Source: Caldisericia bacterium
GTDB taxonomy: Bacteria > Caldisericota > Caldisericia > UBA6126
Assembly (NCBI GenBank): GCA_035363255.1
Contig: DAOSES010000015.1
Location: 1-58,933, forward strand
Length of the DNA stretch: 58,933 nt
Reading direction: 5' to 3'
This document shows, in pieces, positions 1-58,933 of this stretch. The number at the start of each line of letters is the position of its first letter. Positions within the stretch are counted from its first letter, which is position 1. The position numbers were made by a program, and so were the translations under genes. The notes beneath the pieces are model-generated. The model was not told where the DNA came from. It did no database searches and was given only the letters and a program-made list of their open reading frames with translations.

Positions 1-74
1 GGATGTCTGGCTCAACTTAATCGGAACGATGGCTCAAAGTGAGACGGATTATCCAGTTATTGAAAGGAGCATAC

Positions 75-1031
75 ATGCAAGTAATTATTATCATGGCCAT
101 CATTGGTATCATCATACTAATTGGATCGAGCATCAACGCTGACTTCAGCAAAAAAATCATGGGAAAATTTATCAAACCAATTTTCATTATCATCATTTTG
201 CTTGTGCTCGTTTTTTCAATGTTTTCACAAGTTCCTGCTGGACATATTGGTTTGTTGTATCAATTTGGTGCCATCCGTGGGGAACGTACAGATGGGCTTC
301 AGTTTAAAGCACCCTGGCAAACCGTAGTGGCTGTTAATATACAAACCCAACGAAAAACATACAAAGAGATCTATTGTTTTAGCAAAGAAACCCAAGAAGT
401 TCTTATCAATGGCACGGTCAACTTTTATATTGATAGTAAAAATATTCAAAAACTCTATCGAAACGTTGGTAAAGAGTATGTAGAGAAACTTATTGATCCT
501 CGTGTTCAACAAGCTATTAAAAATCAGACAGTGCAATTTTCAGCCATTGATATCGCACCAAATCGTGAAGCTATACGTAAGTCAGTCAAAGAATCACTAG
601 TGTCAGATCCTGAATTGAGTTTGAATTCCATTATCATAACCGATTTTTTACTTGAAAACATCGATTTTAACACCGATTTTAAAGCTGCGATCGAAGCAAA
701 ACAAGTTGCAACGCAAGAAGCCTTGAAAGCTGCAGAACAAATTAAAATTGAAAAAGCCAAAGCAGACCAAGCAATCGAAACCGCCAGAGGCTTTGCAGAA
801 TCAGAATTTACAAAAAAGAAAGCTGAAGGCGATTGGATTTTGTATATTGGACAAAAACAAGCAGAAGCCAACCAACTTCTCAATAAAACATTGACACCCG
901 AACTCGTTCAACTCAAGATGATTGAAAAACTAAGCGATAAGCTTCAAATAATGATTGTTCCATCTGGATCTATCAACTTTTTTGATCCAAAAGGAATGCT
1001 TAAACAGCTTACTGAAGCAACACCCCAATAA
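75..1031 (+). CDS. SPFH/band-7 (prohibitin/HflC-like) membrane protein
   Basis: N-terminal hydrophobic helix, SPFH-like motif PAGHIGLLYQFGAIRGERTDGLQFKAPW, and a charged/coiled-coil C-terminus. RBS AAAGGAG lies 6 nt before ATG 75. The ORF tool extends it to GTG 39. Confidence 0.75.
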   Translation: MQVIIIMAIIGIIILIGSSINADFSKKIMGKFIKPIFIIIILLVLVFSMFSQVPAGHIGLLYQFGAIRGERTDGLQFKAPWQTVVAVNIQTQRKTYKEIYCFSKETQEVLINGTVNFYIDSKNIQKLYRNVGKEYVEKLIDPRVQQAIKNQTVQFSAIDIAPNREAIRKSVKESLVSDPELSLNSIIITDFLLENIDFNTDFKAAIEAKQVATQEALKAAEQIKIEKAKADQAIETARGFAESEFTKKKAEGDWILYIGQKQAEANQLLNKTLTPELVQLKMIEKLSDKLQIMIVPSGSINFFDPKGMLKQLTEATPQ

Positions 1032-1104
1032 AAGGCAAATCGTAAATGTAGCATTGCATGTGTGTTTGAGTTGACTTTATCAACTCGGAGGGAGCAAAAA
1101 TGAT

Positions 1105-2617
1105 ATGAGTACTGAGATTGATTTATATTCCCTCGTTGAGTCACTAACTCTTGGAATAGTATGCCAAGATCAGGATTACAAAATCATTTACTGCAATAAA
1201 GCCGCAGAACACATTTTAGGCATTAATAAAGACCAAATTTATGGTTTAACTTCTTTCGATGTGCGTTGGAAAGCAATTCACGAAGATGGAACTGACTTTC
1301 CTGCAGAAACCCATCCCATTGTAGAAGCTTTAAGAAAAGGTATTTTTGTAAAAAATGTTACCATGGGGGTGTTTATTGAAAAAATCAACGATTATCGATG
1401 GATAAAAGTAAGTGGAATTCCTGTTTTTTAAAGATCAAAAAAAACCTCCTATTCAAGCTATAGCAGTTTTTGAAGATATTACTGACAAAATACGATTAGA
1501 AAATTCACTTCTTGATAGTGAAAAGATGATGAATAATCTCATTGATTTTGCTCCTTATGGTGCTCATCAATACTATCTAAATGAAGACCAAGAACTGATC
1601 TTTATGTATTTCAATAAATCTGCTAACAAAATTCTTGGAATAGATCAAAGTGTGCTTTTAGGAAAAACAATCGAATTTGCTTTTCCAGGCTTATCCACTA
1701 ACCTAATACAAATGTATAAAAATGTTGCATTAAGCGGAATCCCTGCGCATATTGAAGATGTTTACTATGAAGAAGGTAAGATCAAAGGAGTATTTGATGT
1801 ATATGCGTTGCAACCCTCATATGGAAACGTAGTTTCTTTTTTTCTTGACGTTTCTGAGCAAACTAAAGCTGCTGATGAATTAAAAAAACTCAATCAGGAG
1901 TTAGAGGAGCGAGTTAAGGAAAGGACACGAAAACTGGAGCTTGTTAATTCAGAGCTTGAAGCCTTTTGTTACTCTGTAGCGCATGATTTCAAAACTCCTT
2001 TGCGGACTATAAATGGGCAAGTTCACAAAATACAAGAAGATTTTAACCAAGAGATAAGTCAAGATTTAAATCTAATTCTTGAAACTATCAATGAATCAAG
2101 TCTCCAGCTCAACAAAATGCTTGATAGTGTTTTACTTTTAAAAAATATCTCACGAAAAAGCTTTCATATCAGCTCAGTAAACTTGAGTTCCCTTGCTTTA
2201 TCGATTATCGCTAACTTACAAGCTAGACCTGAAAGCAAGACTATTCATTTTAATTGCCAGGAAAACATGATCGTTCAAGGAGATTATGAGTTATTGGATA
2301 TTATGTTAAATCATCTCTTAAATAATGCGTGGAAATACTCTTTGTTGAAAGATGATGTTAGAATCTCATTTAAGAGCACAATTGTTGACAACCTTCCCTG
2401 CTTTTGCATAAAAGACCAGGGAATTGGATTTAACATGCAGTATTACAAGAAACTATTTCAACCTTTCCATCGTCTCCATTCAAGTTCTCAAGCTGAAGGA
2501 TTGGGAATAGGCTTATTAATTGCTCAGAGAATTGTTCAAAAACACAAAGGAGAAATATGGCTTGAAAGCCGAGAGAATGAAGGTACAAGTCTATTTTTTA
2601 CTATTAATACAGTATAA
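1105..2617 (+). pseudogene. Cytoplasmic PAS-PAS sensor histidine kinase (HisKA + HATPase_c) split into two overlapping ORFs (1105-1431 and 1412-2617) by a frame change at a T6 run
   Basis: ORF1 ends ...KVSGIPVF*. ORF2 continues the same PAS domain (KDQKKPPIQAIAVFEDITDKIRLENSL) in the +1 frame. The H-box AHDFKTPL and G1/G2 boxes are present downstream. Removing one T at 1424-1429 fuses the frames. Confidence 0.55.
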
Positions 2618-3742
2618 AACCCCATTTGCACAGGCAATAAATAGCTTATGGTCGTGTATTACTGAAGATGCAGCTATCAAATCAGGAAATTTATATTTCC
2701 AGAGCTCTTTCCCATTTGTTGCGTTGATGGCATAAAACCATCCATCTGCTGATCCAAGATATAATGTTTTTCCATCAAATGCTGGAGAAGAAATGATGAA
2801 GTCTGACAAGATGGTCTTCCAACGCACTTCTCCACTCAATGCTTCAAATGCATAAAAGCTTCGGTCAAAGCTTCCAACATAAATCATGTCGTTGAAGGCA
2901 ACAGGTGAGTTGTAAATCCAATCTGAGCTTTGGTGTTTCCATTTCCGGTAGCCAGTATTTGCATCAATAGAGTAAATATATCCATCGTCCGACCCCACAT
3001 AAACATAATCATTCATGATGGCCGGAGAAGAAGAAACTTTTCCCGAAGTTTTAAATTGCCAGCGTTCTTTTCCCGTTTTCCATTCAATTGCATAAACATT
3101 TTCATCAGCATTTCCTATGTAAAGCAAATCTTTGGAAACGGACGGAGAGGAATGAAAAATATCTTGTCCTTTAAATTTCCATACTTCTGATCCACTTTTT
3201 CTATCAAAAGAGTAAAGATATGTATCAGCACTCCCAACAAATACAAAGTCATCATAAACTAATGGAGAAGAATTGATGACATCGCCAGTGAAACCCTTCC
3301 AGACTACGGATCCGGTAAAAGCATCAAGGGCATATAAGTTGCCATCATCCGAGCCTATATACAACAAGCCCTCGTAAACAGATGGTGATGAGTATATACT
3401 TGTACCAATAAGTGTTTTCCATACTAAAGATCCATCTTTTGCATCAATGGCATAAACATATCCATCGTAACAACCAAAATATACAGTATTATTGGCAATA
3501 GCTGGAGATGATTCGATGCTACTATTTGTTTTAAATGTCCACTCAGGAGTGCTGTATTTACGTGGACCATCTGTTGGATAATAAGCAGTTTTTTGGTAAT
3601 CAGCTCTGAACATTGCTTTGTTTGGAGTCGAGTTAATATCCTGTTCTTGGGTCTTTTGTGAATCAGTACAAGAAAAAAGAGTAAGATTGATACAGATCAG
3701 AATAAGACCAATAAGATACAAACTTAGAATACGCTTCATCAT
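2591..3742 (-). CDS. PQQ-repeat beta-propeller lipoprotein (BamB-like)
   Basis: Signal peptide with lipobox LFSC. Repeated motifs of the form 'YVYAIDAKDGSLVWK' / 'LYALDAFTGSVVWK' are typical of PQQ enzyme repeats. Confidence 0.8.
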   Translation of the reverse strand: MMKRILSLYLIGLILICINLTLFSCTDSQKTQEQDINSTPNKAMFRADYQKTAYYPTDGPRKYSTPEWTFKTNSSIESSPAIANNTVYFGCYDGYVYAIDAKDGSLVWKTLIGTSIYSSPSVYEGLLYIGSDDGNLYALDAFTGSVVWKGFTGDVINSSPLVYDDFVFVGSADTYLYSFDRKSGSEVWKFKGQDIFHSSPSVSKDLLYIGNADENVYAIEWKTGKERWQFKTSGKVSSSPAIMNDYVYVGSDDGYIYSIDANTGYRKWKHQSSDWIYNSPVAFNDMIYVGSFDRSFYAFEALSGEVRWKTILSDFIISSPAFDGKTLYLGSADGWFYAINATNGKELWKYKFPDLIAASSVIHDHKLFIACANGVLYCINSKK

Positions 3743-3772
3743 TACTCCTTGGGTCTATTTAAAAAACAATAC

Positions 3773-3862
3773 TGGCGGAGAAGGGGGGATTCGAACCCCC
3801 GAAACACGTACGTGTTTATCTGCTTTCGAGGCAGACGCTTTCAACCACTCAGCCACCTCTCC
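3773..3862 (-). tRNA. tRNA-Ser (anticodon CGA), type II with long variable arm, CCA encoded
   Basis: The reverse complement reads GGAGAGGTGGCTGAGTGGTTGAAAGCG-TCTGC-CTCGAAA-GCAGA-(long variable arm)-GGGGGTTCGAATCCCCC-CTTCTCC-G-CCA. The acceptor stem has 7 bp with one G-U pair, and the anticodon loop is CU-CGA-AA. Confidence 0.85.
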
Positions 3863-4310
3863 TTAACTGAACAAAAAAATTCTTCATGATTTGTTCAATC
3901 TGGTTCTCTAATATACCATGAAAGATGAGAGTTTTAAGTGTTAAATTTTGATTAATTTTTTGGCTAGACCATGCACCATACTCAGCATTAGATATTCCAT
4001 AGTACACAGCTCGAATACGAGCTAAAATAATGGCTCCCAAACACATTAGACAGGGTTCTACGGTAACAAATAGATCACAAGAACTCAACCTCCAATTATG
4101 AATGTTTTTTGACGCAGCCTCGATTGCAATCATTTCTGCATGTGCTAAGGGATTTTGCTGTGAAAGAGTTTGATTGAAACCTTTTCCAATAACAACATGA
4201 TCTTTGACAATCACACATGCAATTGGCACTTCTTCCTTTTTTTGTGCCTCCCCGCATAATTGAATAGCTTCAGACATGTATTTTTCTGCATATGATATAT
4301 TTGCATTCAT
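3849..4310 (-). CDS. tadA: tRNA-specific adenosine deaminase TadA
   Basis: Cytidine/adenosine deaminase zinc motifs HAEMIAI and VEPCLMCLGAI are present. The last 4 codons plus the stop overlap the 5' end of tRNA-Ser. Confidence 0.85.
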   Translation of the reverse strand: MNANISYAEKYMSEAIQLCGEAQKKEEVPIACVIVKDHVVIGKGFNQTLSQQNPLAHAEMIAIEAASKNIHNWRLSSCDLFVTVEPCLMCLGAIILARIRAVYYGISNAEYGAWSSQKINQNLTLKTLIFHGILENQIEQIMKNFFVQLRRGG

Positions 4311-5059
4311 GATTTCATTGGGGTAATTAGACCATTTTTAGCAAAGCTATAATAATCCGACTCATTAGCGCCAATAATGATATGATCAAGAACTGATACA
4401 TGAACGAGTTGACATGCTTTAACAATGGTGTGAGTGGTATGCATATCATCCTTTGATGGCGTGGTTTCACCGCTTGGATGGTTATGCACAAGAATTATTG
4501 CAGAAGCTGACAACTTGGTGGCATGCATTATCACTTCGCGGGGATCAACCATACAGGTATCAATCGTACCCATGGTCAAGTGAACTGTTTTGATCGGCTT
4601 GTTTTTTACATTAAGCAGAATTAGAGAAAATATCTCTTTTTTAATGTCACGATGATAAATTCCAATTTCATCTGCAACATAGTGAACAACTTCTTCTGGA
4701 CTTTGAAGTTTAGGTAGTGTATTTGCTCTTTCCTGAATGAGTCGTTTTCCGAGTTCCAAAGAAGCCTTAACTTGGATTGCTTTGGCATTTCCTATGCCTT
4801 CAATGGTGCATAATTCTTCTATGCTGGCTTGATCTAAACCACGTAAGGTTTTAAAGTGATTCATTAGCTTTTTTGCTACATCTTCAGCGCTTGTTCCGTA
4901 GGTACCCGTTCGTAGGATAATAGCCAAAAGTTTCGAAGGCGAAAGGTTTTCAGCTCCCATTTTTTGAAGCATCTCTCTGGGGCGTTCGTCCTCGATCCAG
5001 TACTTGATCGCAAGATGTTTTTCCGGTGTTATATCCTTTTTTTTCATTGCTACTCCCAT
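4307..5059 (-). CDS. radC: RadC-like JAB/MPN domain protein (UPF0758)
   Basis: JAMM motif HNHPSGETTPSKDD with an N-terminal HhH region. Its start overlaps the rsgA stop. Confidence 0.85.
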   Translation of the reverse strand: MGVAMKKKDITPEKHLAIKYWIEDERPREMLQKMGAENLSPSKLLAIILRTGTYGTSAEDVAKKLMNHFKTLRGLDQASIEELCTIEGIGNAKAIQVKASLELGKRLIQERANTLPKLQSPEEVVHYVADEIGIYHRDIKKEIFSLILLNVKNKPIKTVHLTMGTIDTCMVDPREVIMHATKLSASAIILVHNHPSGETTPSKDDMHTTHTIVKACQLVHVSVLDHIIIGANESDYYSFAKNGLITPMKS

Positions 5060-5739
5060 GTTGCAATTTTCTCATTTCTCAGTTTTTGATAGCTAGCAAA
5101 GCGCTTTGGATGAATTTGACCCAGTCGTAAAGCTTCTTTCACTGCACAGTTTGGCTCATTAGCGTGGGTGCAATTTGAAAACTTACAAAAAGGAATTTTC
5201 TCAATAATCTCCGGAAAAAAAGACTCAACGGAATCCAAGCGAATAAATCCTAATTCTTTTATTCCTGGAACATCAGCTATGAAAGTTTTTTCGTTTAACT
5301 CGTATAACTTTGATCCTGAGGTAGTATGTCGACCTGATTTTCCTATGATATTGAGTTGATTGATTTTTAAATCCAATCCAGTTAAGGCTTTTATTAAAGA
5401 GCTTTTTCCAACACCAGAGAGTCCGAGAAAAATGGTCTTTCGACCTTCGAGGATAGTTTTCAATGATTCCAATCCATCTGAAGTCTTTGCACTGACGTAA
5501 ACTACTGAAACTCCTAAGCTAGTATAGATTTGTTGTATTTCAGGATGCAAATCTTCTTCTTCGTCGCTCTTATTGATAATCAAGAAGGGTGTTACTTTGC
5601 CTGAAAGACATGCAATCAACATTCGATCAATCATTCCAATAGGAGTTATTGGGTAGTTTTTGGCAATAACTAAAAAAGCTTGATCCAAATTGCATGCAAT
5701 TACTTGGTTTTGCCTGGATTTGTGAGTAGACTGCCTCAT
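5050..5739 (-). CDS. rsgA: Ribosome small-subunit biogenesis GTPase RsgA. This is the annotated ATG-initiated part; the conserved OB-fold coding region continues upstream to 5970 without a canonical start.
   Basis: P-loop GLSGVGKSSLIKALTG and C-terminal zinc finger CKFSNCTHANEPNC. The in-frame translation of 5740-5970 matches the RsgA N-terminal OB fold. Confidence 0.85.
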   Translation of the reverse strand: MRQSTHKSRQNQVIACNLDQAFLVIAKNYPITPIGMIDRMLIACLSGKVTPFLIINKSDEEEDLHPEIQQIYTSLGVSVVYVSAKTSDGLESLKTILEGRKTIFLGLSGVGKSSLIKALTGLDLKINQLNIIGKSGRHTTSGSKLYELNEKTFIADVPGIKELGFIRLDSVESFFPEIIEKIPFCKFSNCTHANEPNCAVKEALRLGQIHPKRFASYQKLRNEKIATWE

Positions 5740-5970
5740 GAGGATAGTGCGGGGTGGAAGAATACGATGAATTACTGCTAAACCATCATTTAAAGAAAAT
5801 TCAACTTCATCGCCAAGAGCAAGGGAGTTTGATTTATCAGCATGAGCTGATGTGTGGCTTTTTTTTAACCAAGCCTTATAGACACTACCTTGTGCGTCTC
5901 GAAGCGATATGAATCCCGATATCTCAACTATCTGACCCCGAAAAAAAGAATTGCTGATAAATCTATCCCT

Positions 5971-7785
5971 CTAAGATGGATAGTCTGGCAAAAAGGCAAT
6001 AGATATGGTGCCAGGTCCGGAATGAGAGCCAATTGTAGGGGAAATAGAGGTAACATAAATGCTTTTTACGGGATACATTTTTTCAATTTGTTCTTTATAC
6101 CAAAGAGCAGTAGATTCGTTATTACAATGACCTATTGCAAAATGTACTGATTTTAGCCCTGATATTCGCTTTGAGATCTCGTGAAGCATTTTTTTTCTGA
6201 GGCCATTGCTTCCAAAAGCTTTGGAAAAAGGTTTTAAAGCTCCTGTAGGATCGGTATGCATTAAGGGTTTTAGATTGAGCAAAGTAGCAATTTTACCTTT
6301 TGAAGCTTTGAGTCTTCCGCCACGAATAAGATACTTTAAATCTTCAACTGTAAACAATTGTTGGATGTGGTTGCATGACCACTCAACTCTATCGCAAACT
6401 TCTTTAAAACTAAGTTGTTCCTCGATGGCTTTACCTGCTTGGGCTACAATTAAACCAAGACCTACACATATACTTTTGCTATCATAAGCAAGAATGTTTT
6501 CAGAGATACTAGCTGCTATTTTTTTGGCACTGTCGATTGAAGCACTTAATGGCCTTGCTATATGGATAGCTAAAGTGTTTTTAAAATTACGATTAGTCCA
6601 TTCATAGGTCTGTTTTAAGTCCATGTTGCTGAGTTGGGAGGTTTTTGCAACATCAGTTGAGTTTTGCATTCGGGTATAAAACTCATGATCGTCAATGGTA
6701 ATGCGATCAATCAGATTTTCTTTTCCAAAAGTAATACGAAATGGAATACGATGTATGTTGTATTTTTCTATCAAGTCGAGGGGTATGTCACAGGAGGTAT
6801 CAGTCACTAGTGCAATATTATGATTTACTTCTCCGTAGATATCTTTTTCCTGCTGACGAATATCTTCAATCTTCTCCTGATCTGTTTGACCATACTTTTG
6901 CAGAATTTGAAAAATTTTACCGGGCTGGTCTGAATGAGCATGGATTTTCATTTTTGTTTTTGAACCAACCACTACAACTGAGTCTGCAAAGGGTTTAAGT
7001 TCATCTTGAATAGTTTTACTGGACAAATGGTCGCCAACTAAAATGCACTCGGTGCAATAGCGATAGATTGAATCGGATTCTGGTGTATTGTTCGGTAAGG
7101 TTTTTTTATTTTCATCGGATATCTTTTTCCATAATTCACGGCGCATACGGCCATGTTCCATGTAGTCAACAATACCCTCAATCATATACACAAATCCTTG
7201 TGCACCTGCGTCAACTACATTTGCTTTACGAAGCACTTCCATCTGTTGAGTTGTACGAGCTAGACTAGCCTTAGCGGTTTCGAGTGATTGATACATTAGC
7301 GATGAAAAATCAGCTTCATTTTTACATCGTTCTGAAAGATCCTGTGCCCATTCTCGAATAACAGTCAGTATAGTACCTTCTTTAGGATTTGAAACTGCTT
7401 CTACTGCTCTTTTAGAAGCCAAGCTTGACGCTTCAGCCAAGTCTTTAGTATTAATTTTTCTGAATTTTTCAAAGCCTTCAGCTAGACCTTGGAAAAATTG
7501 AGCTAATATGGCGCCTGAATTTCCTCTGGCATTCATAAGGATGCTGTCGGCTATTAATTTGCTGGATTCTGAAATTGAGGAAGAATTGACGCTTTCAGGA
7601 TCCAATGCAATCGAACGTAGGGTTCCGCCCATGTTAGTACCCGTATCACTATCAGGAACAGGAAAGACATTAATATCATCGAGTTGTTTTTCTCTTTCAA
7701 TCAGCCATTTACTCGCTGCAACAATAGCACGATTAAACCTATTGCCATCTAAAAACTGAATACGATAATCATTTTTTTCTACCAT
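5971..7785 (-). CDS. yloV: DAK2 domain fusion protein YloV (DAK2 + DegV-like domain)
   Basis: N-terminal DAK2-like sequence (PVPDSDTGTNMGGTL) and C-terminal DegV-like sequence (IALVTDTSCDIPLDLIEKYNI...). Confidence 0.85.
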   Translation of the reverse strand: MVEKNDYRIQFLDGNRFNRAIVAASKWLIEREKQLDDINVFPVPDSDTGTNMGGTLRSIALDPESVNSSSISESSKLIADSILMNARGNSGAILAQFFQGLAEGFEKFRKINTKDLAEASSLASKRAVEAVSNPKEGTILTVIREWAQDLSERCKNEADFSSLMYQSLETAKASLARTTQQMEVLRKANVVDAGAQGFVYMIEGIVDYMEHGRMRRELWKKISDENKKTLPNNTPESDSIYRYCTECILVGDHLSSKTIQDELKPFADSVVVVGSKTKMKIHAHSDQPGKIFQILQKYGQTDQEKIEDIRQQEKDIYGEVNHNIALVTDTSCDIPLDLIEKYNIHRIPFRITFGKENLIDRITIDDHEFYTRMQNSTDVAKTSQLSNMDLKQTYEWTNRNFKNTLAIHIARPLSASIDSAKKIAASISENILAYDSKSICVGLGLIVAQAGKAIEEQLSFKEVCDRVEWSCNHIQQLFTVEDLKYLIRGGRLKASKGKIATLLNLKPLMHTDPTGALKPFSKAFGSNGLRKKMLHEISKRISGLKSVHFAIGHCNNESTALWYKEQIEKMYPVKSIYVTSISPTIGSHSGPGTISIAFLPDYPS

Positions 7786-7869
7786 TTAATCCACCTTTAG
7801 ATATGTCATCTTACCCACATCAATCATAAAACAGGAATAACGCTTTTTCAATGAGAGAAACGAGAGAAA

Positions 7870-9183
7870 TTACTGGGTGTTACCAGCAACACTGACTCCA
7901 CGTAGCTTTATTGAACATGGCCCGTAATATTGCTTCAATAGCCTACGTTCCTTTGAAAGAATCAAGTTGTTATGTATTTTTTTTAGGTTTCCAGAAATGG
8001 ATCCACCAAATACAGGAGTAACTTTGTTTCCATCATAAAAATAAGCCAAACGTATTTCACCGCCAAAATCACTTGTTATTTGATCCATTTGAAAATCAGA
8101 GAAGGCTGTAATCTCTAAAAATGCTTCACTTTTCATTTGTTGGAGTGTCTGGCTCCCACTATCAACAGAGATGTTGCAAAACTGCCCTGTTGGCGGAGTA
8201 TGTATATAGTGACTATATTGGATATCCCCCCAATACCTTTCGACTATGCCTTCTTGTATAAGTCGCATTTTGTGAAGTGGAAATCCATCTGAATCAAAGG
8301 GTCTTGAGTGGTAGGATCCTGGAAGCTGAGGATCTAAGTAGAGTGAAATTTTATCACCTTCGATTTCATCTCCTTGAATGTTTTCACCAATATCTGTATC
8401 AGAAATATTTTCATAGATATTTCTGGCTGATAGACGAAACAGATAGTATTGCAATAATTCACTTACTGCGTCACCAGTAAGGATTACGGGTATTTCACAA
8501 AGATTTGGCAGGGGTATTGCTCTTGCCCGATCTGAAGTAGCGTGTAACAACTGCATAATCTTGCTCTTAAGCACACCTTCTTTGAGATCGGACAAAAGAA
8601 TAGCTTCATACAATTCAATTTCTTCGCTTATACCGGGGGCTTGGGTAATACATTCAACATAAAGGCTGGGTTTAACAAAATCGATGGAAAGACCTTTGGA
8701 GTTAGTGATAAATTCTTGCTTAAGAGATAAAAACAATTCACTCGAATTTATTCTAACCTTATCTAAAGACGAATTGGATGAATATATTTCTTGGACTAGT
8801 TGAGGAAGATTTTCGCTTAAATCCTGAACACTAGGGACATTATTGCTTGGATAGTTGACGCATACTACATGATTTACTATCGGAAAGCGTTCGTTTTTAA
8901 CAAAACTTGAAGCATAAACTGCTTTTCGAATAGTTTCTTCCATCTCCTCATCTGACATGGTAGGATGTATAGTAGTGGTTGCTGAGCCCCGATATGACTT
9001 TAAATTAAATTTAAAGTCACGATACACGGTCAATTTTATATCTTCAATCTGTTTTGCTCGAATCATATCTACTGAATCACCAATAAAAAAGAGTTCTCTG
9101 CCTTCATTTTTAATCGATACAATTTTCCAATCGGAGATTTCGTCGCTAAAGAGGCTTAGACATTTTTTGATTCTGTCAATCAT
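7870..9183 (-). CDS. pmbA: PmbA/TldE-family metalloprotease modulator
   Basis: Matches the TldD/PmbA family in length and lacks HExxxH. It sits immediately downstream of tldD. Confidence 0.7.
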   Translation of the reverse strand: MIDRIKKCLSLFSDEISDWKIVSIKNEGRELFFIGDSVDMIRAKQIEDIKLTVYRDFKFNLKSYRGSATTTIHPTMSDEEMEETIRKAVYASSFVKNERFPIVNHVVCVNYPSNNVPSVQDLSENLPQLVQEIYSSNSSLDKVRINSSELFLSLKQEFITNSKGLSIDFVKPSLYVECITQAPGISEEIELYEAILLSDLKEGVLKSKIMQLLHATSDRARAIPLPNLCEIPVILTGDAVSELLQYYLFRLSARNIYENISDTDIGENIQGDEIEGDKISLYLDPQLPGSYHSRPFDSDGFPLHKMRLIQEGIVERYWGDIQYSHYIHTPPTGQFCNISVDSGSQTLQQMKSEAFLEITAFSDFQMDQITSDFGGEIRLAYFYDGNKVTPVFGGSISGNLKKIHNNLILSKERRLLKQYYGPCSIKLRGVSVAGNTQ

Positions 9184-9184
9184 T

Positions 9185-10642
9185 TTACACCAACCTTGCT
9201 TTGGCTTTGATGTAGGGACCGCCTGTAGATACTTTTACCATCTCTTTGTATCCTTTTCCGCAAGCTCCTGTGCCAAACAGCTCAAAATCATTGGAGACCA
9301 TGGAAATTGACTTAAGCAAATCAGGTACATAACCTGTCATAATGATAGGAGAAAAAATCTTGCCTGTTAATTTCCCATTTCTTATTTCTTTTGCATATGC
9401 AACTACGCATTGTATACCCCAATTTTTGGGATCTTCCATACCACTTTGACTGCTTTCCAGCAACATGCCGTAGTCAATGCTTTGTATCATCTCGTCAAGA
9501 CTATGATGACCTGGTACAAAAAAAGTATTGGTCATTCGAGTATAGGCTTTATGAGCATAGGATTGGCGTTTACCATTGCCAGTAGGATAAACATCCAATC
9601 TTATGGAAGACAAATGGTCGCAAATACCATTGATAAGTCTGCCATTTTGTATTATGACAGTATCTCTTCCAGGATTTCCTTCATCATCGAACCAATAAGA
9701 TGATACATGCTCTGCGGATTTTGCTCCATCATGCATATTTACCAACTCGGAAGCAATCATTTTTTCCATGAATTCAAAAGCTTTTGCTCTCTTTTTTACA
9801 AACATATCCATTTCAACCCCATGACCAAAAGCTTCATGAGCTATAAGGCCAGAAACATCAGGAGAGCATATTACATCATATTCTCCAGGAATAATAGGTT
9901 CGGCATCTAACAGCAATAAAGCTTCATTGATGCAATCTTCAAGTTGATCTTCCATCTCATTGATAATTTCAAAGCCTTTCAAACCTGAAAAACCTCTATA
10001 AAGCGATTTTGATATCTTGTCTCGTTTAACTATTGGGACAAGATAACCCTCAGTATGTATCCAGGACTGTTCGAGATCTTTTTGTTGTGAAAGATAAAGT
10101 TTTGAGGTTTTAACTTCTTGATAAACAGCACTAAAATTTGCCAGATAAGGACTTAGTTGGTGGGCTTTATCTTTAATGTTACATAAGCGTTCTATTTTCT
10201 CAGAGGAGTCTATTTGCATGGGATCTACAGTAATTTGACCTTCATTATGCTGGTAAATTTGTTCTTCGATGGGTAATGGATATTCATGAAAAGGGACGGA
10301 GGCTTTTTTTATAAGCTGGAAGCTGTTGTTTAGGTCGTATCGAATGAGTTGTAAGGTAGATAAAAAAGTGCTTTCATTAAGAACGTTGAGTGAGAATTCA
10401 GCATAATGCATGCCATTATGCACACGCACCACAAAACCTCTTTGCCCCCAGGGGGTATCGTTTATGCTGATACTTTGTGACCGTACAGCATAAGAAGAGC
10501 CTATAACATCAGTACCAAGAATGGATACATAGGGATAATCCAAAGAAAGGACATCGATCATTTTTTTGAGCAAAGGTTTTTTTTCGGTTAAAAAACTAGA
10601 AAATTCAACCTGCATAAGTTTCACTCCTTTAGAGGCAATCAC
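9185..10642 (-). CDS. tldD: TldD metalloprotease
   Basis: HEAFGHGVEMD (HExxxH) and the family-typical C-terminal GxC motifs. Confidence 0.85.
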   Translation of the reverse strand: MIASKGVKLMQVEFSSFLTEKKPLLKKMIDVLSLDYPYVSILGTDVIGSSYAVRSQSISINDTPWGQRGFVVRVHNGMHYAEFSLNVLNESTFLSTLQLIRYDLNNSFQLIKKASVPFHEYPLPIEEQIYQHNEGQITVDPMQIDSSEKIERLCNIKDKAHQLSPYLANFSAVYQEVKTSKLYLSQQKDLEQSWIHTEGYLVPIVKRDKISKSLYRGFSGLKGFEIINEMEDQLEDCINEALLLLDAEPIIPGEYDVICSPDVSGLIAHEAFGHGVEMDMFVKKRAKAFEFMEKMIASELVNMHDGAKSAEHVSSYWFDDEGNPGRDTVIIQNGRLINGICDHLSSIRLDVYPTGNGKRQSYAHKAYTRMTNTFFVPGHHSLDEMIQSIDYGMLLESSQSGMEDPKNWGIQCVVAYAKEIRNGKLTGKIFSPIIMTGYVPDLLKSISMVSNDFELFGTGACGKGYKEMVKVSTGGPYIKAKARLV

Positions 10643-10764
10643 AAAGCATCTATTGCCTTATCCAAAACTCACATCACGATAAGATTTTAGTCTTGCAATT
10701 GCATTAAATCAAGTAAAAGGCGAAGATCAGTAGATGCAATAAAATTCTATAAAAGAATATTAAC

Positions 10765-12276
10765 TTAGGTTGTTTTGGTTTCTATGATAGCGTGAAGCCT
10801 TTGAAAGCTCTGGAACATATGGGAATAAAGATCTTTGTACATAGGATACAATTCAGCATATAATCTGGCATTTGAACTTGGAAAAACGTATTCATCAGGA
10901 GTTCTTTTGCGATTTAGGATGGAATCATGTGAAAAACAATTAGTGCCTAAACCAGCGATCAGGGCAGCACCAAAAGCTGGTTCTTCAACTTCCTGATTTA
11001 GACAGATGGTATCGTTGATGATATCGCTCATGATTTGAAGCCATAGTTTACTTTTTCCTGCTCCTCCAAAGATTTTAATACGCTTGATGTCAATTCCGCT
11101 TGACTTGATAAGCTCAACTGAATCGAGAATACCAAAACTAATTCCCTCCATTAAAGAACGAATAAAATGAGCTTGTTGGTGACGCATGGAAAAACCAAAA
11201 AAAACTCCCTTAGCATAGGGGTCTGAATGGGGGGTACGTTCTCCGTTCAAATACGGAAGAAATAGTAAACCTTCTGAACCTGCAGGTGCTTGAGATGCAA
11301 TTTTGGACATATCTTGATATGAAAGTTGAGGAGTAAATTGTGTTTTGTACCATCGAAGAGCTGAGCCAGCTGAAAGCATGACTCCCATGAGATGCCATTT
11401 GTTGGCCCAAGCATTACAAAAGCAATGGATCCTTCCATCAGAATCAGCGAAAAATTGGTTGATGGGAGCAAAAGCAACTCCGGATGAGCTAATAGAAATG
11501 CTAAGATCGCCCTCAGAACAAATCCCTGCAGCAAGAGACTGAGCAACATGGCTGGATGCGCCTGCAATGATTGGAGTTCCAGGAAAGATCCCAGTTACAC
11601 GAGCGGCTTCTGGGCTTACAACAGAACTTGAAGCAAGAGATTCACTCATGTCGGGGAGCAAAGCTGGTGATATATGTAATGCTATGAGCATATCTTTTGA
11701 CCATTTTCGACGTAAAACATTGAATAAAGATGTTCCGGATGCATCCGTGACTTCGCTCATGTATGCGCCAGATAAACGATAGCGTATATAATCTTTTGGA
11801 AGTAGAATTTTTGCGGTTCGACGGTAAAGATCAGGTTCATTTTCTTGGACCCAAACAACTTTGGGAGCTGTAAAACCTGGGTAAACTCTATTTCCTGTAT
11901 ATTGTATAATCTCCTTTTCGCCAATATGTTGATTCATAGTTTCACATTGGAGAATACTTCGCTGATCATTCCATAAGATACAGGGTCGAATCACTGATCC
12001 AGAACCATCAAGTAAGACCAAACCATGCATTTGACCGGTTAAACTAATTCCTTGGATTTGGTTGGGTAGTATATTTTTGGCTTCAAAAATTTTTCGTATT
12101 GAAGCAATAGTGCCTATCCACCAATCTTCTGGATCTTGCTCTACCCACAATGGATGGGGCGTATAAGTTGGGTGTTCTGTCCATGCACTTGCTACAATCT
12201 GGTAGGTATCATCGATTAGAATAGCTTTAACACCAGGGGTGCTAATTTCGATACCAAGGAAATATGTTTTATTCAT
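10765..12276 (-). CDS. FGGY-family carbohydrate kinase, xylulokinase-like
   Basis: N-terminus YFLGIEISTPGVKAILID...PLWVEQDPEDWW resembles XylB/FGGY kinases. Confidence 0.75.
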   Translation of the reverse strand: MNKTYFLGIEISTPGVKAILIDDTYQIVASAWTEHPTYTPHPLWVEQDPEDWWIGTIASIRKIFEAKNILPNQIQGISLTGQMHGLVLLDGSGSVIRPCILWNDQRSILQCETMNQHIGEKEIIQYTGNRVYPGFTAPKVVWVQENEPDLYRRTAKILLPKDYIRYRLSGAYMSEVTDASGTSLFNVLRRKWSKDMLIALHISPALLPDMSESLASSSVVSPEAARVTGIFPGTPIIAGASSHVAQSLAAGICSEGDLSISISSSGVAFAPINQFFADSDGRIHCFCNAWANKWHLMGVMLSAGSALRWYKTQFTPQLSYQDMSKIASQAPAGSEGLLFLPYLNGERTPHSDPYAKGVFFGFSMRHQQAHFIRSLMEGISFGILDSVELIKSSGIDIKRIKIFGGAGKSKLWLQIMSDIINDTICLNQEVEEPAFGAALIAGLGTNCFSHDSILNRKRTPDEYVFPSSNARLYAELYPMYKDLYSHMFQSFQRLHAIIETKTT

Positions 12277-12325
12277 GAACTTTCACCTAATATATCGTGC
12301 TTGTTCGTTTTATATCATAAAAAAA

Positions 12326-12399
<74 letters not shown>

Positions 12400-12426
12400 T
12401 TACAACATTTAATATTCTACACATTT

Positions 12427-13431
12427 TTACAATTTTGCAAAATATCGAATTATTCCTGCTTCTATACTTTCAGCTAAATCGTCTAGAAATTTATGGTTTT
12501 TAAATCTATTTCTATCAATTTCACTTGAAAAAAAAGCACACTCAATAAGCAGTCCGTATTTTGCCTGAACAGATTTTAAGGTTAATAAAGGATCGTTTAG
12601 TATGTGATTTAATTTTAAACCAGTTCCTTTTTCAAGAGATAAGAATATCATTTTTGCTAAAGGAAGTGAGGAAACGTGCTCATAGTACATAAAAACCCCA
12701 TTCGAATACGCATAATCGGAATCGTTTTGGTGAATAGACAAAAACAGGATGGGATTAAAACTATTTACAAAATCAAAGCGTTGCTGTAAACGAAGATTTT
12801 CTTTTGAAAACTCGTCCTCTCTTGTGAGAATAACTTTCGCACCTCTTTTTTCAAGACGTTTTTTTAGAATAATTGAGAGTTCCAGATTAATCTTGCTTTC
12901 AATCAGATCGCCTCTAATTACGCCAGGATCATAAATAGTCATGGTTTCTTCATCAAAAGCTCCATGACCAGGATCGATGATTATGGTTTGATTAAAAAGT
13001 ACTCTCTGAGGGATTTTGCTTAATACTAGTCTATGTGAGCGATAATCGGTAGACGACTCAAAACAAGGATAGGGATAATCCTCTAGGGCAAAAGCACAAA
13101 ACAAACTATTAACGGTAGGATCGTAATAATGACAGAAAACAGATTCAAGGAACGATTCAGCTAAAAACTTTTGGTTCTCAAGGATACAAATATTCTTAAA
13201 TTCAATAACAATGCTTGATGTTTCAATTTTGTTTTCACAAAAAAGCATGGAATCAGATAAAAAGATGAAAACCAATTCGTCATTTTCTGTGTCTCTCGTA
13301 AACTCAATTTGTAGCTTATTTAAGCAAGCAGATTCTTGAATTGGACTATAAATCAAAACGCTAACTATAATTAAACTAATTAAACAAAAAAACAAAAGGG
13401 TTTTTAGAGTGACATGCTTATTTGCTATCAA
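12427..13431 (-). CDS. N-acetylmuramoyl-L-alanine amidase (Amidase_3) with N-terminal AMIN-like domain
   Basis: IIIDPGHGAFD...INLELSIILKKRLEKRGAKVILTRED. Confidence 0.8.
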   Translation of the reverse strand: MIANKHVTLKTLLFFCLISLIIVSVLIYSPIQESACLNKLQIEFTRDTENDELVFIFLSDSMLFCENKIETSSIVIEFKNICILENQKFLAESFLESVFCHYYDPTVNSLFCAFALEDYPYPCFESSTDYRSHRLVLSKIPQRVLFNQTIIIDPGHGAFDEETMTIYDPGVIRGDLIESKINLELSIILKKRLEKRGAKVILTREDEFSKENLRLQQRFDFVNSFNPILFLSIHQNDSDYAYSNGVFMYYEHVSSLPLAKMIFLSLEKGTGLKLNHILNDPLLTLKSVQAKYGLLIECAFFSSEIDRNRFKNHKFLDDLAESIEAGIIRYFAKL

Positions 13432-16400
13432 ACCAGGCCTTTATACCTGTAAAAATCCCTTCAGCGATTAAATTTAAAAAAGTATCACTTTGCAACATTT
13501 TTTCTTCTTCTGGGTTGGATAGGAAAGCGCATTCAATGAGTAAAGATGGCATAGTAGTAACATTTTTAGTCACTGCAAAACCTCGTTGTTTTGCTCCTCT
13601 ATTTGCCAAACCAGTACTACTGATCATTGAGTTTAAAATCCATTCTGATAGCTGTTTATCTTCATCTTTGAAATAGAATATTTCACTTCCTTTGGCTTCG
13701 GAGCTAAGAGATGCATTGTTGTGAATACTGAGATACAAATCTGCTCCTGATTTGTTTGCCATATCAATACGCTCTTCGAGTTTTAATGAGGATTTATTTT
13801 GCTCCTGATCACGAGTTAGAATTACTTTGGCTCCAGCTTTTTCCAACAAATCTTTTAAAAATAAAGTAATTTTGAGATTAACTACACTTTCAAGAAGTCC
13901 CGTAGGTCCTATAGCTCCAACATCATAGTATCCATCCTCCGAAAAAGCTCCATGTCCAGGATCTAATATGATGGTTTTGCCAGCAATACCTTTACCAGTT
14001 TTTGGTTTTAATGTAAACACAAATTGATGCCCTTCTTCTAGCATGGCAGTTTCAAAAGAAGCATACTGAATCAAGTTAAATATGATATCAGTTTTGGATG
14101 ATTGAGTGTCCCCCCGAGGCTGAGAACTAATCTTTTCCAAATCAGGATTGTCAGGAATTTTAATAAAGTTAGCAAGGGTGGTGTTGTAAAAGCTTAGAGT
14201 AACCATCTTTTGATTCACTGTTGGAACGCATTTTGCTGGTAACGCAAAATTAAAGACATAAACTAACGATTGGTTTTGTTTAGAAAAAGACAAATCAATA
14301 AGAGTGTTGTCAAGGTAGTAGGTATTAGCATCTTTGGTGAGTGTTGTCTGAAAAATTTTTGGAAAATCACTTAGAGCAAGGTGCATGATTTGATCAATGG
14401 AAGCGATGTTATGGTCGAGTTCAATACGTGCTTGGTTTTCGATAGTTTTGACAAAAACATATTTTGTATCTTGTTTAAAACGATATTCTTTTTTGTTTAG
14501 GAGTAACACTGCTTCCTTCTTTTCAGAATCCCAGGATAGAACACTATTGCTCATATTGGCGAAAAGAAACAAAGGAAGATAAAGTTGATTTTGATGATTA
14601 CGTAGCAAAAGGTGGTTTTCGAGTTCTACTCCATTAATAAGAAGCTTTGGTCCATCATAATTGTTGTAATCAGAAAAATCAAAGATTAAAGCTTTATTGT
14701 CAAGCTTTGATAAAAATTTCAACTCTTTCTCCATTTCAACAACAATTCTTACGATATTGGGATTGATAGAGAATTGGGAAGCCCTAATGCTAATTATACC
14801 GTTCTCGTTAACTTGTTCCTTGAATTCGTTTTGAAATAGTAAAGTATCTGATAAGTCAAAAACATAGCGAGGAGGATTTTGAAGTCTAATAGTATCGAAG
14901 GTATATGATGCATCTTCGTTAAATGAAAGAGTTAGCGTTGTATTTTGCTTGCTTTTTGACCAGGTAACAGCGCTAATCTTTTTTTGAGTACTCTGGGGAT
15001 TTTTTGGAGTTTGCTGTATATTTTTAAGTTGAACCCATCCACGTATATTTGATGAGTTTTTTACTTGAGCCCAAGCTTCATTTTGAAGATTGTTTGACAT
15101 TCCAATAATAAAAATAGAACCTGTTTTTGAGTTAATTGAGGTGGGAGAAGGAAAACTTAGGTCTGGACCTTGATAAATTTTAAGTTCTGTGTTGGTATTA
15201 ATAGAAAAACTTGTACCAATTAGCTTTGTGTCCAACTGGATAGGATTCTTGCTAATAGTAAGAAGAGAACCTAAGATCCAACCTTTTTTTTCAGCCATAC
15301 TCACATAGAACCAGGATTCTTTGCTGTCGGTATAAGCAGAGCCCTCGATCTGAATAGGGGTAAGAGCAGATGTCTCGCCAATTTTCTCAAAATCAGTGCC
15401 TGGTCCTTTTCGAATATTTACTGCTTCTTTGGTTTCATTTCTAACTTCATTTGATTTGACTACTACTACCCAAGAAGCAACCCAACCTTTCACTGAGTTT
15501 TCGAGTTGTAATTCATACCATAGTTTTCCATTGATGTCATTTCCCTGGTTTAAAATGGGGTATTCAGATTTAATCTGAATTGTTCGAACAATTTTGGCTT
15601 GGATAGATGGACCCTCTCTAAGATTAACTATGGGTTCGATGACTGCAAATCGATTACTCACTGGAGTTTTTGTGTCTGAATACTTTTTTACCTCAACTAC
15701 CCAGGAAGCAACCCATCCTTCGACATTGTTGGGCAAACGGACCATGTACCAGGTATCTTGATTGTCATCTTGTGCTTCATAGATTCCTCTTAACTCCATA
15801 TAGCTTGTAATGGTTGTTACTGTGTCGAATTGGGTGCCTGGTCCTTTTCGAATATTAACGTTTTCATCGATGATGATTAACTTATCGGCAGCCGATTTTT
15901 TGTCTTCTTTCACGGTTTTAACAGTAACTACCCAAGAAGCTACCCAAGCTTCACTTCCATCATTCATAGGAATTTTATACCAACTACGATTTTCGTTGTC
16001 TTTAATTTCAGATATGACTTTTTTTTCAACAGTTTGCTGGATGACAACATTAATTTTTGAGCTCAATGAAGGAGCTACACGCACACGAACTCCTGCTTCT
16101 ATGATAATAGTTTTATCAGATACGGGAACTTCTTTTTCAAGAGATTTTATAGAATCTATAACCCATGAAGCAATAAAACCTTCCAGAGTATTGTTAATTT
16201 TTAGTTTGTACCACAATTTGTTTTCTTGATCATTAACTTCGGATACGATAAGAAATTCACTTTCTTCATTAACTACATGGACAATATCTGAATTTAGAGA
16301 TGGAGCCATACGAATGTTGGCAACGGGAGATATTACAACATAACGAAGAGTTTGAGCTCGACTAATCGAGGATAGTGTAAAACTACTAAGCAATGCTATG

Positions 16401-16432
16401 GTTATGAACAAACTTAGAATTTTGTTAATCAT
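13418..16432 (-). CDS. Large secreted N-acetylmuramoyl-L-alanine amidase with 5 tandem SH3b-like repeats, AMIN domain and C-terminal Amidase_3
   Basis: Signal peptide. Five repeats of about 65 aa end in W[YF]...EGW(V/I)ASWVV. The C-terminus reads TIILDPGHGAFSEDG...KAGAKVILTRD. Confidence 0.8.
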   Translation of the reverse strand: MINKILSLFITIALLSSFTLSSISRAQTLRYVVISPVANIRMAPSLNSDIVHVVNEESEFLIVSEVNDQENKLWYKLKINNTLEGFIASWVIDSIKSLEKEVPVSDKTIIIEAGVRVRVAPSLSSKINVVIQQTVEKKVISEIKDNENRSWYKIPMNDGSEAWVASWVVTVKTVKEDKKSAADKLIIIDENVNIRKGPGTQFDTVTTITSYMELRGIYEAQDDNQDTWYMVRLPNNVEGWVASWVVEVKKYSDTKTPVSNRFAVIEPIVNLREGPSIQAKIVRTIQIKSEYPILNQGNDINGKLWYELQLENSVKGWVASWVVVVKSNEVRNETKEAVNIRKGPGTDFEKIGETSALTPIQIEGSAYTDSKESWFYVSMAEKKGWILGSLLTISKNPIQLDTKLIGTSFSINTNTELKIYQGPDLSFPSPTSINSKTGSIFIIGMSNNLQNEAWAQVKNSSNIRGWVQLKNIQQTPKNPQSTQKKISAVTWSKSKQNTTLTLSFNEDASYTFDTIRLQNPPRYVFDLSDTLLFQNEFKEQVNENGIISIRASQFSINPNIVRIVVEMEKELKFLSKLDNKALIFDFSDYNNYDGPKLLINGVELENHLLLRNHQNQLYLPLFLFANMSNSVLSWDSEKKEAVLLLNKKEYRFKQDTKYVFVKTIENQARIELDHNIASIDQIMHLALSDFPKIFQTTLTKDANTYYLDNTLIDLSFSKQNQSLVYVFNFALPAKCVPTVNQKMVTLSFYNTTLANFIKIPDNPDLEKISSQPRGDTQSSKTDIIFNLIQYASFETAMLEEGHQFVFTLKPKTGKGIAGKTIILDPGHGAFSEDGYYDVGAIGPTGLLESVVNLKITLFLKDLLEKAGAKVILTRDQEQNKSSLKLEERIDMANKSGADLYLSIHNNASLSSEAKGSEIFYFKDEDKQLSEWILNSMISSTGLANRGAKQRGFAVTKNVTTMPSLLIECAFLSNPEEEKMLQSDTFLNLIAEGIFTGIKAWFDSK
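15247..16351 (-). repeat. In-frame tandem coding repeats (5 SH3b-like modules) inside the amidase gene
   Basis: A recurring peptide module is seen in the translation. The antisense shadow ORFs 15396-15578 and 15810-16229 are artefacts of these repeats. Confidence 0.6.
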
Positions 16433-16462
16433 ATCACGCTCCTTGCAAGAATAAGGTAAATA

Positions 16463-16915
16463 TTACCATACATCATTTCGTAGGTTTCGATTAATATCTT
16501 TTTCTTTGATAGTTTTACGTTTGTCGAAAAGAGTTTTTCCTTTAGCGCTTCCTATTTCAAGTTTAACATGGTTGTTTTTGAAGTAGATACTTAATGGAAT
16601 AATAGTAAGGCCTTTTTCCTGAGCTTTAGATGATATTTTTCGAATTTCACTTTTGTGTAGTAGTAATTTTCTTTTTTTGTCAGGATAAGCGGTTCCATAG
16701 GATTTTGTATAAGATATGTGAAAGCCGTGTAGCCATGATTCATCCTTTTCAAATATCACATAACTATCTTTGAAATTTATATTTCCGTGACGAATAGCTT
16801 TGACTTCATCACCAATGAGTACTATACCTGCTTCCCATCGATCAATTACATGATACTGAAAATAAGCTTTTTTGTTTTCAGCTATTTTTTTTATTTGGTT
16901 TTTTTCTAATGCCAT
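16463..16915 (-). CDS. smpB: SsrA-binding protein SmpB
   Basis: NKKAYFQYHVIDRWEAGIVLIGDEVKAIR is typical of SmpB. Confidence 0.9.
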   Translation of the reverse strand: MALEKNQIKKIAENKKAYFQYHVIDRWEAGIVLIGDEVKAIRHGNINFKDSYVIFEKDESWLHGFHISYTKSYGTAYPDKKRKLLLHKSEIRKISSKAQEKGLTIIPLSIYFKNNHVKLEIGSAKGKTLFDKRKTIKEKDINRNLRNDVW

Positions 16916-16978
16916 TTGATATAGATTATAATTGGCTTTGATGAGAGTTCAACGATTAAAAGAGCTTTTTGAGTAAAA

Positions 16979-17878
16979 CTAAGCTTCTGATGAGATAAAA
17001 TCATGAAATTCTTGAGGCCATGGTGCCTCAAAAGTCATGACTTGCTTCATTTTATATGGCATAAAGGAGAGTTTCCACGCATGGAGCATTAATCTTTGGC
17101 ATATGGTATCTCTAAGTCCATATATCGTATCTCCACATACTGGATAACCAAGATATGCAAGATGAACTCTTATCTGGTGGGTCCTTCCAGTATGAATCAA
17201 GACAGATAATAGAGAATGTTTTTTTAACTGATTCAATAATTCTACGTCAGTAATTGCAGGTTTACCCCTGGAAGATACTTTCATGCAAGATTTTTCAGGA
17301 AATTTTTCAATTGGATAAGATATTCTTGCGTGTTGGTCGGGAAAATGACCCTCACAAATAGCTATATAGTTTTTTGTAATTTTTCGTTGTTGGAATAAGT
17401 CTGCCATATACTGATGAGCTGGATTGTTTTTTGCAACAACAATCAAGCCAGAGGTGTCTTTATCAAGCCGATGGACAATTCCCAAACGCTCTTTTCCATT
17501 TAAATCAGACAATGATTTGCTATATGCCATGAGAGCATTAACCAAAGTACCTGTATTTTGGTGAACAGAAGGATGGGTTACCATGCCACAGGGCTTGTTT
17601 ATAATTAAGATATGTTCATCTTCATAGGTGATTTGTAAAGGTATGCTTTCAGAGAGGATATCTTTTTGAGAGATTGGAAGCATGTCTGGATAAGTGATTA
17701 GATCACCTTGGCGCACTGAACATGAAGCTTTAGCTATTTTGTTGTTTAATAAAACGAGTCCTTTTTTAATGCTGGGTAAAATCTGGCTTCGTGATATGGA
17801 TAGTAGAATTGAAAGATAGGAATCAATTCGATCAAAATCTTGCTCAACCTTATGTTGCATTTTGGTGCTTTTTTTCAA
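16979..17878 (-). CDS. rluD: RluA-family 23S rRNA pseudouridine synthase (RluD-like) with S4 domain
   Basis: Catalytic motif HRLDKDTSGLIVVAKN. Confidence 0.8.
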   Translation of the reverse strand: MKKSTKMQHKVEQDFDRIDSYLSILLSISRSQILPSIKKGLVLLNNKIAKASCSVRQGDLITYPDMLPISQKDILSESIPLQITYEDEHILIINKPCGMVTHPSVHQNTGTLVNALMAYSKSLSDLNGKERLGIVHRLDKDTSGLIVVAKNNPAHQYMADLFQQRKITKNYIAICEGHFPDQHARISYPIEKFPEKSCMKVSSRGKPAITDVELLNQLKKHSLLSVLIHTGRTHQIRVHLAYLGYPVCGDTIYGLRDTICQRLMLHAWKLSFMPYKMKQVMTFEAPWPQEFHDFISSEA

Positions 17879-18305
17879 AAAGAAGCATTAGTGCTAATAA
17901 AAGTGAACCAATAGTAATTGATGCATCCGCTATATTAAAAACATAAAATGATCCGATTTTTACGAAATCAACAACATACCCATAGAGTATTCTGTCTAAG
18001 ATGTTTCCAATTGCCCCTGAAGAAATAAGAATGAATGGAAAAACTGGAAACACTGGCATATAAAAATGAAATATTATGAATAACAAGAGAAGAGAAAATA
18101 GGGAAATAAAGAGAAAATTAATATTTGAATCAGAAAACAAACCGAAGGCAATGCCCCGATTTTGAACAAATACAAAATCTACATAAGGGAGGATTGATAT
18201 GCTATGGTTTTTTGGCCATGAAAGCACCCAATATTTAGTCCACCTGTCAATGCCAAGGAGAAATACAAAAAAAGAAAATAGATAGAAAAACTTTTTAATC
18301 TTCAA
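17850..18305 (-). CDS. lspA: Lipoprotein signal peptidase II
   Basis: Four TM segments and the IGNILDRILYGYVVDF motif. Confidence 0.85.
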   Translation of the reverse strand: MKIKKFFYLFSFFVFLLGIDRWTKYWVLSWPKNHSISILPYVDFVFVQNRGIAFGLFSDSNINFLFISLFSLLLLFIIFHFYMPVFPVFPFILISSGAIGNILDRILYGYVVDFVKIGSFYVFNIADASITIGSLLLALMLLFEKKHQNAT

Positions 18306-18826
18306 TCTTTGCTTGAATCTGAAACTTCTGAATTGAAGTAATTTGAGTTATCCTTGGTGCTTCCATACAAATTACTTTCTACTTTTGATGCATCCATATC
18401 TAGTTTTTTGAGTAGTTTGTTAAATGTTTCAAGATAAGATGCAAACTCTGAACTAAATTGTCGATACATCTCAGAAAGTTGTTTCATTTTATCTTCTGCA
18501 GCTTGATGGATTTGTTGTGCTCGAATGTTTGACTGCATGATAGTTAAATCAGCTTGTCTCTCAGCGGATAGCTTGATTTCATCTGCAGTTTTTTGGGCTA
18601 CTGTTAATGCTTTTTGGAGTTGATCCCCTGTCGATGAATATCTTTCAAACTCTGCATTTAAGCGTGAATTCTTTTCTTTAAGATCAAGAACATCACGGTA
18701 AAGGATTTCATAATCTTCCTTTACCTCACGTAGAAAATCATCGACTTCCTTACGGTTGTAGCCACCAGTCATCACAGTTTTAAATGTTTTTTTTGAAATC
18801 TCAATAGGAGTCAACATTTGGTACAT
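18302..18826 (-). CDS. DivIVA-domain cell-division protein
   Basis: N-terminal LTPIEISKKTFKTVMTGGYNRKEVDDFL followed by coiled coil. Confidence 0.8.
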   Translation of the reverse strand: MYQMLTPIEISKKTFKTVMTGGYNRKEVDDFLREVKEDYEILYRDVLDLKEKNSRLNAEFERYSSTGDQLQKALTVAQKTADEIKLSAERQADLTIMQSNIRAQQIHQAAEDKMKQLSEMYRQFSSEFASYLETFNKLLKKLDMDASKVESNLYGSTKDNSNYFNSEVSDSSKD

Positions 18827-18856
18827 TCTCCTTGCTTGGTTGTCCTAAACTATTTT

Positions 18857-20125
18857 TTATATTTGACCTATTCTAAAGCAGGCTGCAAAATGATCAGGTT
18901 CGTATTCTTTGAGTTCAGGGATTTCAAGTGCACATTGTTCGATAGCATAGGGGCATCTCGTTCTGAAACGACAACCACTTGGAGGATTGATAGGAGATGG
19001 AATGTCACCAACGATAGTTTTTCGGTCACGGTTGATTTCTGGATTTGGAACAGGAACTGCACTCAACAAGGCTTTGGTATATGGATGAAGAGGGGAAGCA
19101 AAAAGTTTTGCATTTGGAGCTACTTCCATCAGCTTGCCTACGTACAATACACCGATAGTATCAGACATATGACGAACCACTGCCAAATCATGGGCAATGA
19201 ATAAATATGTAAGTTGAAATTTGCTTTGTAAATCCTGGAGCAAGTTGATGATTTGGGATTGAATAGATACATCAAGAGCTGAGACAGCTTCGTCGCAAAC
19301 AACAAATTCTGGATTTAGTACTAATGCCCTTGCGATTCCGATACGTTGGCGCTGACCACCAGAAAATTCATGTTGATAACGTTTAAGGTATTCTGGTCTG
19401 AGGCCGACGACTTCCATTAAATACTGAACACGTTCACGAATAAGTTTTTTATTTCTTTCGCCATGAACAACGAGGGGTTCACTGATAATATCACCTACTG
19501 GAATTCGAGGGTTGAGAGATCCGCTTGGATCTTGAAATACAATTTGCATATGTTTTCTTAAGTATCGAAGTTTCTCCCCATGAAGATGGGTGATATTGGT
19601 GAGGCCAAGATTGTGGACTGATCCAAGAATAGAGTTTTTCCAATTATTGCTAGATAGTTTTAAATCAGCCTCTTTGCTCAAAACTATTTCTTTGGCATTG
19701 ATAGTTTTGGTGATAGTGTTTACTTCACCGTGAACAACAATAGGATCATTTTCGTTGAGTTGGTTAAAATCGATGTTTTTGGAGTTTTTGAGGATAGCAG
19801 TATTTGGATTTAGATTGATCTGAAAGCTTTGTAGTTCTTTCTCATTTTCAGGATTTTGCGAAAGAACTTCCATGTGTTTTTTGTTGAGGTTGAAATAGAT
19901 TGAACCTGAGGTTGGTTCGTATAAACGAATGGCGGTTTTTGCAGCAGTAGTTTTTCCTGCTCCTGATTCTCCGACCAAACTATATGTTTCACCTTTTTTT
20001 ACACTGAAAGTTACGTCATCAACGGATTTTACATCCGCAATTTTCCTGCCAATAAAACCTCCAGTAATAGGGAAATATTTCTTTAAATGCTCTGCCTTAA
20101 TGATAATCTGTTTTTTATCTGACAT
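18857..20125 (-). CDS. oppF: Oligopeptide ABC transporter ATP-binding protein OppF, with a low-complexity insertion of about 100 aa
   Basis: Walker A GESGAGKTT, signature FSGGQRQR, and a C-terminal oligopeptide-ABC Cys motif. Confidence 0.8.
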   Translation of the reverse strand: MSDKKQIIIKAEHLKKYFPITGGFIGRKIADVKSVDDVTFSVKKGETYSLVGESGAGKTTAAKTAIRLYEPTSGSIYFNLNKKHMEVLSQNPENEKELQSFQINLNPNTAILKNSKNIDFNQLNENDPIVVHGEVNTITKTINAKEIVLSKEADLKLSSNNWKNSILGSVHNLGLTNITHLHGEKLRYLRKHMQIVFQDPSGSLNPRIPVGDIISEPLVVHGERNKKLIRERVQYLMEVVGLRPEYLKRYQHEFSGGQRQRIGIARALVLNPEFVVCDEAVSALDVSIQSQIINLLQDLQSKFQLTYLFIAHDLAVVRHMSDTIGVLYVGKLMEVAPNAKLFASPLHPYTKALLSAVPVPNPEINRDRKTIVGDIPSPINPPSGCRFRTRCPYAIEQCALEIPELKEYEPDHFAACFRIGQI

Positions 20126-20144
20126 ATCTTATCTCCTTCAATGC

Positions 20145-21122
20145 TTATTTGCTTTTGATTGGGTACCAACAGCGAACAAAATGACCTTTTTCAATTTCTT
20201 CGTAGGCAGGCTCTTCCATTTTGCATTTATCCTTGACATAGGGGCAACGAGGATGAAATTTGCATCCAGGAGGTGCTTTGTAGGGATTGGGTACAACGCC
20301 TGGGATTGCTTGTAGAGGTTCTTGGGTACGAGCTTTATCGACGCGTGGAATTGAATTCAAAAGACCAGAAGTATAGGGATGCATGGGGTGGCGATATATA
20401 TCATTAATATTGGAATATTCGACTATTCGACCATAATACATCACAGCAATATTATCGGCCATTTCAGCAACTACTGCCAGGTTGTGGGTGATAAGTATGA
20501 TGGACATATTGGTTTTTTTCTTGATATCTTTCATAAGTTCAAGTATCTGAGCTTGAATTGTTACATCAAGCGCTGTGGTTGGCTCATCAGCAATAAGAAT
20601 ATCTGGATCACAAGCAAGAGCCATGGCTATCATTACTCTTTGACGCATACCACCGCTCATTTGGTGGGGGAAATTGTTAAATCTTCGCTCAGGATCAGGT
20701 ATGCCAACTGAAGAAAAGACATCGATTACTCGTTTTTTTGCTTCAGACTCGGACATATTTTTGTGGTTGATTAGCACTTCAGAAACTTGCTCACCAACTT
20801 TGAATACTGGATTTAATGAGGTCATGGGTTCTTGGAAAATCATGGAAATTTTGTTGCCACGTATTTTCATCATTTCATTGTTGGAGAGTTTAAGCAAATC
20901 GATGCCATTGTATATAATTTCGCCGCGTTCTATTTTTGCAGGAGGAATAGCTAAAAGTTGCATAATAGAAAGGGAAGTAACAGATTTTCCACAACCAGAT
21001 TCTCCGACAAGACCAAGGGTTTCACCTTTGCTAAGATTGATGCTCACGCCTTCTACTGAATGGGTAACACCGTCCATGGTATAGAAATAGGTGTGCAGGT
21101 CTTTAACTTCGAGTAATGACAT
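20145..21122 (-). CDS. oppD: Oligopeptide ABC transporter ATP-binding protein OppD
   Basis: GESGCGKS and MSGGMRQR with an OppD-type C-terminal domain. Confidence 0.85.
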   Translation of the reverse strand: MSLLEVKDLHTYFYTMDGVTHSVEGVSINLSKGETLGLVGESGCGKSVTSLSIMQLLAIPPAKIERGEIIYNGIDLLKLSNNEMMKIRGNKISMIFQEPMTSLNPVFKVGEQVSEVLINHKNMSESEAKKRVIDVFSSVGIPDPERRFNNFPHQMSGGMRQRVMIAMALACDPDILIADEPTTALDVTIQAQILELMKDIKKKTNMSIILITHNLAVVAEMADNIAVMYYGRIVEYSNINDIYRHPMHPYTSGLLNSIPRVDKARTQEPLQAIPGVVPNPYKAPPGCKFHPRCPYVKDKCKMEEPAYEEIEKGHFVRCWYPIKSK

Positions 21123-21322
21123 AACAACAATACCCCTCTTTCATTTCTAAGCCTTTAAAACATATCTGAGCATTTTTACTAAAATATAAGTCATATCTTC
21201 ACAAAGTCAAACCATTTCATCTAAGTGAATAGGTTTGTTTCGGTTTCATCTAATTTTACTAAATAAAGGATTTAAGCTATGCTATGATGGAAAATAAAAT
21301 TTTATAAGCAAGGGAGAAAAAG

Positions 21323-22696
21323 ATGAGCATTAATCCCCAAATGTTTAGAGAATATGATATACGCGGTATCGTTGACCAGGATCTAACTGAAAAATCTGTA
21401 TCCTTGCTTGCTCAAGCCTTAGCGAGTTATTTTCTTAATAATAAACAACTAACGGTTTTGCTTGCAGAGGATAATCGTCCATCCTCCATTCCATTTGCTC
21501 AGATCATGAGTTCTGTTTTTTGTGATAGCGGAATATCAGTAATTGATCTTGGAATCGTTACTACTCCTATGTTTTATTTTGCTTCGCGCTTAAAAAAAAT
21601 CAACGCTGGTGTTATGATTACTGCGAGTCATAACCCAAAAGAATACAACGGTTTTAAAGTATTACTTGGTCCCTCTACTATATACGGCCAAGAAATACAA
21701 CAAATCCTGCATCTCTGCGAAACAAATACATGGAAACCTTCACTAAATAAAGGAGTTCTTGAGACAAGTAATGTCTTTCCAATTTATTTGCAACATCTGC
21801 AACAGATCTTTCAATTTGGACCTCGTCCATTAAAAGTTTTGCTAGATTGTGGTAATGGAACGGCATCCTTATCCAGCCCTGAGATATTAAAACAATTCCC
21901 TATCCTTCTGGAAGGTATGTATTGCGACTCCGATCCTTCATTTCCAAACCATTTTCCCGATCCAGTCAAAGCGAGTAATATGAGAGATGCTGCCGAGTTT
22001 GTAAAAAAACATCACTTTGATCTTGCAATTGGTCTCGACGGTGATGGCGATCGTTTAGGTGTAGTTGATGAACTCGGTAATATGCTCTGGGGCGACATGT
22101 TAATGATTCTTTATGTAAGAGAAATTCTTGCCAAACATCCTGGCGAAACCATTCTTGTCGAAGTTAAGTGCTCGCAACTACTCATTGATGAAATCGAACG
22201 TCTTGGGGGGAAAGCAGTGATATACAAAACTGGTCATTCTCTAATAAAGGCCAAAATGAGAGAAATTAACGCAATCATGGCTGGTGAGATGTCAGGGCAC
22301 TTATTTTTTAATGATGAATATTTTGGCTTTGATGATGCCACCTATGCTGCACTCAGATTGCTTCGTATCCTTTCCAACTCACAACAACCATTATCAAGAT
22401 TATTAGAAGATCTTCCTCGTTTGTATTCTACTCCAGAGATTCGAGTCCATGTACCCGAAGAAGAAAAAGCTAATTATGTGAAAAAAGCGCATACATATTT
22501 ATCGTCAAGATATGAATACATTGATATTGACGGTATCCGAGCGAAGATGCATGGAGGTTGGGGTTTGGTCAGAGCTTCCAACACAGGCCCCGAACTAATC
22601 ATCCGAGCTGAGGGACCAAATTTGGAAAAACTTGAAGAAATAAAAAATGAACTGAATCGTGCTCTTGAACCGCTCAATCTCGACTGGGTTGGTTAA
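21323..22696 (+). CDS. Phosphomannomutase/phosphoglucomutase
   Basis: Active-site TASHNPKEYNGFK and the Mg loop GLDGDGDR. RBS GGGAG upstream. Confidence 0.85.
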   Translation: MSINPQMFREYDIRGIVDQDLTEKSVSLLAQALASYFLNNKQLTVLLAEDNRPSSIPFAQIMSSVFCDSGISVIDLGIVTTPMFYFASRLKKINAGVMITASHNPKEYNGFKVLLGPSTIYGQEIQQILHLCETNTWKPSLNKGVLETSNVFPIYLQHLQQIFQFGPRPLKVLLDCGNGTASLSSPEILKQFPILLEGMYCDSDPSFPNHFPDPVKASNMRDAAEFVKKHHFDLAIGLDGDGDRLGVVDELGNMLWGDMLMILYVREILAKHPGETILVEVKCSQLLIDEIERLGGKAVIYKTGHSLIKAKMREINAIMAGEMSGHLFFNDEYFGFDDATYAALRLLRILSNSQQPLSRLLEDLPRLYSTPEIRVHVPEEEKANYVKKAHTYLSSRYEYIDIDGIRAKMHGGWGLVRASNTGPELIIRAEGPNLEKLEEIKNELNRALEPLNLDWVG

Positions 22697-23763
22697 ATAA
22701 TGATTAACTCGTCTTTTTCAAGATGAGTTAGATTGAGATAACCTTTTTCCAGAACAATAACAGAGTCTTCGATTCGTACGCCAAATCGTTCATCAAGATA
22801 GATTCCTGGCTCAATAGTGATCAACATACCCTTTGCTAAGGGTATCTTATTATCGGAAGATATTCGAGGTAACTCGTGAATTTCAAGACCTACACCATGA
22901 CCAGTGCTATGCTTAAAATATACACCATATCCCTGCTGTGTGATATATTCACGAGCAAGCATATCTATATCACTGCACAAAACACCTTCACTAATGCTAT
23001 CGATGGCTTTTTTTTGAGCTTCGAGAACAATTTTGTATACCTTTTCTGCCTCGGGATCCTGAGGTTTTCCAAAAGCAATAGTACGTGTTGTATCAGAAGC
23101 ATAGCCCTGATAAAAAACTCCAAAATCAAAAGTAATAATATCGCCATGCTCAATTTTCTTTTCGCTAGCTACCCCATGGGGCATTGCGCTTCGTCTACCT
23201 GAGGCAACAATGGTATCAAAGGATACTTTTTGCCCACCTCTTTTTTTCATCTCATATTCAAGAATTGCACTCAATTCTGCTTCTGTAATACCTGCTTTGA
23301 TATGATTCAGCATAGCCAAATACGATTGATTAGCAATATTGGCGGCTTCTTGTAAGATGCTAATTTCATTTTCTTCTTTTTTCATTCTTATCAATTCGAA
23401 GAAATCTGGGGTATTTTTCCAAGATTTTTCTGGAAATTTATCAAACAATCTAAGATATAGACTTAGATGAGTTTCACCTTCAAGTCCAATGAACTGAGCG
23501 TTCTGAATATATTCTGAAATCATATCCCATAACTGCTTGGGTTGATATTCATAGACTTCAACATTCGAAAAAGCTTGAGTTTTTGCTTGGTAGGTATATC
23601 TACCATCCACCAAAAGGATAATTCGACCGGTGGAAAAAACGATTACAATACCTTCGCCACCAGTAAAACCACTCGAATAGAGTATATTTGAAGCTTTGAT
23701 GCTTAAAAAAGCATCAAGATCGTGTTCTCGAAGATGATTTGTTATGAGGTCATTTCGATTCAT
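22693..23763 (-). CDS. M24-family Xaa-Pro aminopeptidase
   Basis: Metal-binding motifs HGVGLEIHE and ITIEPGIY. Confidence 0.85.
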   Translation of the reverse strand: MNRNDLITNHLREHDLDAFLSIKASNILYSSGFTGGEGIVIVFSTGRIILLVDGRYTYQAKTQAFSNVEVYEYQPKQLWDMISEYIQNAQFIGLEGETHLSLYLRLFDKFPEKSWKNTPDFFELIRMKKEENEISILQEAANIANQSYLAMLNHIKAGITEAELSAILEYEMKKRGGQKVSFDTIVASGRRSAMPHGVASEKKIEHGDIITFDFGVFYQGYASDTTRTIAFGKPQDPEAEKVYKIVLEAQKKAIDSISEGVLCSDIDMLAREYITQQGYGVYFKHSTGHGVGLEIHELPRISSDNKIPLAKGMLITIEPGIYLDERFGVRIEDSVIVLEKGYLNLTHLEKDELIII

Positions 23764-25531
23764 TATCGGACTCCTTACTTAAAATGAGATGTAAATCATT
23801 CAGTTGTTGAGATGATACCATAGATGGTTCGCCAGTTAATGGAGATGCTCCACGGGTATTTTTAGGGAAGGCAATTACTTCTCTTAGAGAGGTTTTGTTT
23901 GCTAATAACATGACTAATCGATCTAATCCTATCGCAAATCCACCTTCTGGAGGAGCACCATACGACATAGCTTCCATTAAAAAACCAAATTGTTCTTGTA
24001 TCAAAGATTCGGGTAAACCCATGAATCTTAAAATCTCATGCTGTAAATCAGCTTGATATATTCGCAAGCCTCCAGAGCCCAATTCAAAACCATTTAGGAC
24101 CAAGTCAAAGGAAGCAGATCTGATTTTTTCAGGTTCAGTTTTGATCCATCGGTGATAGTCTTCCATGTGAGGCAAGGTAAAAAGATGATGTGCGGATTGA
24201 TAACGTTGATCTTCTTCATTCCATTCAAAAAGTGGAAAGTCAGTGATCCAGGCAAAACGATACTTTTCTGAGGAATCAATGAGATGACAGGTTTGCCCAA
24301 GCTCTTGCCTGATTTTTCCCATAAGGGAGGTGATCTTGTTTTTTGGTCCTAACAACGCAACAATGGTATCCTGGACTTTGCTTGATAAAAAGTGCTCCAA
24401 TTCAGTTCGATCAGCTTCTTGGAGAAGATTGATTGATAAGCCATTTTCTTTATGTTTGAAAAAATAAACGTTGATTCCTTCGCTTTTATATGTTTCGATA
24501 AAATCGTCGCTTTGCTTTCTCGATAAGGAAACTTTATCACCTGGAAGCCTTATAGCAAGAAAGCTATCACCAAGCTGAATTCGTTCAAAAAAAGGCGAAT
24601 AAGATTCCTTGTTAAAATAGGGAGTGATATTTTTGATGACAAGGGGATTGCGAAGATCTGGTTTATCGCTTCCATAGCTATCCATAGCATCCTGGTATGT
24701 TATTTCTTGAAAAGGAGTTTTTAATTCTTTTCCTAATACCTGTAAAAATATTGTCTTAACAAGTTCTTCAATGAGTCTTTTAAGTTCATCGTTAGTGGTA
24801 AAGGCGCATTCAAAATCGATTTGGGAAAACTCAGGCTGACGATCGAGGCGAAAATCCTCATCTCTAAAGCATCGACAAATCTGGAAGTATTTATCGATTC
24901 CACCCATCATAAGAAGTTGTTTAAAAATTTGGGGTGATTGGGTGAGAGCATAAAAATGTCCCGAGTGAATTCGGGAGGGGACAAGAAAATCTCTTGCTCC
25001 CTCGGGAGTGCTTTTGGCAAGATAAGGGGTATCGACTTCCCAGAAACCCTGCTCAGTAAAAAATTTTCGGGTTGATTGCATGATTTCGTGTCGCATTTTG
25101 AAGGAGTTCATGACTTCCAAGTTGCGTAAATCAATAAAGCGGTATTTCATGCGCAAATTTTCATCAACATTTTGTGAATTAAGGACATTAAATGGAAGCT
25201 GATTGGCTGAAGAAAGAATCTCAATTTTATCTACAATAATTTCGATTTGCCCAGTTTTCATCTGGGGATTAATATCCTTTTCAGCGCGTGGGGATACTAA
25301 ACCTTCAATACATATTACATCTTCGTGATGCAATTTTGTTGAGGCTTCATGCAATGCAGGATGCTTGGAAGCATCAACAACTAATTGTATGACTCCACTT
25401 CGATCTCTCAGAAGAATAAAGCTTAAACCACCTCCAACTTCACGAATGCGATCTATCCAACCTGAGAGAGTTTGTTTGGTGTTTTGATCGTTAATGGACA
25501 ATTCCCCGCAATACTTACTTCGGTACTTCAT
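23750..25531 (-). CDS. aspS: Aspartyl-tRNA synthetase
   Basis: Class II AspRS anticodon-binding OB fold and catalytic motifs (FRDEDFRLDRQPEF, GLDRLVMLL). Confidence 0.9.
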   Translation of the reverse strand: MKYRSKYCGELSINDQNTKQTLSGWIDRIREVGGGLSFILLRDRSGVIQLVVDASKHPALHEASTKLHHEDVICIEGLVSPRAEKDINPQMKTGQIEIIVDKIEILSSANQLPFNVLNSQNVDENLRMKYRFIDLRNLEVMNSFKMRHEIMQSTRKFFTEQGFWEVDTPYLAKSTPEGARDFLVPSRIHSGHFYALTQSPQIFKQLLMMGGIDKYFQICRCFRDEDFRLDRQPEFSQIDFECAFTTNDELKRLIEELVKTIFLQVLGKELKTPFQEITYQDAMDSYGSDKPDLRNPLVIKNITPYFNKESYSPFFERIQLGDSFLAIRLPGDKVSLSRKQSDDFIETYKSEGINVYFFKHKENGLSINLLQEADRTELEHFLSSKVQDTIVALLGPKNKITSLMGKIRQELGQTCHLIDSSEKYRFAWITDFPLFEWNEEDQRYQSAHHLFTLPHMEDYHRWIKTEPEKIRSASFDLVLNGFELGSGGLRIYQADLQHEILRFMGLPESLIQEQFGFLMEAMSYGAPPEGGFAIGLDRLVMLLANKTSLREVIAFPKNTRGASPLTGEPSMVSSQQLNDLHLILSKESDNESK

Positions 25532-26826
25532 TTGTTATCCTCCAGGAGCTCTTTAATGACAAAGATGAGTTGTGGTCGAGAACACTGAGTTTGGGAACGA
25601 TCCTTCAATTTTTTAATGCTTATGGTGCCTTGCTCGATCTCATCTTTTCCGAGAATGAGTGCGATTTTAGCTTGTTTTTTGATCGCAAGCTCCAAACCTT
25701 TTTTGATACCTTTACCTTCCAAATCAAGGTCAGTAGAAATATTATGTAATCGTAGCTCAGAGGCAAGAACCATTGCTTGAGGAGTTGTATCCTTTCCTTC
25801 ATGAGCGATAAAGCACAAAGGGGCCAAGCTTGGGCTAGACAATGAGGAGGGAAATTGTTGTAATAACATTATTAAACGCTCTAAACCCATCGCAAAACCA
25901 ATTGCAGGGGTGGGTGGTCCACCCATCAATTCAACTAATTCATCGTATCTTCCGCCCCCCAGCAAAGCACTTTGGGATCCAAGGTCGGAAGAAACAACTT
26001 CAAAAACAGTACGTTGGTAATAATCCAAGCCTCTGACCAACATTGGATTTTTTCGATAAGGAATAGAAAGTTGATCAAGAATATTTTGGAGAGAGACATA
26101 ATGGTGTTGGCAAGCTTCACAAAGATTTTCATCAATAGCAGGAGCTCCAAGAACTGCTTTTTGACAAACTGGATTTTTGCAATCCAAAACTCGAAGAGGA
26201 TTTTTTTCGATTCGTTTTTGACAGTCTTCGCAAAGCTCATTTACCCTATTTTTTAAAAAGTTTACTAGTTTTTCACGAAATGAAGGTCGACAGGCTTTGC
26301 ATCCTATAGAGTTCAGGTCTAATATCAGATTTTGGAAGCCTAATTTCTTAAGTATAAAGAAGCATAAGTGGATGACCTCAGCATCTGAAGAAGGCTCATT
26401 GCTACCAAACAACTCAACACCGTATTGATGAAATTCTCGATATCTACCCTTTTGGGGTCTTTCATATCGATGAAACGTATCAATATAATACAGTTTGACA
26501 GGCTTTGGACTTACGTGGAAATGATTTTCAATGTAAGCCCTGACTATACTGGCAGTGCCTTCGGGCTTGAGTACTAATTGCCGGTCGCTTTTATCTTTAA
26601 ACAGATACATTTCTTTGGTAACAATATCGGAAGTGTCACCCACCGAATGAATAAAAACTTCTGCATTTTCGAAAGCAGGTGTGCGTATTTCGCCATACGA
26701 AAATAAAGTCGATGCCTCTCTGAGAATCTGGGTTGCGTGCTCCCAAAGTATAGATTCTTCCGGAAGAATATCTCGAGTTCCAATACTTTTTGTGTATTTC
26801 ATAGTTTGTATTTTAGGTTCTAGCAA
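25528..26826 (-). CDS. hisS: Histidyl-tRNA synthetase, with a Cys-rich insertion domain
   Basis: HisRS motifs (LKPEGTASIVRAY, RGLDYYQRTVFE, GGGRYD). Confidence 0.9.
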   Translation of the reverse strand: MLEPKIQTMKYTKSIGTRDILPEESILWEHATQILREASTLFSYGEIRTPAFENAEVFIHSVGDTSDIVTKEMYLFKDKSDRQLVLKPEGTASIVRAYIENHFHVSPKPVKLYYIDTFHRYERPQKGRYREFHQYGVELFGSNEPSSDAEVIHLCFFILKKLGFQNLILDLNSIGCKACRPSFREKLVNFLKNRVNELCEDCQKRIEKNPLRVLDCKNPVCQKAVLGAPAIDENLCEACQHHYVSLQNILDQLSIPYRKNPMLVRGLDYYQRTVFEVVSSDLGSQSALLGGGRYDELVELMGGPPTPAIGFAMGLERLIMLLQQFPSSLSSPSLAPLCFIAHEGKDTTPQAMVLASELRLHNISTDLDLEGKGIKKGLELAIKKQAKIALILGKDEIEQGTISIKKLKDRSQTQCSRPQLIFVIKELLEDNK

Positions 26827-26844
26827 GATTCTGTCAAGATAAGG

Positions 26845-27783
26845 CTAATCAATAGGCGTTTCGGACCTAAGTTCGATTGAATAGGGTTCTACGTGAACAA
26901 CTACGTCTTCAATAAATTCAATCTCATTCTTTAGTTGTTTTTCGATCTCGTCACAAACTTGATGCGAAACATCAACTGACATCGTAGGAGAAACAAGGAC
27001 ATGTAAATCGACAAAGAGTAGGCTTCCATGGTATCTTGAACGAACATCATGAACATCCATTACCCCTTTGATTGAGGAGCTTATATGCTTTATCTTTGCC
27101 AGGAGCTTTTCATCAGCACCTGCATCCAAGAGAACAGCGCCATTATGACAAATTATTGTATAAGAAGTTTTTATGATGAACACCGCAACTGCAATTGTCA
27201 TAAGAGGATCAAGAATCATAAATGACTTACCACCCCAAATGGCCAAACTCACTCCAAGGAATGTACAAATCGAAGAAAAAGCATCACTTCGATGATGCCA
27301 GGCATTTGCTATGATTGACTCATTTCGTAAATTTTTTCCTACTTTGACTGTTGCATGGAAAATCCATTCCTTAAACACTACGGTGAGAAAAGCTCCTGGA
27401 AGAACTAAAGGATTGATTTCGCTATACTGATTTTGCTGTAAAAATAGATTGATTTTAGACAATCCGGAATAAACGAAGGTGAAACCAACTAAAGCAAGGA
27501 TTAAACCGAGTAAAAAAGCCGTTAACGATTCTACTTTTCGATGTCCATAGGGATGATATTTGTCGGGAGGATGTTGCGATAGACGGAGAGTGGCTAAGAT
27601 TCCAAAATCAGTGAGTAAGTCAGAGGCAGAATGAAATCCATCTGCCATGATAGCGCTACTATGCCCAAAATATCCACTGAGTATTTTGAGTAAGGACAGC
27701 AATACATTTATAGCTACGCTCCAATAAGTAATCCCTTCACCGATTCGAATATAATTTTTAGCAGTGTACTCATTTTTTTGCAT
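26845..27783 (-). CDS. Cation diffusion facilitator family transporter
   Basis: Six TM segments, metal-site HxxxD motifs, and a C-terminal cytoplasmic domain. Confidence 0.8.
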   Translation of the reverse strand: MQKNEYTAKNYIRIGEGITYWSVAINVLLSLLKILSGYFGHSSAIMADGFHSASDLLTDFGILATLRLSQHPPDKYHPYGHRKVESLTAFLLGLILALVGFTFVYSGLSKINLFLQQNQYSEINPLVLPGAFLTVVFKEWIFHATVKVGKNLRNESIIANAWHHRSDAFSSICTFLGVSLAIWGGKSFMILDPLMTIAVAVFIIKTSYTIICHNGAVLLDAGADEKLLAKIKHISSSIKGVMDVHDVRSRYHGSLLFVDLHVLVSPTMSVDVSHQVCDEIEKQLKNEIEFIEDVVVHVEPYSIELRSETPID

Positions 27784-27831
27784 TCGTATGAGTTTAAGCC
27801 ATACTTCCCTGCTGTCAAATTTTTTAAAAAG

Positions 27832-30018
27832 CTAAGGTGTAAAACGGATTAATATCTGGTTTTTGCTTGCATCCCATTCCACCTTAGCACCAAAGCCTTC
27901 ACTGATAAATCGAATGGGTACAAAGGTTCTGCTATTTTTAATTTCTGGGGGAACAGGTAAAACACAGGCAACATCATTGATGAAAGCAAGTTTTTCGCCA
28001 ATATCTAAGCGAATTTTGTTAGTTTTCAATTGTATGTAAATTCGACCCTTTCCAATGTTTTCCCATTTAATTTCAGCCTTAAAAGCTTCACTAATAAAAC
28101 GAAGTGGAACCATGGAACTCCCTTTGCTGATATAGGGAGGAGCATCCAATACAATTTCTTTGTCGTCAATGTAAGCATACGAGATGCCTATGAAAAGTTT
28201 TATGACAATTTCTGGTAAAGGGATAACTGAAACAATTATTGGTATTTCAAGTTTTCCAGAATTGGTGTTAACAATCAAAACTTCACGGTAATCTTTTAAT
28301 TCTTGATTTTTGGAATCGAATACAATTTTAAAATCATGGGTCTGCCCTTTTCTCAAGAAAAACTTCGGATTAAAAAGACGATGAGGAGTATTTTTACTTT
28401 TTAAGTCGGCACTTCCCTCAAGAATACCACCACCCGAATTTTGGATCTTAATAAATTCCTCAATCTTCTCTCCTGCAAAAACAGATATTCGAATATCGCG
28501 ATTCTGTCCTTCCTTTTTTATCCATTCTGCTTTTGGTGGTACAGCAATGATAGCTAAGCTAACTGGGATCTGAAATGTTTCATTTTTGGTGGAGATGGTT
28601 ACCTGAGTTTTGTAGTGTTTGGAAGTATTTTCAAGTTGTTTTCTGTTTACATAAAATTCCACTTTATCTCGATGATCTTTTGAAAGAGTTAGCGAAGAAC
28701 TTGACGCTTCAAGCCATGGATCTGCAACAACAATTTTCAACTCTTGAGTATCAGGCGAAAGATTTTCAATTTCAAGGTAAGCCATAGGAAAAACTTCTGT
28801 TTCGTCTAAATCGAATTCACCAAAATCAATATTTTCCTGATCCAGACTTAAGGCTGATTTAACCTCAACTGATACCTCAAAGGAATGAGAGCCTCCATCA
28901 GAAGTGATACTAATGCGACCATTATGGGTACCAGGAGGCATCAGCTTGGTATTTACCGTCAGATTGATTTCCTCCTCAGTGGAATCAAAGCTAGTTTTAC
29001 TCAGAGTCATCCAGCGCTGATTTGCACTTACTTTACCCTTGATTTTCCCTCGTACACTATTGCTGATAAAAAATTTCTCTGAGGGTCGATCGCCAATGAA
29101 ATTGCTTCCAAAGTCGATCATCTTGGTTTCACAATGTAAAACAGGGGTAGGCAAAATATCCATTTTAACCACAACGGATGCCGTACCCCCATTCGAGTCA
29201 ATCGTAATAGTTTCCTCGCTGTATCCATCTTTTTTACTCGATTTGTCAAGGCTAATAGCTACTTCAGTGATACCATACTCGGAAAGATGAACTTCTTCAG
29301 GATAAAATCCTAATGAATTCGAGGAAGATTTGATGCGCGCTTGTAGATCTCCTCCACCTTCGTTTATGATATTTAAGTTCCGTGTAGGAGAAGCATCGTG
29401 TTCAACTGTGCCAAAATCGATAAACTTTGGCTCAACCGAGAGTTTTGGATTTTTTGAGCTAGGACCTGCTTTGTATTTGCTAAGCATATCCCCTTCAGGC
29501 GATTCATCGATAAACACATCATAGGTATGAGACAACACAGCAAATTTGAACGAGAACTTATCATCGTCCTCATAAATATCATGCTTAGAGATTTGTATGA
29601 TACCAGTGCAATTATCTTTTTGAAAAAAAACTGGAGAATAATCACCTACTAAATATAAAGCAGAATCAAACACTCCAACGCTATATGATCCTTCAAACTC
29701 AATGATTAAAATCAAATAGTCTGTTTCTCTTACCGCATGACCAGCTCCTGTGCTAAAAAAGATTCCAATGGAACAGTCATTATTATTGAGATTCCAGTTG
29801 CCCCAGCTATCCAATCTAAAATAGATGTTGTCATCATCTGTTCTCGCATAAATGGATTTAATATCAATCTCGATATTACGATAAGCATCTTTTGGGTCTG
29901 ATATCTGAAGCATAAAGTCATTGCCCTCTACTACTGGCAAATTAGAACTAAAACTAAGCACAAACACAAAAAGTGCACATACGATTGCTAGAACAGACTT
30001 TCTCATCACACACCTCAC
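27832..30018 (-). CDS. Large secreted/surface protein with two C-terminal copper-amine-oxidase-N-terminal-like domains
   Basis: Signal peptide and a beta-rich body. The C-terminus carries a duplicated module VPLRFISEAFKAEIKWE / VPIRFISEGFGAKVEWD. Confidence 0.6.
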   Translation of the reverse strand: MRCVMRKSVLAIVCALFVFVLSFSSNLPVVEGNDFMLQISDPKDAYRNIEIDIKSIYARTDDDNIYFRLDSWGNWNLNNNDCSIGIFFSTGAGHAVRETDYLILIIEFEGSYSVGVFDSALYLVGDYSPVFFQKDNCTGIIQISKHDIYEDDDKFSFKFAVLSHTYDVFIDESPEGDMLSKYKAGPSSKNPKLSVEPKFIDFGTVEHDASPTRNLNIINEGGGDLQARIKSSSNSLGFYPEEVHLSEYGITEVAISLDKSSKKDGYSEETITIDSNGGTASVVVKMDILPTPVLHCETKMIDFGSNFIGDRPSEKFFISNSVRGKIKGKVSANQRWMTLSKTSFDSTEEEINLTVNTKLMPPGTHNGRISITSDGGSHSFEVSVEVKSALSLDQENIDFGEFDLDETEVFPMAYLEIENLSPDTQELKIVVADPWLEASSSSLTLSKDHRDKVEFYVNRKQLENTSKHYKTQVTISTKNETFQIPVSLAIIAVPPKAEWIKKEGQNRDIRISVFAGEKIEEFIKIQNSGGGILEGSADLKSKNTPHRLFNPKFFLRKGQTHDFKIVFDSKNQELKDYREVLIVNTNSGKLEIPIIVSVIPLPEIVIKLFIGISYAYIDDKEIVLDAPPYISKGSSMVPLRFISEAFKAEIKWENIGKGRIYIQLKTNKIRLDIGEKLAFINDVACVLPVPPEIKNSRTFVPIRFISEGFGAKVEWDASKNQILIRFTP

Positions 30019-30141
30019 GTAGTTTTGGGATAAGTCATTGCTGGCGAAAAGCTAAAGCTTAAGTATTCAACTTATCCACCATATTAGCGAAATCATGTAT
30101 GGTAGTATATTCAAACGCCTAAAAAATTTCAAGTGATTTTT

Positions 30142-31416
30142 TCAACAAGTAGCAAGTTCCTCCCAGGAAGTGGTAAAGCGATCTGAGAGATGTTTGCGAC
30201 GCATATCCCAGGCCTTTTCCTTTTGCACGCAGGCAGGACGAACTGTATGCTGACCCCAGCGCTGATTGATCTTTTCCATGGCTAAAAGCAGAGACTCGGG
30301 GGCTTGGGAAGTCAGGGTCTGATCTGACAAATCAAAAAGGGAGGGGGTAAGATATTCGCTGGATGAAATATCAAGCAGAATCACCCCGCTCTTGGTATAG
30401 TGGATGCCTGCACGGAAAATTTTGCTCAGTGCCTGAAAAGCCATGCGAATAAAAAGAAAGGGGTCTCTGGAAGGAATCGTATTTAAAACTGAAAAGTAGT
30501 TGGCGTAAGAATGGTGGGTGTCAAAGCGATTGCTTGTGATAAATACTCCTACTCCTCGCGCCGAAGCATTTTGGGATCTAAGCTTTTGAACAGCTTGAAG
30601 CACATGCTGACTGACTGCTTCTTTGAGCTCTTGTATTGTTTGCACAGGACGTCCAAAAGAAAGGGAACAGCATATTTCCTTGCAATTGAGCCTTTCATTG
30701 CCAAAAGAAAAACAGGAAAAACCTCGCAATTCCCAAGCAGTAGCAAGGCCCTTACTCGTCATTTTTTTGCGTATCCAAGTGTCATTAGCTCTGACAAGAT
30801 CAAGTGCTGTAACGATACCATGAAGCTGGAGCTGTTTGGAATATTGTCTGCCGATGCCCCATATGTTTTCGACTTGAGTTCCCGCCAGAGCTTTTTGAAT
30901 TTCGTTACTTTGCATGAGGCAGGAGACTCCATTTAGCTCAAGGTTTTTTTTGGCAATACGATTGGCTAATTTTGCCAGAGTTTTACTTGCAGAAATTCCT
31001 ACGGAAACAGGTATGCCTGTGTTTTTCCTAACTTCGGCACGCACACGATGTGCAAAGTTTTCAGTATCTGAAAGGTTTTGCGAAGGAAATCGCAAAAAGG
31101 CTTCATCAATGGAATATATTTCAAGCTCGTCAGAAAACTTGGATAAAACGTTCATAACTCGATCCGACAAGTCTCCGTATAAGGTATAATTGGAAGAACA
31201 TAGCTGAACTCCTTGACGAAGGATTTCGTGTTTATGCTTGAAGATAGGATCTCCCACCTTGATACCAAGAGCTTTCGCTTCTCTGGAGCAGGAGATAGCA
31301 CAACCATCATTATTGGAAAGCACTACTACTGGCTTGCCTTCGAGCGCAGGATTGAATACTCTCTCGCAAGAAACATAAAAATTGTTACAGTCAACCAAAG
31401 CGATAGAGCGTTTCAT
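30142..31416 (-). CDS. umuC: Y-family translesion DNA polymerase UmuC-like
   Basis: [18 protein letters not shown]...[10 protein letters not shown]. The ATG at 31416 overlaps the umuD stop as ATGA. The ORF tool extends it to 31458. Confidence 0.85.
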
Positions 31417-31736
31417 GGAAATCTCTTGAGGTGAATAACACAGGTAACTGTGCCCCAAATTTCAGTCGCAGTATCACTGCCTTGAAGCATGAGGGGTCGC
31501 TTGTATCTCATCAAACTGCGACGACCATCCACAATGGCAAGCACAAGATCGTAGTCTCTTGGGGTACAACTGCGGTCAATAATCAAGACATCATCTTTGT
31601 AAACTTCAAACTCTTCGTAAGAAGATCCTTTGACGCGCATGAAAAAGGTGGATTCAGGATGAGGAACCAGATACTCATTAAGATTCATATTTTTTTCTCG
31701 ATAGTACTGGGCTGGCGATGGAAACCCTGTAGTCAT
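31413..31736 (-). CDS. umuD: UmuD-prime-like S24 peptidase-fold protein lacking the N-terminal arm
   Basis: It starts [12 protein letters not shown], matching E. coli UmuD from Gly25 onward (CG|FPSPA). A Ser (VKGSS) and a Lys (RYK) are retained. Confidence 0.7.
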
Positions 31737-31901
31737 GGTAGCACCTCCGTTGCATGATAGAAATTTATATTTACCTTCATGTTACTATTCATAGCAATTT
31801 ATTCATACATGTCAAGTATTCTTATATGAATTTCATTATTGCAATAAAATCATATTGCATTATACTGCTTACCGTAAACAAAAAAAACAAAGGAGATAAA
31901 A

Positions 31902-32549
31902 ATGATTTTTGCAAACTGGTTACAAGAGAAACTAGATGCCAAAAAACTTACGCAAATTGAGCTGGCAATGATGAGCGGTATCTCCCAATCTACTATATCG
32001 CGGTGGATACATGGAGAGCGTGAGCCTGATATCAACAAACTAAAAAAAATAGCTCAGGCGCTGGACCTTAGCGAAAAAGAAGTATTGGTGGCCTGCGGTA
32101 TCATCGCCCAGGATTTCTTTTCAGTAGAAGAAAACATGGCCACCATACCCATTCTTGCAGCATCGATTCCTTGTGGTGTTCCGTCATCTGAACTATCTTC
32201 CTATGTGACTGGCTACGAAAAGCTCAGTCATTCCTTCTTTTATTCTTGCGCTAAAGGCATTCAAAGCGACAATCTGCGTCTTTTTATTGTCAGAGCGAAA
32301 GGTGACTCCATGATAGGCAAAGGAATCATTGAAGGCAATATGGTTATCTTTTCCCCTGATCTGGAAGTTAAAAACGGTGATATCGCTGTAGTAGAGCTCC
32401 CAGAGCATGGCATGTGCATAAAAGAAGTGCTCTTTCAGGATCAAGCCACCATCCTCAAATCTGCCAATCCTGCTTATGATCCCATTGTAATCATTGCACA
32501 GCCTGTACGCATTGTAGGCAAGGTTTTGATGCATATCGGATATTTATAG
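31902..32549 (+). CDS. LexA/CI-like repressor: XRE-type HTH + S24 autopeptidase
   Basis: HTH LTQIELAMMSGISQSTISRWIHGE, a putative cleavage site VACG, Ser in AKGDSM and Lys in CIKEV. It is divergent from umuDC. Confidence 0.8.
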   Translation: MIFANWLQEKLDAKKLTQIELAMMSGISQSTISRWIHGEREPDINKLKKIAQALDLSEKEVLVACGIIAQDFFSVEENMATIPILAASIPCGVPSSELSSYVTGYEKLSHSFFYSCAKGIQSDNLRLFIVRAKGDSMIGKGIIEGNMVIFSPDLEVKNGDIAVVELPEHGMCIKEVLFQDQATILKSANPAYDPIVIIAQPVRIVGKVLMHIGYL

Positions 32550-32558
32550 GAGGAAGCC

Positions 32559-33641
32559 ATGCAAACCATCTCACAGGCAAAAATCACTGAAGTGCAATGG
32601 CTTGACGATCAACAGCTCGTAGCTATCGATCATCCTGACCTATATCCTGGTGGAGGAGGCCAGCTTCCCGACAAAGCTACGATCACAACTTCCATAGGAA
32701 GCTTTCCCATTCACGAGACCATTTTTGTAGGCGAAAAGCACTTTTGGAAAATAGCCTCTCCCGTTAAACTGGGCCTTGAAGATATTACCATCCATATCGA
32801 TCCTCTATGGCGTCTTGAGTTGAGTCAACAGCATACTGCTCAGCATATTCTTTCTGCTCATGCCAAAAAACTCTATGATTGGGAAAGCACTGGTTTTACT
32901 ATCTTTGCAGAAAACTCTAAAATAGAGTTTTTGACAGAAGTTGACCCTGTGGATGCTTGCGAAAAGCTTGAAAATGCTGTTCTTGATAGCATCACTCACG
33001 ACTTACCTGTCTCCATCCACCAGGCTGAATCCACCCAGGGCCTTCGTAAAGGTCAGGATTATGAACATTTACGTGTTGTTGAAATTGAAGGTCTTGATCG
33101 TTGTGGTTGTGGCGGAACTCATGTTTCCAAAAGTTCGCATATTGGAGCTTTTTCTATCTTAAAGTGGGAACGTAAAAATAAGGCTTCGATTCGTATTACT
33201 TTTGCTGCAGGCTTACGCCTGGGAAAGCTTGCCAAAAAATATACTACCTGGGAATACGAGCTTCGCAAAAAACTAACAGGAGAAGTAGAGGAGCGAATCG
33301 ATGACCTTCTTACTCAAACTCAACAACAAAGTAAAAACGAAAAAAAGTGGCTTCATATTCTGTCCGAACATCTTCCCATCACTTCCCACTGGACAGTGAT
33401 GAGAGATCTTCCTGTTCAAATGGATGCTATACGCTATTTGGCAAACGTGATTCACCAGGGACGGGGAAACGCTCTTTTGATTTCCGAGGACAAACAATTT
33501 ATCATTGCTGGTCCAAACGCTGAAAAGTTAATGCAAGTCTTGCGCTCCCACGGTGCTAAAGGAGGTGGGAAAAACCTCATCAATGGCACCATGGACTCCA
33601 CTCTATCCCAACAGGTAGAAAAACTTATCGAAAAGCTTTAA
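32559..33641 (+). CDS. AlaX-L type alanyl-tRNA editing protein (tRNA_SAD + DHHA1-like)
   Basis: Zinc motifs HTAQHILSAH and CGCGGTHV, with a Gly-rich C-terminal module (AKGGGKNLINGTM). Confidence 0.75.
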   Translation: MQTISQAKITEVQWLDDQQLVAIDHPDLYPGGGGQLPDKATITTSIGSFPIHETIFVGEKHFWKIASPVKLGLEDITIHIDPLWRLELSQQHTAQHILSAHAKKLYDWESTGFTIFAENSKIEFLTEVDPVDACEKLENAVLDSITHDLPVSIHQAESTQGLRKGQDYEHLRVVEIEGLDRCGCGGTHVSKSSHIGAFSILKWERKNKASIRITFAAGLRLGKLAKKYTTWEYELRKKLTGEVEERIDDLLTQTQQQSKNEKKWLHILSEHLPITSHWTVMRDLPVQMDAIRYLANVIHQGRGNALLISEDKQFIIAGPNAEKLMQVLRSHGAKGGGKNLINGTMDSTLSQQVEKLIEKL

Positions 33642-36567
33642 CAATTGAGCCGAACAACTCCCCATGATCCTTAAGTTTTTTTTCATTTCCCAGCACACAA
33701 TAGCAATTCATCGAAGTGCAAGCCGTGATATACTCGCTTAAGGTGTGAATATCCTTTAAAGAGACTCTCAGTATCTCGTCTCGCTCTTGCTGGATCTCTT
33801 CTTGAGTTACTCCACTGAGATATTGAATATCAGATTTTTGACCTATCATCGATGGGGTAAGAGGGGCATCGAGTTGACTCATGGTGCCGATTAAATATTT
33901 GCGCAATTCTCTTTCGCTCAAATCAATTTTGGATAGGTAAGCGCCTAGGTGGTCATAGCTTGCCAAAGTTTCTTTGAGTTTGGGATCACGATATGACCCA
34001 AGAACAACTCTGCCATTGCGTGATATTTTTATGAACGCTCCGTACGCTCCACCCATAATACGAATTCGGTTCCAGAGATAATCAAGACTGGCAAGAGACT
34101 CTAATACTTGCAAGGCTCCATGGTAGGGAAATCGTAGTTTTTTGTAGTTATACCCTTTCAGAACGTACTGAACTTTACTGGAAGTGCTAATACCCTCATT
34201 TCTTATTTCTTCGCAAAAAGGATAAACAATGCTTTCAAGAGCTGAGTTGCGTGGAATATGGTGCATCAAGGTGGAAACAAGAGTTTTGGCTTTTTCAAGA
34301 TCCTCCCTGGGACCAGTTATGCTATAGGTCATTTCCCTGGGGCTGAAGATTTTTCCACATACTTCTTTCAGGGAAGCTATAAACACTTCTGGAGCTTGAT
34401 TCCATAAGTGTTCCTGGTCTAACAAAAAGTGGTAAAAACTAAGTCCGTTCATTTCTTCGTTCCAGCTTCCGGAGGGAGAAAAGTAGGAGTTTAGTCTTTT
34501 TGCAGCTAATACGTGACCTTGGTGGTGAATGCTCGATTCATATCCTGATTTCATCTCACACATCAGCTCTTTGATGCGTTTTGAATCTTCGAGAAGAGTG
34601 TGAAATAGTATCTGCTCCAAGAGTTCAAGTAGCTTGGGAAAAGAAGGAGTGAGTGATTTTGCCTGCACGCACATAAATCGATCGAATTGGGCTATGTCAT
34701 GATAGTTATTGATAGCCATAGTGTTGATGCTTAAACCACCAGTATAAAGAAAAAGTTGATTGGAAAGATCGCTATATGAATATTGAACTGTGCTCATTTT
34801 GCTAAGTAAATTTGATAAGATGGTGGCATACGGAAGCTCTTTTTGAGAAAGGGTGGAAAGGTCAAAATACAGATTCAAGTATAGTATGTTCTGTGTGGAG
34901 ATTGGATGGAGCAGTAAAGTATCTTCCTTAACTTTTTCTATCTCGAGGGGCAAAACTTCACTTTGAGCAAGAATGTCTTCTCTTTTCAAGAGAGGTATAC
35001 TGTTTAATCCTTCAATAGTATCCGGGGTCTCTTGCATCATTTTCAGCTTTTTGGTCTCTTCGATCCATGCTTCAATTTCATTTTCATTTGCTTCATTCTT
35101 TATCTTTTGTAATTTTTCCTTCAGTTTTGCTTCGTTCATTTCCTCCAGACCTTTTTCAGGTACTATCATTACATCAGCAGAATGGGGATTTGTTAGAAGT
35201 AAATCTTTAATCATTTTTTCAAACAAAGCTTCCTTGGATTCCTTGCGAATAAGCTCAAGAGTTTTGTTAAAAGCTAGGTGTGTGCAGGGTTCACCATCAT
35301 AAAGCCAACTATCCATGATGCTTAAGCCATAAAACAAGCCTTTGGGGTATCCATGATAATCAGCTTCTCTGAGTTGAAACTCATGAATGTTGATGGAAGC
35401 CTGGACTAAATCCTGGTCAATACCATTTTCTACTAAATCTTGAAGTGTAGCTTGAATAACAGATATGAAAATCTCACGTTTCTCTGGTGAAGCATTTTTT
35501 GCAAGTACTCCCAAGACTGCTTGCTGAATGTTCAAATCTATAAAACCATCTATTTCTTCTGCAATATCAGCTTCAATAAGTGCTTTTTTTAATGGAGATG
35601 CTGGCGTGCCCAGTAGGATGTGTTCAAGGATATCAAGGCTCATATACTGAATTGGATCTGTGGTTCTTCCGCAAACAAAACTCAAGCTAAAATAAGCTTT
35701 TTGATCGCATTGCTCTTCTTGCCCAGCAGAGTAGGAGGCATTAGCACTGAGTCTTTTTTGAAAAGCACTTTGGAGAGGAATATTTTGAAAATCAGTTCTC
35801 TTAGAAAAAGCAGATAAGTACTCTTTATCGAGATAATCGAGCCACTCATGTATATCCACGTCTCCATAAAGATAAATAAAAGAATTACTGGGGTGATAGT
35901 ACTTTCGGTGTTCATTTAAAAAATGCTCATAACTAAGATGCGGGATATCATCAGGCTTTCCTCCCGACTCAAACCGATAAATGGTGTCGGGGAAGAGAGT
36001 CTGAGTGATCTTGTCAAAAAGAATGCTGTCGGGAGTGGAGTATGCTCCCTTCATTTCGTTGTAAACAATGCCCTGAATAGCTAAATCATCTTTAAGAGAA
36101 GAAATATCATAGTGCCAACCCTCCTGATGAAAAATGGAGGGATTAGTGTAAATATTGGGATACAAAACAGCGTCCAGATAAACATCAACCAGGTTTTTAA
36201 AATCTATCTTATTTTTACTTGCAACGGGATATATAGTTTTGTCTGGATAGGTCAATGCATTGAGAAAAGTATTTAACGAGCCTTTGGCAAGCTCTATGAA
36301 AGGCTCTTTAACAGGATACTTTCTTGAGCCACAAAGAACTGAATGTTCAAGGATATGAAAAACTCCACTATGATCGGTAGGAAGCGTTTTGAATGCAATG
36401 TAAAAAACTTTGTTATCGTCCTGATTTTTTAAAAAGATGCATTTTGCACCGCTGATTTTGTGTTCAAAGACACTTACATCGGAAGAAATTTCTTCAAGGT
36501 AGTGCTGATCTATTTTCTTGTAGGCTGCATTACAATTTTGATTTTCTTGATTCATAATTACTCCCAT
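33625..36567 (-). CDS. M16C-family (PreP/insulinase-like) zinc metallopeptidase
   Basis: Inverted zinc motif HILEHSVLCGSRKYP...E, and about 980 aa as in PreP-like proteins. Confidence 0.85.
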   Translation of the reverse strand: MGVIMNQENQNCNAAYKKIDQHYLEEISSDVSVFEHKISGAKCIFLKNQDDNKVFYIAFKTLPTDHSGVFHILEHSVLCGSRKYPVKEPFIELAKGSLNTFLNALTYPDKTIYPVASKNKIDFKNLVDVYLDAVLYPNIYTNPSIFHQEGWHYDISSLKDDLAIQGIVYNEMKGAYSTPDSILFDKITQTLFPDTIYRFESGGKPDDIPHLSYEHFLNEHRKYYHPSNSFIYLYGDVDIHEWLDYLDKEYLSAFSKRTDFQNIPLQSAFQKRLSANASYSAGQEEQCDQKAYFSLSFVCGRTTDPIQYMSLDILEHILLGTPASPLKKALIEADIAEEIDGFIDLNIQQAVLGVLAKNASPEKREIFISVIQATLQDLVENGIDQDLVQASINIHEFQLREADYHGYPKGLFYGLSIMDSWLYDGEPCTHLAFNKTLELIRKESKEALFEKMIKDLLLTNPHSADVMIVPEKGLEEMNEAKLKEKLQKIKNEANENEIEAWIEETKKLKMMQETPDTIEGLNSIPLLKREDILAQSEVLPLEIEKVKEDTLLLHPISTQNILYLNLYFDLSTLSQKELPYATILSNLLSKMSTVQYSYSDLSNQLFLYTGGLSINTMAINNYHDIAQFDRFMCVQAKSLTPSFPKLLELLEQILFHTLLEDSKRIKELMCEMKSGYESSIHHQGHVLAAKRLNSYFSPSGSWNEEMNGLSFYHFLLDQEHLWNQAPEVFIASLKEVCGKIFSPREMTYSITGPREDLEKAKTLVSTLMHHIPRNSALESIVYPFCEEIRNEGISTSSKVQYVLKGYNYKKLRFPYHGALQVLESLASLDYLWNRIRIMGGAYGAFIKISRNGRVVLGSYRDPKLKETLASYDHLGAYLSKIDLSERELRKYLIGTMSQLDAPLTPSMIGQKSDIQYLSGVTQEEIQQERDEILRVSLKDIHTLSEYITACTSMNCYCVLGNEKKLKDHGELFGSIVKAFR

Positions 36568-36602
36568 CCTTATTTTTCTTATGTTCAGTATAAGCTAATT
36601 TT

Positions 36603-36631
36603 TGCATGCGACAACAAGTTAATGTAGAATA
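36603..36631 (+). promoter_or_regulatory. Sigma70-type promoter for mobB-moaA (TTGCAT-17-TAGAAT)
   Basis: Near-consensus -35 and -10 hexamers with a 17-nt spacer, about 35 nt upstream of ATG 36668. RBS GAGGA. Confidence 0.45.
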
Positions 36632-36667
36632 TAAGCCTGATTTAAGGGAAAGCTGAGGATAGTAGCT

Positions 36668-37348
36668 ATGCCAAGGGTTGTTATCATACAAGGAGCATCC
36701 GGATCTGGTAAAACCACACTCATAAAGCACTTGCTTTCATTTGCAGCGATGGAAGCCAAAAATATCGGTATCATTAAAAGTTGTGGTCATGAAATCAGCA
36801 TTGATGATGATGCTAAAAAAGATTCTTTCATATTTCAGCAGGCAGGTGCTGATAAAATCCTTTTATACCAGGGTCAACAACATACTCTTTTTAGTTATTC
36901 GGAGGATGTTTCCCTTCATGATTTAATCGATTCCTATTTTTCCGATTTTGATTTTGTATTTGTCGAAGGATTTGCTGCTTCTACTGCTTTTCCACGAATT
37001 GTGGTGATGCGTAGCACAACTACTCCAAAAACTCTCACTGACAAACACAATCTGATAGCTGTTGCCTCAGATGTCCCTTGTATATCCCCCTTTAGTGATG
37101 TTCCAGTGTTAGATCTGAATAATCCTTTAAGTATCTACAATTTCATTTGTGCCAATCCCTTTTCTTCCGCTCAGACTACCCTCAAAATTAACGGTCAGGT
37201 AGTACCTATGAATCATTTCGTAGAAAACATGCTCATCAATACCATTCTTGGTTTAGTCAAAAGCATCAAAAAAGATGACAATGAAGATACCCGTTCTCTA
37301 CAAATCAGTATTCATCTATCTCCCAACTCAAAAAAGGCCAATTCATGA
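36668..37348 (+). CDS. mobB: MobB (molybdopterin-guanine dinucleotide biosynthesis adapter, P-loop) with a C-terminal extension of about 60 aa
   Basis: N-terminus VVIIQGASGSGKTTLIKHLL. Confidence 0.75.
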   Translation: MPRVVIIQGASGSGKTTLIKHLLSFAAMEAKNIGIIKSCGHEISIDDDAKKDSFIFQQAGADKILLYQGQQHTLFSYSEDVSLHDLIDSYFSDFDFVFVEGFAASTAFPRIVVMRSTTTPKTLTDKHNLIAVASDVPCISPFSDVPVLDLNNPLSIYNFICANPFSSAQTTLKINGQVVPMNHFVENMLINTILGLVKSIKKDDNEDTRSLQISIHLSPNSKKANS

Positions 37349-38184
37349 ACTCCATCAACCACCTTCGCATATCTGTCACCCAGCGATGCAATATTAAGTG
37401 TTTTTACTGTCATCATGAAGGTCAGGAACAGATTTCCAGAGAAATGACTCCTGATGAAATCTATGTTCGTGTAAAAGATATGGCTCAGTTGGGTATAGAA
37501 TATGTCAAAATCACCGGAGGAGAACCTTTGCTTCGGGTAGATATTATGGACATCATCGCTAAAATTCGATCTCTTCCTGAAATCAAAGAAATCAGCATGA
37601 CTACCAATGGTTTTTTACTAAAAGAGTTGGCTTGCAATCTTAAAAAAGCAGGCCTGGATCGCATCAACGTAGGTTGTGATGCTCTTTATTCCAATGAATT
37701 ACCAAAAAGTATGGATATCATTCTCCCAGGAATTCAACAAGCACTTTTAGCAGGTCTTCGACCCATTAAAGTTAATATGGTCGTACTAAAAGGGCTCAAT
37801 GACCATGAAATCCCCACCATGATCCAACATGCCTCCCAAGTAGGTTTTATTCTCCAGCTTATTGAATTGATACCCAATGGCAACCCTTCTTTTGATCAAT
37901 ACCATTTGTCTTTGGACAATATCGAAAAGGACTTGGAAAAACGAGCTGATAAAGTCATGGTGCGAAGTTTACAAGGAAGAAAACAATTCCATTTGGGAAA
38001 CGCTATAATTGAAATTGTGGGACCTACCCAATCAGGTTTTTGTGAGGCTTGCAAAAAAATCCGTATCACCTCGGACGGCATGATCAAACCTTGCCTCATG
38101 CGTTCTGACAATCTGATACCTTATACTGGGATAGAGTCTATCAAAAAAGCGTTGAAACTTAAATCTCCCTATCATCCTGCATAA
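37345..38184 (+). CDS. moaA: GTP 3',8-cyclase MoaA (short, archaeal-type radical SAM)
   Basis: CNIKCFYCHHEG radical-SAM cluster and the second-cluster Cys CEACKK...C. Confidence 0.85.
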   Translation: MNSINHLRISVTQRCNIKCFYCHHEGQEQISREMTPDEIYVRVKDMAQLGIEYVKITGGEPLLRVDIMDIIAKIRSLPEIKEISMTTNGFLLKELACNLKKAGLDRINVGCDALYSNELPKSMDIILPGIQQALLAGLRPIKVNMVVLKGLNDHEIPTMIQHASQVGFILQLIELIPNGNPSFDQYHLSLDNIEKDLEKRADKVMVRSLQGRKQFHLGNAIIEIVGPTQSGFCEACKKIRITSDGMIKPCLMRSDNLIPYTGIESIKKALKLKSPYHPA

Positions 38185-38245
38185 AATTGCCTGAGATTCA
38201 AGCTCTTTGATTCGTTGAGGTTTTTTGATATAGTTATAAGCAATT

Positions 38246-39520
38246 ATGGATGCATGGATAGCTAATGGCATGCTTTTTGATACTGAGTCTCAATCTTTTT
38301 CCAGAAAGTGCATCCATTTTAGGCATGAGTTGATTGCAGAAATATCCGATCGAGTTCCAGAGGATGCATTTGAAGTCATCGATGCTCGCGATTCCTATAT
38401 CGTGCCGGGTTTTATTGATATTCACACCCACCTGCGTGAGCCTGGACAAGAAATAAAGGAAACCATACAAAGCGCCACCAAGGCTGCTGCAAAGGGTGGT
38501 TATACTACCCTCACTGCTATGGCAAATACTTCCCCTCCCATTCATGATGAAGCTATGTGGATACAGGTCCAAAAAATTATTCAAAACAATGCACTGATAA
38601 AAGTTATCCAATGTGGCACCATCAGCAAAGAACTCAAGGGTATGGAGCTATCTGATCTTCTTCAAAGAGGTCTTTGCTCTGTCTATTCAGATGACGGAAA
38701 AGGACTATCCGATTCCAAATTGCTTTCTGACGCCATAAAGCTAGCAAAACAACATCAATCTCTTTTGATCATGCACGAAGAAGATTCCCTTCTCTCAGAA
38801 AAAGGTGTAGCTGCTCAGGGCCTACTCTCAGAACAATTCCATCTCCCTGGTATACCCGCATCATCCGAATCTTCCATGCTTGCAAGAGATCTTTTTATTT
38901 CCCATGACTTGGATTATCCGCTCCACTTTACCCATCTTTCCTCTTCACAGAGCGTCCATTTACTAAACTGCGCGATGGAGCATTCCTATAAATTCAGTAG
39001 CGACACAACTCCGCATCATCTCTTTTTTTCCGATGCTAATGTGGATACCCAGAATTCAGATTTCAAAGTAAACCCTCCCATTCGAAGCGAGTATGATAGA
39101 CAAACTCTCATTAAGGCGCTTAAGAAGGGAATTATCACCTGTATCGGCACAGATCATGCTCCTCACACCTCTGAAGAAAAAGCTCAGGATTTTATGCATG
39201 CACCCTTTGGCATCAGTGGTATCGAAACTGCCTTTCCAGCCTTATACACTTCTCTCGTACTTCCAGGTCATCTATCCATGGAAGATTTGCTCCTCTACCT
39301 TACTCATCGTCCAGCAACCTTGCTGAAACTTGAAAAATTGGGAGCACTGAAACCTGGATATCGCTCAGACATTACGATCCTTTCGCTTCTACAAAAGAAA
39401 GTTTCAAAGAATGAGCTGGTTTCTCAAGGAAAAAACACTCCCTTTGCAGGTCACACCCTTACTGGATGGCCTATTTTAACTATTTATGGAGGCGAGATTG
39501 TCTATCAGCAAACTTTTTAA
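38246..39520 (+). CDS. pyrC: Dihydroorotase
   Basis: DIHTHLREPG, and the metal-binding His/Asp pattern DHAPH. Confidence 0.85.
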   Translation: MDAWIANGMLFDTESQSFSRKCIHFRHELIAEISDRVPEDAFEVIDARDSYIVPGFIDIHTHLREPGQEIKETIQSATKAAAKGGYTTLTAMANTSPPIHDEAMWIQVQKIIQNNALIKVIQCGTISKELKGMELSDLLQRGLCSVYSDDGKGLSDSKLLSDAIKLAKQHQSLLIMHEEDSLLSEKGVAAQGLLSEQFHLPGIPASSESSMLARDLFISHDLDYPLHFTHLSSSQSVHLLNCAMEHSYKFSSDTTPHHLFFSDANVDTQNSDFKVNPPIRSEYDRQTLIKALKKGIITCIGTDHAPHTSEEKAQDFMHAPFGISGIETAFPALYTSLVLPGHLSMEDLLLYLTHRPATLLKLEKLGALKPGYRSDITILSLLQKKVSKNELVSQGKNTPFAGHTLTGWPILTIYGGEIVYQQTF

Positions 39521-40286
39521 AGCAAAGATATCGGAAAATCTAGCGTTAAGCTCGGATATTTATCGCCTGACCCTTTCTATACCTTCTGAAGAAAGCTTGG
39601 CCCTTGGCCCAGGTCAGTTTGTGATGTTGTCCTGCCCCGGACCAGAGTCTGTATTTCTCAAACGTCCTTTTAGTGTAGCCAACTATTCCAATAGAGAGCT
39701 TCATATTCTTTATCGTATCCTGGGAAAAGGCACTCAAAATCTTCAACAAATAAGACCAGGTCAAACAATCGACATGATTGCTCCTTGCGGAAACTCCTTT
39801 TCACTGCCCCCCCAGGGGAAGTTGCTTCTTATGGCGGGTGGTATGGGAGTAGCTCCGCTAAGTTTCCTTTGTCAGAGAGCACTTCAAAGTCAGCTTTTTT
39901 CTGAGATTTATTTTTTTTACGGAACAAGTCAAAATCTTGACCGGATTTCATTTCATTTTTCGGAAGACAATCGAGTACATTTTTTTCATCATTCTGACTA
40001 TGAGAAAAATCTATACCAAGGACACATCATGAATTTCTTTGAACAAACCAAAACTACGAATGATTTTGTTCAAGCCTATTCTTGCGGTCCAACCACAATG
40101 ATGCAAAGTTTTTCCCAGTGGTGCACTACTCATCATATCCCGCTTCAAGTATCTCTGGAAAAGCATATGGCTTGCGGGATGGGTTCTTGTTATGGGTGCA
40201 GTATTCAAACCCGTCAAGGTATGCAGAGCATTTGTCATGACGGACCTGTTTTTGATCACTTAGAAATCTTATGGGACAAAGTATGA
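39486..40286 (+). CDS. pyrK: Dihydroorotate dehydrogenase electron-transfer subunit PyrK
   Basis: FAD/NAD-binding fold and a C-terminal [2Fe-2S] motif CGMGSCYGCSIQ...C. Confidence 0.85.
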   Translation: MEARLSISKLFKAKISENLALSSDIYRLTLSIPSEESLALGPGQFVMLSCPGPESVFLKRPFSVANYSNRELHILYRILGKGTQNLQQIRPGQTIDMIAPCGNSFSLPPQGKLLLMAGGMGVAPLSFLCQRALQSQLFSEIYFFYGTSQNLDRISFHFSEDNRVHFFHHSDYEKNLYQGHIMNFFEQTKTTNDFVQAYSCGPTTMMQSFSQWCTTHHIPLQVSLEKHMACGMGSCYGCSIQTRQGMQSICHDGPVFDHLEILWDKV

Positions 40287-41197
40287 ACCTACTTCAAACT
40301 TCTCTTGCTTCGTTGAAATTAAAAAATCCCTTAATACCAGCTTCAGGTACTTTTTTTTCTTTAAACCGTCTTCCTGAAAATTTCCCGCTGGAAAGACTTG
40401 GAGTTTATTTATGTAAAACCATCACACGAGAAGCTCGTTTTGGAAACGAACAACCGCGAATAAAAGAATGCTCAAGTGGTATGATGAATTCCATCGGACT
40501 TGAAAACAAAGGTTGGGATGACTTTGAAAAAAATACTCTCCCTCAAATACTGCAAATTCAAAACTCCAAATGGATCAGTATTGCAGGGTCAAGCGTTGAA
40601 GATTATGTGTTCCTGGCTCAAAAACTTTCGTCTTATCCCATTGATGCGATAGAAATAAACGTTTCCTGCCCCAATATTCATCAGGGAGGTATTCAGTTTT
40701 GCCAACACCAAGCCTCCTTAAAAGAAGTCATACGACAGGTAAGAGCAGTATCTCCTCATTTTTTAGTCACCAAAATTGCTATTGAGACTTATCCCCTCAA
40801 AGAGGCCTTAAAAATTATTGAAGACGAAGGTTCAGATGCAGTTTGCATAGGTAACACCTTGCGAGGTCTTTCCATCGAAATATCAACAGGAAAGCCTACT
40901 TTCAAAAAGATCTTTGCAGGATATTCCGGTCCTGCTATCAAACCAATTGCTCTTAGAGCAGTTTACGAAGCTCGTCAGTGGATGGGAGCCTATCCTATCA
41001 TTGGATGTGGAGGGATAAGCACCCACGAAGATGTATTGGAGTTTATCATGGCTGGAGCAAATGCTGTTGAAATTGGAACTGCGAATTTTCTCAATCCACT
41101 GGCGATGATTGACATACTAGATAAACTCCAGGCTCATTGTCAAGAAAAAGCTTTTCCCTTGAATCATTTTTTGAATCAAGCTCATCAGGAGGTTTAG
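40283..41197 (+). CDS. pyrD: Dihydroorotate dehydrogenase (class 1B) catalytic subunit
   Basis: LKNPLIPASGT...NVSCPN...IGCGGIS. ATGA overlap with the pyrK stop. Confidence 0.9.
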   Translation: MNLLQTSLASLKLKNPLIPASGTFFSLNRLPENFPLERLGVYLCKTITREARFGNEQPRIKECSSGMMNSIGLENKGWDDFEKNTLPQILQIQNSKWISIAGSSVEDYVFLAQKLSSYPIDAIEINVSCPNIHQGGIQFCQHQASLKEVIRQVRAVSPHFLVTKIAIETYPLKEALKIIEDEGSDAVCIGNTLRGLSIEISTGKPTFKKIFAGYSGPAIKPIALRAVYEARQWMGAYPIIGCGGISTHEDVLEFIMAGANAVEIGTANFLNPLAMIDILDKLQAHCQEKAFPLNHFLNQAHQEV

Positions 41198-41917
41198 ATG
41201 AAATTAAGTGCTAAAGAACGTTTGATACTTAGCCTGGACTTTGAAGATAAAGACTCTGCTCTTTATTTGCTTGAAAGTTTAAAAAATGAGTTGGTATATT
41301 GCAAAGTAGGTTTACAGCTCTTTACTAAATACGGGATCGCTCTCCTTCATGAAATCAAAAAGATGGGTTTTCGGATTTTTCTTGATTTAAAGTTTCATGA
41401 TATACCCAACACTGTAGCATCTGCCATTAAATCACTTGATAGCATCGAAGTTGATTTGCTTAACATCCACGCAACATGCGGATTTGATGGTCTAAAGCTT
41501 GCCAAAGAAACACTACAAAACCTTCATCCTGCATCAAAGCTGATTGCCGTGACTGTTCTCACCTCTCTAAACGATGACGCTCTTCAACAGATGGGTATCC
41601 CTGTAAAAAGTGAAGCATTAGTGCTTCAATTGTGCAAAGTATCTCAGAATGCGGGTTTGGATGGTGTTGTTTGCTCTGCTCAGGAAGTTCAAAACATCAA
41701 GAATACGCTGGGAAAAGATTTTCTTGCAGTATGTCCTGGAATCCGACGCGCCACCGACGATATTAATGATCAAAAACGTATTGTAAGCCCAATGCAGGCC
41801 ATTAAAAATGGAGCAGATTGGATTGTAGTTGGACGACCTATAATCAAAGCTTCTTCTCCAGCTGAAGAAGTCGGTTTAATCATCAATGAAATTGAGAAAG
41901 GAATGCAAGATGACTGA
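41198..41917 (+). CDS. pyrF: Orotidine-5'-phosphate decarboxylase
   Basis: LILSLDF..., DLKFHDIPNT, VGRPI. Confidence 0.85.
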   Translation: MKLSAKERLILSLDFEDKDSALYLLESLKNELVYCKVGLQLFTKYGIALLHEIKKMGFRIFLDLKFHDIPNTVASAIKSLDSIEVDLLNIHATCGFDGLKLAKETLQNLHPASKLIAVTVLTSLNDDALQQMGIPVKSEALVLQLCKVSQNAGLDGVVCSAQEVQNIKNTLGKDFLAVCPGIRRATDDINDQKRIVSPMQAIKNGADWIVVGRPIIKASSPAEEVGLIINEIEKGMQDD

Positions 41918-42497
41918 TTTGGAAATGTTGGAGCTATTTCAATCGATAGGAGTTATTAAAAAAGGTCATTTTCGTTTATCTTCAGGAAAACACTCGGATA
42001 CCTATCTTCAATGCGCCATATTACAGCAATATCCTGAGCATCATGCCAAAGCTCTGGTCTCTATCACAGATAAAATTCTTAGCTATCAACCTAATGTGAT
42101 TGTAGGAGCAGCTGTTGGTGGTATTATCTCAGCTTATGAGTTGGCAAGACTTAGTCATGCAAGATGTATTTTTGCTGAAAGAGTCGATGGGATTCTTAAG
42201 TTTCGCCGTGGATATGAATTGTATCCCGAGGATCGAATAGTTTTGATTGAAGATGTGGTTACTACAGCCAAAACCACTCTTGAACTTATCGAGCTTGTTA
42301 AGAGCCATGGTCTCGAGCCTCTTGCAATCACTGCATTAGTTGATCGTCAAAAGAATGATTCTACTCCTATCCCTTATCCTTTCTTTTCTCTGCTTAAAGT
42401 TGAGGCTGTTCTTTTTGATGAAACAGAGTGTCCTTTATGCAATGAAAACATACCTTTGACCGATCCAGGATCACGAAGACTACATTCCAAATCATGA
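41910..42497 (+). CDS. pyrE: Orotate phosphoribosyltransferase
   Basis: PRPP motif VLIEDVVTTAKT. Start chosen at the ATG overlapping the pyrF end. Confidence 0.85.
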   Translation: MTDLEMLELFQSIGVIKKGHFRLSSGKHSDTYLQCAILQQYPEHHAKALVSITDKILSYQPNVIVGAAVGGIISAYELARLSHARCIFAERVDGILKFRRGYELYPEDRIVLIEDVVTTAKTTLELIELVKSHGLEPLAITALVDRQKNDSTPIPYPFFSLLKVEAVLFDETECPLCNENIPLTDPGSRRLHSKS

Positions 42498-43171
42498 AAG
42501 TTGAGCTAATTGCCAACACTCCTGATCCCCTATCACTCTTTGCGCAATCTGCCCGAATTACCCGATCCAAAGATGAACAGTGGAAGTCCAATGAGTATTA
42601 TTTTAAAATCTTGTATCTCTCTGGTCATCACAGTGTCTTTGAGCATGCTTCCTTTTCGTTTCTGATACAGGACATATCTCGAGCTTGCTCTCATCAACTA
42701 GTTCGATTTCGTGTCGGGGTAAGCTTTACCCAGCGCAGTCAACGCTATACAGAAGAATCATCTTTTCCTTATACTTGTCCTCCGAGTATTCAAAATTCAA
42801 CTGAAGCTCATCTCCTTTTCGAAGATTTCATGGAGAAAGCAAGAAAAACTTATGAGCAACTCGTGGATCTTGGAATACCCAAAGAGGATTCCCGTTTTGT
42901 TCTTCCCAATGCCACCCATACTTCCATCATTATGACCATGAATTATAGGGAGTTGATCCATTCATGCGGTTTGAGACTCTGCGATAAATCACAGTGGGAG
43001 ATTCGGGCCCTTTTCTGGCGAATCAGATCTTTAGTACAAAAAAAAGAGCCCATTCTTGCCCAATGTCTTTACCCAAGGTGCTTTCACGATAGATTATGCA
43101 AAGAATCAAAACCTTGTCGTTTAAAAGACTATTACATTAACAAATCTCTCCATTGGGGCAAGGAATTTTAA
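42494..43171 (+). CDS. thyX: Flavin-dependent thymidylate synthase ThyX
   Basis: The ThyX signature is present with a substitution: R(F)RVGVSFTQRSQRY versus the canonical RHRx7S. Confidence 0.8.
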   Translation: MKVELIANTPDPLSLFAQSARITRSKDEQWKSNEYYFKILYLSGHHSVFEHASFSFLIQDISRACSHQLVRFRVGVSFTQRSQRYTEESSFPYTCPPSIQNSTEAHLLFEDFMEKARKTYEQLVDLGIPKEDSRFVLPNATHTSIIMTMNYRELIHSCGLRLCDKSQWEIRALFWRIRSLVQKKEPILAQCLYPRCFHDRLCKESKPCRLKDYYINKSLHWGKEF

Positions 43172-43179
43172 TTAGCGTG

Positions 43180-43207
43180 TTGTTAATAGCACTAAATACG
43201 TTAGAAT
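43180..43207 (+). promoter_or_regulatory. Candidate promoter TTGTTA-16-TAGAAT upstream of the hydrogenase regulatory/structural gene block
   Basis: Hexamers seen by eye. It is followed by a leader of about 60 nt containing a T8 run. Confidence 0.3.
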
Positions 43208-43270
43208 TATAAGAGAGCAGTTTTGCTGTACGTAGTTGCATGTTTTTTTTAAGGGGAAGAAAAAAACTAG

Positions 43271-43636
43271 ATGACAGTTGACGAAATTATTGAAGCTGTA
43301 GGGGCTGAAATCCTTCAAGGTAAAGGAAGAACAGACCTAAACATTAATTACGCTTTTGCAGCAGATTTAATGAGTGATACTCTGTTTATTGTTGCTAGAG
43401 ACGATGAACCCATCTTGCTTATTACTGGTGTCACTAATCCATCGGTCGTTCGTACTGCAACAATTTTAGATATCCCCCTGGTGCTTATTGTTCGTGGTAA
43501 AAAGATCCCCCCTGAAACAATTCAGCTAGCTATTGACAACGAAATTATATTGCTTCTTACTTCAAAGATTATGTTCGATTCTTGTGGTTTACTATACGAA
43601 AGAGGCATGAAAGGTTGTCCATGGAGACTGAAGTGA
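43271..43636 (+). CDS. DRTGG-domain protein
   Basis: The pattern ...LMSDTLFIVARDDEPILLITGVTNPSVVRTA...IVRG resembles the DRTGG domain. Confidence 0.65.
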   Translation: MTVDEIIEAVGAEILQGKGRTDLNINYAFAADLMSDTLFIVARDDEPILLITGVTNPSVVRTATILDIPLVLIVRGKKIPPETIQLAIDNEIILLLTSKIMFDSCGLLYERGMKGCPWRLK

Positions 43637-44070
43637 TCAATAAACTTGATTTTTCTGTTGGAGCCTCAGATTACCCCAGCATTGGCTCAAGGGCTCTTGA
43701 AGTAAAAAAAAAGTTAAAAGATTTTTTTCCCACGGGCGATTATCTCAGACGCTTGGGGGTATGCATTTTTGAAGTTGAAGCTAACTTAGCCATACATACC
43801 AGCCAGGGTGGAACTCTTGAAATTATTGTTTTTAAAGATCGTGTTCGCATTATTGCATCCGATTCAGGTCCTGGTATAAAAGATCTTTCAAAGGCTCTCA
43901 CACCAGGTTTTTCCACTGCACCAGAGTCTGCCAGGCAACTTGGTTTTGGCGGAGGGGTTGGGATCAACAATGTGAAACGATTCGCTGATTACTTCTTCCT
44001 TACAAGCTCTAAGCAAGGTACAATTCTTTTATTTGAGGTGTGGAATGATGACGATAAAGCAGCTAACTGA
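43621..44070 (+). CDS. HATPase_c-family protein (anti-sigma-factor/Ser-Thr kinase-like, RsbW/SpoIIAB-type)
   Basis: N-box EANLAIHTSQGG and G-box DSGPGIKD...GFGGGVGI. Confidence 0.7.
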   Translation: METEVINKLDFSVGASDYPSIGSRALEVKKKLKDFFPTGDYLRRLGVCIFEVEANLAIHTSQGGTLEIIVFKDRVRIIASDSGPGIKDLSKALTPGFSTAPESARQLGFGGGVGINNVKRFADYFFLTSSKQGTILLFEVWNDDDKAAN

Positions 44071-44383
44071 ATCTTTACCCCTTAAAGTTCTCACTCCGAA
44101 TCTCAATCTTGAACAAACATTTGAGATGGTTTATTCTTCAGATTTATTGAGTCAGGTTCTTGCGAAAGCTACCTACCGTGATCTTTGGATCACTGTACAA
44201 ACCCATGCTACCATCCTCGGAATAGCTTCAATCAAACAAATTCCTTGCATCATTTTTTCTGAAGGACTTCTTCCTCAGCCAGAAGTAATCATGAAAGCAC
44301 AGGATGAAAATATAGTTTTGTTGTCAAGCCAACAAACAACTTTTGAATTAGCAGGTAAAATTTTTGTTTTATTAAATATATAG
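44045..44383 (+). CDS. Second DRTGG-like domain protein
   Basis: Similar size and pattern to 43271-43636. It overlaps the HATPase gene end. Confidence 0.55.
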   Translation: MMTIKQLTESLPLKVLTPNLNLEQTFEMVYSSDLLSQVLAKATYRDLWITVQTHATILGIASIKQIPCIIFSEGLLPQPEVIMKAQDENIVLLSSQQTTFELAGKIFVLLNI

Positions 44384-44394
44384 GTGGTGTTGAT

Positions 44395-44859
44395 ATGAGT
44401 GAGATTAATTATTCCCAAATTGACTTTGTGATCAAGCGCGAAGGATCTCAAGAGTCCTCTCTTATTCAGGTGCTAAATGGGACACAGGAAATTTTAGGAT
44501 TTCTCCCCAAAGAGGCTTTAGTTTATATTTCAGAAAAATTAAAAGTTCCCTTATCCCGAACTTATGGGATTGTCACTTTTTATAATTTTTTCAAAACTGA
44601 AAAAGATGCTGATCATGTCATAAGTATTTGCATGGGAACAGCCTGTTATGTCAAGGGTGCAAATGTTATTTTAAAAAAACTGGAAACTGAGTTAAATATT
44701 AAAAGTGGTCAAATCACTCCAGACAAGAAATTTTCAATTCGCGAAGTCCGATGCATTGGAGCATGCGGTATGGGTCCACTTATTTCAGTAGATGGAGTCG
44801 ATCTATATGGTCGAGTTCAAGTGGATATGATTCCCGAAATCCTGAACAAATACAGATGA
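44395..44859 (+). CDS. hydC: NuoE-like [2Fe-2S] hydrogenase subunit (HydC/HndA type)
   Basis: Thioredoxin-like 2Fe-2S motifs CMGTACYVKG and CIGACGMGP. Confidence 0.85.
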   Translation: MSEINYSQIDFVIKREGSQESSLIQVLNGTQEILGFLPKEALVYISEKLKVPLSRTYGIVTFYNFFKTEKDADHVISICMGTACYVKGANVILKKLETELNIKSGQITPDKKFSIREVRCIGACGMGPLISVDGVDLYGRVQVDMIPEILNKYR

Positions 44860-45404
44860 AAGAACTCTCCATGAACATTTTGGATATCTTGCACAATTCG
44901 GTGCATGCAAATCCAAAAAACATCTATCTCACAATCCTTGAAGATAGCTCAAAAGATCTACTTCAATTCACAGTCAAAGATGATGGTAAAGGTATGAGTC
45001 AGGAATATGCCTCCAAAGTTTTTGATCCTTTTACTACAAGCAGTTCTACCAAAAACGTAGGACTCGGATTGCCTTTTCTTAAGATTCAATGCGAAATGTG
45101 TAATGGATCTGCCCATTTGACAAGCAAAGAAGGCCTTGGTACAGAAGTTGAGTTCAGCTTTCAACTTTCTCATGTTGATCGCCCTCCCATGGGAGATTTG
45201 GCAGGTACTTTGACGATCATGTTCACTATGCACCATTACATTTCATTTCATTTCAAATATTGCAAAGACCATCAGTGTTTTGAGCTTAGTACTGATGAAC
45301 TTAAAAGTTTAATGCAAGATGTTCCTTTGCAACATCCAAAAGTTGCAAAAGGCATAGAAGACTATATTAATACAAATTTAACAGAATTACAGGGAGGTTA
45401 TTAA
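44856..45404 (+). CDS. HATPase_c-domain protein embedded in the hydrogenase operon
   Basis: NILDILHNSVHA...DDGKGM...GLGLPFLK. ATGA start/stop overlap with hydC. Confidence 0.7.
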   Translation: MKELSMNILDILHNSVHANPKNIYLTILEDSSKDLLQFTVKDDGKGMSQEYASKVFDPFTTSSSTKNVGLGLPFLKIQCEMCNGSAHLTSKEGLGTEVEFSFQLSHVDRPPMGDLAGTLTIMFTMHHYISFHFKYCKDHQCFELSTDELKSLMQDVPLQHPKVAKGIEDYINTNLTELQGGY

Positions 45405-45778
45405 TGGCAAAGATTAACTCATTGGAAGAACTCAGAAAACTTCGTGATCAGGCAAAAGAAACCATGACCGCACGAAGCGGAAGTGCAAAAGTTAAAATTT
45501 TTGCAAGCATGGGAACTGTTGGGATAGCAGGGGGAGCTCGTGAAGCTCTGAAAGCCATGATTGATGAGTTGGAAAAAAGAGACTTCCACGATGTTGAAAT
45601 TATTGAAAGCGGTTCCATGGGTTTGGATCGCGAAGAACCAGTCATTTCAGTCGAACGTGATGGATACATGACTACCTACGGTAGAGTTTCTCCCGATATG
45701 GCTCGTCAAATCGTTGCCCAGCACGTTATCAATGGACAAATTGTTAGCGAATGGGTGATTGCGAGGAACAAGAAATAA
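45404..45778 (+). CDS. Small HydD/HndB-like protein: thioredoxin-like ferredoxin fold with no cysteines
   Basis: It aligns to the N-terminal [2Fe-2S] domain of the following NuoF-like protein, with all four Cys positions replaced (ASMGTVGIAGGA, GSMGLDREEP). Confidence 0.6.
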   Translation: MAKINSLEELRKLRDQAKETMTARSGSAKVKIFASMGTVGIAGGAREALKAMIDELEKRDFHDVEIIESGSMGLDREEPVISVERDGYMTTYGRVSPDMARQIVAQHVINGQIVSEWVIARNKK

Positions 45779-47436
45779 TGAAAATATATCGGATTCATGC
45801 TCTAATATGCGCTGGTGGTCAATGCATCACTGCTGGCGGAGATAGTTTTGAGGAAGCATTAAAGCATGCTATTAAAGAAAAAGGGCTGGAAGACGAGATA
45901 CAAGTAGTGGAAACGGGCTGTATGGGAGCTTGTGAAAAGGGTCCCATGATGGTGGTATATCCTGAAGGAGTACTTTACATCCATCTTAAAGCGAGTGATG
46001 CGGAAGAAATTGTAAACGAGCATTTCTTAAAAGGACGTCCAATTCAGCGATTGATGTGGAAAGAAGCAGATGGAAACTTCCCCACTCTCGATCAGGTTCC
46101 ATTTTTTACTCACCAAACCAAAATTGTATTACGTAATTGCGGTCTAATTGATTCTGAAAGCATCGAAGAATATATTGCACAAGATGGTTATAGCGCTCTT
46201 GCAAAAGCTTTGTCCTCTATGACTCCTGCTGAAGTTGTCGATGAAATAAAAAAATCAGGTTTACGTGGTCGTGGAGGAGCTGGTTTTCCAACTGGAATCA
46301 AATGGGAATTAGCCTACAAACAAGATGATCCAGAAAAATATATCGTTACCAACGCTGATGAAGGTGACCCTGGAGCATATATGGATCGTTCATTGCTTGA
46401 AGGAGATCCGCATACTGTAATTGAAGGTATGGCTATTGCCGCTTATGCTATCGGAGCTTCTAAAGGATTTATTTATTGTCGCGCAGAATATCCAATTGCT
46501 ATTAAACGTCTTCAAATTGCCATTAAAAAGGCAAAACAGGCTGGTTTGTTAGGAAAAAATATCCTTGCATCTGATTTTTCCTTTGATCTTGAAATTCGAA
46601 TGGGTGCAGGAGCTTTTGTTTGTGGTGAAGAAACTGCTCTTCTCAATTCAATCGAAGGCAAGCGGGGAGAACCACGGAAAAAACCCCCTTATCCCGCCCA
46701 AAAAGGCTTATTTGGCAAACCTACTGTGATTAATAACGTTGAGACTTTTGCCAATGTCCCATTTATTATTTTGGAAGGGGCTGAGAAATTTCGCAGAATC
46801 GGTACTGAAACCAATCCTGGCACCAAAGTGTTTTCTCTTGCAGGAAAGGTTATCACTACTGGTTTGATAGAAGTACCCCTTGGGATTAGTCTTCGTAAAA
46901 TTATCTATGACATCGGTGGCGGCATCCCTGATGGCAAAAAATTCAAAGGTGCCCTTATGGGTGGACCCTCTGGTGGAGTTATACCTGCATCAAAATTGGA
47001 CACTCCCATCGATTATGAATCTTTAAATGAAATCGGCTCAATGATGGGTTCTGGTGGCTTGATTGTCATGGATGAAGACAGCTGTATGGTGGATATAGCC
47101 AAATTTTTCCTCAAATTTACCGTTGATGAAAGCTGTGGTAAATGCACTCCATGTCGCGAAGGTACACGTCAAATGCTCGAACTACTTGAGCAAATATCCT
47201 CAGGTAACGGAAAGATGTCCGATTTAGACAAACTTGAACGTCTTGCTGAGACCATTCGTATGACCTCGCTTTGTGGATTGGGTCAAAGCGCTCCTAATCC
47301 AGTTTTATCTACTATCCGATGGTTTAGAGATGAATACGAGGATCATATTAGAAATCATAAATGTACAGCCGATGTATGCAAAATGAAACCACACGATTTG
47401 GAGGTAAAGAAACGTGTCAAAAAAATCACTCATTGA
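45778..47436 (+). CDS. hydB: NuoF-like NADH-binding hydrogenase subunit HydB, with an N-terminal thioredoxin-like [2Fe-2S] domain
   Basis: CAGGQC...CMGAC, FMN/NADH motifs GLRGRGGAGFPTGIKW, N3 cluster ESCGKCTPCREG...C. There is no C-terminal 2x[4Fe-4S] domain. Confidence 0.85.
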   Translation: MKIYRIHALICAGGQCITAGGDSFEEALKHAIKEKGLEDEIQVVETGCMGACEKGPMMVVYPEGVLYIHLKASDAEEIVNEHFLKGRPIQRLMWKEADGNFPTLDQVPFFTHQTKIVLRNCGLIDSESIEEYIAQDGYSALAKALSSMTPAEVVDEIKKSGLRGRGGAGFPTGIKWELAYKQDDPEKYIVTNADEGDPGAYMDRSLLEGDPHTVIEGMAIAAYAIGASKGFIYCRAEYPIAIKRLQIAIKKAKQAGLLGKNILASDFSFDLEIRMGAGAFVCGEETALLNSIEGKRGEPRKKPPYPAQKGLFGKPTVINNVETFANVPFIILEGAEKFRRIGTETNPGTKVFSLAGKVITTGLIEVPLGISLRKIIYDIGGGIPDGKKFKGALMGGPSGGVIPASKLDTPIDYESLNEIGSMMGSGGLIVMDEDSCMVDIAKFFLKFTVDESCGKCTPCREGTRQMLELLEQISSGNGKMSDLDKLERLAETIRMTSLCGLGQSAPNPVLSTIRWFRDEYEDHIRNHKCTADVCKMKPHDLEVKKRVKKITH

Positions 47437-47842
47437 AAAGCTGCTTGACCTTCAGGATTCTCAAAAAAATACGAATCATCTCCCAAAAAAACAATTAGTT
47501 GAAATATCGAAAGAATGTCAAACTCCTCTTGCTGAAACTTATGGCGTTGCTACTTTTTATACCATGTTTTCAGTCGAACCCCGAGGAAGACATATCATTC
47601 GTATTTGCGAAAATCAGTCATGTCATATGGCTGAAGCACTTAGTGTAGTTGAATCACTTAAAAATCATCTCAATATTGAATTTGGAGAAACTACTGCCGA
47701 TGGCCTGTTTACCCTCGAGCATAGCAGTTGCCTTGGTATGTGTTCGATAGCTCCATGTATGATGATCGATGATCATCCCTACGGGAACCTTACACCCTCC
47801 AAAATTGTTGACATCATCAACAAAATTAAGGCAGGTGAATAA
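47414..47842 (+). CDS. Second NuoE-like [2Fe-2S] subunit
   Basis: CENQSCHMAE...CLGMCSIAPC. GTG start with GGAGG RBS. Confidence 0.8.
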   Translation: MSKKSLIEKLLDLQDSQKNTNHLPKKQLVEISKECQTPLAETYGVATFYTMFSVEPRGRHIIRICENQSCHMAEALSVVESLKNHLNIEFGETTADGLFTLEHSSCLGMCSIAPCMMIDDHPYGNLTPSKIVDIINKIKAGE

Positions 47843-47845
47843 TTT

Positions 47846-49516
47846 ATGAAGTTTTATAGAACACATGTATTGATTGCCAGTGATGCAAAAAGCCTGGTAC
47901 TTGGAGCAAAAAGCATTCAGGATTTGTTAATTTCTGCCTTAAAAAAATACAAACTGGAAGACGAAGTTAAGGTTATTCCAACGGGTAGCCTTGGTTTTGA
48001 AGAAACTGGTGTAGCCATCATGGTATATCCTGAAGGCATCATTTATGCACCTGTAAATCATCAAAATATTGAAGAAATTGTAGTCGAACACTTCCTCAAA
48101 GGCAGAGTTGTCAATAGTCTGAAAAAGCTACCAAAAATTTCCAACATCTCTGCTGGTTCCCTTGAAAATCAAGCAATTTTAGATGTGCAACAAAGAGTAG
48201 TCTTGGAAAATGTCGGTATTATCGATCCTGAAAACATCATGGAATACATAGCCAGAGAAGGCTATTCTGCAATTGAAAAAGCAATATTTAGCCTAAAACC
48301 AGAAAATGTGATTGAAGAACTTAAAATTTCTGAACTTCGTGGAAGAGGTGGTGCTGGCTTTCCCACAGGCTTAAAATGGGACTTTACGCGTAAAGCTATT
48401 GGAGACAAAAAATACGTTATTTGCAATGCAGATGAAGGCGAGCCTGGTACATTCAAAGATCGTGAAATCATGGAAGGAGACCCCCACAAACTCATTGAAG
48501 GGATGATGCTTGCTGGATACGCCACGGGAGCAGACTACGGATATATCTATATCCGCGGAGAGTATGCTTTATCCATAAAAAGACTTGAAAAAGCTATCGC
48601 AGATGCAAGAGAATACGGGCTTCTCGGTAAAAATATCTTAAATAGCCAGTTTAGCTTTGACTTGGAAGTTTATAAAGGCGCTGGAGCCTATGTTTGCGGG
48701 GAAGAAACCGCACTAATCGAATCAATTGAAGGCAAACGTGGCGAACCACGAAAAAAACCCCCTTACCCCCCTACCTCAGGTTTATGGGGAAAGCCTACAG
48801 TAGTCAACAACGTGGAAACTCTTGCAAATATCCCTTCCATCATAAGGAATGGTGGATTCTGGTACAAAGGGATTGGAGTTGAAGGTTCCCGCGGGACTAA
48901 GCTTTTCAGTCTAATGGGAGATTTAAAATGGAAAGGAGTGGTTGAAATTCCTTTTGGCACCCACCTTTCCAACATTATTAGCAATCTTGGCTTGGGAATA
49001 AGCAACGGCAAATCACTCAAAGGAGTCATCCTTGGAGGATCATCGGGCTTTTTAATCAAACCCGACGAGCTTGAAACTCCAGTAGATTTTCACTCCCTTG
49101 CTCAAATAGAAGCTGGTCCAGGCTCTGGATCTATTGTAGCAATGGATGAACATCGTTGTATCGTGGATATGATAAAAAATATTGCTCAATTTTTTGAGCA
49201 TGAAAGCTGTGGAAAATGCACACCATGTCGAAATGGCACGAATCAGATAGTAGCAATACTTGAACGTATCTCCTCAGGTGATGGCAAACTTGAAGACCTG
49301 CGTAATCTTGAAACACTTGGAAACACGATGGCTCAGGCTTCCTTCTGTCCTCTGGGGCAAACTGCTCCAAACATCATGATTCAAGCTATAAAAAAATACC
49401 GTAGTGAGTTTGAAGCTCATATCATCGATAAAAAATGTCCAGCTAATGTTTGCCGTTTCTATGAAGACACTTTAATAAAACAAAACAACAATCCAAGGGA
49501 GGTTGAAAATGAATGA
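47846..49516 (+). CDS. Second NuoF-like subunit, whose N-terminal thioredoxin-like domain lacks the Cys ligands
   Basis: ELRGRGGAGFPTGLKW and CGKCTPCRNG are conserved. The N-terminus reads LIASDAKSLVLGA / TGSLGFEETG where the paralog has CAGGQC / CMGAC. Confidence 0.8.
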   Translation: MKFYRTHVLIASDAKSLVLGAKSIQDLLISALKKYKLEDEVKVIPTGSLGFEETGVAIMVYPEGIIYAPVNHQNIEEIVVEHFLKGRVVNSLKKLPKISNISAGSLENQAILDVQQRVVLENVGIIDPENIMEYIAREGYSAIEKAIFSLKPENVIEELKISELRGRGGAGFPTGLKWDFTRKAIGDKKYVICNADEGEPGTFKDREIMEGDPHKLIEGMMLAGYATGADYGYIYIRGEYALSIKRLEKAIADAREYGLLGKNILNSQFSFDLEVYKGAGAYVCGEETALIESIEGKRGEPRKKPPYPPTSGLWGKPTVVNNVETLANIPSIIRNGGFWYKGIGVEGSRGTKLFSLMGDLKWKGVVEIPFGTHLSNIISNLGLGISNGKSLKGVILGGSSGFLIKPDELETPVDFHSLAQIEAGPGSGSIVAMDEHRCIVDMIKNIAQFFEHESCGKCTPCRNGTNQIVAILERISSGDGKLEDLRNLETLGNTMAQASFCPLGQTAPNIMIQAIKKYRSEFEAHIIDKKCPANVCRFYEDTLIKQNNNPREVENE

Positions 49517-51335
49517 TCAAACTGTCAATATAACCATTAATGGGAAACCATTTAGCGTAGCTGCTCATAGCACCATTCTTGAAGCTTGTGAAAAAGCTCA
49601 TATCCATGTGCCCACTTTGTGCTACCTTAAAGAGATTTGCGAAGAGGGCTCATGTGGAATCTGTGTAGTCGAAGTTGCAAAAGCAAGAACATTGCAAAGA
49701 GCTTGTATTACTGAAGTTTTTGAAGGTATGGAAATTAAAACACATACTCCCCGAGTGCTTGAAGCAAGAAAAACGGTAGCTGAACTTATTCTTGCAAATC
49801 ATCCTAAAGACTGTCTTTCCTGCGATGCAAATGAATCTTGTGATTTACGTCAACTCACTTACGATTTAGGTATTTCCGAAGTACATTTTGAAAAAACTCG
49901 TGAAAATGATTTTGAACTCGATCTCACATCTCCTTCGTTTAAACGTGACATGAATAAATGCATCCTTTGCAAACGTTGTGTTGAAGTTTGCGAAAAAGTT
50001 CAGTCGGTATCAGTTATTGACACTGCCGGACGAGGCATGAAAAATCGAATAGCAACTTTTATGGATCGTGGTATTGGTGAATCCTATTGTATTAATTGCG
50101 GTCAATGCGTTTTGGTTTGCCCCACTGGCGCTCTTATTGAACAAAGTGAAGTTGATCTCGTTTGGAAGGCTTTGGCAGATCCCAAAAAGATTATCCTGGT
50201 TGAAACAGCTCCAGCAGTGCGCGTTGCTATTGGTGAAGAATTTGGTCTTCCTGCTGGATCCCTGGTTACCAAACAAATGGTTGCTGGTCTTCGTCGATTA
50301 GGTTTCACGAAAGTATTTGATACCAATTTCTCTGCCGATTTAACCATTATGGAAGAAGGTTATGAGCTTATAGGTCGCATTAAAAAGGCACTAGGTCAAG
50401 ACAAAGGTGAATACCACGGTCCCACCAATCTTCCAATGATCACCTCTTGCTCTCCTGGTTGGATCAAATTTGCTGAACACTTTTTCCCTGGAGTTTTAGA
50501 TCATCTATCAACTTGCAAGTCACCTCAACAAATGTTTGGTGCTGTAGCAAAAACATACTACGCTGAAAAGTTAAAAGTTGATCCCAGAGATATTGTAGTC
50601 GTTTCTATCATGCCTTGTGTTGCAAAAAAATATGAAGCAAAACGCCCTGAAATGAATAGTGCTTTCCATTATTGGAAAAACAAACTTCATCTTACTGATG
50701 ATCAATCTTTCCAGGATGTTGACCATGTACTTACCACTCGTGAAGCTGCCCGTATGATGAAACAAGCAGGTATTTTCCTTCCAGATCTACCTAATGAAGA
50801 GTTTGATCAGCCTCTAGGTTCATCTACCGGTGCTGCTGTGATATTCGGTTCATCGGGCGGAGTTATGGAAGCTGCAATCCGTACTGCTTATGAAGTTATC
50901 ACAGAGTCTCCTCTGCCTAAGCTTGATTTCGAAGAAGTCCGTGGCTTGCAGGGCATTAAAAGCGCTACTATCGATATTCAAGGGCTGGGACTTAAGATTG
51001 CTGTTGCCAATGGCCTTGGAAATGCTCGAGTTCTTCTTGAACAAGTTGCCAAAGGCGAATCACCCTATCATTTCATCGAAGTAATGGCATGTCCAGGTGG
51101 TTGTATCGGTGGAGGTGGACAACCCTATCCCACTAATACCGAAGTAAGAGAAAAACGTATGAAAGCAATCTATTGTGAAGATTGTAATTTACCCATACGT
51201 AAATCCCACGAAAATCCATCTATTACTGACATTTACAAAGATTTTCTTGGACAGCCCAATGGTGAAAAATCCCACCATCTATTACATACCTCCTACACTC
51301 AACGCGACATCTACGAGCAAGAAAAAGAAAGATAA
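49509..51335 (+). CDS. hydA: [FeFe] hydrogenase catalytic subunit HydA (M3-type: 2Fe-2S + His-ligated 4Fe-4S + 2x4Fe-4S + H-domain + C-terminal SSU-like tail)
   Basis: L2 motif MPCVAKKYEA, L3 motif EVMACPGGCIGGGGQP, L1 reads TSCSPGW. N-terminal cluster motifs CYLKEICEEGSCGIC, HPKDCLSCDANESC, CILCKRCVEVC, CINCGQCVLVCP. RBS GGGAGG lies 8 nt before the ATG. Confidence 0.9.
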   Translation: MNDQTVNITINGKPFSVAAHSTILEACEKAHIHVPTLCYLKEICEEGSCGICVVEVAKARTLQRACITEVFEGMEIKTHTPRVLEARKTVAELILANHPKDCLSCDANESCDLRQLTYDLGISEVHFEKTRENDFELDLTSPSFKRDMNKCILCKRCVEVCEKVQSVSVIDTAGRGMKNRIATFMDRGIGESYCINCGQCVLVCPTGALIEQSEVDLVWKALADPKKIILVETAPAVRVAIGEEFGLPAGSLVTKQMVAGLRRLGFTKVFDTNFSADLTIMEEGYELIGRIKKALGQDKGEYHGPTNLPMITSCSPGWIKFAEHFFPGVLDHLSTCKSPQQMFGAVAKTYYAEKLKVDPRDIVVVSIMPCVAKKYEAKRPEMNSAFHYWKNKLHLTDDQSFQDVDHVLTTREAARMMKQAGIFLPDLPNEEFDQPLGSSTGAAVIFGSSGGVMEAAIRTAYEVITESPLPKLDFEEVRGLQGIKSATIDIQGLGLKIAVANGLGNARVLLEQVAKGESPYHFIEVMACPGGCIGGGGQPYPTNTEVREKRMKAIYCEDCNLPIRKSHENPSITDIYKDFLGQPNGEKSHHLLHTSYTQRDIYEQEKER

Positions 51336-51348
51336 CACTCTCAAAAAA

Positions 51349-51381
51349 GAGGCAAGGGCTTTTGCCCTTGCCTCTTTTTTT
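51349..51381 (+). terminator. Rho-independent terminator after hydA
   Basis: GAGGCAAGGGC-tttt-GCCCTTGCCTC followed by T7. An A-run upstream makes bidirectional function possible. Confidence 0.8.
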
Positions 51382-51460
51382 ATTGAATTATTCTAGGCTT
51401 GTGATACCTTATATGATATCCAGTAAGTGATGAATATATGAGAATAATTAAGGATTAGCA

Positions 51461-52300
51461 ATGGAAGACAACTTTTTAAACGCTCAAGGGATTACCAAGT
51501 TTTTATCTGAAGAATCGGGCGTACAAAAAGCAAGGCTTGATTTAAAATCGCTCCTCATTCTTGGTTTTATGGCCGGAGCATTTATTTCTTTCGGAGGCAT
51601 GATCTCGGTAGTAGTTCTTACTGATAGCTCTTTTTTTATTGGTAAAGCCTTGAGTAAAATTCTAGCAGGAATGTTTTTCAGTATGGGCTTGTTGCTCGTT
51701 TTATTAAGCAATGCAGAACTTTTTACTGGTAACAGTCTTATGCTTATATCTTTATTCAACAAAAAAATTACTTTTATCAGACTCTTAAGAAATTGGTTCT
51801 TTGTCTATTTGGCAAATTTTCTTGGTTCAATGTGCCTTGCTATTTTATTGTTTTACTCAGGTATTTGGAAAAACGATCAATACCTCTATGCACAAACCAT
51901 CCATTCTATCGCACTAAAAAAAGTCAGTTTGCCTATTATTGAAGCTTTTTTTCGAGGTGTTTTATGTAATTGGCTGGTTTGTCTCGCGATATGGATGAGT
52001 TTTTCTTCCAAAGCCATTGTCAATAAATTTTTTGCTATTCTTTTACCCATAACAAGCTTTATTGCATTGAGTTTTGAGCATAGTGTGGCAAATATGTTTA
52101 TATTACCTTTTGCTTATTTGACTCAAACATCTCTTTCAACTATCTCAATTCCAACAACAACTATTCCAAGCATGATTGAGCTCAATTGGACAACTATTCT
52201 CAGTAACAATTTACTACCAGTTTCATTGGGAAACATTGTTGGCGGAGTTTTCTTTGTATCATTCATTTTTTGGCTTGCTTATTGCCATCAAAAGCTGTAA
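51461..52300 (+). CDS. focA: Formate/nitrite transporter family channel (FocA-like)
   Basis: FNT hallmark FSMGLLLVLLSNAELFTGN and six TM segments. Confidence 0.8.
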   Translation: MEDNFLNAQGITKFLSEESGVQKARLDLKSLLILGFMAGAFISFGGMISVVVLTDSSFFIGKALSKILAGMFFSMGLLLVLLSNAELFTGNSLMLISLFNKKITFIRLLRNWFFVYLANFLGSMCLAILLFYSGIWKNDQYLYAQTIHSIALKKVSLPIIEAFFRGVLCNWLVCLAIWMSFSSKAIVNKFFAILLPITSFIALSFEHSVANMFILPFAYLTQTSLSTISIPTTTIPSMIELNWTTILSNNLLPVSLGNIVGGVFFVSFIFWLAYCHQKL

Positions 52301-52320
52301 CATGAAAGAAAGAAGAATAT

Positions 52321-52758
52321 ATGCCAATTACCAACATTAGCCAAAAACATCCACAACTTCGTACCGCAATAGCTGAAGGAAGCATCCTACTTTCAGCCCA
52401 TACCATGCATCTCATCTTAGACAAGCAAATCCCCAAGGGTGATCCATTGCAAATCGCTGAAGCTGCAGCCCTATTAGCCATCAAACAAACACCCTATCTG
52501 ATTCCACATTGTCACCCCATTCCCATACATGGGGCGGAAGTTTTTTTTAGACTCTCCGATTCTACTCTTACATGCAGTGTTAAAGTTATTTCTTTTGGAG
52601 TCACAGGTATCGAAATCGAAGCCATCACAGGAGTAAGTATTGCACTTTGCACTATATGGGATTGTGTAAAATATCTTGAAAAAAATGAACATGGAGAGTA
52701 CCCAAACACTATGATTCAATCAATCAAAGTAATACAAAAAGAAAAAAAAGATGTCTAA
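52321..52758 (+). CDS. moaC: Cyclic pyranopterin monophosphate synthase MoaC
   Basis: HMHLILDKQIPKGDPLQIAEAAALLAIKQT...GVTGIEIEAITGVSIAL. Confidence 0.9.
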   Translation: MPITNISQKHPQLRTAIAEGSILLSAHTMHLILDKQIPKGDPLQIAEAAALLAIKQTPYLIPHCHPIPIHGAEVFFRLSDSTLTCSVKVISFGVTGIEIEAITGVSIALCTIWDCVKYLEKNEHGEYPNTMIQSIKVIQKEKKDV

Positions 52759-53974
52759 ATCAGGTTTTCATCAACTTCACTCTTTGAAAGAGGCTTTGGA
52801 AATACTCTATAGTATATCTACTCCAGTTCAAGAAACTGAGTTCAGTCTTGATCAAGCATTAAACAAAATCTGTAGCAGAGATATAAACGCTCCTATTGCT
52901 GTGCCTTCTTTTTCAAAATCAGCTATGGATGGTTATGCAGTTTTATCCTCTGACACTTACTATGCCAGTCCTACTAGACCAATCGCTCTTGAGCTGATTG
53001 GGGAGATACTTCCAGGCGAAGACACAAAGCAAGTGATTTCTACGGGACAATGCATTGAAATAGCTACTGGTGCCAAAGTTCCTGAAGGAGCAGATGGTAT
53101 TGTAATGGTTGAACATACTGAAAAAGAAGGCACTCAAGTGAAAGTTTTCAGTTCAACGGCCCCTGGTCACCATATTATCCAAGCTGGATCGGATATCTCA
53201 AAAAACCAGTTAGTAGTAAAAAAAGGTACCAGACTCACTGCAAGGCATACTTCTCTCTTGTCAGGGCTTGGCATGGAGAAAATTCATTGCTTCCAAGGCC
53301 TTGTTGTCGCTGTAGCCTCTACTGGCAACGAAATAGTACGACCTCCCAATCCGCTTGCTTCAGCTCAATCATATGATATTAATGCTAGAGCCCTAATTGA
53401 TTCTATTAGGGAATATGGCTGTGTCGCCAAAGATTTTGGTGTAATCGTGGATGAGGCTAAAGAAATTGAAAAAACCATTCTTGAGATGGTCAAACAAGCT
53501 GATATTGTAGTTATTAGCGGTGGGTCTTCGCTGGGTACAAAAGATTTAATACTCGAGCAGATTAACAAAATAGGACAAGTCTTAGTGCATGGAATTGCAG
53601 TTAAGCCAGGCAAACCAACTCTAATAGGTAAAATTCAAGATAAACTAATCTTAGGCCTCCCTGGTCATCCCGCTTCTGCATTGTCCAATTTTTTCATTCT
53701 GATAAAGCCATATCTGGATTTTTTGTTTCAAGTTCATACCTCGATTACTCCGTTTATAGATGCTCGATTAACTTGTAAAATTGCCTCTACTATTGGAAGG
53801 TTTGAATTTATCCCTGTACAAGTTCAAGAATGCGACTCTGAATTCTTGGCGCTTCCTCAACTAAAAGGTTCGAGTGCAATTTCTCCGATGATGAATAGTG
53901 ATGGTTATATCAAGATTAACGAAAACATAGAAGTTTTGGATAAAAATACCTTGGTTCGAGTTTTTTTGTTTTAA
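52751..53974 (+). CDS. moeA: Molybdopterin molybdenumtransferase MoeA
   Basis: FSKSAMDGYAV...ISGGSSLGTKD...GLPGHPASAL. Confidence 0.85.
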   Translation: MSKSGFHQLHSLKEALEILYSISTPVQETEFSLDQALNKICSRDINAPIAVPSFSKSAMDGYAVLSSDTYYASPTRPIALELIGEILPGEDTKQVISTGQCIEIATGAKVPEGADGIVMVEHTEKEGTQVKVFSSTAPGHHIIQAGSDISKNQLVVKKGTRLTARHTSLLSGLGMEKIHCFQGLVVAVASTGNEIVRPPNPLASAQSYDINARALIDSIREYGCVAKDFGVIVDEAKEIEKTILEMVKQADIVVISGGSSLGTKDLILEQINKIGQVLVHGIAVKPGKPTLIGKIQDKLILGLPGHPASALSNFFILIKPYLDFLFQVHTSITPFIDARLTCKIASTIGRFEFIPVQVQECDSEFLALPQLKGSSAISPMMNSDGYIKINENIEVLDKNTLVRVFLF

Positions 53975-54465
53975 TGAAGAAGTACTTGTTAGGCATTCTT
54001 GTTATATCAGACAGCTCTTTTAATAAAACTCGAATTAGCACTACTCAAGACCTTATCATTGATCATCTTCATGACTTGTTTGATATATCGGTTGTTAAAA
54101 TTATACCCGACCATCCACTTGAAATTGAAACTACCTTGTCTGAATGGGCTGACAATCTCCATCTCGATTTAATACTCAGCACAGGTGGAACTGGAGCAAG
54201 TCCAAGGGATTTTACGCCAGAAGCAAGCATGAAGATATTTGATAAAGAGATACCCGGTATTTCTGAGTACTTAAGAATAAAAACAATCGAAAAAACTCCC
54301 TACGCTTGTTTATCCAGAGGAAAATCAGGTAGTCGCAAGCAAACCTTGATTATAAATCTTCCGGGTAGCTCTAAAGCAGTGAAAGAGTATCTTGAACTTC
54401 TCCAACCCATCCTTGGTCATGCCATAGATATCATTCAAGGGAAAGTAAATCGTTGTGGAGGGTAA
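53974..54465 (+). CDS. mogA: Molybdopterin adenylyltransferase MogA/MoaB
   Basis: LILSTGGTGASPRDFTPEA. Confidence 0.8.
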   Translation: MKKYLLGILVISDSSFNKTRISTTQDLIIDHLHDLFDISVVKIIPDHPLEIETTLSEWADNLHLDLILSTGGTGASPRDFTPEASMKIFDKEIPGISEYLRIKTIEKTPYACLSRGKSGSRKQTLIINLPGSSKAVKEYLELLQPILGHAIDIIQGKVNRCGG

Positions 54466-54468
54466 GGT

Positions 54469-54717
54469 ATGAATAATATACATGTTCTTCTCTTTGCGGG
54501 TATTCGTGAAGGCATTGGTCTTGACAAGCTAATTTTGAGCTATCCTCAAGGTATTACTTTGGGTCAACTCATCCAGGATATGGAAACAACATATCCTCAT
54601 CTTTTGCGCTTGTTCAGATCTTGTCAATTCATTGTTAATTGTCAGGAAATCCAAGTGGATTATATCCTACAGGATAATGATGAGGTTGCAATTCTTCCTC
54701 CCTTGGGAGGGGGTTAA
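54469..54717 (+). CDS. moaD: Molybdopterin synthase sulfur-carrier subunit MoaD
   Basis: 82-aa ubiquitin-like protein ending in GG (…LPPLGGG). Confidence 0.7.
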   Translation: MNNIHVLLFAGIREGIGLDKLILSYPQGITLGQLIQDMETTYPHLLRLFRSCQFIVNCQEIQVDYILQDNDEVAILPPLGGG

Positions 54718-54723
54718 AGATTT

Positions 54724-55131
54724 ATGCTCAAGCTTCAAAAAGATCCTCTTGATCTTCAGGAATACTTTAAAAGCATCAATGCAAGCATTGGGGCTTGTTT
54801 ATTTTTTGCAGGCATCGTCAGAAATGCTCCGGAAGATCAACAAGTTCAAGGGATCGAATATCATGCTTATGACAAGTTATGCTTTCACAAAGAAAAGCAT
54901 TTTGAGCAGAATTTCAAGTCTCTTTTTCCTGACAAATCTTATCATATCGTTCACCGTTTGGGTTATGTGCCAGTCAAAGAAACTTCCTTAATAGTTACGC
55001 TATTCTCACCTCATCGCAAAAAGTCATTTTCTTCTCTTGAGTTTATCGTCGAATGGATCAAATCGGATCTTCCAGTGTGGAAAAAAATCATTCATTGTGA
55101 TGGCAGTAGTCATTGGAAAGCCAACTTTTAA
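54724..55131 (+). CDS. moaE: Molybdopterin synthase catalytic subunit MoaE
   Basis: Size and position after moaD, with a pattern resembling the MoaE family (GIVRN...HRLGYVPV). Confidence 0.8.
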   Translation: MLKLQKDPLDLQEYFKSINASIGACLFFAGIVRNAPEDQQVQGIEYHAYDKLCFHKEKHFEQNFKSLFPDKSYHIVHRLGYVPVKETSLIVTLFSPHRKKSFSSLEFIVEWIKSDLPVWKKIIHCDGSSHWKANF

Positions 55132-55132
55132 C

Positions 55133-55894
55133 ATGAATAACTCTGATCCTTTATTTCGATATGAACGCCAACTTTGGATGAAATCAATATCTCTCGAGGG
55201 TCAAAAAAAAATAGCTCAAACCTCAGTTTTAGTGGTTGGAGCTGGAGGTTTAGGTTCACCCATTTTATTCTATTTAGCTGCTGCTGGGATAGGTAAAATA
55301 GGAATTATGGATGACGACCAAATCACTTCAAGCAATCTAAATCGACAAATACTATACACTACCAAAGATCTAGGTTTAAAAAAAAGCTCAACTGCAAAAC
55401 AACGCATTCAAGATCTCAATCCCTCCATCCGCGTTGAAGACTATTCTGAACGTTTAGATCAGCATAATGCCCAAAACATCATTTCAAAATATTCTTTACT
55501 TATTGATGCTAGCGATAATTATCCCACCAGATATCTGATCAACGATACCAGTGTTTTATTGAGGATTCCACTCTTCTTTGCAGCGGTATCTGCTTGGTCA
55601 GGAATTTTCTTCGCACGAATACCCCATCGTAATCAAGCATGTTTTCGTTGTTGTTATCCTGTTCCTTTGCCAGAAGCAGAATCCCAGGATGAAAAACATG
55701 CTGGGATCATTGGTGCTACTGCTGGCTTTCTTGGTTCTTTGCTTTGCACTCAAATCATCCAGTATATTACTCAGGACACCTTTGCATATGAAGGTAAAAT
55801 GTTATGGGTTGACCTTGAAAAAGCCAGGTTTTTCACCTATCCTTGCACTCTTAAAGAAACTTGTTTGTGTCATTCACTTGAAAAAGCATCATGA
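55133..55894 (+). CDS. moeB: MoeB/ThiF-family adenylyltransferase (MoaD-activating E1-like)
   Basis: VLVVGAGGLGSPILFYLAAAGIGKIGIMDDD and a C-terminal CxxC...C motif. Start taken at the ATG 2 nt after the moaE stop. Confidence 0.8.
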   Translation: MNNSDPLFRYERQLWMKSISLEGQKKIAQTSVLVVGAGGLGSPILFYLAAAGIGKIGIMDDDQITSSNLNRQILYTTKDLGLKKSSTAKQRIQDLNPSIRVEDYSERLDQHNAQNIISKYSLLIDASDNYPTRYLINDTSVLLRIPLFFAAVSAWSGIFFARIPHRNQACFRCCYPVPLPEAESQDEKHAGIIGATAGFLGSLLCTQIIQYITQDTFAYEGKMLWVDLEKARFFTYPCTLKETCLCHSLEKAS

Positions 55895-55975
55895 AAGTAA
55901 TTGTTGAACTTTTCGCTAGTTTTCACATTGATTAAAACGTAGTGTTTTTTTATACACCATTTAAGGAGGAGTATT

Positions 55976-56488
55976 TTGAAGCAATTAGATAATTCTGCAA
56001 AGATTAAGTGGATAACTCGTACTGCAATTTTGCTTTCTCTTTTGCTCGCATTCCAAATTTTAGGGCTACCTCAACCTATCACAGGCCCTGTAGTCAATTT
56101 TATTTTACTTTTCACCGTAGTCCTGAATGGTTTTTATAGTTCCATGGTCATTGGCGCACTTAGTCCTCTTATTGCCTTTTCCAGGGGCATACTTCCCGCA
56201 CCTCTGGGCCCCATGATTCCCTTTATCATCCTTGGTAACTTGGTGTATATTGCGGTTTTTGCTATAGCCAGAAGAAAAAACAAGAAACCTCTTTACCAGT
56301 TGTTGGCTGTTGTCCTGGCTTCGGTGTTAAAGTATCTGGTTTTGTCAAGCGCAGTGAAGTTCTTTGTAGCTGTTCCAGCACCTATTGCCCAAGCGATGAG
56401 TTTTCCACAACTTATCACTGCATTGCTGGGAGGATTGATTTTAATACTCATGGAACCTGTCTGGAAAAACACTGCAAATAAAAGATAA
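55976..56488 (+). CDS. Small polytopic membrane protein, possibly an ECF-transporter S-component-like substrate-capture protein
   Basis: Five to six predicted TM helices in about 170 aa, with RBS AAGGAGG. The family assignment is uncertain. Confidence 0.4.
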   Translation: MKQLDNSAKIKWITRTAILLSLLLAFQILGLPQPITGPVVNFILLFTVVLNGFYSSMVIGALSPLIAFSRGILPAPLGPMIPFIILGNLVYIAVFAIARRKNKKPLYQLLAVVLASVLKYLVLSSAVKFFVAVPAPIAQAMSFPQLITALLGGLILILMEPVWKNTANKR

Positions 56489-56499
56489 AATAAAAAAAA

Positions 56500-56539
56500 G
56501 AGCATGAATTGAGCAAATCTCAATTCATGCTCTTTTTTT
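56500..56539. terminator. Bidirectional rho-independent terminator
   Basis: GAGCATGAATTGAG-caaat-CTCAATTCATGCTC flanked by an A8 run upstream and a T7 run downstream. It serves the convergent genes on both strands. Confidence 0.8.
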
Positions 56540-56544
56540 AACGA

Positions 56545-56793
56545 TTAAAGACTAATTAAAGCAGAGTGGAGACCTTGAATTGCGTTTAAGTCTGACTTAA
56601 GAAGATCAATTTCTGAGGGTTTGTCTAGTAGGGTGAGAATAATCACTCCACAATCAGAACATACATTTTCGTTGGCTTCATGAAAACCAATACGGTTTTG
56701 AATAATACAGCCATGCTTTGTCAGTACTTCTTGAACTTTAAGGGCATTATTGGTGCGTTTATCAAGTTTGATAGCCATTACATTACATTTCAT
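56545..56793 (-). CDS. Small ACT-like protein resembling the TM1266-type 'iron-only hydrogenase system regulator' family
   Basis: About 80 aa with the pattern AIKLDKR...KVQEVLTKHGCIIQNRIGFH...VIILTL...EIDLLKSDLNAIQGL. Assigned from recollection of the family pattern, not from a search. Confidence 0.45.
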   Translation of the reverse strand: MKCNVMAIKLDKRTNNALKVQEVLTKHGCIIQNRIGFHEANENVCSDCGVIILTLLDKPSEIDLLKSDLNAIQGLHSALISL

Positions 56794-56838
56794 AAGTGCC
56801 TCCTCGTTTTCTGGATATATGTAAGAGTATAAGGGATA

Positions 56839-58662
56839 TTACGTCATTTTTGAAGTACAAGACTGATTTATTTTATCATACATCTCCATGATGATGTTTG
56901 CGATATCTTCTTTACACTTTATTGTTGTGTTTAATAAATGAAAATCAGAACGTTGTCTCAACCAACTTAACTGACGCTTTGCATATCTACGTGTGTTTTG
57001 ATTCATCATCTCTATTGCTTCTTTTAATGGTACTTTTTCTTGCTTTGCATTAATCAACTCACGGTACCCATGAGCCTTAATTCTCTCGATAGAGGAAACA
57101 TAGTTGTGTTGAATCAACCAATCAATTTCGTTCAACAAACCTTTGCTTAGCATGCCTTCAGTGCGCAGATGTATGCGTTGATATAATTGTTCCAAGTTTT
57201 GTATCAAACCAATTTTGATGTAAAAATAGGGCAAAGCTGTGCTTTCTTTTTTTTGCAGGTCGCTCATTTTCTTTTTACTTAAAATAATTACCTCAAGAGC
57301 TCTTATGATCCTTTTTTCATCGTTTGGATGGATCTTCTGTGCGATTTCTGGATCCAAAAGAGCTAGCTCTTGATGGAGCTGCAGCAAACTTTCTTTTTTG
57401 ACTCTTTCTCTAAGTTGATTTCTTAGCAAAGGATCTGAAGTATTTTCTTGATCAAACAAACCATCAATGATTGAGCTTAAATATAGATTACTACCTCCAG
57501 CTAAAATGGGGAAACTACCACGATTCAAGATATCTTTTATGGCTTTTATTGCATCTTTACGAAATGACGCAACCGAGTACTCATCTTTTGGGTCAACGTA
57601 ATCCACAAGATGATACATGGGATAGCTTTTGCATTCAGGTTTAGCAGTACCTATGGTTAAATGCTGGTAGATTTGCATGGAATCAACATTGATAATCTCA
57701 GCATTTCTTGTTTGAGCAATTATCTCGGCTATGGAAGATTTACCAATCGAAGTAGGTCCATATATAACTAGCAATGGAAAAGAATCTGGAGTAGTTTTAT
57801 CTCTAACTTTCACTATTCTTCGTACCGTCTCATCGATTATATAGGTGGGTGATGAAGTTCCAGAAAGAATAGCGATGCTTTTCGCTTTTTCGAGTGCGCT
57901 TGATAATGCTTCACTAAAAGGATGCTTTTCGTCGCTTTGAATAAGGAAAGTATTGGAGTTACATGGTTTAGCAAGTTCAAACAAACTATAGGTGTTTGAG
58001 CTTTTTGCGTCACCAACCACAAAAACACAATCACTTATTTTTGCAAACTCAAGAGCATCATTCTGGCGTTTAATGACTGTGGGGCAAATAGTTTCATATA
58101 TGTTTAGTTGATCAAGATTTAGCGATTGAAGATAGTTTTTGATTTGATGGAACACTATACTGCTTGCGGTAGTCTGGGAAAGAAAGGCAATATTCCCCTT
58201 TGGAAGTTCGAAATGGTGAACTTGCTCTAAGTTTTCAACAATAGTCACTTTGGAAGAATCAATATAGCTTACTGCGCCAACGATTTCTGGATGGTTTTTT
58301 TTTCCCAGGAGCAGTATGCATTGGTGGTTTTTAGCAACATTCATAAGGAGTTTTCTAAGTTTTATGACTACAGGACAAGTACGATCAATAATATCAGAGG
58401 TTATTTTCTTCAGTTGTTCTTCTGATTCTTTTGTGATCCCGTGAGCAGGAATAATGACTCTTGTATCGCAAGAAATTTCTTCAAGTGAATACACTGTTCT
58501 GACGCCATTTAGTGCCAATTCGTTTTGAACACGTTCGTTGTGAATCAGTTTTCCAAAAATTACTACTTCTTTGCCTGGTTCGATGCTTGATACGGTAGAC
58601 CAAATTGCATTTCTAACCCCTTCGCACAAACCAATATGCTCATAACAAGTTATTTTATCCAT
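56839..58662 (-). CDS. ispH-miaA: Bifunctional fusion: 4-hydroxy-3-methylbut-2-enyl diphosphate reductase (IspH/LytB) N-terminal half + tRNA dimethylallyltransferase (MiaA) C-terminal half
   Basis: The IspH half carries the three cluster Cys (GLCEGV, TCPVV, ICPTV) plus HN, SQTT and GTSSP motifs over about residues 1-285. The MiaA half has the P-loop GPTSIGKSS and VDSMQIYQHLTIGTAKP over about residues 295-607. Confidence 0.85.
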   Translation of the reverse strand: MDKITCYEHIGLCEGVRNAIWSTVSSIEPGKEVVIFGKLIHNERVQNELALNGVRTVYSLEEISCDTRVIIPAHGITKESEEQLKKITSDIIDRTCPVVIKLRKLLMNVAKNHQCILLLGKKNHPEIVGAVSYIDSSKVTIVENLEQVHHFELPKGNIAFLSQTTASSIVFHQIKNYLQSLNLDQLNIYETICPTVIKRQNDALEFAKISDCVFVVGDAKSSNTYSLFELAKPCNSNTFLIQSDEKHPFSEALSSALEKAKSIAILSGTSSPTYIIDETVRRIVKVRDKTTPDSFPLLVIYGPTSIGKSSIAEIIAQTRNAEIINVDSMQIYQHLTIGTAKPECKSYPMYHLVDYVDPKDEYSVASFRKDAIKAIKDILNRGSFPILAGGSNLYLSSIIDGLFDQENTSDPLLRNQLRERVKKESLLQLHQELALLDPEIAQKIHPNDEKRIIRALEVIILSKKKMSDLQKKESTALPYFYIKIGLIQNLEQLYQRIHLRTEGMLSKGLLNEIDWLIQHNYVSSIERIKAHGYRELINAKQEKVPLKEAIEMMNQNTRRYAKRQLSWLRQRSDFHLLNTTIKCKEDIANIIMEMYDKINQSCTSKMT

Positions 58663-58933
58663 GCCTCCTCTTTCATCCTATAATTATAGCGATTCATTCA
58701 GATTTAAACATGTAGAGTCACTGTTTAAAAAAAAGTTTAAAGGTGAGTTATCAATACCGCTGATCTGGAGTAATCAGCGGCCTATTCTTTGGAGGTTCGT
58801 TTGAACCTTGATAATTTATAAATTCAAATGTTAAAAAAGCAAGTATAGAAATTTAACAAAAAAACAAGCTTAAAATTGCGTGTTGCTTCATTTAAAAACC
58901 TATTCGAACGGTCTTCGATGATTCAGCTAAAAC

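Follow-up and report, generated by a model that had tools for sequence, protein, structure and literature searches.

A serine at the [4Fe-4S]H ligand position of a Caldisericia [FeFe] hydrogenase is a widespread natural state already known from an active enzyme

Hydrogenase gene cluster

The window analysed here, a stretch of 58,933 nucleotides of contig DAOSES010000015.1 from a Caldisericia bacterium (assembly GCA_035363255.1), possesses a hydrogenase gene cluster in the order hydC1, a HATPase_c ORF, a small ferredoxin-like ORF, hydB1, hydC2, hydB2, and finally hydA. The genes encoding NuoF-like HydB and NuoE-like HydC adjoin hydA and are present in two copies each (44395-49516).

44395..44859, + strand: hydC1, NuoE/HoxE-like [2Fe-2S] subunit
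45751..47436, + strand: hydB1, NuoF-like subunit; N-terminal 2Fe-2S cysteines present; AYMD and GGPSG motifs
47414..47842, + strand: hydC2, NuoE-like thioredoxin-like [2Fe-2S] subunit (NuoE-family NCBIfam models, PF01257)
47846..49516, + strand: hydB2, NuoF-like flavoprotein subunit; TFKD and GGSSG motifs
49503..51335, + strand: hydA, catalytic subunit of a multimeric group A [FeFe] hydrogenase; 610 aa from TTG

Genes for a formate/nitrite transporter and for molybdopterin biosynthesis border the cluster, and no formate dehydrogenase gene was found within the window.

Matched by motif to the HydB signatures of Losey et al. (2020), Ala/Glu...Met at the NADH site and GGPSG, HydB1 (GAYMD and GGPSG) looks bifurcating-like at these positions, and HydB2 (GTFKD and GGSSG) looks non-bifurcating. 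No cysteine occurs in the first 100 residues of HydB2. The HydB of the electron-bifurcating HydABC of A. woodii (599 aa) carries a C-terminal 2x[4Fe-4S] domain, which was proposed as the site of ferredoxin reduction, whereas both HydB copies here lack it: no CxxCxxCxxxC motif follows the NuoF cluster, no Fer4 Pfam match was obtained, tails of 53 and 55 aa follow the NuoF 4Fe-4S site, and A. woodii HydB can be aligned as far as residue 545 of its 599. A HydB with fewer Fe-S domains is also found in the non-bifurcating NADH-dependent enzymes Hyd1ABC of Syntrophomonas wolfei and HydAB of Syntrophus aciditrophicus (Losey et al. 2020, PMC7311640), which the present complex further resembles in the Thr/Lys pattern of HydB2 (ADEGEPGTFKD, without GGPSG) and in a HydA that passes the group A6 model. 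However, HydB1 has the bifurcating-type Ala/Met pattern together with GGPSG.

Architecture of HydA and its L1 motif

The hydA ORF (49503-51335, + strand) has a translation that contains NLPMITSCSPGWIKFAEHFFPGVLDHLSTCKSPQQ; the database copy of the protein (P0001) is 608 aa long, with the start presumably being the ATG at 49509. Pfam domains Fer2_4, NADH-G_4Fe-4S_3, two Fer4, Fe_hyd_lg_C, and Fe_hyd_SSU were detected, the H-domain being matched by PF02906 (Fe_hyd_lg_C, E 4.9e-93) and PF02256 (Fe_hyd_SSU, E 2.5e-24), while no PAS or other sensor domain was found by the Pfam search. HydA scores 864 bits against NCBIfam NF040763 ('NADH-dependent [FeFe] hydrogenase, group A6'; cut-off 765) and 512.6 bits against TIGR02512 (cut-off 406). 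Among PDB entries, A. woodii HydA1 matches best (7q4v, E 5e-187), with 49% identity over 600 residues. The motifs surrounding the H-cluster are located as follows, with equivalent residues assigned by alignment.

50349..50378, + strand: proton-transfer motif MEEGYELIGR, aa 283-292; equivalents of CpI E279, E282, and R286
50442..50462, + strand: L1 motif TSCSPGW, aa 314-320; codons acc tct tgc tct cct ggt tgg
50448..50450, + strand: Cys316, aligned with the proton-relay Cys299 of CpI
50451..50453, + strand: Ser317 (TCT), at the [4Fe-4S]H ligand site (CpI Cys300, T. kivui Cys299, A. woodii Ser301)
50514..50516, + strand: Cys338 (TGC) in LSTCKSPQQ, 21 residues past Ser317; equivalent to CpI Ala321, A. 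woodii Cys322, Desulfovibrio Cys200, and Chlamydomonas Cys136
50610..50636, + strand: L2 motif MPCVAKKYE, aa 370-378, with ligand Cys372 and Lys375
51078..51125, + strand: L3 motif EVMACPGGCIGGGGQP, aa 526-541, with Cys530 and Cys534

The CpI segments FTSCCPGW (C299/C300) and LSSAKSPQQ fix these equivalences in the alignment. A previous sequence-only reading of this DNA had reported TSCSPGW in L1, a serine at the ligand position, and canonical L2 and L3 motifs; the codons and their translation bear out the first, the equivalence of Ser317 with CpI C300 the second, and MPCVAKKYE and EVMACPGGCIGGGGQP the third, as both fit the consensus MPCxxKxxE and ExMxCxxGCxxGGGQP. The three other cubane cysteines (Cys372, Cys530, Cys534) are kept alongside Ser317. 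Together with Ser336, the counterpart of S319 in CpI, and Cys316, MEEGYELIGR completes a proton-transfer pathway equivalent to E279, E282, R286, S319, and C299 of CpI. HydA is thus a group A catalytic subunit; its L1 departs from TSCCPxW, yet this departure is a documented natural state of the family.

Among the known hydrogenases, A. woodii HydA1 (from the electron-bifurcating HydABC; 7Q4V, 7Q4W, 8A5E; PMC10021017) shares with the present HydA the domain architecture, TSCSPGW, L2, L3, and a cysteine at +21 (HLSSCKSPQ), whereas the present HydA has two additional short insertions, at about aa 297-307 and 384-397. T. kivui HydA1 (8A6T) and CpI (3C8Y, 4XDC) have the fold family, accessory-cluster domains, relay cysteine, L2, and L3 in common with it; however, both carry TSCCPxW with a cysteine ligand and an alanine at +21 (STARSPQQ and SSAKSPQQ, respectively), where the present HydA has serine and cysteine. 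The periplasmic Desulfovibrio enzyme (1HFE, 1E08) and Chlamydomonas reinhardtii HydA1 (3LX4, 2N0S) possess the +21 cysteine as well, but keep the ligand cysteine of TSCCPGW.

Previous reports of the serine variant

According to Katsyv et al. (2023, PMC10021017), Ser301 replaces the cysteine ligand in A. woodii HydA1, with normal infrared signature and activity. Kertess et al. (2017, PMC5855289) refer to Winkler et al. (2013) for a serine at this position in about 20% of the putative hydrogenase sequences analysed. TSCSPGW was also mentioned in passing in a 2013 Melainabacteria paper, which was the sole match to a literature search for the TSCSP motif; a corresponding search for Cys200 of the Desulfovibrio enzyme returned no match. 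The TSCSPGW variant is therefore already known and widespread, and it is represented by a solved, active enzyme from A. woodii.

The engineered counterpart in Chlamydomonas behaves differently. In HydA1 C115S, cubane occupancy is low, the [2Fe] subcluster is not inserted, and activity falls below 1 unit (Kertess et al. 2017, PMC5855289), so that tolerance of serine depends on context.

Distribution and codon usage of the serine

HydA genes were collected from 80 GTDB species-representative genomes and from two contigs with the exact protein. Serine occupies the ligand position in 87 of the 95 HydA genes found (hereafter Ser-type), distributed over about a dozen phyla, including Caldisericota, Omnitrophota, Bacteroidota, Ignavibacteriota, Spirochaetota, Bacillota, Armatimonadota, Synergistota, Calditrichota, Margulisiibacteriota, and others; the Bacillota among them include the cultured Caloranaerobacter azorensis, Christensenella sp., and Anaeromonas frigoriresistens. 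In a second set of 130 representatives, a sample biased towards the query, 18 are Ser-type. The neighbouring relay cysteine (column of Cys316) is present in every Ser-type sequence of the alignment (100%) and in 99% of the Cys-type ones.

All six serine codons are in use at this site among the genome loci (TCT 29, TCA 18, TCG 15, TCC 4, AGC 13, AGT 8), which points to long-term purifying selection for serine; judged from these sequences, serine at the CpI-300 position is evidently maintained by such selection across phyla.

Both serine codon families occur within the clade (TCN 64, AGY 21), and TGY (Cys) sequences are nested among the Ser-type ones, with about 10 codon-family switches on the NJ tree. 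TCY and AGY codons are each one step away from TGY. The simplest path between the two serine families is thus repeated Ser-Cys-Ser interconversion, implying, as far as a crude NJ tree can be trusted, that serine and cysteine may be close to interchangeable in this background.

Elsewhere, the HydB encoded beside a Ser-type HydA may be of the fully bifurcating type (38 ORFs with two ferredoxin motifs) or short, so the serine variant does not go with a single mode of coupling.

The cysteine at +21

The sequence-only reading had placed an extra, non-canonical cysteine at 50514-50516. Its location stands, but the residue is not unusual, being the commonest one at this position in group A enzymes: it is the majority state among the canonical TSCCP representatives (62/112), for instance in Desulfovibrio (1HFE/1E08, TSCCPGW...STCKSP) and Chlamydomonas HydA1 (TSCCPGW...SSCKSPQ).

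Covariation of TSCSP with the downstream STCK, which had been proposed as a check, was evaluated in an anchored MAFFT alignment of 130 sequences, each representing a 50%-identity cluster, with the residues extracted from the alignment. Serine occurs with the +21 cysteine in 13 representatives and without it in five, and cysteine at the ligand position occurs with it in 62 and without it in 50. Between Ser (CpI 300) and Cys (CpI 321) there is no significant association (odds ratio 2.1, Fisher p = 0.21), and covariation of the serine with Cys338 was rejected on this basis. Four Ser-type representatives (P0123, P0125, P0157, P0184) have alanine at +21 with normal L1, L2, and L3, and so does the Ser-type enzyme of a Synergistaceae genome (L046), which looks intact.

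No other column takes the place of a partner. Besides 316, 338, 372, 530, and 534, no further Cys-rich columns were found for the Ser group in the alignment, nor was any column strictly coupled to the serine. The best discriminators between Ser and Cys types are Phe versus Ile/Leu/Val before TSC, Gly after Pro, and Trp221, all with exceptions, and on the sequences compared they look phylogenetic. On a rough NJ tree, parsimony requires about 12 steps at the Ser/Cys site and about 30 at the +21 site.

These data bear on the possibility of a ligand swap, in which the thiolate of the +21 cysteine (Cys338, or Cys322 in A. woodii) would be the true fourth ligand of [4Fe-4S]H, the serine would serve only as a spacer, and the cryo-EM assignment would be wrong. 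The +21 cysteine is indeed found in 84% of Ser-type sequences in the alignment and in 86 of the 87 Ser-type genes at the genome loci, a natural intermediate with both cysteines exists and would permit the swap, and Cys322 is not discussed in the main text of the A. woodii paper (PMC10021017). However, the same cysteine is as much at home in TSCCP enzymes, including those of Desulfovibrio and Chlamydomonas, and in these two the four ligands are canonical; its association with serine is insignificant. The intact Ser-type enzymes with alanine at +21 have no other conserved cysteine that might stand in for it. Moreover, wild-type Chlamydomonas HydA1 already has Cys136, so its C115S variant recreates the combination of serine and +21 cysteine; this variant is inactive with low cubane occupancy, and the +21 cysteine is therefore insufficient to rescue the serine. 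We thus regard the swap as improbable. From the residue states in the present alignment, their conservation, and the uncoupled behaviour of the two sites, Cys338 is a common residue at +21 and appears not to be a specific partner or compensating ligand of Ser317.

Proposed H-cluster arrangement and alternative explanations

Taken together, HydA most likely serves as catalytic subunit in a multimeric NAD(H)-linked [FeFe] hydrogenase of group A, belonging to the very large Ser-ligand clade of the A. woodii type and possessing a functional H-cluster. In the proposed arrangement, [4Fe-4S]H would be held by Cys372, Cys530, and Cys534, the last of which aligns with the bridging Cys503 of CpI, while Ser317 would occupy the fourth coordination position. 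In the cryo-EM model of A. woodii HydABC (roughly 3 Angstrom), whose HydA1 is 49% identical, the cluster is built in this way, and serine ligation, a normal infrared signature (FTIR), and activity would all be carried over from the literature on that enzyme at this level of homology. Protons would still be passed to the azadithiolate bridge by Cys316, which the intact Glu/Ser/Glu/Arg pathway supplies, and Cys338 would be an ordinary second-shell residue, one that many all-cysteine enzymes also have. Because the relay cysteine and the proton pathway are intact, HydA should turn over H2 normally, its expression and maturation being assumed; hydE, hydF, and hydG are absent from the window. Of the options raised by the sequence-only reading, a subclass-specific variant thus survives in the form with serine at the ligand position, as in the A. 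woodii HydABC structure, and not in the form with the displaced cysteine as ligand.

Another of those options, that HydA is by nature an impaired or a sensory (regulatory) homolog whose H-cluster is weakened, has in its favour an altered first-sphere ligand, a dead engineered equivalent in Chlamydomonas, and the histidine-kinase-type ATPase ORFs in the operon. However, HydA has neither a sensor domain such as PAS nor an altered proton-relay position, the features expected of the sensory groups C and D; the gene is embedded among those of NuoE/NuoF-type redox partners; the proton pathway, L2, and L3 are preserved along with relay Cys316; full activity is known for the A. woodii enzyme, which shares the motif; and the serine is under purifying selection across phyla. 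An impaired or sensory role is accordingly considered very improbable.

A shift of register, in which Cys316 would ligate the cubane and another residue or water would relay protons, recalls the speculation of Kertess et al. (PMC5855289) that the neighbouring Cys114 might substitute as ligand in Chlamydomonas C115A. Such a shift is hard to reconcile with the A. woodii enzyme, for which Ser301 is described in the ligand site and both infrared signature and activity are normal, since normal activity needs the relay cysteine (mutation of Cys299 yields inactive enzyme). Cys316 is also invariant in both Ser-type and Cys-type enzymes, which fits a role that has not changed, and we give this shift hardly any credence.

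Authenticity of the codon was addressed with the closest relatives. A protein identical to HydA, from a Caldisericia MAG (P0001), is present on 10 contigs from different sources, including a 59,077-bp JGI metagenome contig and an independent Logan assembly of SRR29823660 (L002), in which the codon at Ser317 is TCT as in the window. TSCSPGW and, after it, [ST]CKSPQQ are present in every one of the 120 nearest homologs, which share 62-100% identity and belong to Caldisericia, Cryosericum, Omnitrophota, Elusimicrobia, and other lineages, relatives at 82% and 89% identity being Ser-type as well; these homologs are thus not the orthologs with TSCCP and no downstream cysteine that had been named as evidence against the variant. 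Although a single base separates TCT from TGT, these identical independent assemblies and the clade-wide serine encoded by six codons refute a sequencing or assembly error at a true TGT codon, which can be set aside with near certainty.

Implications for the hydrogenase family

The value of this result lies mainly in annotation. Genes with TSCSPGW should not be annotated as pseudogenes, sensory paralogs, or sequencing errors on account of this motif, nor should the downstream cysteine be taken for a compensating ligand. Its value as a discovery is small, the variant being documented, common, and solved in an active enzyme.

A bolder reading, which we hold to be unlikely, is that multimeric hydrogenases coupled to NAD(H) might tune their H-cluster by a selected serine at the first cubane-ligand position. 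Such a serine would shift the potential or protonation of [4Fe-4S]H and would be enabled by a permissive background with nearly free Cys/Ser interconversion, with Cys338 perhaps being an alternate ligand in some redox states. Apart from this reading, the puzzle already recognised is that a serine ligand is tolerated in this clade but lethal to the activity of the Chlamydomonas enzyme. The comparative data narrow it slightly: serine appears to have no obligatory partner residue, Cys/Ser switches seem to have occurred repeatedly, and Ser-type enzymes exist with alanine at +21.

Genomic neighbourhood of hydA

Two sets of hydrogenase partner genes are present upstream of hydA, encoding NuoE-like (hydC1, hydC2) and NuoF-like (hydB1, hydB2) subunits, molybdopterin biosynthesis genes lie on both sides of the hydrogenase genes, and a formate/nitrite transporter gene lies downstream. 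The features of the window are arranged as follows.

36668-38184: mobB and moaA, upstream, past a pyrimidine-biosynthesis block
44395-49516: hydC1, HATPase ORF, ferredoxin-like ORF, hydB1, hydC2 and hydB2, in this order, followed by hydA
49503-51335 (+): hydA as the mechanical ORF of 610 aa, whose TTG start at 49503 falls within the last bases of hydB2
51461-55131: formate/nitrite transporter gene with moaC, moeA, mog/moaB, moaD and moaE, directly downstream of hydA
56839-58662 (-): ORF of 607 aa, with a LytB/IspH domain at aa 4-282 and a MiaA-type IPP transferase domain at aa 329-569

The identical database copy of HydA (P0001) has 608 aa, which fits a start at ATG 49509. Both HydB1 and HydB2 are without the C-terminal 2x[4Fe-4S] domain. 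HydB1 retains the GAYMD and GGPSG signatures; HydB2 carries GTFKD and GGSSG, which are of the non-bifurcating type, and its N-terminal 100 residues, the region of the would-be [2Fe-2S] site, contain no Cys, the N-terminal cysteines being lost there. The partner genes of a Caldisericota relative (L033) are arranged as in the window.

The window was found to encode neither a formate dehydrogenase nor the catalytic subunit of any other molybdoenzyme. The 607-aa ORF appears to be a fusion of a DMAPP-making enzyme with an enzyme that uses DMAPP on tRNA.

HydA insertions and the two ligand types

Compared with the HydA enzymes of A. woodii, T. kivui and Clostridium pasteurianum (CpI), HydA of the window carries two short insertions.

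50391-50423 (approximate): insertion 1, ALGQDKGEYHG, aa ~297-307, immediately preceding L1
50652-50693 (approximate): insertion 2, ~14 residues, aa ~384-397, C-terminal to L2

The column region of insertion 2 is gapped in ~97% of the Cys-type sequences (canonical TSCCP in L1), whereas only 48% of the Ser-type sequences, with Ser at the cubane-ligand position, are gapped there.

The best representative match, P0121, which lies outside the window, is a predicted protein of 4122 aa with seven H-domain matches in tandem, whose L1 motifs were left unassigned by motif parsing; it may be a multi-hydrogenase polyprotein, eukaryotic or mis-assembled.

Two hydA genes, at ~6.9 kb and ~11.3 kb, were found in each of the Omnitrophota loci L004, L005, L006, L014, L016, L037 and L042. 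The first is Ser-type (ITSCSPGW), and the second, ~4.5 kb downstream, carries the canonical IT[TS]CCPSW together with SSCKSPHE; therefore, one gene neighbourhood houses both ligand types.

Follow-up and report, generated by a model that had tools for sequence, protein, structure and literature searches.

In the window analysed here (the whole 58,933-nucleotide stretch of Caldisericia DNA), one open reading frame (ORF) appears to code for both IspH and MiaA, which raises the question of whether this is a genuine fusion gene and, if so, what such a protein would do for the cell. The original prediction was of a single uninterrupted ORF of 607 aa, and the ORF listing bears this out, with an ATG start, no in-frame stops, and a location on the minus strand that the prediction had not stated. 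An N-terminal IspH/LytB portion is connected to the MiaA portion by a linker that is about 10 residues long and variable in sequence (Table 1).

Table 1 Features of the ispH-miaA locus, with positions in the window
Feature	Position	Strand	Basis
ispH-miaA fusion gene, complete	56839..58662	-	607 codons + stop; Pfam LYTB and IPPT, NCBIfam ispH and miaA
IspH/LytB domain, aa 1-285	57808..58662	-	Invariant residues, IspH alignments, AF2 structure match
Inter-domain linker, aa 286-296 (V286, then RDKTTPDSFP)	57775..57807	-	Alignment, pN, pLDDT
MiaA (tRNA A37 dimethylallyltransferase) domain, aa 297-580	56923..57774	-	TIGR00174, invariant motifs, solved MiaA chains
Variable C-terminal helix and tail, aa 581-607 + stop codon	56839..56922	-	Pairwise identity, model
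Shine-Dalgarno GAGGAGG (58664-58670) and TATAAT -10 box (58683-58688)	58664..58688	-	Read from sequence
Small gene, 82 aa, CPF_0552 family, weakly TM1266-like	56545..56793	-	NF052672, 95.4 bits versus cutoff 85; Pfam TM1266-like weak
Strong intrinsic-terminator-like hairpin, 20-bp stem and T run	56493..56539	-	Terminator scan

Authenticity of the fusion gene

The ispH-miaA fusion is real and not an artefact. At the domain junction, where the original prediction advised looking for a stop or a frameshift, aa 286 to 296 are stop-free in frame and the other two frames are stop-rich. The gene is nucleotide identical in three independent assemblies (ENA ERZ27257396, ENA ERZ27257444, and JGI 3300025408), the full ORF is present on nine contigs, and base composition is uniform along it (GC/GC3 of 0.373/0.305 in the IspH half versus 0.359/0.324 in the MiaA half). 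Moreover, the junction is read through in 29 diverged clusters of orthologues (drawn from NCBI, JGI, ENA, and Logan assemblies), which is far beyond what chance or sequencing error gives. Short cluster members do exist, among them P0067 (260 aa) and P0062 (324 aa) on one 2.9-kb contig, as well as P0071 and P0073, and could have pointed to neighbouring genes merged through loss of a stop codon, through a frameshift, or in a chimeric assembly. However, they are missing essential segments (aa 261 to 284, or half of the P-loop), so they are broken (frameshifted or truncated) copies, we rejected them as natural split genes, and the chance that the fusion itself is an artefact is negligible.

The IspH half

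The original prediction of a complete IspH holds. Pfam LYTB covers aa 5 to 283 over nearly the full profile (2 to 266 of 267; 210.7 bits, cutoff 24.5, E = 3e-62), and TIGR00216 (ispH) matches over positions 1 to 279 of 282 with 201.2 bits against a cutoff of 187.85, a margin of only 13 bits. The Fe-S ligands C13, C96, and C193 align with the Cys motifs of the A. aeolicus (3dnf) and E. coli enzymes and are invariant in our family alignment, which contains the window protein and 28 of the 29 other clusters (29 sequences). The same applies to the substrate and proton-relay residues H41, H74, H124, E126, T164/T165, S221/S222/N223, and S270, which match E. coli H41, H74, H124, E126, T167, S225, S226, N227, and S269 motif by motif.

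Despite this conservation, the IspH half is unusually diverged. The third Cys is followed by C-P-T-V where the canonical pattern is C-x-A-T, G-T-S-S-P stands where G-A-S-x-P is canonical, and P72 and W21 are also lineage specific. As these substitutions lie next to active-site motifs, the activity or product ratio may differ from that of canonical IspH.

The MiaA half

The MiaA half is likewise complete, as had been claimed. Pfam IPPT spans aa 330 to 570 (profile 1 to 242 of 243; 247.5 bits, cutoff 23.6, E = 2e-73), and TIGR00174 (miaA) gives 271 bits against a cutoff of 148.65 over positions 2 to 285 of 288. The P-loop GPTSIGKS (301 to 308), the catalytic DSMQ (327 to 330), GTAKP (338 to 342), and the C-terminal KRQLSWLRQRSDFHLLN are invariant in the family, and a helical insertion domain lies at about residues 405 to 475. 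The family-invariant positions include G302, T304, G307, and K308 of the P-loop (GxTxxGK[ST]), which in MiaA binds the diphosphate of DMAPP, and D327-S328-M329-Q330-x-Y332, the DSxQxY motif with its catalytic Asp, and they align to the solved chains 3d3q and 2qgn; the solved MiaA chains matched by sequence were 3d3q, 2qgn/3exa, 3crm, and 2zm5. The window also carries a candidate substrate, a tRNA-Ser(CGA) with the anticodon loop C32 U33 C34 G35 A36 A37 A38, as is typical for tRNAs modified by MiaA. Beyond the domain, the C-terminal tail is poorly conserved (mean pairwise identity of 0.23), with a helix predicted by the model at residues 584 to 603. We also considered a separate MiaA product made from an internal start and rejected it, as the junction has neither a conserved Met nor a strong Shine-Dalgarno sequence.

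Linker, selection, and predicted structure

The linker is nearly constant in length (9 to 11 residues) but variable in sequence, with a mean pairwise identity of 0.19 versus 0.50 and 0.56 in the domains. Between the window protein and its homologue at locus L081, pN is 0.36 in the linker versus 0.11 and 0.15 in the domains. Because dS is saturated in this comparison, we give pN/pS instead of dN/dS; it is about 0.15 for the IspH half, about 0.19 for the MiaA half, and 0.57 for the linker. Judged from these sequence comparisons, both halves are under strong purifying selection.

The AF2 model of the fusion has a pLDDT of 88.9 and a pTM of 0.87, and the 10-residue blocks over the linker (aa 281 to 300) average 82 to 84 in pLDDT. 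The IspH half fits the trefoil fold of three alpha/beta domains and matches 3dnf and the E. coli IspH:HMBPP structures 3ke8, 3szu, and 9ql0, the latter with TM of 0.77 to 0.79 and an rmsd of about 2.5 A. The MiaA half matches the E. coli MiaA-tRNA complex (3foz/2zm5; TM 0.87, rmsd 2.5 A), with both the core and the helical insertion domain, the clamp on the anticodon stem-loop, present (model helices at 411 to 472). No PDB chain covers both halves. A set of residues is invariant in the fusions and almost never found in standalone enzymes, among them 568-LRQRSDFHLLN-578, H531, E313, and F480 in MiaA, and W21, R17, P72, and D218 in IspH.

Distribution and ancestry

The fusion is rare, conserved, and confined to one small Caldisericia lineage. 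The 29 further clusters (30 in total) are 600 to 620 aa long and 44 to 80% identical to the window protein, with the same LYTB-then-IPPT architecture, and the whole family collapses into a single 50%-identity cluster. Within the domains, pairwise identity is 37 to 56%, and every catalytic residue of both enzymes is kept in the 29 aligned members. The named carriers are all "Caldisericia bacterium" metagenome-assembled genomes, with one called just "bacterium". They represent uncultured anaerobes, and genomes with the fusion include GCA_002428295.1, GCA_015657915.1, GCA_023146045.1, GCA_046128215.1, and the one encoding HOI25165.1. Pairwise distances in the IspH half correlate with those in the MiaA half (r = 0.84; Mantel, 0 of 2000), and the two sets yield nearly the same five or six subclades, indicating one fusion event followed by vertical descent.

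That the two genes are normally separate, as the original prediction assumed, agrees with our searches. Only one full-length fusion was found among the best 150 matches from 1.84 billion cluster representatives, and none of 80 standalone miaA loci had ispH within 10 kb. A search of genome contigs with the family alignment returned ordinary standalone miaA, and the fusion locus was absent among the matches listed (at least 600). In a search of 5.8 billion proteins, we found no standalone IspH more than 33% identical to the IspH half, and standalone MiaA proteins that were clearly full length reached at most 44% identity to the MiaA half, so that no closely related unfused copies of either half are visible there. 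The search with the IspH half returned only proteins of similar length and no fusions, and is informative solely on close standalone IspH; for MiaA, a 278-aa entry with 46% identity sits on a 1.5-kb contig and may be a fragment. No second ispH was found in the window or in the 10-kb flanks of the fetched Caldisericia loci.

The original prediction would also have lost its interest if the protein were a common or already named bifunctional enzyme. In fact, both PGAP and JGI name the fusion proteins MiaA only, NCBIfam has no model for the IspH-MiaA architecture, and our literature search found no paper describing such a fusion.

Expression signals and gene neighbourhood

The Shine-Dalgarno sequence and the -10 box upstream of the ATG are probably the fusion gene's own expression signals, and both persist upstream of the L081 homologue (79% identical), where the rest of the region has diverged. 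We found no match to a -35 element upstream of the fusion, a consensus scan called no full promoter, and an Rfam search of the 5' region gave no family match, riboswitch, or leader. The co-oriented 82-aa gene begins 45 nt past the fusion stop and is probably cotranscribed with it, and the terminator-like hairpin closes this two-gene unit. The small gene accompanies the fusion in close relatives only (present at L081 and L084 to L086; absent at L082, L087, L088, and L089).

On an 85-kb contig with the identical fusion gene, we found uppS-cdsA-dxr-rseP within 8 kb, meaning that the genome has at least a portion of the MEP pathway (dxr) together with an enzyme that consumes isoprenoids. The dxr homologue spans its full length and lies in its canonical cluster, but its 229 bits fall short of the NCBIfam equivalog cutoff of 315.7. 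A common operon neighbourhood as an explanation for the fusion was rejected, as the gene context differs between subclades. In one of them (L088, L090, L091), a Flavin_Reduct protein, which might serve as an electron donor to IspH, is translationally coupled to the fusion. We also dropped the idea of an operon leading from i6A to ms2i6A, suggested by a methylthiotransferase near the fusion at L089 and L092, because the L089 protein scores as MtaB (357.9 versus 357.05 bits) and not as MiaB (262 versus 355 bits). L092 resembles L089 in its gene order and Pfam domains, and the gene scored was that of L089 only.

Proposed function

We consider it likely, from sequence and model together, that the gene encodes a genuinely bifunctional enzyme, derived from a single old in-frame ispH-miaA fusion, that coexpresses MiaA with its source of DMAPP. 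The N-terminal domain, with its [4Fe-4S] cluster, would reduce HMBPP, the last MEP intermediate, to IPP and DMAPP. The C-terminal domain would then use DMAPP to dimethylallylate A37 at N6 in tRNAs reading UNN codons, giving i6A37. We infer that both activities are exercised by the fusion polypeptide and that it is the working IspH and MiaA of the organism. The presumed benefit would be an obligatory 1:1 coexpression and the placement of MiaA beside its DMAPP source. DMAPP is the minor product of IspH, and chain-elongating prenyltransferases otherwise compete with MiaA for it. In the literature on the Plasmodium apicoplast, IspH-derived DMAPP is already treated as the supply of MiaA (PMC8844926, PMC10602226).

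The most serious competitor is a protein with two active domains whose fusion became fixed by accident and does no more than ensure coexpression, with DMAPP equilibrating with the bulk pool and no functional interface between the halves. We find this less probable, though far from negligible. The linker is short and variable, the shifting gene context leaves no wider functional module conserved, and sporadic fusions of MiaA to unrelated partners occur elsewhere. In addition, IspH turnover far exceeds the substrate need of tRNA modification, so the fusion can be explained without strict channelling. On the other hand, the fusion persists down to about 45% identity with no unfused descendants visible, the pTM is unexpected for two 300-aa domains tumbling independently, and the fusion-specific invariant residues in both halves would fit an evolved interface.

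Going beyond the bifunctional enzyme that we favour, the two domains may share a fixed interface with true channelling of DMAPP, which the pTM and the fusion-specific invariant residues make plausible. The original prediction that the fusion may channel DMAPP or couple tRNA modification to isoprenoid flux is thus reasonable as a hypothesis. In its fullest form, DMAPP would pass from the Fe-S site of IspH straight into the MiaA reaction channel, i6A37 and UNN decoding would be hard-wired to MEP flux, iron, and redox state, and IspH would perhaps be retuned towards DMAPP. We regard this version as unlikely.

It is still less probable that one half has been repurposed, for example with IspH acting as an Fe-S, redox, or HMBPP sensor or as a DMAPP-biased variant serving tRNA only, and a housekeeping ispH elsewhere in the genome. 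The low identity to any standalone IspH, the marginal TIGR00216 score, and the substitutions adjoining the active site would agree with such a change, but neither the three Cys ligands nor any of the substrate and proton-relay residues vary, the predicted fold matches substrate-bound E. coli IspH, and protein searches did not find a second Caldisericia IspH. There is also a precedent in IspH-RPS1, whose carriers have no other ispH or rps1 and whose fusion protein is catalytically active (Rao et al., PMC4746011).

Last, the MiaA domain might use HMBPP directly and make hydroxy-isopentenyl-A37 without oxygen, with IspH as a module that binds or delivers HMBPP. The Agrobacterium isopentenyltransferases Tzs and Tmr do use HMBPP directly, a strict anaerobe could not use the O2-dependent MiaE, and here an HMBPP-binding domain adjoins a prenyltransferase in just such an organism; yet the MiaA half scores as a normal equivalog of TIGR00174 and its motifs are canonical, the alignment shows nothing like a hydroxyl-recognising pocket, and IspH, if its active site is intact, would use up HMBPP and not pass it on, which makes this reading highly improbable.

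Comparison with known fusions and standalone enzymes

A survey from 2015 lists RPS1, UbiA, CMP kinase, helicase, FBPase, and UDP/PNP phosphorylase as fusion partners of IspH, with MiaA not among them, and describes IspH-RPS1 as widespread, with more than 400 sequences (PMC4746011). Our fusion resembles IspH-RPS1 (NF000907, bifunctional HMBPP reductase/30S ribosomal protein S1) in its N-terminal IspH, its in-frame partner related to translation or RNA binding, and its occurrence in anaerobes. The closest relative of the IspH half is the short (about 280 aa) IspH of the Clostridia/Aquifex type, as in IspH-RPS1. NF000907 is also the best IspH-type score of the fusion, at 207.7 bits against a cutoff of 624 and through the IspH part only, and IspH-S1 proteins are 27 to 31% identical to the IspH half. 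The difference lies in the partner, as MiaA consumes the product of IspH and the functional link is therefore obvious, whereas that of IspH-RPS1 is unexplained. S1 repeats are absent here, and Pfam found neither an S1 nor a UbiA domain in the protein.

The IspH-UbiA fusion of Desulfobacterales (PMC4746011) is similar in having a prenyltransferase as partner and thus the same producer-consumer "Rosetta stone" logic. However, UbiA is an integral-membrane aromatic prenyltransferase with a small-molecule substrate, while MiaA has a soluble P-loop fold and acts on tRNA. Compared with standalone IspH (3dnf, 3ke8) and MiaA (3d3q, 3exa, 2zm5/3foz), the fusion does not differ in its folds, cofactor ligands, P-loop, or catalytic residues, and superposition of the model gives TM of 0.67 to 0.79 for IspH and 0.70 to 0.87 for MiaA; what sets the fusion apart is the covalent joining by the short linker and the fusion-specific invariant substitutions. 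IspDF is another lineage-restricted fusion, of two nonconsecutive MEP steps, for which channelling has long been debated. Unlike IspDF, the fusion described here joins the last MEP enzyme to an RNA-modifying consumer outside the pathway.

Significance

The fusion reveals no new enzyme chemistry and no new pathway, but it bears on how these genomes are read. Because the product names mention MiaA only, pathway reconstructions relying on them would overlook ispH, and the MEP pathway could seem to have a gap in Caldisericia, for which the annotation fix is simple. As a compact scaffold made by nature, IspH-MiaA would also be suited to testing whether fusing two enzymes yields real substrate channelling, with a possible use in building HMBPP-to-prenylated-nucleoside modules. 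A DMAPP channel, if true, would be the first case in nature of a metabolite channelled from central isoprenoid synthesis to an RNA-modifying enzyme. Among the few IspH fusions, IspH-MiaA is one with a transparent functional logic, and a partner that would consume DMAPP, the minor IspH product, supports the idea that selection acts where tRNA modification and chain elongation compete for DMAPP.

Architecture and conservation of the fusion

Reading of the ORF together with Pfam and NCBIfam matches bore out exactly the coordinates and content of the IspH-MiaA gene in the original prediction, which had not given its strand (minus). The gene has 607 codons, an ATG start and no internal stops. Pfam LYTB covers aa 5 to 283 (profile positions 2 to 266 of 267; E = 3e-62) and IPPT covers aa 330 to 570 (positions 1 to 242 of 243; E = 2e-73), and both NCBIfam equivalog cutoffs are passed, at 201.2 bits for TIGR00216 (IspH; cutoff, 187.85) and 271 bits for TIGR00174 (MiaA; cutoff, 148.65).

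The window protein was aligned with 28 fusion clusters of 600 to 620 aa. Across these 29 sequences, the Fe-S ligands of the IspH half (C13, C96, and C193) are invariant, as are the substrate and proton-relay residues H41, H74, H124, E126, T164/T165, S221-S222-N223, and S270, and the conserved residues match the IspH of Aquifex aeolicus (3dnf) and Escherichia coli motif by motif. Also invariant are the P-loop (G302, T304, G307, and K308), the catalytic DSMQxY motif (327 to 332), GTAKP, and the basic C-terminal KRQLSW motif of the MiaA half, which align with those of MiaA proteins of known structure. Pairwise identity averages 0.50 for the IspH half, 0.56 for the MiaA half, and 0.19 for the linker (aa 286 to 296), whose length ranges over only two residues. 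Between the window gene and a 79%-identical homolog, synonymous sites are saturated (pS of about 0.76 to 0.78), while nonsynonymous differences are 0.11 in IspH, 0.15 in MiaA, and 0.36 in the linker; both halves are under strong purifying selection. Distances computed for each half are correlated (r = 0.84; Mantel, 0/2000) and give nearly the same five or six subclades, which points to a single fusion event followed by vertical inheritance. With both domains full length, their catalytic residues invariant, and the halves coinherited, the proposed reading as an IspH-MiaA fusion is supported.

Predicted structure and function

AlphaFold2 with the family alignment gave a mean pLDDT of 88.9 and a pTM of 0.87, with 10-residue blocks spanning the linker averaging pLDDT values of 82 to 84. 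So high a pTM for two domains of ~300 residues suggests that they would hold a defined mutual orientation. In Foldseek searches of the PDB, the best match of the MiaA half was tRNA-bound E. coli MiaA (3foz and 2zm5; TM, 0.87; rmsd, 2.5 Å), the IspH half matched E. coli IspH with HMBPP (3ke8 and 3szu; TM, about 0.78; rmsd, 2.5 Å), and no solved chain spanned both. Compared with 262 standalone MiaA and 21 other IspH proteins (15 standalone and 6 IspH-RPS1), several residues are fixed in the fusions and rare elsewhere: R17, W21, P72, D218, T269 (canonically A), and C193-P-T-V (canonically C-x-A-T) in the IspH half, and E313, F480, H531 (canonically L/I/V), and 568-LRQRSDFHLLN-578 (canonically F-R-x-D-x-x-I-x-W-x-D) in the MiaA half. 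They could mark an evolved interface or altered catalysis.

The best-supported reading is a genuinely bifunctional enzyme, presumably the sole copy of each activity, in which the N-terminal Fe-S domain would convert HMBPP to IPP and DMAPP and the C-terminal domain would prenylate tRNA A37 with that DMAPP. DMAPP is the minor product of IspH, and chain-elongating prenyltransferases compete for it. The most economical account of a benefit would be obligatory coexpression plus a local DMAPP supply. True channeling of DMAPP between the domains is possible, given the high pTM and the fusion-specific invariant residues. Set against those same features, a kinetically neutral fusion appears plausible, if somewhat doubtful. 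With the closest standalone IspH proteins at no more than 33% identity (Clostridia type) on one side and the intact ligands and substrate residues on the other, we consider it unlikely that the IspH half has been repurposed or is a paralog. That the MiaA half, which has kept the canonical motifs, uses HMBPP directly is very improbable.

Distribution and origin

An artifactual loss of a stop codon between the halves, which the original prediction had named as a refutation, has a negligible probability: three further, independent assemblies (two from ENA and one a JGI metagenome) carry a nucleotide-identical gene, nine contigs encode the exact protein, GC and GC3 are equal between the halves, and the junction is read through in all aligned, diverged members. 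A search of 5.8 billion proteins found 30 clusters with the LYTB-then-IPPT architecture; besides the 100%-identical P0001 and a 511-aa partial entry, 29 clusters have 600 to 620 aa and 44 to 80% identity to the window protein. A few short cluster members were considered as natural split genes and rejected, as they lack essential segments (aa 261 to 284 or half of the P-loop) and are thus broken gene calls.

Scoring of the family profile against 1.84 billion representatives, which stand for about 15 billion proteins clustered at 50%, gave 45,811 homologs. Only one of the best 150, P0007 (940 bits), is a full-length fusion, so all the IspH-MiaA fusions visible at this score form one 50%-identity cluster; from rank 2 on, these 150 are MiaA-only matches (≤320 bits), nearly all standalone and about 310 aa long. 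Source-named members are all called "tRNA dimethylallyltransferase MiaA", so the fusion is not a common enzyme already annotated as bifunctional, and they come from "Caldisericia bacterium" MAGs (once "bacterium"), a class within the phylum Caldisericota (NCBI taxonomy). No contig carrying the fusion clusters exceeds 260 kb. The closest full-length standalone MiaA proteins have about 40 to 44% identity to the MiaA half and are mostly from Bacillota; a 278-aa MiaA entry with 46% identity may be a fragment of a fusion. We found ispH within 10 kb of standalone miaA at 0 of 80 loci from many phyla. The two genes are therefore normally separate, as had been stated, and the fusion does not stem from a common pairing of the two in operons.

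Other long MiaA proteins among the top matches, none in the window, carry unrelated partners (P0110, P0209, P0242, and P0051; SLH, Ala_racemase_N, TPR plus SLT, and ABC_tran). The first three are lone 50%-cluster representatives and P0051 is a single-member 90% cluster; unlike the conserved IspH-MiaA family, they look sporadic or artifactual.

Genomic context

Features of the fusion locus in the window and in fusion-bearing relatives (L numbers; L084 is a longer contig with an identical gene)
Feature	Location	Strand	Remarks
IspH-MiaA fusion	window 56839-58662	-	
CPF_0552-family gene, 82 aa	window 56545-56793	-	weakly TM1266-like; 45 nt downstream of fusion
Terminator	window 56493-56539		20-bp stem; after CPF_0552-family gene
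GC-rich hairpin	window 58757-58780		between transposase and fusion genes
rve-family transposase gene	window 58757-58933 region; L084 8452-9771		ends about 230 nt upstream of fusion
uppS-cdsA-dxr-rseP	L084 2755-5407		canonical cluster; within 8 kb of fusion
tRNA-Ser(CGA)	window 3773-3862	-	loop C32 U33 C34 G35 A36 A37 A38
FakA-DegV/FakB gene, 604 aa	window 5971-7785; L081 1-480; L087 5556-7340	- (window)	
Formate/nitrite transporter plus NADH-linked FeFe hydrogenase or formate dehydrogenase	window 47846-52300; L082 12458-19732; L087 15927-21815	+ (window)	NuoF-like and 2Fe-2S thioredoxin-like subunits
Flavin_Reduct (PF01613) gene, 159-170 aa	L088 9496-10008; L090 3496-4008; L091 3469-3948		8-nt overlap with fusion start
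rsmE, MtaB-type methylthiotransferase, rpsU	L089 11831-14020; L092 3184-5372	same as fusion	after fusion; another subclade

The fusion gene seems to carry expression signals of its own, a TATAAT box and a GAGGAGG Shine-Dalgarno sequence, both conserved in L081, whose upstream region has otherwise diverged; no Rfam element was found upstream. The CPF_0552-family gene accompanies the fusion in close relatives only, and the TM1266-like family is annotated as a putative iron-only hydrogenase system regulator. An 85-kb contig with an identical fusion gene reaches beyond the window end, with the transposase followed upstream by rpsB-tsf-pyrH-frr-uppS-cdsA-dxr-rseP. Since several assemblies break at the transposase (the L086 start and the window end), an IS copy probably lies at the window edge; L081 has a DUF4389 gene in its place. 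UppS passes its NCBIfam equivalog cutoff, while the full-length Dxr homolog scores 229 bits, well below the TIGR00243 cutoff of 315.7, so Dxr, too, is unusually divergent in this lineage. With dxr and uppS, the organism possesses the MEP pathway at least in part, along with a major isoprenoid consumer. The A36-A37-A38 loop of tRNA-Ser(CGA) is the pattern expected of MiaA substrates.

Elsewhere in the window, FakA (Dak2 plus FakA-like_M) and a DegV/FakB fatty-acid-binding domain form one polypeptide, kept in distant members of the lineage. FakA and FakB together make up fatty acid kinase, so the lineage has a second fusion of an enzyme with its partner.

The context of the fusion varies between subclades. 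In one, the overlap suggests that the Flavin_Reduct gene is translationally coupled to ispH-miaA; its product, which matches no NCBIfam model, could serve the IspH Fe-S cluster as a dedicated electron donor. In L089 and L092, the fusion sits in a translation and tRNA-A37-modification neighborhood. MiaB was rejected as the identity of the methylthiotransferase, which in L089 scored as MtaB (TIGR01579; 357.9 bits versus a cutoff of 357.05). The transporter and hydrogenase/dehydrogenase cluster is convergent to the fusion, recurs even in relatives with as little as 45% identity, and probably reflects retained synteny, not a functional link. In the window, the molybdenum cofactor genes moaC and moeA, a MoCF_biosynth-domain gene, and a ThiF/MoeB-family gene lie between; moaE and ThiS/MoaD are in the gene tables of L081 and L084 to L086 only.

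Comparison with known IspH fusions

Fusions of IspH are established, and IspH-RPS1 has its own NCBIfam model (NF000907). A survey covering every IspH fusion in InterPro at the time (Rao et al., Chem Sci 2015, PMC4746011) names RPS1, UbiA, CMP kinase, helicase, FBPase, and UDP/PNP phosphorylase as partners, with MiaA absent. In full-text literature searches, we found no account of an IspH-MiaA fusion. It is well established that MiaA relies metabolically on DMAPP supplied by IspH, for instance in the Plasmodium apicoplast (PMC8844926 and PMC10602226). IspH-MiaA is thus a new architecture among known producer-consumer IspH fusions and not a new mechanism, and it will not greatly surprise a specialist. 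The sequences are already in databases, under-annotated. They represent a lineage-specific fusion not described before, whose functional logic is clear, which has practical consequences for annotation, and for which the hypothesis of DMAPP channeling can be put to the test.
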